Assembly: GCA_964106645.2 (NCBI GenBank)
Contig: OZ067044.1
Source: Podarcis pityusensis
Taxonomy: Eukaryota
Length of the DNA: 64,000 bases
Direction: 5' to 3' (one strand)
Position numbers and translations under genes: made by a program. The notes under the pieces were generated by a model. It searched no databases. It was not told where the DNA came from and saw only the letters and a program-made list of their open reading frames with translations. This document shows positions 1 to 64,000 of the stretch, piece by piece; positions within the stretch are counted from its first letter, which is position 1; each line of letters starts with the position of its first letter.

Positions 1-188
1 TTCAGTGAATATCGACTGTGTAAGGAATGTATCTGGGATGTGGGACAGCTTGTATAGATAGATACCAGCATTAGGGCTGTCTCTCATGAAGCAGATACCA
101 CTTGACATATGCTGATGAAAATTCAATTAAGTGATTATCCTGCATTTTGGGGCTTATCCTGTTGGAATAGGGTGTGTGCTCTTTGCAT

Positions 189-246
189 GGCCACCGGACT
201 CCCCTGGTTTTGCTGCAACAGACTAACATGGCTACGCCTCTGGAAA
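189..246 (+). mobile_element. Penelope-like element terminal fragment
   Basis: GGCCACCGGACTCC...TTTTGCTGCAACAGACTAACATGGCTAC..CTCTGGAA resembles the reptile Penelope end motif (..ACAGACTAACACGGCTAC..CTCTGAAA) as I recall it. Confidence 0.55.
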
Positions 247-2302
247 TAGTTTGTGAAAGGTTCTCTGGAGTAATGGATGAACTGTATTTGATACTGTATT
301 TGATGTGCATTTCAAATGGAACTGTGTAGGGTTGAGTGGGGTTTTTTTGGGGGGGGGTGAGGGGTGTCCTGGGATTTTCCTAAAGTGAGTTCCAATAAGG
401 CAGGGGACAGAGGATGGATGCTGGCACTTCGGTCAGCGAAACTCGTCTTCTTCCTAGTGCAAAGGGCAAGCAGGAGTAAATCTCTGGGACAGATGGTGCA
501 GCTCATTGTCTCTTAATGGCATTTGTGGCTGGAGCATATCGTCGAGAACGGGCAAGGGACTCTGGGGAAAGGGGTATTTGTGTAGCGGGCTGTGTGAGTG
601 GGCTGGCTTTCAGCAGTGGGTGATATCCGGTTTAAATCCTGCAGGGGTTGAGTGATCTGGGTACAGGGAGGCAGCTGCAGTAGCTGCAGCAGCAGTCACT
701 GTCCATGGTGCAGAGCTCAGATTACTCTCTGGCTGTGAACTGAATCCCTGCTTCTGAAACGTAGTAAACACAGACTTGGCATGTTGCAAAGCTCCCTTCC
801 CTTGCCCTTTATTTCAAATTACTGCTTTTTTTTTTGCTTTCTCCTGTGCAGCCAATACTCTCTTTCTGTAGCTCTGATGGCTGCATCAGGCAGTTGAGGT
901 GCTGAAACATTGATCCTAAACAGCTGGGGGGATTTTTCACTGGTTTAATAGGAGGTTAGTTTGCCCTGATGGGAAAGTGTCAATGTTGCACCTTCTGTGT
1001 CTTTCCTTCAAACTCTGCCTCCCTTTTGGGGAGGATTGTTTTAACTTTTTAGCTAGGTTTATTGTTTTCAGGGTTTGTTTATAGCCGGAGTCTGGGTTGC
1101 TTTTTTACAAATTTTTAAGGTAGAGTCCACTCCCCCCTCCCCATGACACAATTTCTTTGTCAGGCTCATTCTCTCTTTTTAGGATGCCTCCATTTTTTTT
1201 TTTTATCTCCAGATGTTATTTGGTAAACTTTAAAACTTGAGTTCTCTGCTAAACTCTTATTTCACCGTGTGGTTTCCCCCCTATAAGTACTGTTTTTAAA
1301 TTAAAGCGATCTATGAATTATGGACAGGAACTGTCTTTATTGCTTTTGTGTATCAGAGAGTTCCAGTGGCATGTCATGGTTGGAAAATCCAATTTCCTCC
1401 TTGTTTGGGTACACATTAAATCAGGTTAGGACTCTCTTTTTAACAGGCTGTAACAACACTGAAAGTTAGGTATGAAATCAGTTTTCTAAACCTGTGTCTG
1501 GAAAGTGGCCTTTGATTTTTAACTATTGCTTGGCTTTTTTTTGCTTTCTCTTGCAAGTCAGAAATTATTTAAAACTTTTACATTGCGTACATTGCTAGTG
1601 CAAGAGAATTTCAGTTATAAGAAAATAATATTGTTTCAGGACCTATACCTTGGCTATGTTTTATTTAAATTGTTTTATATTGCTTTCAGCCTTTGTCAGA
1701 TATTTCCTTGAGGTTTTTTTTTATGAATTCATCACTCATCATTTGCACAGCAGAGCAAACAGCTTGTTCAGTATAGGTTCAGTCAATGTTTGGAATAATG
1801 CAGCATTTAGGAACATACTGGTAACTGATGATTAAACACTCACTTCATTGATGATTTACTTTAGGTAAAATCTTTGGTTGTTACGCAAAAGCTTGGCACT
1901 CTGAAGGAAAAGGGGAAAGTTTGAAAGGTGTGGGTGTGTGCGTGTGTGTGACACAAACACGCATACTTTAACATCAGAAACCATAAGCGCTTCTGAATTG
2001 GGAAAAGAGGAAGTCTGTGTGGGAAAACTGGAGGCAAAACATCACAAAGGACTTCGAATGACCTCCAGAGGCAATAGTTCTTAGGAAAAGCTTCAGTTAA
2101 ATTTTCAATCCTAATTATTAATTCTAGTTTCTTTCATTGTATGGTTTCTGAGTATGGCTAAGATACTGGTCTGAATAGTTAATATGAGTATTGAAAATTG
2201 ATTATGGGAAATGGATTTTAGTTGTGCTAAAACTGACTAGTAGCAAAGCAGATGCACATTCAGGTCCCAGTGATTGGCACCAAAACTTACGCGGTTCTCC
2301 TT

Positions 2303-2353
2303 TATTATTAATTAATTAATTGTTAATTAATTAATTATTAATTATTATTAATT
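2303..2353. repeat. AT-rich (ATTA/TTA)n low-complexity repeat
   Basis: ttattattaattaattaattgttaattaattaattattaattattattaattt. Confidence 0.85.
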
Positions 2354-4462
2354 TATGAGTGCTACTACCATTTTTGTTGCCTTTACCCCAGTTTTTGAAG
2401 TTGTGTGCAGATTCGTTATCTTTCCAGCTTCTTAAATAGGGCTATGGAGGTCTAGGGGCCAAACTAGACATTTATAAGAGACATGGAGAAGCACTCTGTA
2501 GCTTTTTCCTTTTAATGTAATATTAACATGGTGTGACATGGCATTATCATGTGGTGCATCTTCCTGTCTCTGCCAGCCAATGATGTGAAGCTAGGGTGGG
2601 GAGGTGCATGGTGCAATGGCATCCCATCCCATGTTTTTTGGGATACGGAACTACATAGGTAGGTTAGTCATAATTAATAAGAATAAGTGGCAAAGCACTT
2701 CAGTAGGTTAATATAAAGAATCTTGAGTCTACTTATGATTCTTCTGCCTCTACAAATCATGTTTTCTCAGTGGAAACTTCTAGACTATGATGCTATATCC
2801 CAGATATCTGGAATTCCTTTTGAAATGTGGGTTTTTTTATATTAAATTAGAATTTGTCAATATTTTAGCTTTCTTTCCCAGGGTTATGTTTCACATTTTT
2901 GCAAAACATTGCAGAAGTTTATTATGAGTAATTTTAATTTCTGATTACTGGAAAATAATCAGTATTTTGAAATTCTAGTTTCTTTTGTATCAATATCAGT
3001 GACGTCATTCAAATCTGTGACAAACCCAAAAAGTACAATTTTTATTGATATTTCTTTTATTATTATAAATATTTCTAGACTGCTTAAACATTAAAAAAAT
3101 CTCAAAGCGGTATACAAAATAATAAAAGGCATGCAATGCCACCAACCAAAATAAAACAGTATAAAATACAGTTCAAACTTCAAATACCTTTTCTTCTATC
3201 GATGATCTCACCATCATTTTCTGGGGAAATACTGAACTGTTGTTTTGACAGATGGGTGGAAGAAGCCATTCTTTTTAAGGAAATGTTTTATATACATATT
3301 AACCTAGCAGATGCATTTCAAATATGTTTCTGAAACAAGACAGAAACTGACTTTGGGAGCAATACAATTATTTGACAAAATGCACATTGCATACCTGTTT
3401 TATCTGGTTTAAAGTCAAGATGATGTGCCTTTAAATGTTGAATACATTAACATTTTAGGAGACATTTTCATTATACTAAATATCAGCGTTTCAAATAAAT
3501 CTTTAAGGCACATTTATAGTAAGATATTTTCAATCTATTGACATTATTTTAAAAGTCTTCTCCCCATTCCATTTCACATTCTGATTCGCTATCATGCAAG
3601 ACTCAGTAATTCCTATTAAGTTTTAGGTGGCAGCAGAATGATAATTTGAACCACAGTGTTTGTTTTTCAGAATGTCTTGCTGAAGCATCAACTGGGAGGA
3701 TTTATTTATCTTGTTCTCCGATTTGTTTGGAAATATTTACCACACTTTTTAAAAAGAACTTCATCCTTGAAACAGTTTTTAGTTAAAACCAACCCTGCCT
3801 GAAAATAAAATAATAAAAAATAAAGTACAACTAAACAATAAAGCAGTATAAAAACTGTATAGAAGTAGAAGATAAAATATACAGATTTCCTTTTCTCCGC
3901 TAAGATGAACTTATTGCATCCTGTGAGCAAATACTTTTATCCAAGTTTGTATAAGCAGTTTTTCCCCTGTTGCTGCCTCCAGTGTACGAGTCAATATCTA
4001 CTCAGCTTTTTTTTCCAGCTGGTGAGTTGGAACCCATTATTGGGCATGTTCAGCTACCCTGTGAGTAGAATAGGAAACTCCCAGTAACGTCAGCAGAAGC
4101 CAAGTCTTGTGGAATAAGATGGCTAGAGAAAGAAGCTCAAACTCACCCAACAATCTAATAATAGAAAGGGTAAAAACATTCAGATTCTTTTTACTACAGA
4201 CGCCAATTGTGTAGACTATAAAATTGAGAAAAGCTATTTTTATTAAGTGATGGTGACCACCCAGAGTGACTCATGCCTGGTTCTTTCCTTGACTTGTGCG
4301 TTCTCTCTCTCTCCAATTCCTTATTTAAGAAAGTGAATTGCTCATATCTATGCAGCATCTGCTTTTAAGTTCCTTAAAATTTAAAATAGATGAACATTTC
4401 TGAACTTCCCCTTTTTTCCTTTTTGATAATATAAAAGGGGTTATCTAAACAACCAGAAGTTT

Positions 4463-4662
4463 GGAGAAGGGTTGTAGCTCAGAGGTAGAACATCTTGAGT
4501 TTCATGCAGAAGATACCTGGTTCAATCCCTAGTGTCTCTAGGTAGGGCTGTGAAAAACCCCTACCTCAAACCCTGGAGAGAGTCTCTCCGCTGCCAGTCA
4601 ATGTAACAGTACTGAGATAGGTAGACCAGTAGTCTGACTTGGTAAAAACCAGCTTCCTGTGT
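4463..4662 (+). mobile_element. tRNA-derived SINE (Squam3-like)
   Basis: A-box TAGCTCAGAGG, B-box GGTTCAATCCC, body CCCTGGAGAG..GCTGCCAGTCA, LINE-type tail GACCAGTAGTCTGACT..AGCTTCCTGTGT. Confidence 0.8.
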
Positions 4663-4699
4663 CTCCCAGAAGCCTTGTGACTCTTCAAAGACTTAACAA

Positions 4700-4784
4700 T
4701 GCATTTCTAACCATGTATACTCAGAAGTAAATCCTATTAAATTCAGCTGGGCTTAATCCCAGATACGTGGGGCTAGGATTGCAG
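4700..4784. mobile_element. ~85-bp palindromic MITE-like repeat (GCAATCCTA...TAGGATTGC family)
   Basis: Imperfect inverted structure; related copies at 20553-20637, ~41950-42030 and 58441-58650. Confidence 0.6.
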
Positions 4785-5001
4785 ACGATAACGCTTATTT
4801 TTATTTTAAGATTTCAAGAACTAGTTCCCACTTTATCAGGTACACAGAACATTATCTCTTTTTGCCCGTATGGATATATCTATAATTTGGTCAGTAAATG
4901 CAAGAGGTACAGTATAACATTCCTATGCAAAGCTCAAATGGATGCAAGATCAGTACAATGGTTATGCTGCTTTAACAATGGTTGTGGGATAGAAATTCCT
5001 G

Positions 5002-5108
5002 GGGTTGTATTCAGCTAGGTTTTACTAAGAGCAGACCCACTGAAAATGTTGGACCTATGTTAGTCATGTTCATTAATTTTAGTGGGCCTATGCTGACTAA
5101 AACTTAGA
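5002..5108. mobile_element. Palindromic MITE-like repeat (GGGTTGTAT...ATACAACCC family)
   Basis: AGACCCACTGAAA..TTTTAGTGGGCCT inverted arms; related copies at 8844-8960 and ~18860-18935. Confidence 0.5.
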
Positions 5109-5117
5109 GAATAAATA

Positions 5118-5635
5118 AGAGAATCATAGAATTATAGAGTTGGAAGGGATCCCAAGGGTCATTATCCATAATTCTGTATACTTCTATCATATTTTACTCA
5201 CCTTTTTTCATAAACTAAAAGTGCCCAAATGTTGTAACCCTTCCTTATAGGGGAGTTGCTACTGTCCCTTGATCATTTTGGCTGTGTTTTTCTACATCTT
5301 TTCAGCTCTACAATATTATTTTGAGGTGCGGTGAACAGAACTGTACACAATATTCCAAGTGTGGCTACACCACAGATTTGTGTAATGGTGCTGTGATATC
5401 AGCAGTTTCCTAATGATCTATAACATGACTCCGCCTTTTTCACAACCTCTGCACACAGAGTCATCATTTTCAGCAAGCTATCCACTATGGTCCCAAGCTC
5501 TCTTCCCTGGTCAGTTCATGCCCCATTAGTATATATTCAAAGTTATGATTTTTTTGGCTTTCACTTTACATGTACTTGCACTGAACAATTATTTGCCATT
5601 ATAATGCCCATTCACTCAGTTTGGAGAGATTTGTC
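5118..5635 (-). mobile_element. CR1 LINE 3' fragment (internally deleted)
   Basis: Reverse CR1 tail AGAATCATAGAAT..GAGTTGGAAGGGA..., then reverse ORF2 motif CAGAACTGTACACAATATTCCAAGTGTGG (=PHLEYCVQF). Confidence 0.85.
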
Positions 5636-5839
5636 CTTTCTTCCTTTTTATTTGTAGTAACCATTCTCAGTGTTAGACAATGATTAATACAAATGGAAAG
5701 GAAGAAAGAATTTCCAGTGTGATATTTCATCACCGGCCAACAATGTCCTAACACACCTTGGAACCGTTTGGGTCCAAACTATTTATTGAGCACCTGCAGA
5801 CATACTATCTGACCACACTTTAAGCTGTAGTAGGCAGTG

Positions 5840-6078
5840 TGGTGGAATGGCAGTGCTCACCTGACCTCTGGTTGGTCACATTACTACTGCTTACCAGGAG
5901 GTAGAGCTGGAGGGGCAGGGCATCAGTGAGGTCGGTGCTGTGCAAATGCACCAGTGGAACCAGTCAGGTGCTCCTGTCAGTGCATTTGCACCTCGCAACT
6001 GCCTTGGGCCCTTTCCCTCTGTTTTCTGCAACAAGTAGCAGCACAACCAACCATGGACAGTTGAGTACCACCACCCCG
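5840..6078. mobile_element. Palindromic MITE within a degraded L2 3' fragment (~5720-6300)
   Basis: Outer arms GTGCTCACCTGACCTCTGGTTGG / CCAACCATGGACAGTTGAGTAC; inner arms GTGCAAATGCAC / GTGCATTTGCAC; flanks resemble an L2 3' end. Confidence 0.55.
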
Positions 6079-7849
6079 TCATGCAATCTGCTGCTGACTT
6101 TGATCTGCTTTGGAGACTCTTCTAATGTGTCTTCTCTCCCCACAGCTGGTATGGTGGGTGACCACAAGGAAACAAATCCTTCTCTGCGGTAGCCTGATGG
6201 CTATGGAATTCCCTTCCATTGGACCTGTATCAAATTTTTACATTGCAGAATTTTTGGAAGGCCCTGAAACTTGTCTTTTTCATTTGGCCTTCTAGGCATG
6301 ATGCTTATTAGCTGTGTGATGGTCTAGTGGAATTAGGGTTGGGTGTCATTTTGCTCTGTTGGAAAAAAAAAAGTGTAGTATTGAGTTGTAGTTCAAAATT
6401 TCAAAATTTTGTATTACTATTCTTTTCATAATTCCATTGCATTGCACTGAACTGAACTGGATTGTATTGTAAGCTACAGGGACATTTGCCCAGAAAAGCA
6501 GCCTAAAAATAATTTAGATTAATTAATTTAATTAAACAAGGGGCTAAACAATAAAGGTTTACTCCTGAGTCCTGTATTTGGCACATTGCCTATCCCCCCC
6601 CCCCCCGCTTCAGTCATTCAGTGTTAATGATACCCTAACAAAATGTAATAGGAAACAAAAGGTTTTCTAGGCCTTTCAGGCTATAGTTAAAACAAAGAAA
6701 AGAAAAGAAAAGTAGCTGAAAATGCTTTATGAAATTTTGGCCCATGTGAAATCTTGTTATTTTGCCTTAATGCATACCTAGAGATAAAGGGTTGTGGCCT
6801 AAGCTACAATACAACTTGCAATATCATTTATGTTTGAACCAAATTATTGCTGTACTGTCCCAGTGTGAAACACAGCTATATATCTTATGTTCTGCTAGGG
6901 AACAGAAACAGTAGTGAGTTAACTATGGTTTTTAAAATTTCCTTTTGTTTTTTACTTTGTAAGTATTCTGTGAACTGAATTTTGTTTTTGTTTTTTAAAT
7001 AGACTTGAAAAGTCTCCCCCATGAGGATACATTAACCTTTTCTGTGTAACCTTTCAGGAATATGTTTTGTCATTAGCATGTTTTTGTCCTTTCCCCCTAA
7101 AACTTAGATGAAGAAACTAGTTCTGTTTGGTAGCATACCAAGGTTTAAGCCTTGGAAATTACTACTTACGGATACAGTTAATTCCAGTGGGCTTTTATAA
7201 CCATAACTCTTAAGCATGCACAACTGCCTTTGCAAACCTGGGCTCTGAAAATGCTGTTGTCAAATGAAATAAACCAAAGAGTAGACATACCACTTCATCC
7301 TTGCAAAGCTGACCAATCAATTTAACTGTAAGTGTTTCTCTTCTACCGTTGTAAAATCAGTTCATCTCTTTGTCTAAGGGATGTGTTTTGACAAACTTCA
7401 CAGTTTAAAATTGGTTGCCCTACCCACAACACATTTGCGCTGATGGGCGCCTCCACTGACTTCCAAGAGCTTTGAAGCATTAAGGAACACAAGAGCTTCA
7501 TTTAATTTAGTTAAGAGAACTCAATATTTAAAATTGCTGTAGTGTGCAAGGACTTCAAAACTGGGGTCAGAGTTTCAGTGCACACTAAGGAAATGCATCA
7601 TACAGACCTGTGGCTCAACAGAGGTTAGTTTTCTTAATTTTAGGAGAGATGACAGTTCCCACACTTCCATTGGCATTTATTATTATAAAGGTTACTACTC
7701 GCAGTGTTGTTCAAGCTAGGCTATTTATATCACTAAAAAAACAACTTGAAGGGAAAATCACATAGGGAAATATGAGACAAGTAAAAGGTTTAATACAGAG
7801 AAAGGACCTCCCATCCTTTTATACAGTGTATGTAGGCAACCCAGCAGTG

Positions 7850-8600
7850 TGACAGTGGATGTGCTGGACCGTTACCTTCCTCAATAATGGAGTAGATGAG
7901 AGCCAATGAACTGAAACCCAATCGAGATAAGACTGAAGCACTGTTAGTGCGTGGTTCCTTAGACTGGATGGATGGGATACTGCCTGCTCTTGATGGGGTT
8001 ACACTCCCTCTGAAGGAACGGATATGCAGCTTGGGGCTCCTCTGGGTCCATTCCTGTCACTTAAGCCTCAGGTGGCCTCAGTGGTGCCTTCTATCACCTT
8101 CAGCTGGTGGCCCAGCTGTCCCCCTGCATGGACAGGGATAGCCTAACTTCAGCCATCTGTGCTCTGGTAACCTCTAGGTTAGATTACTGCAGCATGTTAC
8201 ATGTGGGTCTGCCTCTGAAGACGTTTCGGAAACTTCAGCTGGTGCAGAATTCATCAGCCAGGTTACTTGCCTGGGCAAGACTGTTTGAGCATATAATGCC
8301 AATCCTGGGCCAACTCTAGTTTCTGGGCCCAGTTCAGAGTGCTGGTTTTGACCTAGAAAACCTGAAACAGCTCAGGACCGCAATACTTCAAGGACCGCCT
8401 TTCCCCAGATGAACTGACCCAAATCCTGCGATCATCACCTGAGGCCCATGCTTGTGTGCAGCTACATGAGAATGGGCCTTTTTTGTGATGGCTCCCAATT
8501 TGTGAAATGCTCTCCCCAAGGAGGTTTGTCTGGCGTCTTCGTTATACATCTTTAGGTACCAGGCAAAAACACTTCTCTTCTTCGGCTAATTAAACAAACT
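7850..8600 (+). mobile_element. L2 (CR1/L2 clade) LINE ORF2 C-terminal remnant, frameshifted
   Basis: ORFs 7896-8141 (MRANELKPNRDKTEALLV) and 8107-8319 (ALVTSRLDYCSMLHVGLPLKTFRKLQLVQNSSARLL) match hallmark L2 ORF2 motifs. Confidence 0.9.
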
Positions 8601-8773
8601 TACGGCCTTTTAAACTGGTGTGTGTGTTGTTTTTGTTTGTTGTTATGGTCTGCATTTTCTCAAAATAAGTGAGGAGAAACACACATTTGCAGGTGGAAAG
8701 ATAATCAGAAGGTCAACTAGAAACCTCCCTGACTTGTGAGTTTTCCATGTGTAGGATGATGTTGTGTTCTGTT

Positions 8774-8843
8774 CATAGCTGTCAACGTTTCCCTTATTCC
8801 GAATAGGATTCCTCGCAAGAAAAGGGAAAAGTTGACAGCTATG
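8774..8843. mobile_element. 70-bp hAT-type mini-MITE
   Basis: Perfect 13-bp TIR CATAGCTGTCAAC/GTTGACAGCTATG; 8-bp TSD GTTCTGTT/GTTCTATT (1 mismatch). Confidence 0.85.
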
Positions 8844-9107
8844 GTTCTATTCAATTTTGGTACTATTCAGAGTAAACCCATGTAAATTAATGGACATGAC
8901 TGATTTGGGTCCATTAACTTATTTGGGTCTACACTGTATAACTTTCTTGGATACAACCCTTTGTGGCTCTAGGTCACATTTCCCTGTGTGCATTGTGAAA
9001 TGTTACAGTCCTATTCAAACTTTAAGGGTAGATGTGATATTTCCCCCCTCCTATCCCCGTAGAGGTGTTCAGAAGAATGTGTGAGGCCTCAAAGATGGCA
9101 AGAGTTT

Positions 9108-9527
9108 GAGATGGAAAAATATCTGTTTCAGCTCACTTAAGTTTCTCCTTCCAATCTTACATTTTGTTTTCCACATTTATGCAGTCAGTAACTTGATTTT
9201 AAAAAAAAAACTTTAGCATACATTTCTCCTAATAAAAACAATTTTGTATGCAGTTTTGATTAATACACACATTTTTGGAACACTATTCCCTAATATTAGG
9301 CATTTTTGTATGTAATGTTCACTAGCATATGTATGTCTTTTTAGGCACGTTTCCCCCGAAATATGCATTTTGGTACATGTTGTTTGGGGGGAAACTGCAT
9401 CACAAAATCCAGACAACTGAATTTTGAAGGAAACTGTATTTTAATGCACATATTGGTGTGAGAAGTGTGAATTAAGTAGGGTTTGTTTTTTTGTTGAAAT
9501 AAAAACAAAACCAAATTTCCATCCCTA
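9108..9527. mobile_element. Non-autonomous DNA transposon (TAGGGATGG...CCATCCCTA ends)
   Basis: Right end TTTCCATCCCTA, internal GCATTTTTGTA-type repeats; homologous 5' part at 38250-38345. Confidence 0.55.
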
Positions 9528-9955
9528 GTAGGGTGTGAGCACATGCTGGCGCTGCCCCATTGATATAGGCCCTGCCTTTTCCTCTCCCAACCTTCGTACA
9601 TTGAGCAGAAAGGACTGCAGAGAGATTTAAACTGTGATCAGTCAAATGTGGTTAGAATCCTCATTTCAGTCTTGAACACAATTCTGTGGAGAGGTTACAA
9701 CCAAGTTCAGCAGACTGTGGTTAGAATCTCCCTTCAGACTTTCCTGCTCAAGGGTGCCCTGAGAAGTGGGGGCAGATCACCTTGCATGCACCTGTGCCTT
9801 AAGTTTAAGTTTCAATACTCCCTCTTTTTTCATCTCTGCTTAGTTGTTTGCTGATACATCATATAAAAACATGTGATTACAGATTGGCCAGTATGCTCTC
9901 CACATCAGGGCTGTTCAGTGGAAGCTAGTGAAACAGTGATTTAGGCTATTAAGAT

Positions 9956-10141
9956 CAGGGATTGTCAGCCTGGTCCCTACCGCCCACTAGTGGGTGTTTC
10001 AGGATTATGGGTGGGTGGTAGGGGGTTCTATGGCACAAGCTAAATCCTCCTTCCATCGAGCACTGGTGGGCGGTAAGGAAATTTTACCATCCAGAAAGAT
10101 GCATTAGTGGGCGGTAGGTATAAAAAGGTTGACTACCTGTG
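9956..10141. mobile_element. hAT-type MITE
   Basis: Ends CAGGGATTGTCAGCCT / AGGTTGACTACCTGTG, repeated (T)ACCGCCCAC/GTGGGCGGTA subterminal motifs. Confidence 0.7.
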
Positions 10142-13100
10142 GTCTGGATAGTATTTTTACACCAATATTACAAGTGATGGGGCATGGTAGTTGTAATGGG
10201 CTTTTAATGTAATACCGAGGCTGTACAATTCTCTTGAAAATTATACCTTCAAACATTTCCCCCTTTTCTAGTTTTTTTCGTTTTTGTTTTTGTTTTTTGC
10301 CGATGACCCTGAACATCCCTGGAAGATGTAATGATTTATGAGAAGAGATTAGCTGTACTTGCAGGAAAAAGACCTCCTGCTCATTTTACAGTCTCATACT
10401 CTGGAGAGACAAATGAAGCTTCTAATGTTGAACAGAAATCAGAACTGGGAACAGTTTTGTTTATCTTCCAATCAGATTATGATCAGAAGGTTGAAGGTAG
10501 CAGTGCTGCAAATAATATATTGGGGAGAGGTACTATCTCCTTCCTCAATCCTGTTTTATGTTTTCCCCTCCTTCATTACCTTCTCCGGCAGTGTAGCTGT
10601 TACAGCTCTTCCACATCTTTTGTCCTAAATTGGGGTAGGGTGGATGCCACCTTAGTGTTATTACTTGTAAATACCTGATACCAAAGGAGTGAGTCTTTTT
10701 TTGCATTTGGCCTTAAAGCTGGAAGGCTCATAGGGATCTAGTGATGTACTTGACTATCCCAGTCTATGTTCTCTGTTTCCCTTTCTCTCTTGCAGAAGAC
10801 TACAAATGCAGCCACAAGACCTATCTTTTCCCTATACGAATCTCTCTTTTAGACAAGAAGGTGAAGAGAATAATTAATGTTATTGTCTGCTTAATGATAT
10901 TGTCTGTTTCACCTGTTCAGGAATGCTTGGAACTCTAAGGGTGCTGTTGCTTCGGCAATGAATCATTCCAGAATGAGAGCTTATATGGGAGTTGGAGGCT
11001 CCCTTTCCTGGTTCAACCAGGCCTTGATCTGGTTGGCTGGTTATACACACATCCTTCTTTCTCTGAGTAACCTCACATTAAGCTGGCTGGGTGCTTCACT
11101 CACAGCCCTGAAACTCCTACTGGGCTTGCCATTTGCTCTCCTAGGGAGATGACGGGGTCCAAGGGCAGGAAGCTATGCAATTGGTGTGTAGTTCTCTGAT
11201 CTTGGAGTAGGGAAGATGGCTCATCAGGATTTCTGGTTGCTTGGAGATCTGCTAGGGGTGGGGTCCTGTTCCCCTTACTATTCTTCCTAGGAGACTGCAG
11301 ATTTGAGGGCTGGGGAGGGCTAAGCCTTGCCATTTACCCAGTCAGGGAAATAATATAGCATTTAATTATTATTTTTCAGCATTTACATATTGCCCAATTA
11401 ACCATGTTCTCTGAGTGGTCAACAAATTTAAAAGCTGTGAAATACAATTAGAAGCAAAATGAAAACCAATCTGTATCTATGCTCCCTGCCTTAGTGGTGT
11501 GGCTGCTTATGACTGTCACAATCAAACAGATGAGTTACTAATTACAAGCGAACAATAATTATTTTTTAAAATTTAAAAATATTGTCACTTTAGATGCGAT
11601 TATTTTCAGCCTAAGGAAGCTCGTCTATTGGGCCAAGCACTGACATATTTTGAAACAATCCAATCTGTTTTAGTGAGATAACACACTGTAATGTAGATAG
11701 AATAAGTATTTTAACTGAGGAATCAGTTATTTGCATCCAGCTGAGTGACCACTGAGATTTTTTCCTCAACTGGAATGTCGCTCTGCCCCCTGCCTAGTTG
11801 GATTGATCTACAGTGATGGGCTAGCAGTTTTCTAATATTTAAAAAGTAATTAGTAGACTGTTGGCACAAGGTTGATAAAAATGATGATTTAAAAAGTTCA
11901 GTTGTAAATCAATATTATAGTTAGGTTTTCAACCTTGATGCTAATCTAGCAGAGATTCAGAATACTGTATGTGTTTTGCTTTTCTCATTGTTTTGAGTGA
12001 AAGTTGAAATGTTTTTTAAGCCAAGCAAAATTGCATTTTAGTGACATGTGATATGTTTTGTCTAGCTGCAATTTAATTACCATCTACTTAAGAGTTTATT
12101 TCTGTTGATTTCAGTAAAAACCAATTGAGTGACATATTTCCTGCAGGTGGTTTGTAGGCCAGCTTGTTTCAGTTCTTTTCCCGTAATAGTATTTCACCAA
12201 CTAAAAGACCTGCCTATCCTGTGCATTTGAGTAGTTACCTGTTTAAAGTTGCTTAAACTTTTCCAGAACTGATGCCTGCTTGAGCAATCCCAAATGTCCC
12301 AGGAACAGTAGATGATGGGCCGCTGCATCCAGCAGATCTCTCTCACCACAGTTCGAGAGGGAGGTCCACAGTGCAAGTTTTCCTAGTAAAACTATGGAAA
12401 GGTTAGCCATTGCAGGTTACTCTCCATATGTACTCAGAGCTCTGTAGAGGCATGGACATGGTGTGTCAAGACAGAGGGACCATGGATCTGCAGCAATCTA
12501 AGCCTACTCAATCCCTTGGCATACCTTCAGAGAGACCCCCGGATATATGCCGGTCATTAAGCTACTATATTTAATTCTCTTACATTGCTGTCAATTTTTG
12601 ATAGCAGTATTTTTGCTTCAATTACTTTTGTAAGAACAGAGACAATAGATATTAGCAGTATTTTCTGTGGCTCATAAAGGTGGCATTTAGGGTATTTTTC
12701 ATGGTCTAGTACTTGTGCAGTAGCGCTGATGTTGCCCTTCCACTTTCAGCAGGGCTCTGTAGAGTCTATTCAGATCTGCATTTCAGAGGCCATTCACATC
12801 ACATTTATGTGGGCCTCACTTTAAGCTATTTCATTAGTCCCGCCAATAGACAAAAAAATGTGGTATTTTATTCTTTTCATGGACATTTCCATGACTATAG
12901 GAAATATAACATATGACCAGCCAGGCCCGTTGAGCAGAATTATGATGGATTTTTGCCTAGGTTCTTATACCAGTGCTTCCCACTAGTGATTATTAGAGAA
13001 CTCTAGGCTCTGGTGAGGTGAGTTTTTGCTGCTTTTAAATCTCAGGCCCCTTTGCAAGTCACAGTTGCTGTGTACAGCCCATTTAAATTGCTTCACAGGG

Positions 13101-16100
13101 TTTATTACTGCTGAACTGTTGCTATGTCGTAGTTCATCACCCACATCCTGCAATTCATGCTTTTACAACTGTCCGAAAAGAATGATCCACAAGCCTCTCT
13201 TTATAAACAAATGTTTCATCATAATATGACATCTGTTATGTGAGATGATTTAAAACAGCCTCTCTATAGCAAGTGTAAGGTGCGCAGTTGCCTTTATCTT
13301 CTTGCTGAGAGGAGGGAGGGCAAAGTTTGGTTTGATTTGCTTCTGCAGAAGGAAGAAAACAGAGATTTCACACCCAGCAGCAGCAGCTGAGCCAAATCTC
13401 TAGCAGAGGACTGGCGGGAAGAAGCACTCTTAGTTTGGCAATGGTCCATGGCTCAGTAATTGAAAAACAACACCTTACTCTTGTTTTTATAATTTTGCCA
13501 GGCATGTATAAACAGACTTCTTAAAAAGGGTGGTCATATCTTAAAACTGATGAATTCCCATGAAAAGCTACTTTGATTCTTACAGATCTCTACAAACATA
13601 TCTTTACTAGAAAGAACATTTTATGAATAGTTTTCCCAAGGGGGAAAGGGGAATTGTTTTTATGATTTCAACGTTCTTCATTCAGGGGAGAAGTCTGCAC
13701 CCTAGACAGAAAGGAGTGGTGGTCTTACACGCTTCAGCTTCCTTTCTACAGTATTATGAAGATTACAATGTTTGGCTTTAAATAGTTTTGCTGTGTCATG
13801 AAATAAAAATGTAAAAGAGAAATGTATGGCTGTGATGCTTCATACTCTTCAACTGAACTTGAAACGACCCAGATTGTGGTGTGATTCGAGATTCAGTTTT
13901 ATTTAATTCCAAATGCAAAACACGAGAGGCTAAGGCATTGTCAAAGTTTGAATCTCTGATTCCTCTCATGTGTTTATGCCCACAAAATCTTTACAATAGA
14001 CTTGCTTTTGGGAACAGAGTGCTGTCTTTTGTCTCTGGGAAAAATTGAGAGGTTGCAAATGAAAGCATAAAGAGGCCTCTTTATTCATGTCCCCAAGTCT
14101 TTGTTTCATTGGGCATTGTTTCAGTTTATAAGAGTTGTTTTAGCAGATATAGCGTGCTGGAAAGGCCGACTGATTCCCATGCACATCAGTGCAGGCTTGT
14201 TAAAATCCTGTTATCTACTCAGCTGCCCACCCAGGATTTATTTGTTTCAAGGGTAGTTAGGATGTCTGTTTTCCCCCCTCTCCTTGTTAGTTACATTGAG
14301 TTTGCTTATTAAATTATGGAATTTGACAGCATCTTGGGCTGAAGAACCGCCTCCCGCTCTGATTTTCAGGGTTTATTACAGTTGTTGTTTAAAAGCAGTA
14401 CTTAGCATTTTCCAGAATAATTCTCTTATAATTCAGAAATCATGTGCATTTTGTTTAGCACAGTTGTTTGTCTATAGGTGCCTAAGATAATTGCAGTCAA
14501 ATTTTGTGTGCAGCTTAATGTTCATATGACACCAAAATACTTGGGAAGTGGAAGTCCTCTGATTAAAAATGTTTATGGTAATGAAATGTACAATACCACC
14601 TAGTATAGTTTTTGACTCTGGTCACGTAGATCTTTTATTTGGCCTTCTTTCACTACAGAAGTGGGTTGTTAAATTGTACAGTGTTGTATGTTTTAATGAG
14701 GTAAGAGCAGGAGACAGCATGGTTATTAATGTCATACTTGGCATTTAGGTAGATCAGCTATATTAAAGAAAGCCTCCAATTGATGGTATTAGCTACAAAC
14801 AGTGTAAATGGCTTACTAGTGATAGTTCAAAGGACTATTTAAATTTTAAATGCCTGTCTGTAGAAACCTGCTTAGATTGGAATTGTTTAAGTTGTGCTGT
14901 AAGATGACACAGGAGTGGTTTTTTTTAACTGTTGAACTTAGATTACTATTTACTCCCATTAATGAAAATGCTGCATGAAAACAGTTTTTTAAACTAAGGG
15001 TTAACAGTTTCATAAAGACAGCAAATCAGGCTTTCTTTGTGAACTGAGTAACTATTCTTCAGTAACTTTATAGCAAAGACGATTGTATTAAAAACATTTA
15101 TTTGCAAATGTATATAGAGATTTCATATGACTGCATTTATCCAATTAGACAAATTCAGAGTTGAGCAGAGCTTGAAATGTATTGACAGGTTTAGTGAACA
15201 TGTTTTGAATTGGCCATTAAATCTCTTGAATGCCTCAGATTCATATCTGACAAACTTGATAATCAGTTTTTCATAACATTTATTTTTATTTGAAGAAATG
15301 AATTTGTTTTTTCCACAATTCTACTTCAGCCTGAATGGCTGTTTAAGCTGAAACATTCAGTTATATGAAGAATCAAGATTGTGTATTATTTAGATCTTAC
15401 TAGACAAGTGGGATTTGTTCCTTGCATCCCAGTTATCAAAAAGATTAACCCTTTGCCCCCAGAATTCTAATTGCAGCCATTTAGAAACAAAGAGGTTGTT
15501 TGTACAAGATAGTAGCAAAATCGGGGTTTATGCCAAGTGCAATGCTTCTCAATTGAATGGGGTTGCGAGTATTACATAAATTTTGTCTTGCATTTCAGGC
15601 ACCTATAAAGGCAACTTGTGAAGAAGGCACATTATGCAAGACTGGGTTTCCTGAAGACGTTTACAATGCAGTCATATCCAGGGGAGTTCATGAAGGACAG
15701 CCTCTTCTAAATGGTACGGTTGCATGTGACATTTAGTTTCTTATTTCTTGTGCATACATTAATTCTAAGGTATATTGTTTGGATTCCTTAAATAACACAA
15801 GAACCCCCTTTTACTTCAGTAATATACCAGATATATACTACTAGATGTAGTTTTGGGATTCAGTTGGATAGAAATGATTGACCAAAGGTTTGCCATTGAA
15901 ATGCCTCTTCCAGAGTACTTTTCTACAGAACTCATTGTGAGATGGCTTCATTGTAATACTTTTCTGTTAGGCCTCTTGATAAGGTCATTCTAGATTTTGT
16001 AAATTATAACAAGGACCTTTCTTATCCTAAATAGGAACTGAAATTTTATTACAGAAAAAGATTGTCCCCAAATCAGTTCCCTCCCTGTACCAAAATTTGC

Positions 16101-17689
16101 TTGCTATGTGGCCAGGGTAGTGTTCATAGAAGGATAAAATAGTATAATATCTATGTTCTCATCTCCCCTCACCCACTTCTCTCATTCTGAGTGTTTTTTG
16201 TACATGTGAAAGCCTTTTACCAAGCTGTCATATGATTTGTGAAAGCAACCTACTTTTTAAAAAAATCCCTCTATCCTTTTCCCCCAAATGGCATAATAAC
16301 CAGAATGAGAACAAAAAGAAAGGCGGTTCCCATTTCTTCAGCCTTCAATGCCACAGAAGCTGGCAGAAATCTCAAGAAACACAAAAATATTAAAATTGTT
16401 TATTTCTGTTCTGTGGGAAACATATATTGTGTGAAATATATTGCTAATACTTTACAGCTAGACAGATTTTTCTATACAAAGAGAGAGGGAGAGAGAGAAT
16501 TTTAATTGTCAGTAGAGGGCCTCAGAGTAAGAAAAATGTATTAATTTTGTTGTTTTATAAGCTGTGAATATCATAGAAATTACTTTGCAGCTAATTTAGA
16601 AATTATGGCGCTGATCAAGAGGATTAGTTTCAGTGAGTTTCAAATCTATCTTAAATAAAAACTAATTTGATTCTATCCATTGTTTCTTTCTTCTACAAAT
16701 ATTGCTGCATAGATCAAGCCATTAACATAAATGAAAAAGATTTTTTTTAAAAATGGAGCCACAAATCAAACTGATCCTTGAAACAAAAGCTTTCTTCTGT
16801 ATTTAACGTATTCTATTCAACAGTGTCTGCTCATAATTATATTTTTACAGACCTTCCTAGTGCTTTCATAACAATAATTGAATCTCAAATGCAAAAGGAT
16901 TTTATTGGTTTTAGATTATTAAATCCTGACTTTAATAAAGTACTTCCTTGATTCATTTAAAGCAAGGAAATAAATTCCATATATTTGGTTCACTAATTAG
17001 TAGGTTTCAAAATTGATAAGACAACTTGGAATATTCTTCAAAACTAGTTTCTTGATATTGGGAGTTGTGTTGTGGTTTCTATCTTTAACTGTGAATTGCT
17101 AGAGTTCAATTTGGTAGTGCAATTAGCTGCAATTCACACCTATCATAATAGCCAAACCGGCAGTTTCTTCCCTGTTTTCAAAATAATGTTTCCTGATGAT
17201 TTTGTTCACATTCATATACGAGTAAGTATAAAATAATCCTCCCTCTTAAGAAGACTTGCAGATAATTTGCCCAGAAAAGTAACTAGTTCAGAAAAAGCAC
17301 CACACACTTCTGCTAGTAATTTGTTACCTAAACGAAAAGAGCTGTCACTTTGGTAAAGTTTCTCTTCCAAGTCTTCTAGAGGTATTCCTACTTGCCCTGT
17401 GGAGAAAAATGTTTGTGAAGGATCTGAACAAAGGAACTGCAGATAAAGTGTGAAATCTTTGTTTCAAGAAGAACTTTGAGATTATTTACACTGATCCCAA
17501 GGGAGTACAATCACAATATGTTTGTTAAATTCTTTCAATATATAACAACATTGTAAAGACAAATAATGAAATATCCCAATTTAAATAAAAAAGAGGGGAA
17601 AACAATCACAATATGCTACTCATCTAATAGTTAATATTCTACTATTATACAGACATAAAGCTTAACATTAATCATTCTATCTGCATATA

Positions 17690-17990
17690 TAACCATGGCT
17701 GAGTAACTATTGGCCACAACCTAGAATATGAAGCCATAGTTTGAAGGGGGCTGGCATACCATGGTTTGTATAACTATGGCTAAATGTTAACATCTGTACT
17801 GAGCAAACTTTGGTTAATTGAGATCCCTTGCCTCTCCGAAGTTCTCTGCTGGGTACTTTGCTAGGTCTTCTGCTGCAAGCTTCACTGGTGTCTTCTTATA
17901 CACACCCATAGGGATAGTGTTTAGCTTAGCAATCAAAACCATGGTTTCACATAACACTAAACCATGATTTGCAAGATGAAGCCTCAGATT
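17690..17990. mobile_element. AACCATGGTT-rich palindromic repeat
   Basis: Multiple AAACCATGGTT/ACCATAGTTT motifs; similar cluster at ~33600-33970. Confidence 0.45.
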
Positions 17991-18710
17991 CACACCCTTC
18001 TCTCTTTCCTCCAGTGAAGCTATGAGGAGTTTGGAAGCTTTCATACCTGTTTCAGCATGTACAAATTGGATTAATCTTAACTGTGCTGTGTAACAGCAGA
18101 AGTGGCTGGGGGGTGGGCATGTAAAAAAGCTATGAGGTAGAGAATGTTTTATATTTTTTCCTTCAGAGACAACCCCTAATGCCCCTAACAAATCCAATGC
18201 CACAAGAGGCTGGTCTCTTCCAGTACTCTGATTGTGTGATGTCCATGTGACAAGCCCAGGTCATGAATTGTGTGGAACGCAGGGTGGTTGTTCTTGAGTT
18301 TTGTGGTACCAGCATCCAGAAGGAAGGTTGCTATAAATTTTTAGGTAGCAAGCAGTTAGCCATAAGAGAATGTGGGGTATTGAAATTTAGCCATAAACCT
18401 CACCTTTCAACAAACCAAAGTTTAGCTCAGTCTCCTCCCGCCCCAAACACGTAGACACCAAATACACATAACCTTCTGCATTATCAGATAACCCAACACA
18501 GGACTTTACAAACTAGTCACAATACATCTTGGTGGATTAATTTGCTATAAATCTGAAAAGTTTATTTTGCAGGGGAAACATTTGGCCTGAAAGCCAAGTG
18601 CCCTTAAATAACTGGCGAGTGCAGGGTGGTCCAACACATAGCCTACGGGTCACATGCGGCCCTTGACGCCTTTGAGATGGCCCTTGCTATACCCCCTCCC
18701 AGTTAATGAC

Positions 18711-18739
18711 CAGCAGCAGCAGCAGCAGTGGCAGCAACA
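18711..18739 (+). repeat. (CAG)n microsatellite next to a hAT TIR fragment (18621-18685)
   Basis: (CAG)6 TGG CAG CAA; preceded by CAGGGTGGTCCAAC..ATGCGGCCC. Confidence 0.8.
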
Positions 18740-19602
18740 AACTGTTGTGCTTCGGTGTTGTCAGAAATTCAAAGTATTCTTCTGCCTCACTTGGTCTGAG
18801 AGATTAGACCACCCTGGGTTAGTGGATTACAGCAGTGCATCTTACTGTATTTTATCTAATTGGGTTATACTCAGAGTAGACACATTAAAGTCAGTTAAGT
18901 CTACTCTGAGTATATATCAACCACTAGATAACACAGGAATTCAGTTGCAATATACAGAGAGTGACTATTACAAGACAGTTTTTAATTTCTTTTTTATTTG
19001 AATCAGTGTGTATTAGTTTTTAAAAAAAACTTCCTGGGGCATCATGTTTGTTTGTTTTGTTCACTACAACTTCCTTAGTCAAATTATTTTAATGGTTAAT
19101 TCTCTTGAAAGTACCGACATGCTTGAAAGCATATCATTTGCTGGTTTTACATAAATGTACAGGCCATCATTGGATGGCTTTGACTTAAAATTTAATTACA
19201 CTGTCATTTTGAAGTACTATTGTTGTCAAAAGCCCATTTTCTGGTTATTAAACTAGATGCATGTGACAATAGAAGTTAAGCATGCTTTGTGTTGTGCTCC
19301 CTTTTGAGGGTGAAAACTCTGTGGGCCAGATTCGGAACCCTGTATTTCCCTTGATATTGTTGGCGTATATCCAGATTTACACCAGCTCGAGATCTGAATT
19401 TTGCACTTTAATTGTTATGGATTTTCTGTGAGGGTTGAAGCTTTTTAAAGATTTTTTTTACTATACTGTCAGTTGCCTGAGGTATAGAGGTTTTATTATC
19501 CTCTTAGCCAGCATTAAAATACAGCGACTGAGGCAAGAGACTCACAAACAAACTTTTTTCATTTGTTTTCTGTTCTTTTTGTTGGATTTTAACACATTAG
19601 GG

Positions 19603-20436
19603 CAGGGGTGTCAAACTCAAATTCATCGGGGGCCGCATCAGCAGTTTGGTCACCCTCAAAGGGCCGGTTGTATCAGTAGGACTATGTGTCCACTCTTTAT
19701 TATCATAAATTATTGTCACTGCATTCAATTATTACTGTTTTTTGTAATAATGTAAGTAATAACTAGCTCTGAAAGCAGAAACATAGTCAGAATAATGGCA
19801 AGTAGATATTCAAATGTACAATTATTGTACAATTTACTGAAAAATGATTTTTGGTAACAGACAGTAATTTTTTTTTTAAACATACAAATGTTGCCAAACA
19901 TTGTTTATTACACATATGGCAAACACAAGGCATTAACTTTTTTAAACTTTTCTGACTAGATGGCTGACATCGTTTTCCTGAGGTCAGTCCATCGATGTCT
20001 GGCGTTAGGTCTTGTGCTGTAGCAATCCGCAAAACAGCATGGAGGTTATCATCAGTGATGCGTGATCTGAGCTTGGTCTTGTTCAGATTCATGACTGAAA
20101 ACATCTGTTCACATAGATAGGTGCTCCCAAACATGGACAGAACACGTGCAGCTTGAAGTCGGAGCTGTGGCATCAATATAAAAACAAGTGGAGGTTTCCT
20201 GAATGCATGTAAAGTGGAGGTTTCCTGTGTAGAATGGCCGGCGCCGCTAGAGGGCAGACGTTCTCTGGCTTGTAGGCTGCCGCGCATGTGCTGAAGAGGC
20301 GGCTTTCTTGTGTCAAAAAAAAAAAAAAAAGCGAGAATAAAAGGTGAAGGCTGGCGGCCGGTGGCGGCTACACGGGCCACATGACGAGGTCTGGCGGGCC
20401 GGATTCGGCCCGCGGGCCTTGTGTTTGACACCCGTG
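19603..20436 (-). mobile_element. Young non-autonomous hAT (Buster/Charlie, GTF2IRD2-like) transposon, 834 bp
   Basis: TIR CAGGGGTGTCAAAC / GTTTGACACCCGTG (13/14), perfect 8-bp TSD CATTAGGG (19595-19602, 20437-20444), GGGCCG subterminal repeats, CpGs retained. Confidence 0.95.
19945..20173 (-). pseudogene. hAT transposase C-terminal dimerisation-domain remnant
   Basis: [72 protein letters not shown]; FGSTYxCEQxFS..K.RSRLTD motif; catalytic core deleted. Confidence 0.9.
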
Positions 20437-20552
20437 CATTAGGGAAACACTAATTTGTTTCCCTTAAAAACAGAAAACTCTTAAGGTTATACTTGCACTG
20501 TGAAATGTTAGAGATCTGTGTCAGATACTGCTTTTGCATGTCTCCTCAATAC

Positions 20553-20637
20553 GGCTGCAAACCTATAAGCACTTACCTGGTGGTAAGTCCCGTAGAACTC
20601 AGTGAGACTTCCTTCTGAGAAATGTATAGGGTTGCAC
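20553..20637. mobile_element. ~85-bp palindromic MITE-like repeat
   Basis: TGCAAACCTATA...TATAGGGTTGCA inverted ends with GTAAGTCCC/GAGACTTCC inner arms. Confidence 0.6.
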
Positions 20638-21102
20638 GTTAATTCAGTTTACGGGTGCACAAATCCCAGCTATCTGTTGCAGTGCAACAGTTACAGAAAA
20701 TGCACCCCAAAGAGATCTACCAGACAGAATCTCATGTAAGTGTTAGATAATTTGTTGAAAGAAAGCAGTTCTGTGGCAGCTCTTACAGGCGGCCTAGATA
20801 GGCAGGGAGAAAAATAGACAGCAAGAATAGAATATAGGCAGACTCTTAGACAGAGCCAGAATCTGGCTGTTGCTTAAGATGTAGGCCAGACTGTTTTGCC
20901 AGGGCGGGGGGAATCAATAGATTTCCTTGGTGGATGGGGTGTTGCTGGAAGATGAAACAATAATACAGCTTTTTCAAACATTACTGCAATTCTGAATGGC
21001 TTGCCAGTAGGGGCAGAAAAACAGAAATCTGGTGACCTCTGTTTCCAATTCCCTTTTACCAAACTCATAAGGATGACTCTGCCTATTTCTCGTATGTCAA
21101 TC

Positions 21103-21103
<1 letters not shown>

Positions 21104-21138
<35 letters not shown>
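21104..21138. repeat. (TTA)n microsatellite
   Basis: ~11 TTA units. Confidence 0.95.
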
Positions 21139-21579
21139 TGTATTGCCTACCAGGACATACTTTGCTTTACATAAAGCAAAAATAAGACAAGACCCTCTCT
21201 CAGGCTTACAACTTCTTTTTCAACTTTGCTGCTAGTTAGAAAACACAAAATGGGCAATGATTCTATAGTCTGCTCACATCCTGATCCTAAAACATTTCTA
21301 TAGAGTTGAAGTTGGGACTTACTTCTCAGTACACATACTTGGGCTTTCAGGCATTGTGCTTTTGACTTGGTAGCTTGTTCTCAGATATTTTACCTCTAAA
21401 ACCAGCTTTTTTTGTTTAAAATGAATCTGTGAGTTTTAAGTCTGCATATCTATATTTGATTATATTTGATTACTGATAGTTTATGGTTTACATCTACTTA
21501 CAATCTTCACATGACCTTCATAAGGTGCACTGGCTTATGTTTCATTTCTGGATTAATTTGCAAGGGCTGGTATAGCTAT

Positions 21580-21830
21580 CCAAAACCCCTTACACTTTGG
21601 GACCAGTTCCTTGAAGGATTGCCTGTCTCCATGTGTGCCTGTCCTTACACTAAGATCCTCATTGAAGGCCTTTATCCACATTCCTTTCCCATCTGAGGTA
21701 TGTACAGCAGGTGCCTGCCAGGGAAGCAGCCTTCTCGGTGGTGGTGCCCCAAAAGTAGGATGCTTTCTCCAGGGTGACTTGTTTGGTGCCTACTCCAGTG
21801 TCATTTTGGCGCCAGAAAAAGAACTTATTT
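21580..21830 (+). mobile_element. L2 LINE 3' fragment
   Basis: TTGGGACCAGTTCCTTGAAGGATTGCCT...GCCTTCTCGGTGGTGGTGCCCC resembles the L2 ORF2 end and the copies at 8340-8580 and 43380-43650. Confidence 0.7.
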
Positions 21831-22774
21831 TCTTAGAACCTTTAATTCAATTTATCTGTTTTGTCTACATGAGGTCTCTTGTTTTTATGCTGCTCCTTGT
21901 GATTTTATGGTTTCTAATAAATCTTTCTATGTTTTTAATAGCATGTTTTAAATTAAAGATAATTTGTTTTCAGATTTTGTATGGGTATAAGTCCTTCAGA
22001 ATTAAACAAAAAGTGTGTTGAATATAAGGTACATTGAAAATTACTACAGAAATATAGTGATCTTCCTTTTTGAGATAAAACTGAAATTTGCAAAGCAGTG
22101 AAAAAAGTTAAGGAGATGGATGTTAGAAAAACTCCTTTCTTGATAGTGAAGTGCTGTCAAATGTTTTATCTTAGGTACTTCACTGGTGGGCTTTCTGTCA
22201 TTCTAAGCATCTAACTGATCACTCTGTTTGGGAAAGGAATTTTACTCAACGTCCTATTGGTGGTCAGGAGTGGTTTTTTCCAGCTCTTATCACTTCCGCA
22301 GCATATGATCAAGCCTGGAAGTTTGTCTCATCAAAGTATAGCTTATGACAGCTTTCTTATTGCTGATAGCAAATGTGCTCCACAAGCACATACAACCTGT
22401 TGGATTCCCCCCCCCCCAACTCTTGTGGTATGCTAGGAATTAATGCAGTTTTATTGTTCTAAAAGTATCCCAAGATTTAATAAGTTTTCCATTTCAACAC
22501 CACATTCTGTACAGTTCAATGAAGAATTCCTGCACAGAAATCTTGCATCAGTTCCAGTGGCTATATTGGGTAGTCTATATTGTACATTCTGATATGCTTT
22601 TGTGCAGTCCTTTCGATTAATAAAATTATAACATCATGCTTACCTTTGATACAACTGTTGCCCTGCAAATATTTGCCATGCATATTGCTTGGGTTACTGC
22701 AAATCGGTTATTGTAATGTTTTTTTAGCATACCAGAAAAGTTGCTATAGCGTAAGATTCTACATAGTGTAAGTG

Positions 22775-22950
22775 GGTGTCCACTCAATTTAGCAGCACTT
22801 CTCCTTTATCTCCACGCCTTTGGAGTCCTCTTCCCACCCCTAGATCTGTTCCAGAGGATTGGGGGACCTTCTAGAGCAGATTTTATGGGGACTGGAGAGG
22901 GAAGAAGAGAAAAATCCAGTTGTCCAAGTGAATTTGTGTTGCAAAAGCAG
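22775..22950. mobile_element. Palindromic non-autonomous repeat (AATCTGCTCC..GGGGGACC..GAGCAGATT family)
   Basis: Related copies at ~32630-32830 and ~53120-53260. Confidence 0.45.
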
Positions 22951-24461
22951 ACAGACATCATTGCTTTTTTGAGTTTCATTCAGATGAGTGAACAATGATT
23001 AATAATCACCTAACTGCTTTATATCAATATGAGTTGCTTACGAAGTTTTTAATTTAAAAACATTTCTAAAATGGAAAACAATAGTGTTCTATGACATTCA
23101 GTATTAGAAACTCAGTTATATAAGGTAGGTGCCAAATGGCTCCTTAAACCATGGTTATAGTTGCCAAAACGGAATGCCTAATTTCCATTTTGGGGCATAA
23201 TCTCTTGTGAATAGTGGCTTTAAAAAATAAAGTCTTTTATTTAAATATGCAGATTTTTCATGAATCACTGGCTTATTATAATCTTAGCAAAAATGTAGAA
23301 GAGCCAGAGTATGTGTTCACAAAATTTCTGTGTAAAACTGTTGGTTTTCACATTGTGTATATAATTATATGTTCAGTTCTATCATTTAGATTTATAATGG
23401 GATCTTTTGTTGACTTGTCATCCTTTAACATCAGAAGACAGAAATTACTAGAACTTCCTGTTGAATGGGTTGGTTTTTTTAAAAAGTGTCTTATAATACA
23501 GATTATAATACAAAAATAAAACCACATTCTAGCAGTAACTAAAAACATAATGAATCCATTAAATTAAATAATACTGTGTTAAAACATTGGATGTCATTCA
23601 GTTTGCGCTAATCGACTTGACTTCATTGTTCTGAACATAGCTCATCGTTGTGTATCACCAATATATGTGTTATTGTAAACCATCTTAATTCTTAAGCAAG
23701 GGTAGAATGCAACTAGGGATGATTAATGGATGGTTGGGTACAAATAAGGGGTATTCTCATGTGGATACAGACTGTAAGGAACCTTATCTTGCCTGGGAAG
23801 TTGTATTAAGATCAGTAGCAGCATGTAAGGGGATGGTGGAGGTTTGCCCATTTTTATGACTTTTTTTTGGCAGGATATATACATGGCTTTCCATATAAAT
23901 CCATAATATCCTACCTAGGAGCTTCAGCTGAGCCAGCAGTTTGATAAAATAGAGCAGTCTTGGTAGAGTAGATGAGAAGACTCTGTGGAGAGGAAAGCAT
24001 GACTCCATGCGAGATGAGGGCTCTGCCGGATTAACAACTACAGGGTGAAAGTGACCCAGGAGCCGAGCTTGTAAGACACTCATGTTGAGCGGGTGGCTGA
24101 AGAAATCCAGAGTGTGGATGGGCAGTGGAAGGGGCTGGGACTGTGAAGAGATGCAGTCAGTAGCTGAAGGCAAGGGGGAAGACAATGCCTTGGAGAAGGG
24201 TGAGCCGGCTGAAGCTGAGATGCTGCTTCTGATTGATTTCTTCAGTCACTGGGAGCCTGTTGTGGAAGAGGGGAGCGGTGCAGTAGGAAAGGCCTTGCAA
24301 AGGAGGTGGAAAGTGTGTTGGGAGAAGAGTGAGCAGGCTGAGGAGCTGCTTCTAATTTGTTTCTCTATCCCTTGGGAGAGTGCTGTGGAAGGAGGAGTGC
24401 AGGAGGAAAGAGCCTCAGAGGATGGAGATGAAGATCTGTTGTTTATAGAGCTCTTCACTCC

Positions 24462-24488
24462 GTGTGTGTGTGTGTGTGTGTGTGTGTG
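24462..24488. repeat. (GT)n microsatellite
   Basis: Direct inspection. Confidence 0.95.
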
Positions 24489-24982
24489 CATGAGCGAGAG
24501 GAATCAGTGCCTGTGCAGATGCCAGAAGAAGAGGAACAGCAGAAGGAATTTGTGCACCTGAGTGTGCACCAGCGCCTGAGGAAATGGTGGCAGAGGAAAA
24601 CCCAAAGGAAAAACTGAAGCTCTGTGTACATGCACCAGGAGGGCAGCCAGCATCTGCTGAGTTGAGTGAAATAAAACCCAGCAATGACCTTTCATGTCCC
24701 TATACTAGGTTCATCCCTTAAGCAGGCCCCAGCAGCCAGGGTCACTCAGAGTCCCATGAGTTTGGGGGGCAAGAGCCCCTGGGAGGGTTACTTGTATTTG
24801 TTTGGGCCCATGAAATGTATTAGGAGTAAGCGTAGAGGGGGAATCCTGGTCGTCTTTTTGGGTGAACTGGGCCAGCTGATTGTGGGAAAAGTGCTCCAAT
24901 ATAAAGACTTGTGGTCGGATTATGATCAGCATCTTGGGGCAGGAGATTAAGTGGACTGGCCCAAGGGTGGCAAGAGAAGGAA

Positions 24983-24986
<4 letters not shown>

Positions 24987-25053
<67 letters not shown>

Positions 25054-25055
25054 AA
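24987..25055. repeat. Compound (AG)n(AAAG)n microsatellite
   Basis: Direct inspection. Confidence 0.95.
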
Positions 25056-26524
25056 AGTCTCCACTGTCCTTCACTCTGAGGAAACCGAACTCTTGAGTAA
25101 GCGCCTGGAACCCCTGAATTCTTGTACCACTCAGAGTTGGGTGGCATGCAACAATGCATTCATTGTCATGCTGCAAGTGAGAATTGACTTCTCTCCCATA
25201 TGAAAAGCAATACCAGTTAATTTCTCTTCATTTTATGTTGTGTTGTGAACCACTACAGTATTCTGGTTTTCAGGTTCATTGTAGACCACCACATTTTATT
25301 GACTTACATAATTCTCTTCTTGTAAGCCCCCACAATGGATACATAGACTGAAGAGAAAGGGGCAGGGCTCCACACATTATGGATACCCAGCAATTATTTT
25401 TAGGGACCTGTGAAGTATGGCATTTTTGTTCCCTGTTTCACATGCATTTTATATCTCCTGCCTCACAAGATGGCTTTATAGAGGGAAAAGGATGGGCAAG
25501 GGTAGTACATTGCTAGTGTATTAGTAGCAACTCTTCTCCTCCAGCTCCTGACATAGATTGGTCCCAATACAAGATAGAGCCTGGTACTATTTTGGAAGAG
25601 GCACTCTTCACAACTACATTGCTAGGAGCTTTGCTTTTTTTTTTTTTAAGGCTATTACACCTGTCATGAAATATAGAGGACACTTTCTCTGCTTTTGAGC
25701 AGAATTAAATGTATAATTGCCATTGGAATCTTGACCACAGTTGTAGAGTACTGGAAACAGACATTTTGTGAGGCAGAATGTAGGCATTTTATTAAATTAA
25801 AGCCTGAGCTTAGGCCAGCACGGTTTTTAATGATGCACTCCATCTTTCACTGACTTTATATTTTAAAAAAACGCACTGGGCTTTGACTAAGGGCAAAAGA
25901 AAGAAAAAAGTGTTGTGTTACTTTCTTGTTGAGTAAGCCAGAACTGCATATCATGCATGATCTGGCAAACAGTTCAGGGTTTAGTTGGACTAGATCAATA
26001 AATTCAGATCCCTTTGTTTAGTAAGATCGATGCGATGTAATGAAGTCTGTGCTCCAATTCCCTGCTAAGGATCACTGCAGGGGATAGGAAGGTGTCTGTT
26101 TCTGTGTTATAAAGTACAGCAAACATTATAGTGAATATTTTTTGTATTATATAAGGATTGGACTGCACTTTTATTTTTCTTCTTCTCCAGTTTTAGAAAT
26201 CCCCTTTAGAAATCCACTTGAAGTGCCCTAGGAAATGAACTTTCATTTTTATGACTTTTCTTTTGCAAGATACATACATGCCTTTCCATATAAGCCCATG
26301 AAATCCTACTTGCTTCAGACTTCTCGCCTTTGTTATGTTGACGGGGTATTATAAATCCTTTTTTGAAAAATCCATTTTGAAATTAAAATGCATACTTGAG
26401 GGAAGAACATTGACTTTTAATATAACCCCATATTCTAGGCATGTTTTTGATGTAAAGTTTGTAAGATGAGCTTCAGTAGCTGTTGCAATGCAATGGAGCC
26501 AATGCCTAATTTAAAAGTAAAGTA

Positions 26525-26692
26525 TCATACTTTTCCGTGTATGAGCCTAGGGTTTTTTTACTTTAAAATACGGTTAAAAATCTGGGGGCGTCTTATACAC
26601 GGATAGTGCATATGCCCATTTTCTAAATTTGGAGTCCCCAAAAGTAGGGGGCGTCTTATACATGGGGGCATCTTATACACGGAAAAATACAG
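26525..26692. mobile_element. Tc1/mariner (pogo/Tc2-like) MITE
   Basis: TIR ..TTTTCCGTGTAT / ATACACGGAAAAATACAG, TA on both sides, three GGGGCRTCTTATACA subterminal repeats. Confidence 0.75.
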
Positions 26693-26728
26693 TATTAATC
26701 TGGAGTTCAGCCCTAACTGTAGTATTGT

Positions 26729-26826
26729 TGAAACAAAATAAAAAAATTCCTTCCAGCAGCACCTTAGAGACCAACTAAGTTTGTTACTGGTATGAGCTTT
26801 CGTGTGCATGCACACTTCTTCAGATA
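26729..26826 (-). mobile_element. Penelope-like element terminal fragment
   Basis: GCACCTTAGAGACCAACTAAGTTTGTT..GGTATGAGCTTTCGTGTGCATGCACACTTCTTCAGATA, a typical reptile PLE end. Confidence 0.85.
26790..26826 (-). ncRNA. Minimal type I hammerhead ribozyme (Penelope-associated)
   Basis: Minus strand UAU-CUGAAGA-A-GUGUG CAUG CACAC-GAAA-GC-UC|AUAC: intact core, stem II, palindromic AGCU stem III, 3-bp stem I. Confidence 0.75.
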
Positions 26827-27599
26827 GCATTGTTAACATTGTTTCTCCTATGACCTTATTTCAGGAATAGCAGTCATAATAAGCTGGTGGTTGTTACTTG
26901 AGGGAAGGGGTGGCATGGTTAGGAGACCTCCAGTGCAATGCCTAATTAACTTTTGGATCCATGTCTTCAGCAGATATGTTAGGAGGCACTTGAGTCTCTC
27001 GCCCAGGGGAAGGTGAGTGTGAGGGTCTCAACTCTGGCTATATGCACCTTGGTACCATGGCATCTGGTTCAGGGTGCTCTTGCCCTGGATTTAGGGGCAC
27101 CTGGTTTTCAATCCCAGGCTCAGAGTCAGTTACCCAGTTTGGCTCCTCAGCTGGTTATTCTACAGCCTCTGACTCCATGTCATGATTGCTGGTGGTTCTC
27201 AGGTCATGACAGGATCCTTCGTTCTTCTTTTTCAACTTGTTTTCTGACCTCTCTGTGTACTACATGTCCACCTGTTATCTGCGGGAGGGTTTTATGTCCC
27301 CATGGATATTTGGATCAAGAGAATTCAAGTGCATCACTTTTATTTATTACAAAGGAAACTATGTTTTCCAAATCCCCTTAAAATGCAAAGAATGATCGTT
27401 CCTGGAGCTCAATGTCGGTGTAAAATTTATTATAGAAGACGCTGGAAGATACCTGAGAAGAATGTGGCAATAGGCTGGTTGGACTTAAAGAAAGGTTTTA
27501 TGTGATAATTCAGTATGAAATTACTTTGTTGCCTCTTAGAGAAAGAAGTGTTCATTTTATTGCCATATGAATATGCAACAGTGTTGAGATGGTCACCTA

Positions 27600-27815
27600 A
27601 TATGCTAACAAGATGTACTTCCCTCTTCTGTTACATTATAATAAATGCATATGTCACTGCTGTTTGACAGTTAATTAACACGTGTTATGAAATACAAGAA
27701 AGCCACATTTAATTTCAACTCTCCTTTTTTCTTACCTTGTGAATGTAATTGCCGTTATAGTCCAACTCGCTGATATTCTGTAATCTATCCATACTAATTT
27801 GCATGACATAGAGGA
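27600..27815. promoter_or_regulatory. Candidate conserved enhancer
   Basis: TE-free; TGACAG (27665), TTAATTAA (27671), CACGTG (27679), octamer ATTTGCAT (27797). Confidence 0.4.
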
Positions 27816-29754
27816 AGAATAGTTCTGTTTGGCATGATGGTTTATGGTGTTTTAGGTCCACCTTAGGCTCTGTATACCATACAGAGTGTGTCTTATCTCT
27901 CTGTGTTGTTATTGATAAGTCGAATCAAAAGCACCTTCTGATTTCCCGTGCTTAACAAAAGTAATCAGTAAGGCTTTGTGAATAAGACATTTACTATTAA
28001 GGTTATATGTTTGTGTGATAGTGCAAGGAATATGAGAGTGATGACTGGTGTCACAATGCATTGAGGAAAATTAATGCATTTCTTTGCCTGTGTGAGCTAG
28101 AATCAGGAGTTTGGTTCTATTCAAAATACAGGCTGACACCACACAGAATAGCACATGCTGGGTGGACATCATAAGAAACAGCACATGGAACCTTTTGATG
28201 CTGTGCAAGGAAGCTGCTGTTGGGCAAAAGTGAGCAAAAAGCCTGCTGAACTCATAAAATCCTTTTTGAGAAGTATCTCACTGGTTTGGGGAAAGCCACT
28301 GCTAAACCGAAAATTGCACATTCTTCTGTGGGCCCTGTTACCACATGCAAGTTCCTTTTTTTAAGTTTCTTCAGTAGCGCATAACTATTTTCTGGCAATT
28401 TTCTGATGAGTCATTGCATTTCTGGCCTTTTAAACATTGAGCTGTTGTGACACTCTACAAATGCGTACCCAAAGTAAATAAATAAATAAATAAACAGTTT
28501 CATCCTGAAACCTTTTTCTCATCAAATAAGTCATGTGTACTCTTTCTTGTTTTGATACGTGGCAATGTTTAACCTACGTTCACTTTCAGTTCCTCCCAAA
28601 TTTTCAACTTAGTGAAATAATGTAATTTTCTGGGAATGGATGTGCAAAGGCACCATTCAAATGCTCGCTAGAGGTGTTCCAATAGTTTCTTTCTGCTGTT
28701 GGGTGAAGTATTTGGTTTGTTGTTATTTTAATTTGTCCTTGACTTGTAATAAACCTGTTGGCTATAAGCTTTCAGAGAGCCCATAGGCAGTTTCTGATCC
28801 CAAAGCCAAAGCTGACATCTGTGGCTAGAGGGGTCATCTCTCTGTACACTGTTGCTACTGCCAATAGTTTTAATTTCCTAAACTGATTATTTAAATAATG
28901 TTTCCAGTGATGGAAACAAACATTAATTTAATGTGACATCTATTTATTTTCTCTCTCCTCTCTCCAACTTTTTTTTTTCATTGACAGTGTTCTGGCTTAA
29001 ATATGCGACTTGAAAATTCAAAACTCTATACTTCTGGAATTAAAAAGGAGAAGAATAAACAGTTCCCTGACATTTGTACTTAAAACTGTTTCTCATTTGA
29101 ATTCAGTGCCTCTGTCTGCCTTTTGTCTTCATGTTCTCATAAAATCAGCACGTATTGTAAAGTTCTTGCAAACAACAAGGAAACAATTCTAAGTTCATGG
29201 TTTGGTGTTTCAAGTTTTAGTTTCTAACATTTATCATACTTTTTATTGATACCTCACTTTTCTACAAAACTCAAGGCAGCTTACAATAAATCAAAGTCAG
29301 CACAGATAATGGTGATAAACTAGAAATGACAATGAAAGACATGGGCTATAAAAAAGACCAAGATTAGCCAAGAATTTCAAAGTATATCCAAAACATTTCA
29401 AAAGAAACCACAGTAAATGCCTGTGAAAACAGAATGTTTTACACCTGCCTCCTCAATGCTGTCATTCATCATTTCATGGCACTTCTGGGCAGTGGAGTTC
29501 CATAGTTGTGGGATCACAATGAAAAATATCCTGCACTGTGTCCTAGCAGATGTAACCTAATTAAAAGTGGGGTGTTACCTGGAGCTGGAAAGGAAATGAG
29601 TTTTTTCAGGTACATTGGACCAGACCATGTACAAAGTTCTAATGATACTCATTAGCATGGGTGATAATTTCCCTTTCAAGGCTGAATCCGAAGGTTTTCT
29701 TTTGCATAACATCATTTATGTTCATTGAGGAAGCCAGTGAAAATAAGAATATTG

Positions 29755-29965
29755 GGCCAAAAGTCAACTGAGTGCAGGATCCTGTTTTCGTAGCAAACAA
29801 CCAGTTGCCAGTGGGAAGCCTGAAAACTGGACATGAGTGCAGCAGCACTCTCCACTTTTCTGAGACCTGGCAACTTGTATTTAGAGACATGCTGCCTCCC
29901 TCACTGGAAGTAGAGCATAGCTATTAGCCACTGGTGGCCTTAACTTCCATGATTTTATCTAATCT
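29755..29965 (-). mobile_element. CR1-type LINE 3' UTR fragment
   Basis: Homologous to the copies at 44743-44925 and 60072-60243. Confidence 0.6.
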
Positions 29966-30124
29966 ACATGAAGAGTGTCGTGAAATTCATTTGGTGGCCT
30001 TGGGGCAGTTGCTGTGTCTCTTCTTAATACACTTTACAGAAGGAATGCAAATGTGGCATATGCTGGGATTCCAGGGAAGGGATGTTATCCCTATCGCTGA
30101 CTGTTCCATCAGGGGCTTGTTTAT

Positions 30125-30251
30125 AGGTAAAGGTAAATAAGGTAAAGGACCTCTGGACGATGAAGTCCAGTCAAAAGTGACTGTGGGGTACAGTGCAAGT
30201 CAAGGGAGCCGGCGTTTCTCCACAGACAGCTTTCTGGGTCATGTGGCCAGC
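30125..30251 (-). mobile_element. Sauria SINE (Squam1) 3' fragment
   Basis: Reverse (ACCTTT)n tail AAAGGTAAAGG, GGGAGCCGGCGTTT..GGGTCATGTGGCCAGC. Confidence 0.85.
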
Positions 30252-32909
30252 AGTGAATCTCCTCTCTGTGAATTCACTTAGATACAGGAAAACACTGTTA
30301 CTCCTCTTTGCATTATTCAGAAAAGATCATTCATTTTTGTACAGGCAGCGATCATTTCACATGGGGGTTTCGTTCCTGGCCGTGCGTGTGTCGGCAGAAC
30401 ATGTATAAGTGCTCCCCGTTACACACCCATTCTGCCTTCTTCTGGGTCCAAAAGGACCCACGTGTCGGACATTGCACATTAATTGGATGCACTTAAAATG
30501 GTTGCCGCCTGTACTTCAGAAATTTTTTGTGTATGCAGGTTATCTAGTTATGGGAAGGGATATTCCAGAGGCTGCTTCTGATGTGTTCTGCATAAATCCT
30601 TGAATTCCCTCTCTCACTGAACTGTATCCATACCATCTGAAAGAGGAATCTCACTGGCCTAGCCCTCACTGAGATGCATCTGTGTTGTACTACTTTAGAC
30701 TCAGAGGCCAGAGACCAAACTTGCTGAAGCTATGAGAGGAGCAACGAGGGATGCTCTTCAGGTGTAATGTTCTGCACCCCCTCCATTAAAGGTTTTAGCT
30801 TTAAATATGTGTAAAAGAAACCATATTTCTTAAAGACACTAGTCTCTGCTGTGCCTTGATTTTGGGTGAGCAGCTAGAACTCCCTGGAATCTTGCTACCG
30901 CTTGGCAGAGATTTGGGGTGGTGTAACACTATGTTGGTAAATTGCTGTACAGTAAATTATTTCACTAAAGGTCCAAATAATTTGATGTTTCTTGCAGGTT
31001 GTAGCAAATGGTGGCGTGAATGAATAAGGTTGATCAGCTACATAATAATACAATCCATCAATATCCATTAGGTTATATTGCTTAGCTTTCATTAGGAGCA
31101 CTATTTTGGTTTTAACTTCTTAGAATCCTAGACACTGCAGAAAATTGTAAGAGCTCATTACTGACTGGGCCCTGTAGTCTTTAGTCAGCACAAAAGTGAA
31201 AACTGAACTTGGAATTAATTCTACCATCCACACATTCATACTTAAAAATGCCTTGTATCACAAGACTGTATTCCTTTTTTGGAATTGGAATCAAAGTGCC
31301 ATTTAAATACTTTTATATCATTTTCAAATAAGTCCATCTTAAAGGATATTTGCAAGAAGAACTGGAGCGCTGTTGACAGGGAGTTTTGTATCTTCTGGTT
31401 ATCACTTCCAGCCACTCTTACTTCCGTTTAGGCTGGAATGAGGCCCATTAAGTATGGAAATGTCAACTCATCTGCTAAAGCTGTCTAACTCCTGAAAAAA
31501 AATACAGCATCACTAAAGCTGAGTTCACACATGCATGTTTGTCATTTGATCATTGTAATCTCTTGTTCTAGCTTGCCTGTGCAATGAAACATTTCAGGGA
31601 GAGATAATATAACTTAGCATAGTTCACAGTGCTCTTCTCTGTTCTGGCAATTCATGTGATGAACTCCGAACCTTTCAATCAGTGTTGAGTAATTGGATGA
31701 TGAGACGTGATGTGCTGCAAATGCATTGTTAGGTTCATCTTTGTGCAATTCTCCCTCTCTCTAGCTTCATGTATAACGGATCATGTGTCTGGCCAGCTGC
31801 CAGCCCCAGCCTCCCACTGGATTATGGTGGTGCCACTTACCCACCCCTGCTGATGTGTCATGGCCCACAAGTTGACACACAGTGGCCCACACAGCCAGGA
31901 GGGATTAGATTCTCTTGTGACAGCCATACTTTTAAGTAGCCAGAACAAAACAATGGAGCAGCTAGGGGACCTCCAGAAGTAATTGGGTGGGCTGGGGAGG
32001 GAGGTAGAACAGCCATACTCTAGACATTAAAGCATGACTCCATGATAGAACCAGGGAAGATGAAGCCTGGTGGAACCGAACTATCTCAGGTCCTGCAACA
32101 GATCCTGGCCACAGGAGCAGCAGCCCATAACTACTGCTCTGGATAGAGCAGCAGTGTGACACTTTGCATTTTTGCTTCTCTCGAAAACCCTTTGCTTTTA
32201 AGTATCATTATCTTGGACAGGGTAGAGAAACTGATCTCCCCACTGGTTTTCTTGTTCCGCCTTTCTCTTTCATGTACACAAGTAGAGGCATTATTTTTTT
32301 GCAAGGACTAGGAAAGGATTAATCCACTACTGCTGCAAGGTATTCCAAAAGCAGTTCCCATCTCTGTTTAACCTATCCCCACTTTTTGGGCATGTCATGA
32401 AGTCCTGTCAAACATTCCATGATAGGCTATATGAGAGAGAAAAGTGCACTAATGCCAGATTTGAAAGCAGTGCAGAAGGTATATTGATTAATGCACTCAA
32501 AACAGTTTTGTGATAGCTTATATTACAATGAAATCTGGAAGAAAAGTCCACCCCACCCCACATGGTGCTCAATAGCTATGCATGCCACAACCAGCAGTAG
32601 CTAACATTGATGCTTAAAAGGAACATACAGGCTTGGATCCATAACCCGTTCTGTGCACCTTTCCACTTTTCTCCATAGCCCCCTGAACCACTTTAAAATC
32701 TGCTCCTGGGGGTTGGGGGACCTTTAGGTACACAATAACATGTAGTGCAGCAGGAAAGGAATTGGCAGAAATCTCACCTCCTCAAGCAGAAGTGTCTTTT
32801 ACTCACTTAGTAGCACCTTGGGATCAAAGGGGAACTCTCTGGAAGGTCTTAACAGGAAAAGAAGAACTTAGGATGAATTATTTGAATATTTATTTGAAGT
32901 TTTTCTAGT

Positions 32910-33090
32910 AAAGGTAAAGGACCCCTGGACGGTTAAGTCCAGTCAAAGGCGACTATGCGGTTGCGGTGCTCATCTCGCTTTCAGGCTGAGGGAGCCAGCG
33001 TTTGTCCACAGGCAGCTTTCCGGGTCATGTGGCCAGCTTGACTAAACCACTTCTGGCGCAACGGAAACGCCGGCTCCCTTTACCTTTACC
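32910..33090 (-). mobile_element. Sauria SINE (Squam1), 5'-truncated with inverted second tail
   Basis: AAAGGTAAAGGACCCCTGGACGGTTAAGTCCAGTC...CCGGGTCATGTGGCCAGC; flanked by direct repeat TTTTCTAGT (32901-32909, 33091-33099). Confidence 0.9.
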
Positions 33091-34905
33091 TTTTCTAGTG
33101 GTCATCCTGACAACTATCCTAGCTGACATATTAGTTATTCTTACTGATTAAAATTTACCTTGTGGCGTTCTTCAGACAAGTGTCAGTTTCTAATCAAGGT
33201 ATAAAATGGTTCTAGTTTATTATGTTCCGAGGATGTGGTTGCAGAGTTGGGTAGAGAATAAGGAAAGCTGGAAAGTTACAGTGTCAGATTAGAGCGATTG
33301 CCTATGATAGACAGTGCAGGGATAAAATGCATATTGACCAAGTGTGTTTGCTAAATCTATTACTGAATGTCATACAAGATATCCCTGCAGCTGAAGTTAC
33401 ATAACGGCACTGAACATTTTCAGACTCATGTAGAACCTAAGATAAATGAACATGAAAGAATAAATAATGATGAAATATTTTTAAAAAGCAATGCATTTTT
33501 AAACATCACAGCATAAGTAATAGTGAATGATTAACATACCCTTTGTCCCTTTCTCAGATTGAAACCTAGCTCCCTCCATCCTCAATGGTATTTATTTCAA
33601 CATGTGAACCCAGCCCAGCAGACTAACCATGATTTCTTTTCTGCTAACAAACCTTAAGGTGAAACTGGTTTGTTATTGGTTTGCAAAACATGGCATGTGT
33701 GGGTTTTTTGCTTTTACTATGATTTGCCATTACATCCACACTCAACAGCTTTGCTTATCCATTGCTTGTTTGGCTGCCCCATCACAGATGCTCACCAAAC
33801 TACAAAGGCATGGGGTCTGAGATACTGAGAAACAAACCAAGCTTTGGAAAGCAAACCATGGAGAAGTAACCCATAGTTTGTTAAACAAACCATAATTAAA
33901 ACAAACCATAATGAAGCATTATGTGTTCACACAGCCATAGACTGGTTTAATAATAATCTGTGTGTGAAAAACTGGTTTTTGATCTCTTTTTCCCCCGTAG
34001 CAACTAATGATCTTTTATGGCTTCCATTGTGATGACAAGGAAGGAAGGTTGGTTCTAACCTCTTCCTCAAATCCCAGAAAATAGTTTTATCCCCTTCCTC
34101 AGATGTCAGCACTGAACACAAATGTTGTCCTGGTTTTAGCAGACAGTTACTTAGTGTAACTACTGACAGCTGCACTCTGACAGTGGTATAGCTGCTAACT
34201 GTTGATGTTCCTAGAACTATTAAATCCAACAGTGAGTAGAATATATTTTTCCAAATCTTTCAGCAGTTGAGAACACCATACGATTCAGCCATCTGTAACC
34301 ATTTCCTACTCAATGAGCCTCATTACAAGAAACCAAAAGTTATAATTAAAAGCATAATATTCCAGTTTTGTATTCCATATGGTGAACTGCTGAGAAAAGG
34401 CTAGAAATAAAACTTGAGTGATAGAGAACACTTCTAGTGCCATTAAATAATTCTCATTAGATATTAAGATGCACCAATTGGTTTAAAAACTAGAGGAGGG
34501 GGTGCTTTATTTATTTGTCGTCTTTCCTCATCTGTTGCTGTTACCTGGATTTGATATTTGTTAAAAGACTAGAAAGTGAAATCTGACCTTAATTTAAATA
34601 ATTCCCAGTGCTTGCCCATAAAAACTTGCTTATATATTTTGCTTCAGATATGGTGTTGGAAAAGCCTAAAAAAAGTGAGAAACCAGGGAAGTTCCTGCAG
34701 CTCATAGACTTTCCGCTATACTAAATAAAAATATTGACAAAAGGAATAAGATACTGCTGGCAATATGATGGTGGTGATAAAATGATATTTTTTTTAATTT
34801 TGTACTATTTCGGTTTTACATTTATTTTGATGGTAAACCACTTTGGCAGGGCATTTTCGCAGGAAGGCGACCCTAAATATTTTTAAATAAATGAAATAGC
34901 TTGGC

Positions 34906-35050
34906 TGAAAATTAAAGAATCCATATAAGGCACTGTATAAAGCAGACATTGTTAGCAACATTAATGACTTACTGGATGAAAATTAAAGAATCCATATAAG
35001 GCACTGTATAAAGCAGACATTGTTAGCAACATTAATGACTTACTGGATGA
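34906..35050. repeat. Perfect 71-bp tandem duplication
   Basis: TGAAAATTAAAGAATCC...GACTTACTGGA occurs at 34906 and 34977. Confidence 0.95.
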
Positions 35051-36516
35051 GGGTCAAGCAACTTTTCTGTAGCAAGGATGCATAATTGCTTAGAGTTTTT
35101 GATGAGTAAATGGTATATAAATTCTTCTAAATAAAAGCAACCTGTGGCCCTTCAGGTGTTCTTGTGACTACAGCTCCCATTATAGTCAGGGAAGATACAA
35201 GTCGTTGTCCAGCAGCATATGGCAAGCCAAAGATTGGTCACTCCAGAGAGAGTGGTAGAGAGTTTTGCTATTGGATTCAGTAAAATGTGGAATGTAGTGT
35301 TGGGTGACTCTCCCCAGCCTAATTCACAATTGTGCAAATTCTGCAAATATCCAATGGTCATTTAAAAATCATCATTTTTAAGCGCAGCCTCATTCCCATT
35401 CCAGTCTAAGATCCTATCTACTCTGGAGCACAAGAAAGCCTAGATGCCTCGTACTCACAGCTCCCTCAGGGAGCCGCATCTGTGGGAACCGCCATTACAC
35501 TTTACTAAAAAAAAATTTTTGCCAGCAAATGTGGTACTGCAAATTCACGTTTTAAGGTGCCAGAGCAGCTGCAGTGCCATTGAGTGATGTTGTTGAAGTT
35601 TCTTTTCTGGGGTGAGGGGAGGTCTGTTCTCCTACACAAGCCTATTCTAAGATTTCCCCCTAGATATCTGGTGAGTGTATTTGTGGATGTCTGTTTTTGT
35701 CATAACAACAGTAAGAACAACTGTGCCATGATTACAGATGGTGAAAAGGTTCAAATGGGATGCTATCTCCTTCATTTAACAATCAGAGTTCCTTTCAAGG
35801 TCCGTGGCTTAGGTTTTAGGTTTGCTTTTGTTGTCTCCTAAAGCTGTAATTGTCTAGTTGGTTAAATATTTGTGGGCATAACTTCAGAATATGCTTTCGG
35901 CATGTAACTCAAGGGGTTAGTCATTTTCTGAACAAGATTGCAGGGTTAACGAAGAAGTTGTATGTTGCTTATTCTCTTTCTCATTTTACTTTTTGGCATT
36001 TGTAGAGTCAGCCTTGTAGTTATCTTAGCCTGGAGTACACTGTTTTCTCATAATGTCAATAAAAGCCATACAGCTAGATAAAAAAAAGCAGCTATCAAGC
36101 AGATGGGTATTGTGATCGACCAGGAGAGAGGAAGAGACACCTAGAAATATGTTTTAGGTCCTCAGTTTCATGTCCTCTAGCCTTGCTCAGAGGACAAGTA
36201 ATTTTCTTGGGACTTCCCTTGAGCTCTGTTGAAGCCTTATTTGATGACATTAGCTGATAATAGAACTGTCCTGTTTTGGGAGAGTAATGGTTTTTACTGA
36301 GGATGAGAAACACCTTTGTTTTTTGAATGGTGATAACTTGAATTTGTTCACGGCAGCATGCTTCCCTTGTAGGAACTTAATTCTTTTATCCAAATCTGTT
36401 TAATATTTTTGTTTGATACACTTCCTTGTATACATTCCCTCCCAACATCCATATGCAATATAGATACTGTTATCTTCTCACTTGCTACCTTCAACTATGG
36501 CTAGGAATTCTGTATA

Positions 36517-36787
36517 CAGTGGTGCCTCGCAAGACGAAATTAATCCGTTCCGCGAGTCTCTTCGTCTTGCGGTTTTTTCGTCTTGCGAAGCACGGCTATT
36601 AGCGGCTATTAACGGCTTAGCGGCTTTAAGAAAAAGGAAACAAACTTGCAAGAACTCGCAAGACGTTTCGTCTTGCGAAGCAAGCCCATAGGGAAATTCG
36701 TCTTGCGGAACGACTCAAAAAACGGAAAACTCTTTCGTCTAGCGAGTTTTTCGTCTTGCGAGGCATTCGTCTTGCGGGGCACCACTG
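36517..36787. mobile_element. Young Tc1/mariner (Tigger/pogo-like) MITE
   Basis: TIR CAGTGGTGCCTCGCAAGACGAA / TTCGTCTTGCGGGGCACCACTG (21/22), TA TSDs, many TCGTCTTGCG repeats, CpGs intact. Confidence 0.92.
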
Positions 36788-36876
36788 TATAATAATATTG
36801 GATGATTTTTATTATTTACCATAAAATATTATCAAACTTTCCCATCATGCAATGCAATAAAAAACTAACTAATCTA

Positions 36877-36912
36877 AAAAAGAAAAGAAAAGAAAAGAAA
36901 AGAGAAGAAAAG
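36877..36912. repeat. (GAAAA)n microsatellite
   Basis: Direct inspection. Confidence 0.85.
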
Positions 36913-37019
36913 AGTGAAGTAAATACAAAGCCATCTCTCAAAGATAGATCTTAACCCTTGTTGCACACAGGAGGGCATGTACCCTCCCAGCTCTCACCTG
37001 GGAGCTTCCCTTTCTTTTT

Positions 37020-37253
37020 CATAGAATAGAATCATAGAGTTGGAAGAGACCACAAGGGCCATCGAGTCCAACCCCCAGCCAAGCAGGAAACACCATCAGA
37101 GCACTCCTGACATATGGTTGTCAAGCCTCTGCTTAAAGACCTCCAAAGAAGGAGACTCCACCACACTCCCTGGCAGCAAATTCCACTGTCGAACAGCTCT
37201 TACTGTCAGGAAGTTCTTCCTAATGTTTAGGTGGAATCTTCTTTCTTGTAGTT
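37020..37253 (-). mobile_element. CR1 LINE 3' end, relatively young
   Basis: CATAGAATAGAATCATAGAGTTGGAAGAGACC...CTCTTACTGTCAGGAAGTTCTTCCTAATGTTTAGGTGGAATC (reverse ..FHLNIRKNFLTVRAV). Confidence 0.9.
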
Positions 37254-37462
37254 TTTCCAGCCTCCCACCCTAGCAGATCTTCCCTTCCCTTCCTGTCACA
37301 CAAGGTCCTTTACCAGCCAGCTATCACCTTCATGTGCGTAACCCAGAGTAGAGGACACCAAAAAAAGCAAGTCAAAAGAACAATAAAATGAAGCAGGAAA
37401 ATAAAAGTAGTGGAAAAAGGAGGAAGAAATAAAAAGGGCTTCCGATTTTGCATCTGTCAGTT

Positions 37463-37476
37463 TGTGTGTGTATGTA

Positions 37477-37507
<31 letters not shown>

Positions 37508-37508
37508 A
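37463..37508. repeat. (GT)n/(GTAT)n microsatellite
   Basis: Direct inspection. Confidence 0.9.
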
Positions 37509-39786
37509 TAAACATAAACTGACAGATATATATAATTCAAAGAATTCACTGCAGGATGATATCCCGGTGTTCCTCCTTCTGCTAGGTGATATTTTCCCAG
37601 TCTTCAGACCCAGACATCTCAAATTCATTCATTTTCCCCCATAACGATTGAAGTTCCTCTGCTCTAGGTCACTTATCCAGCTCTGAGTCTCTCGAAACTT
37701 TTCAGTCTCCTGGCATGGAAAGCAGCTTTTTCAGAGCATCAGCGGTTAATCCCTGTTCTCTCTGTCTTCCCAGGTGGAATGTGATAACCAAGATTTATGG
37801 CTTGCCTATCATTAATCACCACATAATTATCTCTGTTGGTGGACTGTCAACAAAACACATCCAGTCTGTCATCTTCCTCTCCCAGAAGCCCCACTATTAT
37901 TGTTTACAATGCTAGAATCATTTTTACTACTACTACTACTACAACTACTAGTAATATATACAAGTTTTCCTAAGTACTTGAAGTATTTCAGTACAGTGCA
38001 GTACGCTACAGTGTAAAACACTCCAGTTCAATATGCTTCCCTCATGCATAAAGGTGTCTTTTGTTACAAACCTTTTGTTAACAGCACCTCACTGGCCACA
38101 ACATACCAGAAACTACTCTGGCATAAATAAGCCAGTTATGAAACATACTTGAAAATTTATGTAACACACTTGAACTTTCGTTCTGTTCTTCATTTATAAG
38201 ACTGCTGGAGAAATTGCCTCTATTGCCCTCACTTCCAACCATTAGTAAGTAGGGATGGGTGAATATGCCAATTTTGGTTTCTCTCAGTTTATCATTTCTC
38301 CAATCTCAACTTTGGTTCTCCACATTTCCACATCAGTTTGTGGTTTTTAGTGAAAGGCAGCTATTGAAATGAAGAATCTTGAACCAAGATGTGTCACATT
38401 TGTACTTACTTTTACAGTGGCAGCCTCGTGTTTCTGTTACAGCAAGCTCTGTCCTAAGGCTCAGTAGGGTCAGTAGAACTTTAAAGCACTTCACTTTACC
38501 TGATTTGTGCCCCAAATTACTGCATGAGCTTTCAGAGAAATATGTTATTTGGTTGCTCTGACACACAGCTTTTATTTTTGGTAGTGTGTGTTTGGGGGAA
38601 CAGCTCAAGTGTGAAGAGGGGTATTAATTTGTGAGACGTTACACTGAAATGATTACAAATAATATGTGTTTATTAAACCTGTTTGAGGAAGCATTAAGGC
38701 AAATCGGAGTCTTGCCAGTTTAGATTGCATTCATGAATGCACAAAATGTCAACTAGAAATCCTGGAGGGGAAACAGGGCAAGTGAATCTGCCTTATCCTA
38801 ATGTATTGTCTGGCACAGATATGTCACTGAATTGTTGATAAAGAATGTTGCTGTGGATTGCCAGACCCAAGGCACGGTTGTGATTCGAGAACAGCAAGCA
38901 GCCCTTAGATGTAAAATGTTTAGAACAAACTTGATTTTGATAATCCCTTGTGTTTGGTGTGCTGTTGAGGTTGACTCTTATAATAGGCTCTGAATAGTCT
39001 GGCAGCAGCTGTTTGATTAAAAACTGAGTAGCAGTCTATCAAGATACCTTCGAACTGGCGCTGTCCCACGTGTGCAGGATTGCATTTCATCTGTTTACTA
39101 TCTTGACAGCTGGAGTTGTTTAGCTGGATACTCGATGGTTTGCCTTCCTCCCATGGCTAAAAATTCCACTCACTAATTACAATGAGAGGAAAAAGTTAAT
39201 GAAGGCATATGCTAAAGAGATTTAAATTTACAGTGTGTTGGGCTGTTTCTTTGGTAGATATTTCACAATGCATTCTTCTATTGTTGGGAAAGTGCCGCAA
39301 AGTTAGCCATATACTTTTATCATATACACCAGTTATTTTAGTCCCAACTGACTAGTTCTTGTGTCTCCAGCTTTAGCCTCTCATTGTCCTAAAAGGGAGG
39401 CATCACAGAGGGAGAATCACTGAGGTCAGCAAAGCAAGAATCCTGTCATTACTTTTTTTTGCGGGGGGGGGGGGAATTGTGGGGTTGATTGTGTGTGTGC
39501 TCTGGAGAAAATTATTCCTATTGTGAGCCAGCAGTTCCTTTAGGATAGAACTTTAGTCAGTAGCTTTAGGAAAGATGCTTTGTTGGACAACATATTGTTC
39601 TAGAAGCTGTTAATTGGTAGTCTTCACTTAATCCTACTCCTCGCTGCTCCAAAGCAACTAATTACAATCCTATGAGATTGTTTTCACTTATTCTATTTGA
39701 GGTGGGGATTTCCCCTCATTTTCATTGTTTCTTAAAAAACTTTTCACCAGCTTACTTAGGTCTTACAGTTTTAGAAGAAATTTACT

Positions 39787-40400
39787 CAGGGCCATCTTAA
39801 ACATATCCGGCACTGTGGTGCAAATATCTCTCCGGCGCCCCCCCCCCCCCGTTTCCCAGAGTTGTCGACCTTTTTTGGGGGGGGGGGGACTTCGGTCCGG
39901 CTCGTTTACATCATGTGGTCTGACGTGTGCTCGGCCCTGCACGTAAGTACATCGCAGCCCAGATGGCCTCCTGCGAAGCCTCCCTCTAAGTGCCTGGTGA
40001 CCCTTACCTGCCCCCATCTGGGGAAGGCCAGCAAGCAGATCAGGTGGCTTGCTGGCTGTGCCATCCTTCCTTGGCACCGGGATCGCACAGGGCACTTCCC
40101 TGCTCTGCTCAGAATCCGCAGGGAGGTGCACATGCAGTGACGCAGCCAGAGAGGGGTGCCCTGCGCCTGTCCCCAATCGCACCCGCTAGGCACCCAGGCA
40201 GCCCCGACGGGAGGGGACGCAAAGGGGCTTCCCTGAGCCGGACGCAGCATGCTCCCATGGGCGGCTGAGAGGAGAGGAGCGGGCTGCCCCAGAGCGGGGA
40301 AGGGAGCGCACTCTGACTCTCTTTCCCAGACACTCAGCCTATGGCGCCCTCCAAAATCTGGTGCCCCGTGACACTAACGTCTATGGGTAAGACTCCCCTG
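39787..40400. mobile_element. GC-rich non-autonomous hAT element, 614 bp
   Basis: Perfect 8-bp TSD AATTTACT (39779-39786, 40401-40408); imperfect TIR CAGGGCCATCTTA / TAAGACTCCCCTG; GGCGCC subterminal motifs. Confidence 0.85.
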
Positions 40401-40439
40401 AATTTACTTTCTGGTACACTGGAACCACTGCATTTACCA

Positions 40440-40935
40440 ATGGCCGCTTACCTATAAGTCTTGGGGAGTGGCGGTTTGTAGGCAAATCATGACAGTAGTT
40501 TGTCCACCGCCAGTTTACCCTACATGGCTGTTGTGGGGACACTCATGCCTTCCACCCATGGCTGTATGTTCACCTGTGTGGTGCCTGTTTCAAACAGGCC
40601 AATCTGGTTGGTACAGGGAGGTGTGGCTGTGATGGTAGACCTGGAGTTGGCAGTTCTCAACCAGGTCTGCCTAAAAGTTTTGAATCAAAGCCACACCTAG
40701 CCTCAACCTCAGATTGTCACTGGATTCCATGCCTTCCTTTCCTGTTTCGATTGGTCTGGCCTGAAGGTGAGCAGGCCAGGGCCTGTTAGACCTTGCTATG
40801 GAATACTCTGCTGCCTTATTTGGGGCTAGAGGGGAATTTTTCATGCAGACAAATTGGCTGGTCTGTAGGTTTTCACCTAGGTTTTCATAGCAATTGCCAC
40901 AACTTTTGGCATATAAGGCATTGGGTTTGATCCTT
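40440..40935 (+). mobile_element. Hairpin-rich TE fragment partly homologous to the solo LTR at 53968-54742
   Basis: 40789-40924 shares GACCTTGCTATG, GGAATTT, TTGGCTGGT, GGTTTT, CACAACTT and AGGCATTGG in order with the reverse complement of 54363-54513. Confidence 0.65.
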
Positions 40936-41271
40936 AGCTAAATAGGTACTTAAGTCAAATCAGAGCAATCTCATTAGGACTGCCATCTGGAAGGGTGCTA
41001 TGCCCAATATCTAGTTTAATCCTATTGCAATCAATGGGCCAAATATAACAGAAATCCTAAAATGTTAGTTCAGATAGGTTGTGGATTTTTGTGTTAGTTA
41101 CAGATATATGCAGGGAATATTAATCTTCAGTCTCATCCACAGGTGCAGCCATGGAAAGTTAAACTTTCTTAGCCTTATCGTTCCCAGTGACCGCATGCAT
41201 GCCTCCCATTCCCAGTCATCAGAAAATTTAGTGTGATAGTCTACACACTGCTGCTTGCACACTTCTTACAG

Positions 41272-41685
41272 GCATATGATGTTCTTCTCGTAGATGCCCC
41301 CATATGTTCCCTTGCGCATGGTTCTATGGTTTCCATAGATGGGCAGGATTATCCCAGGAACTCGGAGGATAAAAGGGCAGAGGTTTTGTTGCAGAGGTCA
41401 CACGAAGCTTCTGCATTACCCATTAGAATCTCAGCTGCAGCTTCTTACATGGTCAGGGTGGCTTACATCTGGGTGACTGAGTTTGTCAATGTTAAGCAAG
41501 GAATAGCAAAGCTAGCCAAGGCCTCTGCCTATGTGTCTGATGCCTCATCAGATGCCTTGCAATTTGCAGCAAGAGCCATAGCAGCAGACATGGCAGTGTG
41601 CAGACAGCTCCGGCTTAAACTGTGGCAGGTGGGCACCAAAGCCAAAACCAGCCTGACCAGTGACCCCTTCAAGGGCCACATCTGA
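41272..41685 (+). pseudogene. DIRS1-type retrotransposon gag (LAP2alpha-like domain) remnant
   Basis: VDAPICSL..DG..EDKRAEVLLQRSHEASA..W..KQGIAKLAKASAYVSDASSDALQFAARAIA..RQLRLKLW..KTSL...PFKG fits the DIRS gag pattern (VDAP..D.K.E..ADA..D..AR..RR.LWL..W...PF.G). Confidence 0.8.
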
Positions 41686-41702
41686 GTTGTACTGAAGAAA
41701 GG

Positions 41703-41706
<4 letters not shown>

Positions 41707-41737
<31 letters not shown>
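41707..41737. repeat. (GT)n microsatellite
   Basis: Direct inspection. Confidence 0.95.
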
Positions 41738-41739
<2 letters not shown>

Positions 41740-42125
41740 TTACTAAGTTTCACCACAGCTGCATTGATTAACAGAGATATACTGCTTCCTCTTGTTTTAG
41801 GTCATACAAGTAAGTAAGAAGTCCTTCAAGTCTAGAGTTAAAAGAAAGATGAAAGCAAATCAGCCTTGTCTTGAGAATGAGTCCCATTTGACAGATGTTT
41901 CCAAAAGATTATTACAAGCAAGGAATACACTCTCAGGTTAACCAACTGTACAATTTTGTCCAAGTCCACTTGGAAATAAGCCCCATTAAAGTTGGTTGGG
42001 CCTACCTCCAGTTAGGAGTAGAATTGCTGTCTAGATAGATAAATAGATAATCAAATAACTGACAGAAGAAACTACTGCCAGTCTTGTGCATGTATATGTG
42101 ATATTTCACCTTTGTCCCTGTAGAA

Positions 42126-42262
42126 CAGGGTGACTAATGTGTGGTCCATCAAACATTGTTGGACTTCAGTTCCCTTTATCCCTGACCATTGGCCATGCTG
42201 CTTGGGACTGATGGGAGTTGAGAGTCCAGCAACATCCAGAAGGCCACAGGTCAGCCACCCTG
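42126..42262. mobile_element. hAT-type MITE (GGGACTGATGGGAGTTG family)
   Basis: Ends CAGGGTGACT/AGCCACCCTG, degenerate TSD CTGTAGAA/TTGTATAA; relatives at ~35135-35245 and 48413-48527. Confidence 0.75.
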
Positions 42263-42848
42263 TTGTATAATGTAGACTTAGTCAGGATAATTTTTTACTT
42301 CAGTATTGCTGGTTAACGTACAACATTTTTGAACCAAAGATCATCAGTCAGCTGTTACTTGGCTCAGTCATACGACCTACAAATCCCATGTTGCCCTTTC
42401 AAAACTCCACAAAGTAAAAATTGCATATTCCACCAAGTTCTGTAAGGAGGCTGATCAAGAGCACGTTTTTAGCCCGAAACTACTTGCTCTTTCTGCCCTG
42501 CATTTTGTTCTGAGAAGAAATCTGCTTAAATTCCTCCACTCTTTCCCTCTTCTGAATAATTAGCATATCTGCTGTTCTAGAACGTGTTTTCTATAAATAC
42601 CTGGCTCTTGCACCAAAATGCTAGCTTTAACTCCTGAAAATCAAGTTTAGCTATAGTATGCTGTCTCTTGAGACTGTTTGCAAACATGCACACAAAGCAT
42701 CTAAGAAATATGGCAGGAGTGTGGAACTTCAGATCTAGGGACAGGACATGGCCCTCCAGGTCATTCTGTCGAGCCTCTAGGCTAGGCTTCACCCCAGCCT
42801 ACTTCCTGCCCTCTTTTGGTGGCTAAAATGTTTCCTTAAACTGCAGTA

Positions 42849-43093
42849 CAGTGGTACCTCTAGTTGCGTTCTCTTGTTACAGACTTTCAGCTTACGGACA
42901 CGGCAAACCCAGAAGTATTTACTTCCCGGTTTGCCACACACGCATGCACAGAAGTGATCTGTGCACTTCGTGCATGCGCCGAAGCGCTTGATTGCGCCGT
43001 GCACATGCGCGGAAGAGGCACTCTAGTTGCGGACTTTTCGGGGTGCAAATGGCACCCCGAAACAGATTAAGTCTGTAACTAGAGGTTCCACTG
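42849..43093. mobile_element. Tc1/mariner (Tigger-like) MITE
   Basis: TIR CAGTGGTACCTCTAGTT / AACTAGAGGTTCCACTG, TA/CA flanks, GCATGCGC internal motifs. Confidence 0.88.
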
Positions 43094-43254
43094 CAATGCT
43101 ATTTGCTTGGTTGGCTGGCTGGAGAGATGTATGGGTGTGGTTGGTGTAGAAACTTTGGATTTGCATGGCTGGACTGTAGTGTACTGTACAAAAGTAACAA
43201 TCCCATCCACTGCTGTGCCCGCTTTTCACCACTGGCACGCAGCCCCCAGATTAT

Positions 43255-43660
43255 TGTCCATGAAGGAATGTTACTACAATGTATTGTATGTGGAGCTGCC
43301 TTTGAAGATGGTTTGGAAACTTCAGCTGGTGCAGAATTCAGTGGTGCAGAATTCACTGTAGCACATAACATCAATCCTGGCCCGACTGACTCAGTTCAAA
43401 GTGTGGTTTTGACCTATAAATCCTTATTTGGCTTAGGATCCCAATACCTCAAGGAACACTTCACCCCACAAGAACCAACCCAGACCCTGCAATTGTCGCT
43501 GGAGGCCCTTCTCTGTGTGCCCCCTCCATGAGGGATAATGGAGGATTGCAACATGAGACTGGCCCTTTTCACAGTGCCTTCTCCAGGGAGGCTTGCCTGG
43601 TGCCAACTTTATCTAGTTTTAGGTGTCAGGCAAAAGCTCTTCCTTTTACCCAGGCTTTTA
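43255..43660 (+). mobile_element. L2 LINE 3' fragment
   Basis: YYNVLYVELPLKMVWKLQLVQNS (ORF 43107-43361) and VVLTYKSLFGLGSQYLKE (ORF 43103-43531) are L2 ORF2 motifs. Confidence 0.85.
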
Positions 43661-44742
43661 ACCCTTAATTTGAAGAGTTTTGTGGCCTTTGTTGATGGGA
43701 TAGGATCTGCTAGATTTTTCTTTTATTTTTATTGATTGTGTTTATTGTAATTGGTTTTTCTATTCTGTTTGTAAGTCACTTTGACTTACACTTTGAGTCA
43801 TTTCTATGAGTAAAGCAGCTAATCAATCATAATCATAAAAATCTATAATCAAATTTATTACTGGTGGCTGTTTGAAATGACAAGTGGAAATTAATACTTC
43901 TGGATATACTCCCCAGTTCATTGCATTTCAGTATGTTCACTTATTTAAAAGACCAGATTTTAAAAATCTGGTTTTAACACTGTGTAAACACTTTAAGGAA
44001 GAGAACTTATAAAAGGATCTTAAAGTCTTTTCTAGTTCAGCATGTTCAGTGTTTGGCAGTGAACAGCTTGTGTGCACATGACCACATTACTGTATTTTTA
44101 GAAGTGCTTGATAAATTAATACTATTCTATTTATATACATGATTTTATATTGCCTTCCCCAAAGCTGCGTTCAGATAAAACCACAAATAAACCAGCAATC
44201 CTGTGCACACTTGGGGAATCATGGAACAGTATTAATGCACTCTGTGTCTACATTGCATGTTCCTGACTGAAATTATGTTGGGTCCTATTTTCAGATCCAC
44301 ACAAAATGGTCTCTAGGGTGTGTTTTTTTAAAAAAATAATCTAGCAAGATGATCTGGGGATTGCTGTTTATTCCTCTTGCTTTCGTTAACCATTAGGACA
44401 TTGTATGGAAAACAAGATGGCTGTGCTCCCCTGGTACACGTGGGAACCATTTTTTTTACTGGTCCTGTCCCCAGGCAGGGACAGCACATCATGACATCCC
44501 AACCTTACCAGGAACATTTTCAGGCACATACATTTTAAATGTGTGCAACAGTCATCACACTTCGTACCCACTCTGAAGAAATGGTAAAAGGGGCAGATTC
44601 TTTTTTAAAAATGGAGGCAGTTGTCGGACCACTTGTTCCTATTTGATGGGAGTATGGATTCTAGGGTTTACCATGTTCTGACGTGCTTGCTACTTTGGGA
44701 GCTGTGAATTGGGTGATTTTGCTTTGGAATGCAAGTCAGCAT

Positions 44743-44925
44743 ACATAAGAATATAAGAAAAGTCTGTTGGATCAGGCAGATCACCCATCTAGTTCAGCAT
44801 CCTACTCTAAACATTGGCCAACCAGCTGCCTGTGGGCAGCCCAGAAGTAAGACCTGAGCACAAGAGTATTCTTCCCTCCTTTGGTTTCCAGCAACTGGTG
44901 TTCAGAAGCATACTCCCTCCAAGCA
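44743..44925 (-). mobile_element. CR1-type LINE 3' end
   Basis: ACATAAGAATATAAGAA tail, GGATCAGGC..CCCATCTAGTTCAGCATCCT stem region. Confidence 0.8.
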
Positions 44926-46740
44926 AGCAAACATAGAATTTCATTGAGACTCAAAACAAAAAAGCTCTATTTAAACACACCCACCCATCAGTAATCCAGT
45001 ATTATAATGATAAGTTGGAGTTCAGCCTACCATTTTGGCAAAAGTGTTTGATATGTCAGTTGATATGTAGAGCCAGTTGGGAAAATTCAAGTCACTGTTT
45101 TATGTTGCAGTTTTGTTTTGCCCATGCCAAGTACTTCTGCAGTTGTGGAATAGATTTTTTAAATCAAAAACTGCTTACCCTCACACTCAAATTAGAAATA
45201 TATTTTGGGGGGAAAGTGTCAGAAAAACAAATACTGTATACCAAAATACTGAGTGGGTTTCATTTTATTATGGATTTATTTCAGCAAAAAATGTTTTTTT
45301 AAATAATAATAAAAAATAATCATTATAAGCTGTTTTAAATCTTCAGCCTGATACTGGTATTTAATACTGAACTTTTCATTTAAAGCATTGAACCAAGTTT
45401 TTACTAGGGTTGACATTTTTTCTTTTTCATATGGACGGTATCATTATATTAAATCCAAAAGCTCAGTAGTTAAAGCTTTTTCTAGGATGTGGATTGTAGA
45501 ATTCTGCATCTGTTGGATTTCTGCATGCAATGCAGCTGTTGACACTTCCATTTAAAAAAAAAATAGTGATCTTGTATTTACAGTCTAACATTACATGGAC
45601 AAGTGATAGAACTGCATTATAATGCTTTTTGTTTCACAGTTACATAGTCTCTGTGTGCTCTGCTTCTGAGTTGCCTTTCATCCTGCCCTTTGTCTCTTTT
45701 TGTATGGAAATGGATGGCTCATAAAGAATGCTATCAAATTCAGTAACTGGTAAAAGGATACCATTTCAAAGGTGGAGGGGGATTTGACACATTCCAAGGG
45801 ACGAGTCACTGAGCCCTCCTGTTTCAACATGGCTGCTTTGCTGAAATATTAAAGCTGGTGGCATGCTGCTAAATCCCTTTGTACACTCCCTCTTAAGAAT
45901 TCCATAGTGTGGATAACCTCCAACCCTTTGACTATATGCAAAGTAGAAAGCTTGAATCAGAGCATTGTGCTATAAAAAGTTAGGCTGGAGAAGGACTAAA
46001 AAACTCACCCTATTGGTTGTTTTGGACACTCAATATTCAAAGCATGTGGAAAAGAAAAGAACTCGTTATGACTCAGGTTCCATTAATTAGATGTAAATTA
46101 ACATATTTAGTCTCTTAACACAAAAGAAGGTAACTGGAATTCGGCAAGCCCAGAGGACATGGAAATTCTAATTAGATGAGAACATAGCCAGGAACAGAAC
46201 TGTAAGGCACTGGTGAACTTGAGCAACCATAAACAGTGTGTGTTTGTTTGGAGTTTTAAGTATTGTACATAGCTTTTTTCTCTTGAGAAGGGGCAGGAGG
46301 GCAGGTCAGTATCCTCTGGGATAGCACCTCCCACCAGATTGGGAGGCACAACCAACTTGCTGCCTGGCTCCTCTGGGGAGGGGTCCAATTCTTTCCCAGA
46401 CTTGTTCTAACAGCAGCAAAGTATCAGGGGCTTAGCAGTATTTTAAAATTAAGGAAGTTTTCTTCTGCCTTGTAACTTGAATGAAGAAAGACTTCCTTGA
46501 ACTCCCTCTCTCAAAAAGCACATCCAAGCCAGATATGGGCCCCTCACAGCACACTGGGGGGGGGGGGGAGGGGATTATCAGGAGGGTCTGATTAATGGGT
46601 GTGAAGGAATGTCCTCTTCTGAAGAGCAGTGATGGCATTAGAGTCCCAGATGACCTCACAGTCCCAGGAAGGCATTAGAGTTCACTCCACTTCCTCACTC
46701 TTCTCAAGAAAGGAAGGGGGCATTGAAGAGGGGAAGAGGA

Positions 46741-46817
46741 ATTGGTTTAGCTCAAAACAGGGGACTTCCAGGCCAAAGTGGCTCCCCTAAGGAAACTTTC
46801 CTTCCTCCCCTATAAAA
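46741..46817 (+). promoter_or_regulatory. Pol II promoter-like module (probably LTR-derived)
   Basis: ATTGG (46741), kB-like GGGGACTTCC (46760-69), GGAAACTTTCC (46791-801), TATAAAA (46811-17). Confidence 0.4.
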
Positions 46818-48318
46818 GGAGTTCAGGCAGAGCTTGTGTTGCTTGTTGGTTCTCCTTTGGGCAAATGTTTTCCTGAACTGTGGGTAATATCCGAGGTCAG
46901 TTTCAATTTTGTGGTTTTTAATAGCCTCTAAGAGTTCTGGAGAGAGTTGACCCTCTTGACTTTGTCTCTCAGCTTCCTTTTTAACAGTTTCCTTATTTCT
47001 GAGAAGTTTCCTCTTTTGAAGTCAAATGTGACTCTGTTGGGCTTTCTTGGCAATTGTCTACTTACATGTGTGGTGCGTTGCCCTTTTCTTAGTTCGAATG
47101 AAAATTAGCCCATTGACAGGGAAGCTGCTGTTGCTGCTGATGATGACATTTTATCCCTCTTCAGTCAGTAAAGGTCCCCAGGGCTCCTTACAGATCACTT
47201 CTATAAACAGATGTTTCTTCCTTTTAGGCTTACAACGTAAAAAGACATGGCACAAGAGGAAAATGGAGTGGGGAGGAAGAAGAATTGAGCAAACTTAGGT
47301 GCAAGTTCATCATTTTAAATTAAGCCTATGGGTGGAAGAGCTGAAGGAGTGGAAGCACCAAAATCCCTTGGTCTGTCTGCCACTTCTCAGCATGCCTTCT
47401 CTTCTTACTTCTTTCCTGCTTCTGAATGGGCATGTTTACAATTGAGGTGTTAGTTGCTAATTGTGACTGCAATGACTGGTCAGATGGGGTAGACAGATTA
47501 CATTAAAGCAGCTGCTGAGTATGATGTTTTATTGTACTTTAGTAGAAGCAGAGGCAGGGCTGGTTTAGACAAAAACATACAGCATGCATGCAATAAATAG
47601 CCAACAGCTCCAAGCTCAGGCATTGCTCACCACTTTGGCACCCTCTTGCCCTGAGTTCTTGCTTGAGGACAGTGGCTGCTTACTACTCTCTGCCCCAGCT
47701 CGCTAGCCACCACTGAATCAGGGGCTGACTTTCCAGAAGGAGAAGAACATAATATTTAGAAAATGGGCCATTCATTTAATTCTGAACAACTTACCAGCCT
47801 TTATTCCAGTCAAGGATCTGCTAAAGCAGATCTGCTGCTGTAAAGCAGAAGAACCAGCAATCCTGCTGCTCAGGAAAGCCTGTTGATGCCAGAACAAGCA
47901 GTACTCAGTTCTTCAAGTGCCATACAGAAATATATATCTTGATTGCAATTCTTAATGAATAGTTTGAAAAACAAAGATTTACACAGATAGAGATGAGCTT
48001 TTCAGCTTGCTTGCACTTCAGCTAGAGTCTTAATTTTGTTGTTGCTTTTACATGTTGATGCTATCAATTTTAAGTAGAGGCCAACACCATCGTTTAAATA
48101 ATTGTTTAGCAACGCTGGGAAGCAGACGTCCGAAGAACAGCAAAAATGTATTTCAATATTATTTGATAATTTGGGTTTCTCAAATGACTGTGAAAGAAAT
48201 GAGAAATTTTCTTTTCACATTCTTTCACATTTCCTCTGGCCCACCCATTCTGTTTTCCAATATTTTTCCAGACCGCTTTGTTGTTGTTACTAGCAACCTC
48301 AACTGCAGAGGAATAAGA

Positions 48319-48650
48319 GAGAGGGCATAGCTCATTGATAGAGCGGAAACTTTCCATGTGAAAGGGTCAAATTTCAGTCCATGGTGTCATCATTTAAAAG
48401 GATTGTGTAGCACAGGAATAGAGAAGCATGGCCCTTCAGAAGTCGCTGGACAACTGGGCAGCGTGGGTGGGACTGATGGGAGTTGTAGTCTAGCACCACC
48501 TGGAGGGCCACAGCTTCTTCATCCCTGAGGTAGGAGAGGATAGGAAGGATCTGTATCTGAGACCATGGAGAGCCGCTGCCAGTCAGGATAGAAAAATGGA
48601 ATTGATGGACAAGTAATCTGACCTGATATTAGGAAGCTTCCTGTGTTCCT
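48319..48650 (+). mobile_element. Squam3-like SINE interrupted by a hAT MITE (48413-48527)
   Basis: tRNA head at 48319-48390, resumes GGAGAGCCGCTGCCAGTCAG..AGCTTCCTGTGTTCCT; MITE flanks GTGTAGCA/AGGTAGGA. Confidence 0.75.
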
Positions 48651-49279
48651 CTGAAATATCATCTCCCAATCATGAAGTTAGAACCTGGCTAAGCCTCCTT
48701 AAGACAAACTTTTCATAGCTCTGTCATTCAGGCCCGTATCACCTCAGGTGCGACCATTTTTGATTCCTGAAAGCAAAAGAGTGGAGAATTGAAAGAGAAG
48801 AACAATGGATTTTGTTTTATCTGCCAGTACCAAACTTGCCCCCTTCTCTCCATGCATCCCCTTTCTACTCCAGATTCCATCAAAAAGAATTGGGAACCTT
48901 AAACCTTAAACCACCTCCTTAATTGAGGTTTGTATAATAGAATTCACACCTTAAAAGCTTCTCAGTGGCCTCAGTAGCACTGCTGAGTGCCACAAGGCTG
49001 ATTGAAGTGGAGAGCTCCTTTTTGAATCAAACTGTTAGCTCTTCTCCTGCAGATACGCTTCAAATGAAAATAGATGCTTTGCTGGCCAGTTGCAATGTAT
49101 GACAGCATGCAAGGCGGCTAAGCAGAAGTTTACATGTAAAGACTGATAAAAAAAGAAGAAGAAGATTGTGAAGCCCTCATTTCAGCATACAAATACAGAA
49201 CGGAGGGGGCATAATTTGCTTGAAGCGGTAACTTCTAGACAAATTTCATGTGCTGTTCAGGCCAAGGAGTGATTCAGGT

Positions 49280-49456
49280 CACATCAGTACTGTACATTTA
49301 AGGGGCATGGCTTCACCCAAAAAATCCTGGGAACTGTGGTTTGCTAAGAGTGGTAGGAATTGTAGTTCTGTGGGAGGTAAATTACAGTTAGCTGGGGTCA
49401 TTGGGTGGGGGTGGGGGAGCTGTGTGCTTTAAATGTGGCTTAAATATATGGTGTAA
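49280..49456. mobile_element. Palindromic MITE-like repeat (CCTGGGAACTGTAGTT family)
   Basis: ACATTTAA..CATGGCTTC..CCTGGGAACTGT / ACAGTT..GGAGCTGTG..TTTAAATGT arms. Confidence 0.6.
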
Positions 49457-49899
49457 TACCCAAGATGATTCAATCCCTATTCAGGCATTAATCATGACAA
49501 CTGAAAATGTGAGGGGGTGAGTGGACACAAGCCATTTGCTCCATGGACTCCAACCCCCTCACCATCCTAGTCACTATCCACAAGTTGGAGAGTCACTGAA
49601 TCTGGGAGACTTCCTCAACTCATGCAAGGATCCCTATGAAACGAAGGTTCTAAAATGTCTGGAGATTCTTACCAAGTCTAGGAGGCTTCCCCACTGCAGA
49701 CAGTCACCAGATATGGAGCTAGTGTTCTCGCGCCCACCCTCCCCATCCCTTATGGATACATGAATAGGGCCAAAGTCTACAAGCCGTGACCTTGCTATTT
49801 CGTTTTCAATTAAGTATTTGAAAGCCCTTCAAAATTAGGCATCATTCTGACATTGTAATATTGACATTTCACACATGTACTTTATTTCACTGTTTCCCA

Positions 49900-50270
49900 T
49901 GTGAAAATGAGAAGAAAGGCTAGAGGTGATCTTAAAAGGATGTGAGGGCTTATATGGGGAGCTATTCCTTAAGTATTCCTACAAAGGCCTATGAAGGACA
50001 TCAATAGACCATTGGCCAGCACTGGTGCAACTGGCTGATAATTAATGTATGTGCTTCCATCTATCTCCCTGCCCTCATCAAGAGATAGCACAGGATGCAG
50101 CAGGCTTTCAGAAGTTTCTGAACCATTTTCAACCATATTCTTATGTAGTCTTCATTGTAATAATTGGTCCTCCAGGTTACAAAAGGATGAATGACAGTTA
50201 CCAGAGTTCCATGTTCCAGGAAATGCAGCAGTCTGCAAATAAAATGGAGTTGACGGAAAGCATTATGGCA
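49900..50270 (-). mobile_element. Old L2 LINE fragment
   Basis: ORF 50061-50279 TLVTVIHPFVTWRTNYYNEDY..LKMVQKLL is a degraded L2 motif. Confidence 0.65.
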
Positions 50271-50828
50271 AACCTTCAAGAGGGAAAAAAGAGAGAGGAT
50301 TTTCTAACAATTCTTCTTTCAAAATATATTTCTCAGTAGAAAAGGTATATGTGATCACTAAATTAAATACATTAAAATGTGATCAGTATCCTGTAGCAGT
50401 TGTCAGCTTCATACTCTTCTACCAGTGTGCTTACAGACTTTATGCTAAGTAGGAGTAGATATAAAGCTGCTCTAATCTTACCACTAGTTCACTCCTATTA
50501 TCAGAGTGACAACTTTTGACTTTCATTTCAACTTATTTTCTTAGATTTGGGATAAATCTACCCCAGTTATGAGTAATCATTGGAGAAGATTAAAAACTCC
50601 CTAGCAGGATATGAGTAGTTGTTGAATGATTTGAGTCAATTTACTGTGATACGGTCTGGAATCCAAAGAGTCAGTTTAGGAATGTTCATTGATTATTTTT
50701 CCCTTTAGCAGCAGACTTTGATGCACATTTAACAGAAACCCCCTAAATACCCTTAATAAATTGGGATCTAATTTAACATTCTGAAAATATTCATATTTTA
50801 TATTTTAGTTTGCTCTCTGTTTACCAAG

Positions 50829-50831
<3 letters not shown>

Positions 50832-50890
<59 letters not shown>
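50832..50890. repeat. Compound (GT)n(GA)n microsatellite
   Basis: Direct inspection. Confidence 0.95.
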
Positions 50891-50893
<3 letters not shown>

Positions 50894-51146
50894 TAAGCTT
50901 CATAGAGTAGTCCTCTCAAAAAAGTAAATTACAGCTTTCAGACCCCTAATTTTTTCCACCCTACATCACTGACAGATGTTCCAGGACATATCACAAACTG
51001 CTTTGGAAGGCTCTTTCTGTTTCCAAAGTTGTTTACATTGTGGAAATGAGAGCTACTGTTTGAGAAGTACAGAACCAAGGCAATTCTGGGTGCAAATAAC
51101 TAATTGTGTAAATGTTTTGATCCTGCCCATTTTAAATACAAGCTGA

Positions 51147-51292
51147 GCTGGGATAGCTCAGTCAGTAGAGCATGAGACTCTTAATTTCATGGTTGTGGGT
51201 TCAAGTCCAATTTGGTGCCAAAGTTTCCTGTATTGCAGCGGGTTGGACTAGATGACCCTCGTGGCCCCTTCCAACTCTGGAGTTCTATGATT
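51147..51292 (+). mobile_element. tRNA-Lys(CTT)-derived SINE with CR1 3' tail
   Basis: TAGCTCAGTCAGTAGAGCATGAGACTCTTAAT..GTGGGTTCAAG matches tRNA-Lys-CTT with a decayed acceptor stem; followed by GGGTTGGACTAGATGACC..CCTTCCAACTCT..TTCTATGATT. Confidence 0.88.
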
Positions 51293-51839
51293 TTATAATG
51301 CATCCATCAGTGGCTAGGAAATAGTAGTTAGAGCAGCTTAGATTGCTGTAGGGAATATGAAAGCATTTTGAGTTTTTACTGTATTCTTCATAGAGACTAA
51401 TGAAAATAAACAACTGTATTTGTGAAAATGGTTTATTTACAGAGCTGAAAATTGAGTTTATTGTGATGATTACACACTTCCAATATGCTTGGAAATAAAG
51501 AAGCTTACTAGAAAGAGATACATCTCATATTCTTTTGAATGCAAATGATAGTTTATTTTTAAAATCAGAATTAAAACTGTTTATTGTTTAAAACTTGAGA
51601 GATGAAACTGTTGCAATTTTGCGTGTTTGTGACCTGGACTATGCGGATTATTCAAGGGTGAAGACTCATATTTTGGGACAGTCACCTTCTGGCTCTTTCC
51701 CACCCTGTGGATTTATCATCTAGCTTGCATTCACTTTTTAGAACCACCTTCCTGGTTTTAGATTGTGCAATGCTAAAGCAAAGCAGCATATTCCTCTATA
51801 TAAAATGTTTATGGTTAAACATTTTAGTAGGAATATATA

Positions 51840-52530
51840 GATGCACCAAAATGGGGGGGACACCTGACTTGACCTAGGGGTCTTAGTAGACCATAAGCTT
51901 AACGTGAGTCGATATTGTGACTGCAGCAGCAGAAAACATACACAAAAACACCTAATACAATTCTAGCCTTTATCAACAGATCTATGATGTCCAGATCAAA
52001 GGAAATAATAGCTCCCTTGGTCAGATTCCAAATGGCAGTATTGTGTGCAGTTCTGGGCACCACACTTTAAGAAGGATATTGACACGATGGAACATGTGTA
52101 GAGGAGGTTGCCCAAGATGATCAAGGGTCTGGAAGCCAAGTCTTATGAGGAACAGTGGGGGGGGGGGGTAGGTATATTTATACAGAAGACTAAGATAGCC
52201 ATCTTCAAATATTTGAATGGCTATCACATGGAAGATGGATCAAGCTTGTTTTCTGCTGCTCCAGAGGGTAGGGCCTGAATCAGTGGATTCAAATTACAAG
52301 AAAGCAGATTCTGACTAAATATTAGGAAGAACTTTCTGATTGTAAGTGCTGTTCGGCCATGGAATATACTACCTCAGAAGGTGTGGTGGATTCTCCTTTT
52401 TTGGAGGTTGCTAAGCAGAGGTTGCACGGTCATCTCTTAGGGATTCTTTAGCTGTGATTCCTACACTGCAGGGAGTTGGGCTAGAAGATGATCTTTGGGC
52501 TCCCTTCCAACACTACAATTCTGTGATTCT
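51840..52530 (+). mobile_element. CR1 LINE ORF2 C-terminus and 3' tail
   Basis: GACCTAGGGGTCTTAGTAGACCATAAGCTT (DLGVLVDHKL), TATTGTGTGCAGTTCTGGGCACC (YCVQFWAP), NIRKNFL, tail CCTTCCAAC..ATTCTGTGATTCT. Confidence 0.92.
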
Positions 52531-53967
52531 AAGGGAATAAAATTATCAAAACTTGGTTTCCTTTCTATGCTAAGTTTACTCTTTCTCAAAAATAAAATGA
52601 ATTCAAACATGGAAAAATGTAAACATCTAAAGCTGTAGAACAAAAAAGAGGAAAAACATGCATTTTCTTAGAGACATCAGAGTATCAGAGAGGTTAAAGA
52701 GATGCTGATTTTTCTACTGAGTGCTATATTTAGAAATCGCTTGTGTGGAAGAAATGTTCTGCTTGCACGCCCAGAGAATGAAAATCAAGTCAACTCCTTG
52801 GGCAATTTTATCACAGAAAACTTGGTGGTTTTGTTTTTTTTCAACAGCAACATTTTATTAAAATCTTTCATTTTGATAGAAATTTTATAGCTATGACTGT
52901 TGCTATATTTTGGAAATCTTCTCACTCGTGGGAACCTGTTAAATAGACTACAATACTTTCCTATTAAAAGACAGAATATAGTTTGAGGGGAATAAAAGGT
53001 AAGCATTTTTCATTCCAAATGAGGATTGAAAATAAACATTTAAAGACTTGGTTAAATTGAGCCTAGAATTTCCTCTGGATAATTTCTATGAGTTTTATCC
53101 TGTGCTTCACAAGCAGAGTTCCATTCTCTCTTTCTCTCTTCTCCTTATGTGACCCCAAAATCTACTCAGAGGGTGCATGTGGGGCTCAAGGGAAGAAGAA
53201 GGGGGAAGTTCCATCATGCAAGTAGACGTCTGGTGCTCAAGCCTAACAGCACTGTTGGGACGCAATGTGCTTATTAATTATGTTGATGTTTGTGCTTTGC
53301 TATGGATAGAAAACCTGCTAGAAGAAATCACTGATCAGTGTAATTGTTCTGTATTCATTTTAATACCTTATTGCCATTGTGTTTGTAGCTGCTCTGAAGA
53401 AATCACATTAAGCCGGAGCATCAAATGAGAAGCAAGCATGCTGCACTGATTTACTGTCACACTTTGTTTGGCGAATAAATGTGTCCTTTCTGATTCCATG
53501 CTTGGGGTGCAATGTGGACTTAGATGCAGCCCAGTCCTTTAATCTTAAATGTAGCGGGAATTTTTCATCCGTAACTTGCCTAATTAAATACTTTTATTTA
53601 TAACTTGCTACCTAAGAAATTCAGAAAGTAGCTTCCAATCGCAACAAAATATTGTTATAACGTATAAAATTCAAAGTCAGTGAAACAGCAGAAAACATGA
53701 TGTAAATCAATAATGAATAAAATGTAGTTGTTTGGTAAAGCCCCAGACCAAAACAAAACAAAACCTGCCCCCTAAAGCTCAGCAGATTAGGTGCCACAGA
53801 GAGGCTGTTCTGCAGCTAGATCACTTCCACAGAAAAGGTCCTAACTCCAACTGCCTCCAAGTAACTTTTGAAGGCAGGGGGCAACCAGAGAAGGGTCTGC
53901 AGAGATTATTTTAACAAATCTGCAGTTCAAATGGAACCATCACCTGTCTTAGTGAGAAACCTTTGCG

Positions 53968-54742
53968 TGTCGAGGTCCCCAAGCCACCCCCCAATAACTC
54001 ACACATCACACATCAATTTTGGTTAGGGTTTTTGGCACGATTTTGGCCACAACTTTATTTAAATACATCCAAGTGAGTGGTTGCTTAGGCATTGGTTCCG
54101 ACTATCTGTCCTTGCCCTGGGGACAGAACTGGACTTCCGGATTCCAGCGAAAGCCAGTGCGGGAAACAAATTTTGGGGAGAAAATGAAGCTGGGCCTCAG
54201 TCCTTCACTTCTCACCCTCATGCTCCTGGTGGCTTGCACGGCCCAAGTCTGATGCCAGGGACAAGGACGAAAAGAATGGCAAGCCCCTGGATGCCTTTAA
54301 TGGAATTCCCTTTCCGCACCACCATTGGAGGGGTAGGCACTTACCCCTCCACCAACCAATTTGAACCAATGCCTAACCGCCAACCTTACAAGTTGTGACG
54401 ATTTGCTACGCAGTAGGCAAAACCAAATGGCACCAGCCAAACAGCCAAATGGACAAATTCCTACCAGGCCCCTGACTCAAAGCAGACGACCCCATGGCAG
54501 GCATAGCAAGGTCAAGCGAACAACCCCCCCCCCCCAATACAGGGAGGGTGGGCGGGTGATCTGGTGCAAGCAGCCAAGAGAACACTCAAAGTTGGGCGAC
54601 CAGTATTTAAAACTTCTGACCCCTCCTTCAAAATTGGCAACAAGCAGTTCTCCCCAGCGACCCGATTAACCAATACACTGCCTGGGTCCCTCCACAAATC
54701 CGCCCAGCAACAATGGGGTGGCTTGTATCCCCCACTGCAACA
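53968..54742 (-). mobile_element. Solo LTR, 775 bp
   Basis: TGT..ACA termini; flanks TGCG/CGCA (consistent with a CpG-decayed CGCG 4-bp TSD); on minus strand GGGCGG (54700-05), CCAAT (54633-37), TTTAAATA (54604-11), AATAAA (54054-59) and a GT-rich downstream element in the correct order. Confidence 0.75.
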
Positions 54743-56519
54743 CGCACTCTCTGCTAGGGAGAACACGTTTTATCAACAGTGCTTTGCTTCTGAAGGAAGA
54801 GATCTCTTTTGCTGTGCGAGTAAGCATCCTGAAGCAGATGTGGCACCATGCAAAAGAAGAAGACCTCTTCCTCCTCCTCTCTTTTCTAACCACAGCGAAC
54901 TGCAGAGCTTGATCATCTGTGCCAAAGCAAACAGAACAAGAATCGGATGAACTTTACAAACGAGTAGAGCAAGGACAGCATTATTTTACCACACAGCATT
55001 TCCTCAGTCTTGGGATAGGACAGATAGGACTGACTGTGGCCAGAGCAGAATTCTACTCCCCATGTACTAAGCAACCTCCCCTGTGGTTTGTACGTCAGTC
55101 ATGAATTCCCCAATACTGTGGTGAGGAGAGCTGTATGCCTTTTCTCAGTTGGTGCCTGAGCCTGTCATGACCCTTGGTTTTGTGTCTCCTCTTCCAGTAT
55201 AAAATAACATATGAAAACAATAACAAGTAAATTTCATTATTTTGTTAAGAATCTTCAGTAATGCTTCTTCGTGTCCCAGAAACATCACATACACACAATA
55301 TGGATAATACATGTCAGATTCTTGCAAAAGCAATAAATTACTTCCCTGTTCCATTATACTATGATACACACCTTTGCTTGGCCTTTATTTTAAGAAGGTA
55401 CAATAGGATTGGGCTGTGAGTATCATATTGACTTGTTGTGTTCAACTATATAAACACTTCAGAAAAGTCTCCTCTTTCCCTGTAGTGCAGCTAATCATTA
55501 TTTTTCTTTATATCTGCCACATAGGTGTGTCTCAATTTGGACAATATTTGGAATGCTGTTGTTTTGTTTTCTTTAACAGAAACACAATGCCACAATTATC
55601 AGTTTGTGAACAAGGTCATTGCAATAGACAGCAACATTGACGTGTTCCCAGGGAATGTACTAACCGTGAACTTTTATCCACAGGGGGGAAAATGCAAAAT
55701 ATTGGTTAAAGGCAGGGATTTCCTTGAAGTATGTAACAAAAAGTGATGGATTATACTGCAATGAACAAGAGCACTTATTTTACTCAGTGTAATAGAAGTT
55801 CTTAGACATACGTTTGCAAATATTTATTTTACTCACTACTTTTTGGAAGATTTGGCAAATTGGCTAACTGATTACCACTGTTACAGAAAGCATGCAGAGT
55901 CTTGTAATCTAAATGTTAATTTGCTCATAGAGTTTCATTCTCTTCTGTGGAAAGAGAAAGAAAAGAGAAAATACTTTCCTGATTCCAGTTGTTATAATTA
56001 TGCCATGTTTTGTTTTTGTTTTCCTTAAATTGTTTTGGTTTGGTTTAAGTGGAGCTTTGTAGGTGGCCGAATAAGAACTTCGAAATTAGGCATTCTGTAT
56101 AGCTTTGCCACATGCAGAAGAGAACCTTACAAATAAATAAAATTGAGCAGTCTGATAAATACTATAAAATGATGACATTCTGTATTTCAAACTGTGAAAA
56201 CAGAAATGATAAATATTTAGGTATCCCAAAGATCCCTCTTTTCTCACTAACCACAGTGAAATTAGATGTTGTTTTTTAAATCGAGTCTCTAGCATAGCTT
56301 GAGCAGCAGTGGAGTAATTCAACAAGCATTAGACAAATACTCACATTTTAATGGCATCTGAGTATAATCAGAGATAGAAGAATACATTTTAACTGCAGCA
56401 TTATTTAAATCACTGAACACGTGGGGGAACTTTAGGATACAGAGAATGCCAAGACAGCCAGAATGGCAATTGTATAATTAAAGGTGGCATTTCCCTTTTG
56501 TTAACTATCTAAGGCTGGT

Positions 56520-56900
56520 TGTGAGTTTAATCAGATATTTCCTGGTGCATGCTTTGGCTACTACAAAGCACTTTGATGTCTTGGCAGTTCATGTCAGAGG
56601 ATCTAATATTTGCAAATATTAACTCCGTGCATTTTTCAGTCACACGGAGCAGGCGTATTGGGCCAGCTCCAAATTCTGCTGCGAACATGTGGTGCTCACA
56701 ATGTTTTGTGAATTGGGGTAACATCATGCATTATTTTTGAACCTTGATTTCCAGTGACTTGTGAGGGAACATGAATTCCAGCGGTGCCTGAGTTGCTAAA
56801 GATCCCTCCAGTCTGGTGTAATGAATGAAAAGGCGATACAGTTAATCAAGCCCTTTTGTAGAGTTTTGCATCAGGCTCTGCTGAATTATTGTTTTGTTGC
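56520..56900. promoter_or_regulatory. Candidate conserved enhancer
   Basis: TE-free; CTTTGAT (56571), TTGGCA, TGTCA, 18-bp palindrome TAATATTTGCAAATATTA (56604-21). Confidence 0.4.
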
Positions 56901-58440
56901 TTAAGCACAGGTATTAATGGGAGGAAGGTCAGTAGAAAATTCCAGTCACAATCCCCATGCTAAAGTAGTGATAGTTGGCCTCTGTGATCCAAAATTTATT
57001 TTCACAATCTTTACAGACATACTCCATTTTCAAATGATTTTGCTTTTTAATAATAATAAAAGAAGTGACCGAGTCAAGGTTCTCTGCATTTAGGTGCTCA
57101 TGTTAAGCCTCTCAGAAGCTATGAACGCCCAGGCAATTGAGTCAAATTGAATGCTGGTTTATTGCCTTAGTATTTCCTGGCAGTTAGAAGTATGCACAAT
57201 AATTGTTTGTATAGCACTCCCCCTCACACAATCAAGTTAATACATTTGAAGGTACAATATACTCATTCACTGAGTAGATTGGCGAAGGAGTTACCCATTA
57301 TGGAATGTAGCCTTAGCTCCGTAGTTCTAACTGCAGAAGCCATCCCACTCAGACTTCAAGCATAGTTGTTTAATTTTTTAAAAATTACTTTTATTTAAAT
57401 TTTCCTGTGGTTTTAAAGAGGTAACAGTTCGCTGGCTTATGGTGAAAGCCTTCAAGGTTTCCAGAGGGGGTAAAAGTTGCAGTAAAACCAACCATAAGTC
57501 TTTTATGGGCTTAAGCCCACTTTGTCGGATGCAAGGTGTAATTATGACCTTTCCCACGGAGTTGTCTTGGGTCTCTGAGCCACCTTTTATGTTTTCAAAA
57601 AAATAAGTTTCCTGTAAAAACCAACAATGGTTTGTTGCTCTTACTTTAGTTTCTACAAACACTTCTATAGCTATCAATGCAAACGTTCTGGGGAAATGTT
57701 TTATATGATTCCTCTTCTGATAATCTGCCTGATTAATGCTGATGGCATTTCATTTTGAGTCATTTTATTTCTCTGTCTAAACATGCGTATGTGAAATCCA
57801 ACTCTCCAGCTTTGCTTTCTGTTCATAGATCCGTGCCTATTATGTTTTTCCAAGATGTGATGGTGCCATGAATCCTCTTCAGCTAACTTGTAAAATGAAT
57901 GCTAAATTCTGCTTTAATCAGCTATTCATCTTAGCAGCATTTGTCACAGAACCATCCCCCTTCTCAACAAACTGAACATGAAAGAGAGTAGGCTGAAAGC
58001 CTTAGCAATTGCACTCGGCCCTTCCTTTCTTTTGTCACCAATACAGTAGATTCTGGTGTCTCCTAGACAACAGCATCTAAAAGGCTTTCTAATTTCAATC
58101 TCTCATGGCTTTTCCTTCAGATTGTTGATGTCTCCTTATACAGGCAACCAGTAATCAACATTTGTCCAGATTTTTTTTAATGTAGGCAATTTATAGGGCT
58201 TTGCTGACTTTTTTCATCTATCTGGCTTGTATTCAAGGATGATACAAGAAAAAGAAGGTTTTTATTCCTAGTTTAATTATTACCATCTCTTCTTCTTCTA
58301 GTCAGTTTTGTTTATAGTGCTGCTTATTGCTCCCTTTCAAATTTTCTTGGAAAATATTGGATATTTGAATTTTATAAAAACAACTCTAAACTGTTTTTAT
58401 TAAATGCATACTTCACTTTCAGAACCACACAGTTTTCTTT

Positions 58441-58650
58441 CAGTGCAATCCTGTGTATGTTGCCTTAGAAGTAAGCCCTACTGAGTTCAATGGGACTTAC
58501 TCCAGAGTAAATCTGGATAGGATTGTGACTTTATTTATCTAGATGGGCAGCTCCTCCCTTGGAGTGTACTCATCAGGAAATGAGCCCCATTAAACTCAAA
58601 GGGGTCTCAGAGGGACCTGCTTTTGAGTCAAGATGTATAAGATTGTGCTG
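58441..58650. mobile_element. Two adjacent ~85-bp palindromic MITE-like repeats
   Basis: GCAATCCT..GTAAGCCCTACTGAGTTCAATGGGACTTAC..TAGGATTG, then a second diverged copy. Confidence 0.6.
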
Positions 58651-60071
58651 TAAAAGTACTTTAAAACAGAAAAGGCAACCTAATGAAATCTCTAATTGCT
58701 TTTTGTTTTGTTTTTTAGAAATACAGTGTTTGTAATTTTGGGGGGTGGGTTGTTAGCCACCTTGAGTTTTTAAAAGGGAGAGGAACTAAACATGAGAGGA
58801 ATAAATGAAGAGATCTGTAGGGGTGGGAAGCAGAGAAGAATGGAAGGTTTGCAAATGGGATGTAGAGAGACTTCCAGTTGTGCAAGGAGAGGAGAGTGTC
58901 AAAGCTAATCAGAGAAAAAAGAGAAGTTTATGGACCTCTACTGAGAAGAAAGGAGCTACACAGGGGGGGGGGGGGAGGCATTTGAGAGATGGGGATGCAA
59001 GCCAGTGACAGGACAGAAAAACATTCTTTCTAAAGGCACATAGTATTAAATACGGAAATAAGGTATGCTGTGGATGGGAAGGGAAAGAGGCTTTATGGAG
59101 AGTGGTGTTCAACTTCAGGAAACTTGTAAGTGGCAGAGACCGAGGAGAATGTGCATCATGGCAAGGGTGGACAGAAGGTAGATTGAGAGCTTCTGGTAGA
59201 ACTTTTTTTTTTTTTGCTCCTAATTGTTGTGACGATTGTGGCAACAAAAACTGACCCCACACAAACCTCTATTTTGCACCTGACTCCCGTTGATGGATCT
59301 TACTGTTCAAGATCCTACTGTTGAAGTAAAAACTATGTTGGTTCTGCCATCTCAAAGTCTGCTCACCTTTGCTCTATGGAATACTGAGAAAACAAGGTTA
59401 GCAGATCATGAGTTATAAATAAACCATTAAGTTAAAACCATTTCAGTTCTTAAAAGTTACTCTGGCCCTCTGAGTAACTTGAATCATACACGCCTGCAAT
59501 GAAAGCAGATAAAAGTCCTTAAAGCACTTAGGATCTGTCAAGTCTTCAAGGGGAAGGAATTCCATGATAGCAAGAGCGGTGCAAATGGATAAGAAAATGT
59601 TTCCTCATAAGATTGTGATAAGGAATGGGAAGAAGAGAGATCATCTTTCACATACGTAGGAACCAAACCTTGTAGGATTTGACCTAGTGGAATGTGCATT
59701 AAACTCAGTTAGACTCTTAGGATGTATAAGTGCTCATGTGTGGCTAGGTGCTTGTAAATTTGATGCTAGATCTTTTAAGATTTCTGAGATATTTCCTCCA
59801 TCCTATATTACTCAAAAAAATAAAAATATCCCCAACTGAAGAAGGGTCAAGTTACACTCTTTTAATTTAGAATAAAACCAAACATTTGTTTTTTGCTCTT
59901 CTAGACACTGCTTTAATGTTTGTCAGCTGTAGGTGAAGTTGATAGCATTCTATTGTCCTCCTTTGCCTGTTTTTTAATCTTCCTTCTGTGTTTTTTTCCT
60001 GCCTTGCATATAATGTTTTTAAAAATGCACAAAAAAGTTTACACACTGGCTCATCCAAATGATTTGGTTGT

Positions 60072-60243
60072 GGTTGGAGGCAGCATACCTCTACATACTA
60101 TTTGTTGGAAACTCTAGGTGTTCTTGTGTTCAAGTCTTGCTTGTAGGCTTCATGTAGGCCTCTGGCTGGCCACTGTGCGAACAGGATGCTGGCCCAAATG
60201 GGCCACAGGCCTGATCCAGCAAAGCGCTTCTTCTGTCCTTATG
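60072..60243 (+). mobile_element. CR1-type LINE 3' end
   Basis: GGCCACTGTGCGAACAGGATGCTGG..GGCCTGATCCAGCA..CTTCTT..CTTATG. Confidence 0.8.
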
Positions 60244-60622
60244 GAAATGTTGGTCTGGGGAAATAGTGGTCAAAATATACTGTGACTAACCTGCAAGTGG
60301 CTAATGTCAAAGCTGCTCTGTTTTGCAATTGTTGTTTTGACAATGAGGGAATAAGGGTGTGCTAATATAAACTTACATTGACATCTTAAGATCAGCTCAC
60401 TTCCTCTGATGTATCCTTGGCATGGGACATTGTAGGAACAAGAAATGCAGCAGATATAAAGTGTGGGAAAGAGCAGATGACCATAAAAGCAAATAAGTTG
60501 ACGTCAGTGCAGATAAAAACCCTCTCTAAATGTAATCAGCAGTACATTCCTACTTTCTTAAACACTGGAACTTCCCTTAACTATAAATATAACCATGGGG
60601 CGTGATTCTGACCAATCATATA

Positions 60623-60858
60623 CAGTGGTACCTTGCTTTAAGAACAGCTTAGTTTATGAACAACTTGGATTAAGAACGCTGCAAACCCGGAAGTAGGTGT
60701 TTTGGTTTGTAAACTTTGCCTTGGAAGCAGAACATATTCCACTTCCTGTTGAGTGTGTTCCATTTGTAAATTGAGTCCTCCACTGCTATGAGAAAGCACG
60801 CCTTGGTTTAAGAACGGACTTCAGGAACGGATTAAGTTCGTAAACCAAGGTACCACTG
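60623..60858. mobile_element. Tc1/mariner (Tigger-like) MITE
   Basis: TIR CAGTGGTACCTTG / CAAGGTACCACTG with TA TSDs. Confidence 0.9.
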
Positions 60859-63800
60859 TATGGTCATCTTCTTGTTCTCGCTAGGGTGGCCAGACGTAAT
60901 GAGAAAATGGGGTTCGTGTTCCTTTTAACAATTGCACAGATGAGGGAATTTTGGTAAATGCAGCTTGTTGTGCAGAGGTGAGAAAATCTGCATCTGCTAA
61001 AAGTCCTCCCAATACATACTTCTGAAAAGTTCAGAACCCTTCTTTCTTTACTTCTGACAACTTAGATTGTCACTTGCTTTCTTTCTTAGTTAAAAAAAGG
61101 AATAGTGGCACTGCCATTTCTGCTACCCACCTTAGGTGAAAATGGCGTGCAGTTGTGGGTCCCAACCACTAGCATATCTGTGTCTTAGGAGTATTTTATT
61201 TTATTCATTAAATTTGTATACCGCCCTATATCTGAAGGCGGTTCACAGACAGTACAGGGCATCTCATTTGATAACTATGACTACAACCAACTGATGTCGA
61301 AACATTCAGATAGAAGCAATATACTGAAATTCTGTGGTCAGCATTGCCAATGCCCCCAGTCTGAAAAATATGGTGTTTCACATGTACTAACAATGTGTTG
61401 CTGCATAGTGAAATATTACTCTGAAATCTGTTTACGCTCATTTAATGTAGCTGTGCCATGGTACTGATCATCACTATGTGAAAATGTCATTCTTCTTTCT
61501 TGAAGTATCAGGGCTCCTGCTGACTTTCAGTTTTGCATGTGGATGAAAGGAATGTGTGCCTTTGAAAAGCTTTTTTTATTAGAATGTGCTAATGAAGCTT
61601 TAGGGCTCTCAACACTGGATAAGATAATCCATCATATTTGTGGGTGTGAGCATGACCATGCATATCTCTGACTACTTTTTGCATTTTATAAGGGTTGACT
61701 TCATCCCTGCTCCCCCTTTTGTAAGGGCTCCTAAGGCTTCTGCCAGTTAGACTCTAGACAGCTAACAGCAACTATGGGAGTGATACTGATAACGGAAACT
61801 CTGGTAAATGACATTTCAGGAACCGTGTTGTGTGCTCAGACTTAATATGAGCAAGAGGATTTCTAAAAAGATGTTTAGGGGAGATATTTTCATGCCTTCT
61901 ACAAATAGTTCCAGCACATAGTAGTTCCATCATATGCTTCCACCACACCAATACACTTGTACTAACCTCATTGATTTACATTGGTCCAGCAATACACAAT
62001 TAAAGCTTGTCCAACATCTGCATGCTTATTTGAGAATCCCTGTGGCAGATAGATTCATCACAATATAGCAGCTCCATCCCAGGTGTAGGAGCTCTACATG
62101 GACTTCCCATTTGCTGCTCTTCCCTTACCCCAGGGTAAGGAAAATGGGTACCAGGATCCTGTGTGTGTGCTAGAATGCACATAGTGCTGTGGATCAAGAA
62201 TTTGTCTGCTAAAGCATTTATTTCCTATAGCTACATCTATAAAAACCTGATGCAAATAAGTCTTTTAATAGATCCATTTTTTTCGCAGTCAAGAAGAGAC
62301 TGAGGGGAAATAAAACAACACATATTTGGGTCAAGTAGTCTGATCTAGCAAACACATAGTTCTTGAGATTTATAACTTTTTGACGGGTTCAGGAGAAAAG
62401 TTTGCTTTTAGTGTATTGCAGTCTGCTTCTATTGCATGTACTAACAGGCTACAGTTAGTTGATTCTGTTTAGAACAAGCATTTCCATCAGCCTTTGCATA
62501 ATTTCACACTAATAATGTGGCTGCCCTACATTAGCTGTTCAATTGCACAATAAATCACTTGTTTCATGTGTGTCCTCTGTTTCTGGTGGCTTACCAAATG
62601 TGTTATGCATCAAGTCCCTGCAGTTATGAAGACCTTGAGACTATCATTAGTTTTCATTTTCCTTCGTTGACACAGACACAATTTAGTCTTCTTCACAGAG
62701 ATGTTGTTGCATGAGTGTAATAGGCTTTAACAGTTTATGACTTTTGATGTACTGTTTCTGTTTGAGATTAAGGCAACATTTTCATTTTGAAAGCTTCGGT
62801 ATTTTTCCTCCTTCCCTTTTAAATGAACACATTTATTAGACACCTTTTCAGCCTTCAAAGATAACAGTGATTTGTGTTTTGCCTCTTTATATGTGTTAAT
62901 TTCATAAGAATAGCTGCAGTTATTTGTGAGACGCAAAGATGAAATAAACTCTACAGGCAAGTACCGAAATGTTTGCCTTAGCATCATCATAATCACCATT
63001 GCTTATTTGTAGGCCACTTTTCCATGGTAAACCATGCTCAAAGCAGCTCACAGCATTAGAAAAATGTGCATAATAAAACATAACATTCAAGTATAAGGCA
63101 CCAATTACAAGGCATAGCAAATCTCAATAGTCATACAGATGTTAATAGGCTAATCAAAATATCTTATCTTAATAAATATACAATAAGATCAAACAATTAA
63201 CTAATTCATAATAAGGCATATCCTACGAGAACACAATACAAATAGCAGGAAAAATAATGCATTATCTTAAAAACTAAATGTTTTCCCCAGCAACCGCTAA
63301 ACTAAAGCCCACCCTGATGGCTTCTAGGCATCTTGAGCAGCCTTTATAGCTGGAGTCAGTCAGCTGCACTGTGATGTTTCACTTGGAGAATAACTGTGAT
63401 TCAAACATGAATTGCATTTACAATAATAACTTGATAATAATGACAAAATCAGTCTTTAGTGTTGTTACTTTGGAATAGGTATTTAATGTAGTTCCACTTA
63501 AGGGCATTCCAATTTCAAAACATTACTCTTCGTATTTTTCAAACTTACTTTGAAGTTGCCTTATAAATATTCAGGGTGTGTGTGTTCTTAAAACTAACAT
63601 TGTTTCATATGGATAGGCTCAAATGCTGCTGTTCCTTTGGAGGAATAAAATATGTGAATGCATAAAAAATCAGGTAGAAGTGAGGGAGTTTCCCAGTACT
63701 TCCCATTATATGTCTTAATATTGTATCTGTGGTAAATGAAAAATAAAACTGTTTGAATGGAGATACACGAAGTAGGCAATCCAAAATTCTCCTCTTCCAG

Positions 63801-64000
63801 TTTGTCTAGATACTCCAAAGAGGAATACACCTAGAAATGTTACCACCCTTAGCATCCTGAGATGAATGATTTGCTCTTAGTTAAAAGGCAAAAAGCAAGC
63901 ATTAAACAGCTTGCTGCTCCAGATGTTTTGCTACCCTAGGTAGTTACCTGCCTCAGCTCAGCCCTGCAGCAGGTTGGATTGCTTTTGAGTCATTTGTATT

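Follow-up and report, generated by a model that had tools for sequence, protein, structure and literature searches.

The window analysed here is a stretch of 64,000 nt from Podarcis pityusensis (assembly GCA_964106645.2, contig OZ067044.1). It is rich in repeats, has a GC content of about 40%, and contains two copies of a structured motif, copy 1 on the plus strand and copy 2 on the minus strand (Table 1). The remnant that hosts copy 1 has its left edge at a high-copy insertion, while its right edge is uncertain and lies at about 40950-41000. The adjoining high-copy repeat is GC-rich and covers about 39790-40400, with its left edge placed by eye; contig depth over 40250-40396 was about 40-220 times the single-contig level. 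A perfect 10-bp hairpin (54326-54351) was found immediately 3' of the copy-2 tail.

Several other features were recorded in the window. A tRNA-like match at 51147-51219 (+; Rfam, 40.8 bits) could be either a gene or the head of a SINE, and two related MITE-like short elements with 26-bp terminal inverted repeats lie at 36513-36791 and 60620-60861. An ORF at 19790-20449 (-) gave a weak match to the hAT dimerisation domain (E 0.013), and 34902-35043 holds a 71-bp tandem duplication of exact period whose units are 99% identical.

Table 1. Positions of the motif copies, their helices and neighbouring features in the window
Feature	Position	Strand	Basis or remark
Remnant hosting copy 1 (approximate)	40404..40996	+	contig depth; single contig upstream of motif
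Long hairpin upstream in copy-1 host	40596..40698	+	z -6.9 for 40580-40699; exceeds motif stability
Copy 1 of the motif (three-way junction and 3' tail)	40789..40925	+	folding, alignment, anchored shuffles
P1 5' arm, copy 1	40793..40803	+	
P2 hairpin, differing between copies	40811..40829	+	MFE
P3, copy 1	40832..40878	+	lower GG/CC stem, U-rich internal loop, upper stem, UUGG-bearing apical loop
P3 U-rich internal loop, copy 1	40835-41 / 40870-75	+	
P3 upper stem and loop, copy 1	40844-50 / 40861-67; loop 40851-60	+	
P1 3' arm, copy 1	40883..40893	+	
Conserved tail, copy 1	40894..40937	+	forms hairpin P4 (40895-40911) locally or serves as arm for long-range pairing
Decayed DIRS1-type ORF1 fragment (LAP2alpha domain)	41098-41754	+	Pfam profile search
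Putative copy-2 host, ~780 bp, non-coding	53963..54746	-	imperfect inverted termini of ~28 bp
Long-range partner of copy-2 tail	54046..54098	-	complementarity, folding
AATAAA	54054..54059	-	only one on minus strand in 53800-55100; bracketed by long-range duplex
Copy 2 of the motif	54361..54513	-	folding and alignment with copy 1

Structure and homology of the two copies

The original prediction, which was made from the sequence of the window, had described copy 1 as an outer stem enclosing a GG/CC stem, an upper stem and its loop, with several retained words. Our analysis located all of these elements within 40789-40925. P1 of copy 1 was formed by 11 pairs including one G-U, with pair probabilities of 0.82-0.99 and 0.36 for the end pair, and the upper stem reached 0.67-1.00. 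The closing pair of the GG/CC stem (40833-34 with 40876-77) had a probability of just 0.05, because a slipped GAA/UUU register competes with it. Neither of the two intervals originally quoted was unusually stable, the thermodynamic z being -1.04 for copy 1 and 0.01 for copy 2. When copy 2 was cut at 54363-54513, its MFE differed from the proposed shape, which sat 1 kcal/mol above it.

Segment 40789-40925 is a true homologue of 54513-54361(-). Local alignment of the two motif regions scored 56 against a null of 20.4 +/- 3.4, a score reached by none of 500 shuffles, and seven short blocks followed one another in identical order in the two copies. The words GGAATTT, TTGGCTG and GGTTTT, which had been listed as retained, were present in both copies and in the same order. 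The downstream flanks did not align significantly (P 0.45). Upstream of the motif the absence of alignment was likewise upheld by the significance test (P 0.18), although one long local alignment runs weakly through about 40620-40788. The upper stem had been called entirely different in sequence, and in this the original prediction was mistaken. When the stem was aligned by structure, for which the 3' arm has to be moved by 2 nt, 3 of the 9 pairs were identical between the copies; three others had changed on both sides, one had changed on one side, and two were broken in copy 2. The comparison of folds drew on the two full copies and on contig ends of other families. A third candidate copy at 22205-22310 (+), CR1-like in appearance, aligned by eye; it scored 4.3 bits, which did not exceed the best score in 23 of 30 shuffled windows, and was rejected.

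Conservation of the fold and its sharing among repeat families

The tests of structure conservation were applied to the upper stem and to the whole fold. With register shifts allowed, random mutation gave at least 7 of 9 pairs of the upper stem in 21-32% of trials, and a second, anchored null gave P of about 0.3; arm shuffles returned 0.064 and 0.026. As the register-tolerant null gives a near-chance P (0.2-0.3), the upper stem taken alone is weak evidence. For the whole fold, 27 pairs were aligned by hand. Here 18 of the 54 positions differ, and 25 and 26 pairs are canonical against 16-19 expected (P <= 0.0011), in a test that is biased by the hand-picking of helices, including P4, which conflicts with the long-range duplex described below. 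Five of these pairs had two-sided and four one-sided changes, and all four one-sided changes pass through G-U, so an RNA read on the motif strand is favoured. We further shuffled each copy 600 times with the 40 shared anchor bases fixed. The three-way junction recurred in 3.0% of the copy-1 shuffles and 2.3% of the copy-2 shuffles. As for the constrained energy, no copy-1 shuffle equalled it, and 0.5% of those of copy 2 did. A pair count on the two-row MAFFT alignment found 60% paired, below shuffles, the structure being out of register with that alignment. Selection on RNA structure, as originally proposed, is thus supported by the whole fold but not by the upper stem, which performed near chance.

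We then compared contigs from three genome runs (X1, X3 and X5) and one RNA run over 40250-41690. Over 40446-40739, X3 and X5 each had about one contig; X1 had none there. Depth peaked over 40887-40935 in all three genome runs, including X1, in which the flanking locus is not covered. The peak reached 3650 against a single-contig depth of 80 in X3 and 606 against 16 in X5, that is about 37-46 times, and 2764 in X1; these depth sums should not be taken as copy numbers. Contigs part from the window sequence in groups of 8-12 before 40885 and in groups of 3-7 beyond 40926-40939. Loose ends at both places (40885 and 40926-40939) do not resemble it, and the groups at 40937-40939 show poor mutual agreement (0.54-0.58). 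Because contigs stack on the 3' block and then enter unlike flanks, the motif is common to many repeat families, and the P1 3' arm together with the tail is the block most widely common to them. The upstream loose ends carry AATTGG, a different arm and GGGTTT(C/T)GCCTTCC, keeping the layout with different letters. UUGGCUG, which is retained in both window copies, is not retained as a whole in these contig-end family members, where the CUG after UUGG is missing. Taken together, these findings agree with the prediction of a module shared between TE families insofar as the block occurs in many repeat families with unlike flanks, but a swap between unrelated TEs was unsupported. A common ancestral terminal repeat is preferred, since descent explains the data more simply.

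Among the 176 sites of 40821-40996, contigs show 7 and 11 differences, and in the flank 30 in about 720. This divergence matches that of the flank, so there is no sign of extra conservation at the copy-1 locus, and from these alignments copy 1 looks like a neutrally decaying fossil. In the hairpin 40596-40698 the related contigs had 3 listed differences, as against about 20 in 40438-40583, and one of the differences in the hairpin converts a U-G pair to C-G. Of 15 reads from the single RNA run, about 12% of which was covered, none was at least 95% identical to copy 1; five RNA reads came from a relative less than 95% alike and run on into GGAATTTT. The runs had been chosen by a search with the copy-2 region, whose occurrence in them suggests a repeated or shared sequence; among the runs listed for that region there was no RNA run.

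Pattern scans for the motif found none in viral contigs and none in prokaryote genomes. The sole metagenome match (L001) was without the upstream blocks, and 20+1 prokaryotic or viral matches to a CR1-type pattern were all without a P1-like flank; both were judged to be chance. A plasmid search gave one match (E 0.5). Neither copy had an Rfam match at gathering score, and the best sub-threshold hit (E 0.11) lay outside the motif. The supplements of PMC4316615, PMC3266345, PMC4746887 and PMC5786205 held no full motif match, and the literature searched, with Dfam, Repbase and subscription papers outside the search, nowhere described the motif. Retrotransposon ends with structured cis-elements are already known as a kind; the motif reported here appears to be undescribed.

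A predicted long-range duplex at the poly(A) signal and the class of the hosts

The tail of copy 2 is complementary to sequence further downstream in the same unit. Positions 54376-54363 pair with 54098-54085 at 14 of 14 positions, and about 54400-54391 with about 54055-54046. This duplex tile was the best among 2130 window tiles (-40.9 against a mean of -19.3, sd 4.3). The same copy-2 tile was also the best partner for the tail of copy 1 (-33.5; runner-up -31.3). The unconstrained MFE of 54515-54030 contained the complete junction together with the long-range duplex, and the 14-bp arm had a probability of 0.98-0.99 in all four copy-2 segments tried. Over these segments the z-scores were unremarkable (-0.9 to -1.7), and the probability of copy-2 P1 dropped from 0.71 to 0.2 or 0.0 when more upstream sequence was included. 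Only the final base(s) of AATAAA are taken up by the duplex, and most of the signal stays unpaired. In the model this signal, about 350 nt downstream of the motif, would fold adjacent to the junction. Because the copy-2 tail pairs with sequence bracketing the sole AATAAA, a poly(A) site is predicted beside the junction. The long-range duplex is also our explanation for the tail being the most widely shared block. At the copy-1 locus the 3' partner of the duplex is missing, and there is no AATAAA until 41985. The local alternative for the tail, P4, is possible in both copies with one two-sided change but is weak (z -1.06 and -0.74), and in copy 2 it is displaced by the duplex (probability 0.02-0.03 versus 0.74-0.82).

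Coding sequence gave little indication of the host class. No Pfam family was found in 12 same-strand frames around both copies, and no remnant of RT, Gag, recombinase or hydrolase beside either. Two readings by eye, 40470-40560 as a Ngaro Gag zinc finger and 54680-54590 as the end of a recombinase, were without Pfam support and were dropped. The LAP2alpha fragment had 191 relatives at E <= 0.001, some of them fused to RT; it was rejected as part of the motif host because it stops short of the motif. The copy-2 unit, which the original prediction had labelled an LTR, is not flanked by a target-site duplication at 54742/53968 or at 54746/53964. One TG...CA pair with a 6-bp flanking repeat was found (54694/53921), with a chance estimate of about 0.1. 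Neither 53850-54900 nor 40250-41800 contained a long direct repeat, and a solo unit would show none. Weighing these observations, we consider a host in Ngaro or elsewhere in the DIRS order slightly more likely than not, and regard a class outside both this order and LTR elements as doubtful and an LTR element as somewhat more doubtful still.

Candidate roles and comparison with known elements

On balance, we favour the interpretation that the motif would be an undescribed cis-acting 3'-end or replication signal in retrotransposon RNA, inherited by sister families. It may have belonged, as an RNA element, to the non-coding terminal repeat of a vertebrate retrotransposon lineage, most likely Ngaro-type tyrosine-recombinase elements that survive as solo repeats, a class to which we infer membership. 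Sister families would have received the motif by descent and kept the fold while their flanks diverged. The duplex would close the transcript end into a loop and bring the poly(A) site to the base of the junction, where invariant loop bases might be read by the RT or Gag of the element, or might hold the tail. Reading by RT or Gag would serve template choice, priming or strand transfer. Selection would have acted on the source elements, leaving copy 1 as a truncated fossil that lacks the 3' partner. Fold and duplex are computed, and recognition by RT or Gag is inferred.

The alternative readings partly overlap and are not all mutually exclusive. One of them, a more specific form of the favoured signal, would make the motif an ENE-like stability element, in which the U-rich loop of P3 binds poly(A) as a U-A-U triple helix after the duplex has delivered the tail; we regard this as tentative and rather doubtful. 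The loop strands hold 5 U and 4 U in copy 1 and 3+1 U and 4 U in copy 2, and the G-C pairs beside the loop are conserved, GG/CC being identical in both copies. A G-C-flanked U-rich loop is the pattern given for ENE searches in the accessible part of PMC7583470, the predicted folding of the poly(A) signal next to the junction in copy 2 would fit, and the plant element Evade is described as more mobile with its ENE (PMC12501189, in part). Nevertheless, the tracts are short, that on the 5' side of copy 2 is interrupted by G, and one contig-end variant has just 3 U on the 3' side. The invariant AA that separates GG from the U tract is able to pair with the U tract on the other strand of the loop, and in copy 1 the open loop has a probability of 0.05 with slipped pairing favoured, although the loop is open in the copy-2 MFE. 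No Rfam match to ENE-type families was obtained at E <= 10, and the conserved apical UUGG is left unexplained. A switch between poly(A) sites, with P4 and the long-range duplex deciding between the copies of a repeated poly(A) signal, appears improbable. The displacement of P4, which can form in both copies, and the covering of the last base(s) of AATAAA speak for such a switch, but P4 is weak, the signal is mostly unpaired, and the three-way junction is left unaccounted for.

Flanks that are unlike on both sides would also be expected of a portable module that moved between unrelated TE classes, and a 10-nt word of a contig-end motif variant is also retained by one CR1 consensus (PMC4316615, supplement); the match is just 10 nt because the alignment, as available in that source, has the ORF2/UTR boundary cut out. 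We consider such movement unlikely, given that the CR1-like candidate at 22205-22310 was insignificant and that the two hosts resemble each other in being rich in hairpins upstream, as expected of sister families. Finally, the motif z near zero, the chance-level upper stem and the hand-picked helices might all be accounted for if both copies were decayed members of a single family, without function and paired by coincidence. This we judge very improbable. The motif is strongly homologous while its flanks cannot be aligned, the depth peak is restricted to the motif, the junction was rare in the anchored null, and the copy-1 tail is still complementary to the copy-2 3' region. Ordinary copies of one family paired by chance, the outcome that was to count against the original prediction, are not what we found.

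We speculate, as a bolder and unlikely extension of the favoured signal, that a three-way-junction module present in many vertebrate retrotransposon families, possibly in both YR terminal repeats and CR1 3' UTRs, clamps poly(A) in a U-rich loop after delivery by the duplex; it would then be either the vertebrate counterpart of TE ENEs or the missing replication signal of YR elements. For the host animal, the copy-1 locus is probably of little consequence. Since the motif is compact (about 140 nt), is conserved in many diverged families and has a defined long-range partner, the question of DIRS priming, or of a vertebrate TE ENE, becomes testable; the motif could also be used as a structural probe to classify non-coding repeat remnants. 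Similar 3' ends are, we assume, present in lizard and frog elements of the Ngaro/DIRS group, and a stem, U-loop and stem element resembling the motif presumably occurs in amphibian and turtle CR1 3' UTRs.

Compared with known systems, the copy-2 unit shares with a solo LTR the ends TGTTGCA (54742) and CTCGACA (53974-68), which resemble the TGTTRNR...YNYAACA consensus (PMC3601003, in part), as well as AATAAA at 54059 with a GT-rich tract behind it (about 54012-53998), a trait that is not LTR-specific. In contrast to a solo LTR, it has no target-site duplication and its inverted match reaches past TG...CA. CR1/L2 3' UTRs likewise carry a conserved hairpin at the retroelement 3' end, proposed in the accessible text of PMC4316615 as an RT recognition site, but neither motif copy has a CR1 ORF2 or octamer-repeat tail beside it. 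The ENEs of KSHV PAN RNA, MALAT1 and plant or fungal TEs such as Evade resemble the motif in the order stem, U-rich loop, stem, in the G-C pairs beside the loop and, on the prediction for copy 2, in lying at a non-coding end near a poly(A) signal, whereas P3 is an arm of a three-way junction and comes with the invariant AA, the apical UUGG and the long-range duplex. Those in TEs are reported almost only from plants and fungi in the portions available of PMC12501189 and PMC7583470, and the list in the latter names plants, fungi, slime mould and stickleback but no reptile.

A further comparison is with the tyrosine-recombinase elements. DIRS-1 retrotransposition requires an internal complementary region (ICR), and the primer for reverse transcription in DIRS is given as unknown in the accessible part of PMC7192593. 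As in the DIRS1 ICR, an internal sequence of the copy-2 unit is complementary to sequence near the 3' end; here, however, the complement is the poly(A)-signal region and not the extreme termini, and the unit ends in imperfect inverted termini of about 28 bp rather than ITRs of about 120 bp with TTT ends. Ngaro elements have the split-repeat layout A1-[ORFs]-B1A2B2 (PMC9210276, in part), and the window is without such direct repeats or ORFs. At about 780 bp the unit is also longer than A+B of Xenopus DIRS-53_XT, 236+152 bp in the available portion of the same source. Our guess is that the host of copy 2 is a solo Ngaro-type repeat. Solo AB repeats of Ngaro have been reported in the accessible part of PMC8547959. 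Like such repeats, the copy-2 unit is non-coding, with a poly(A) signal and without a target-site duplication.
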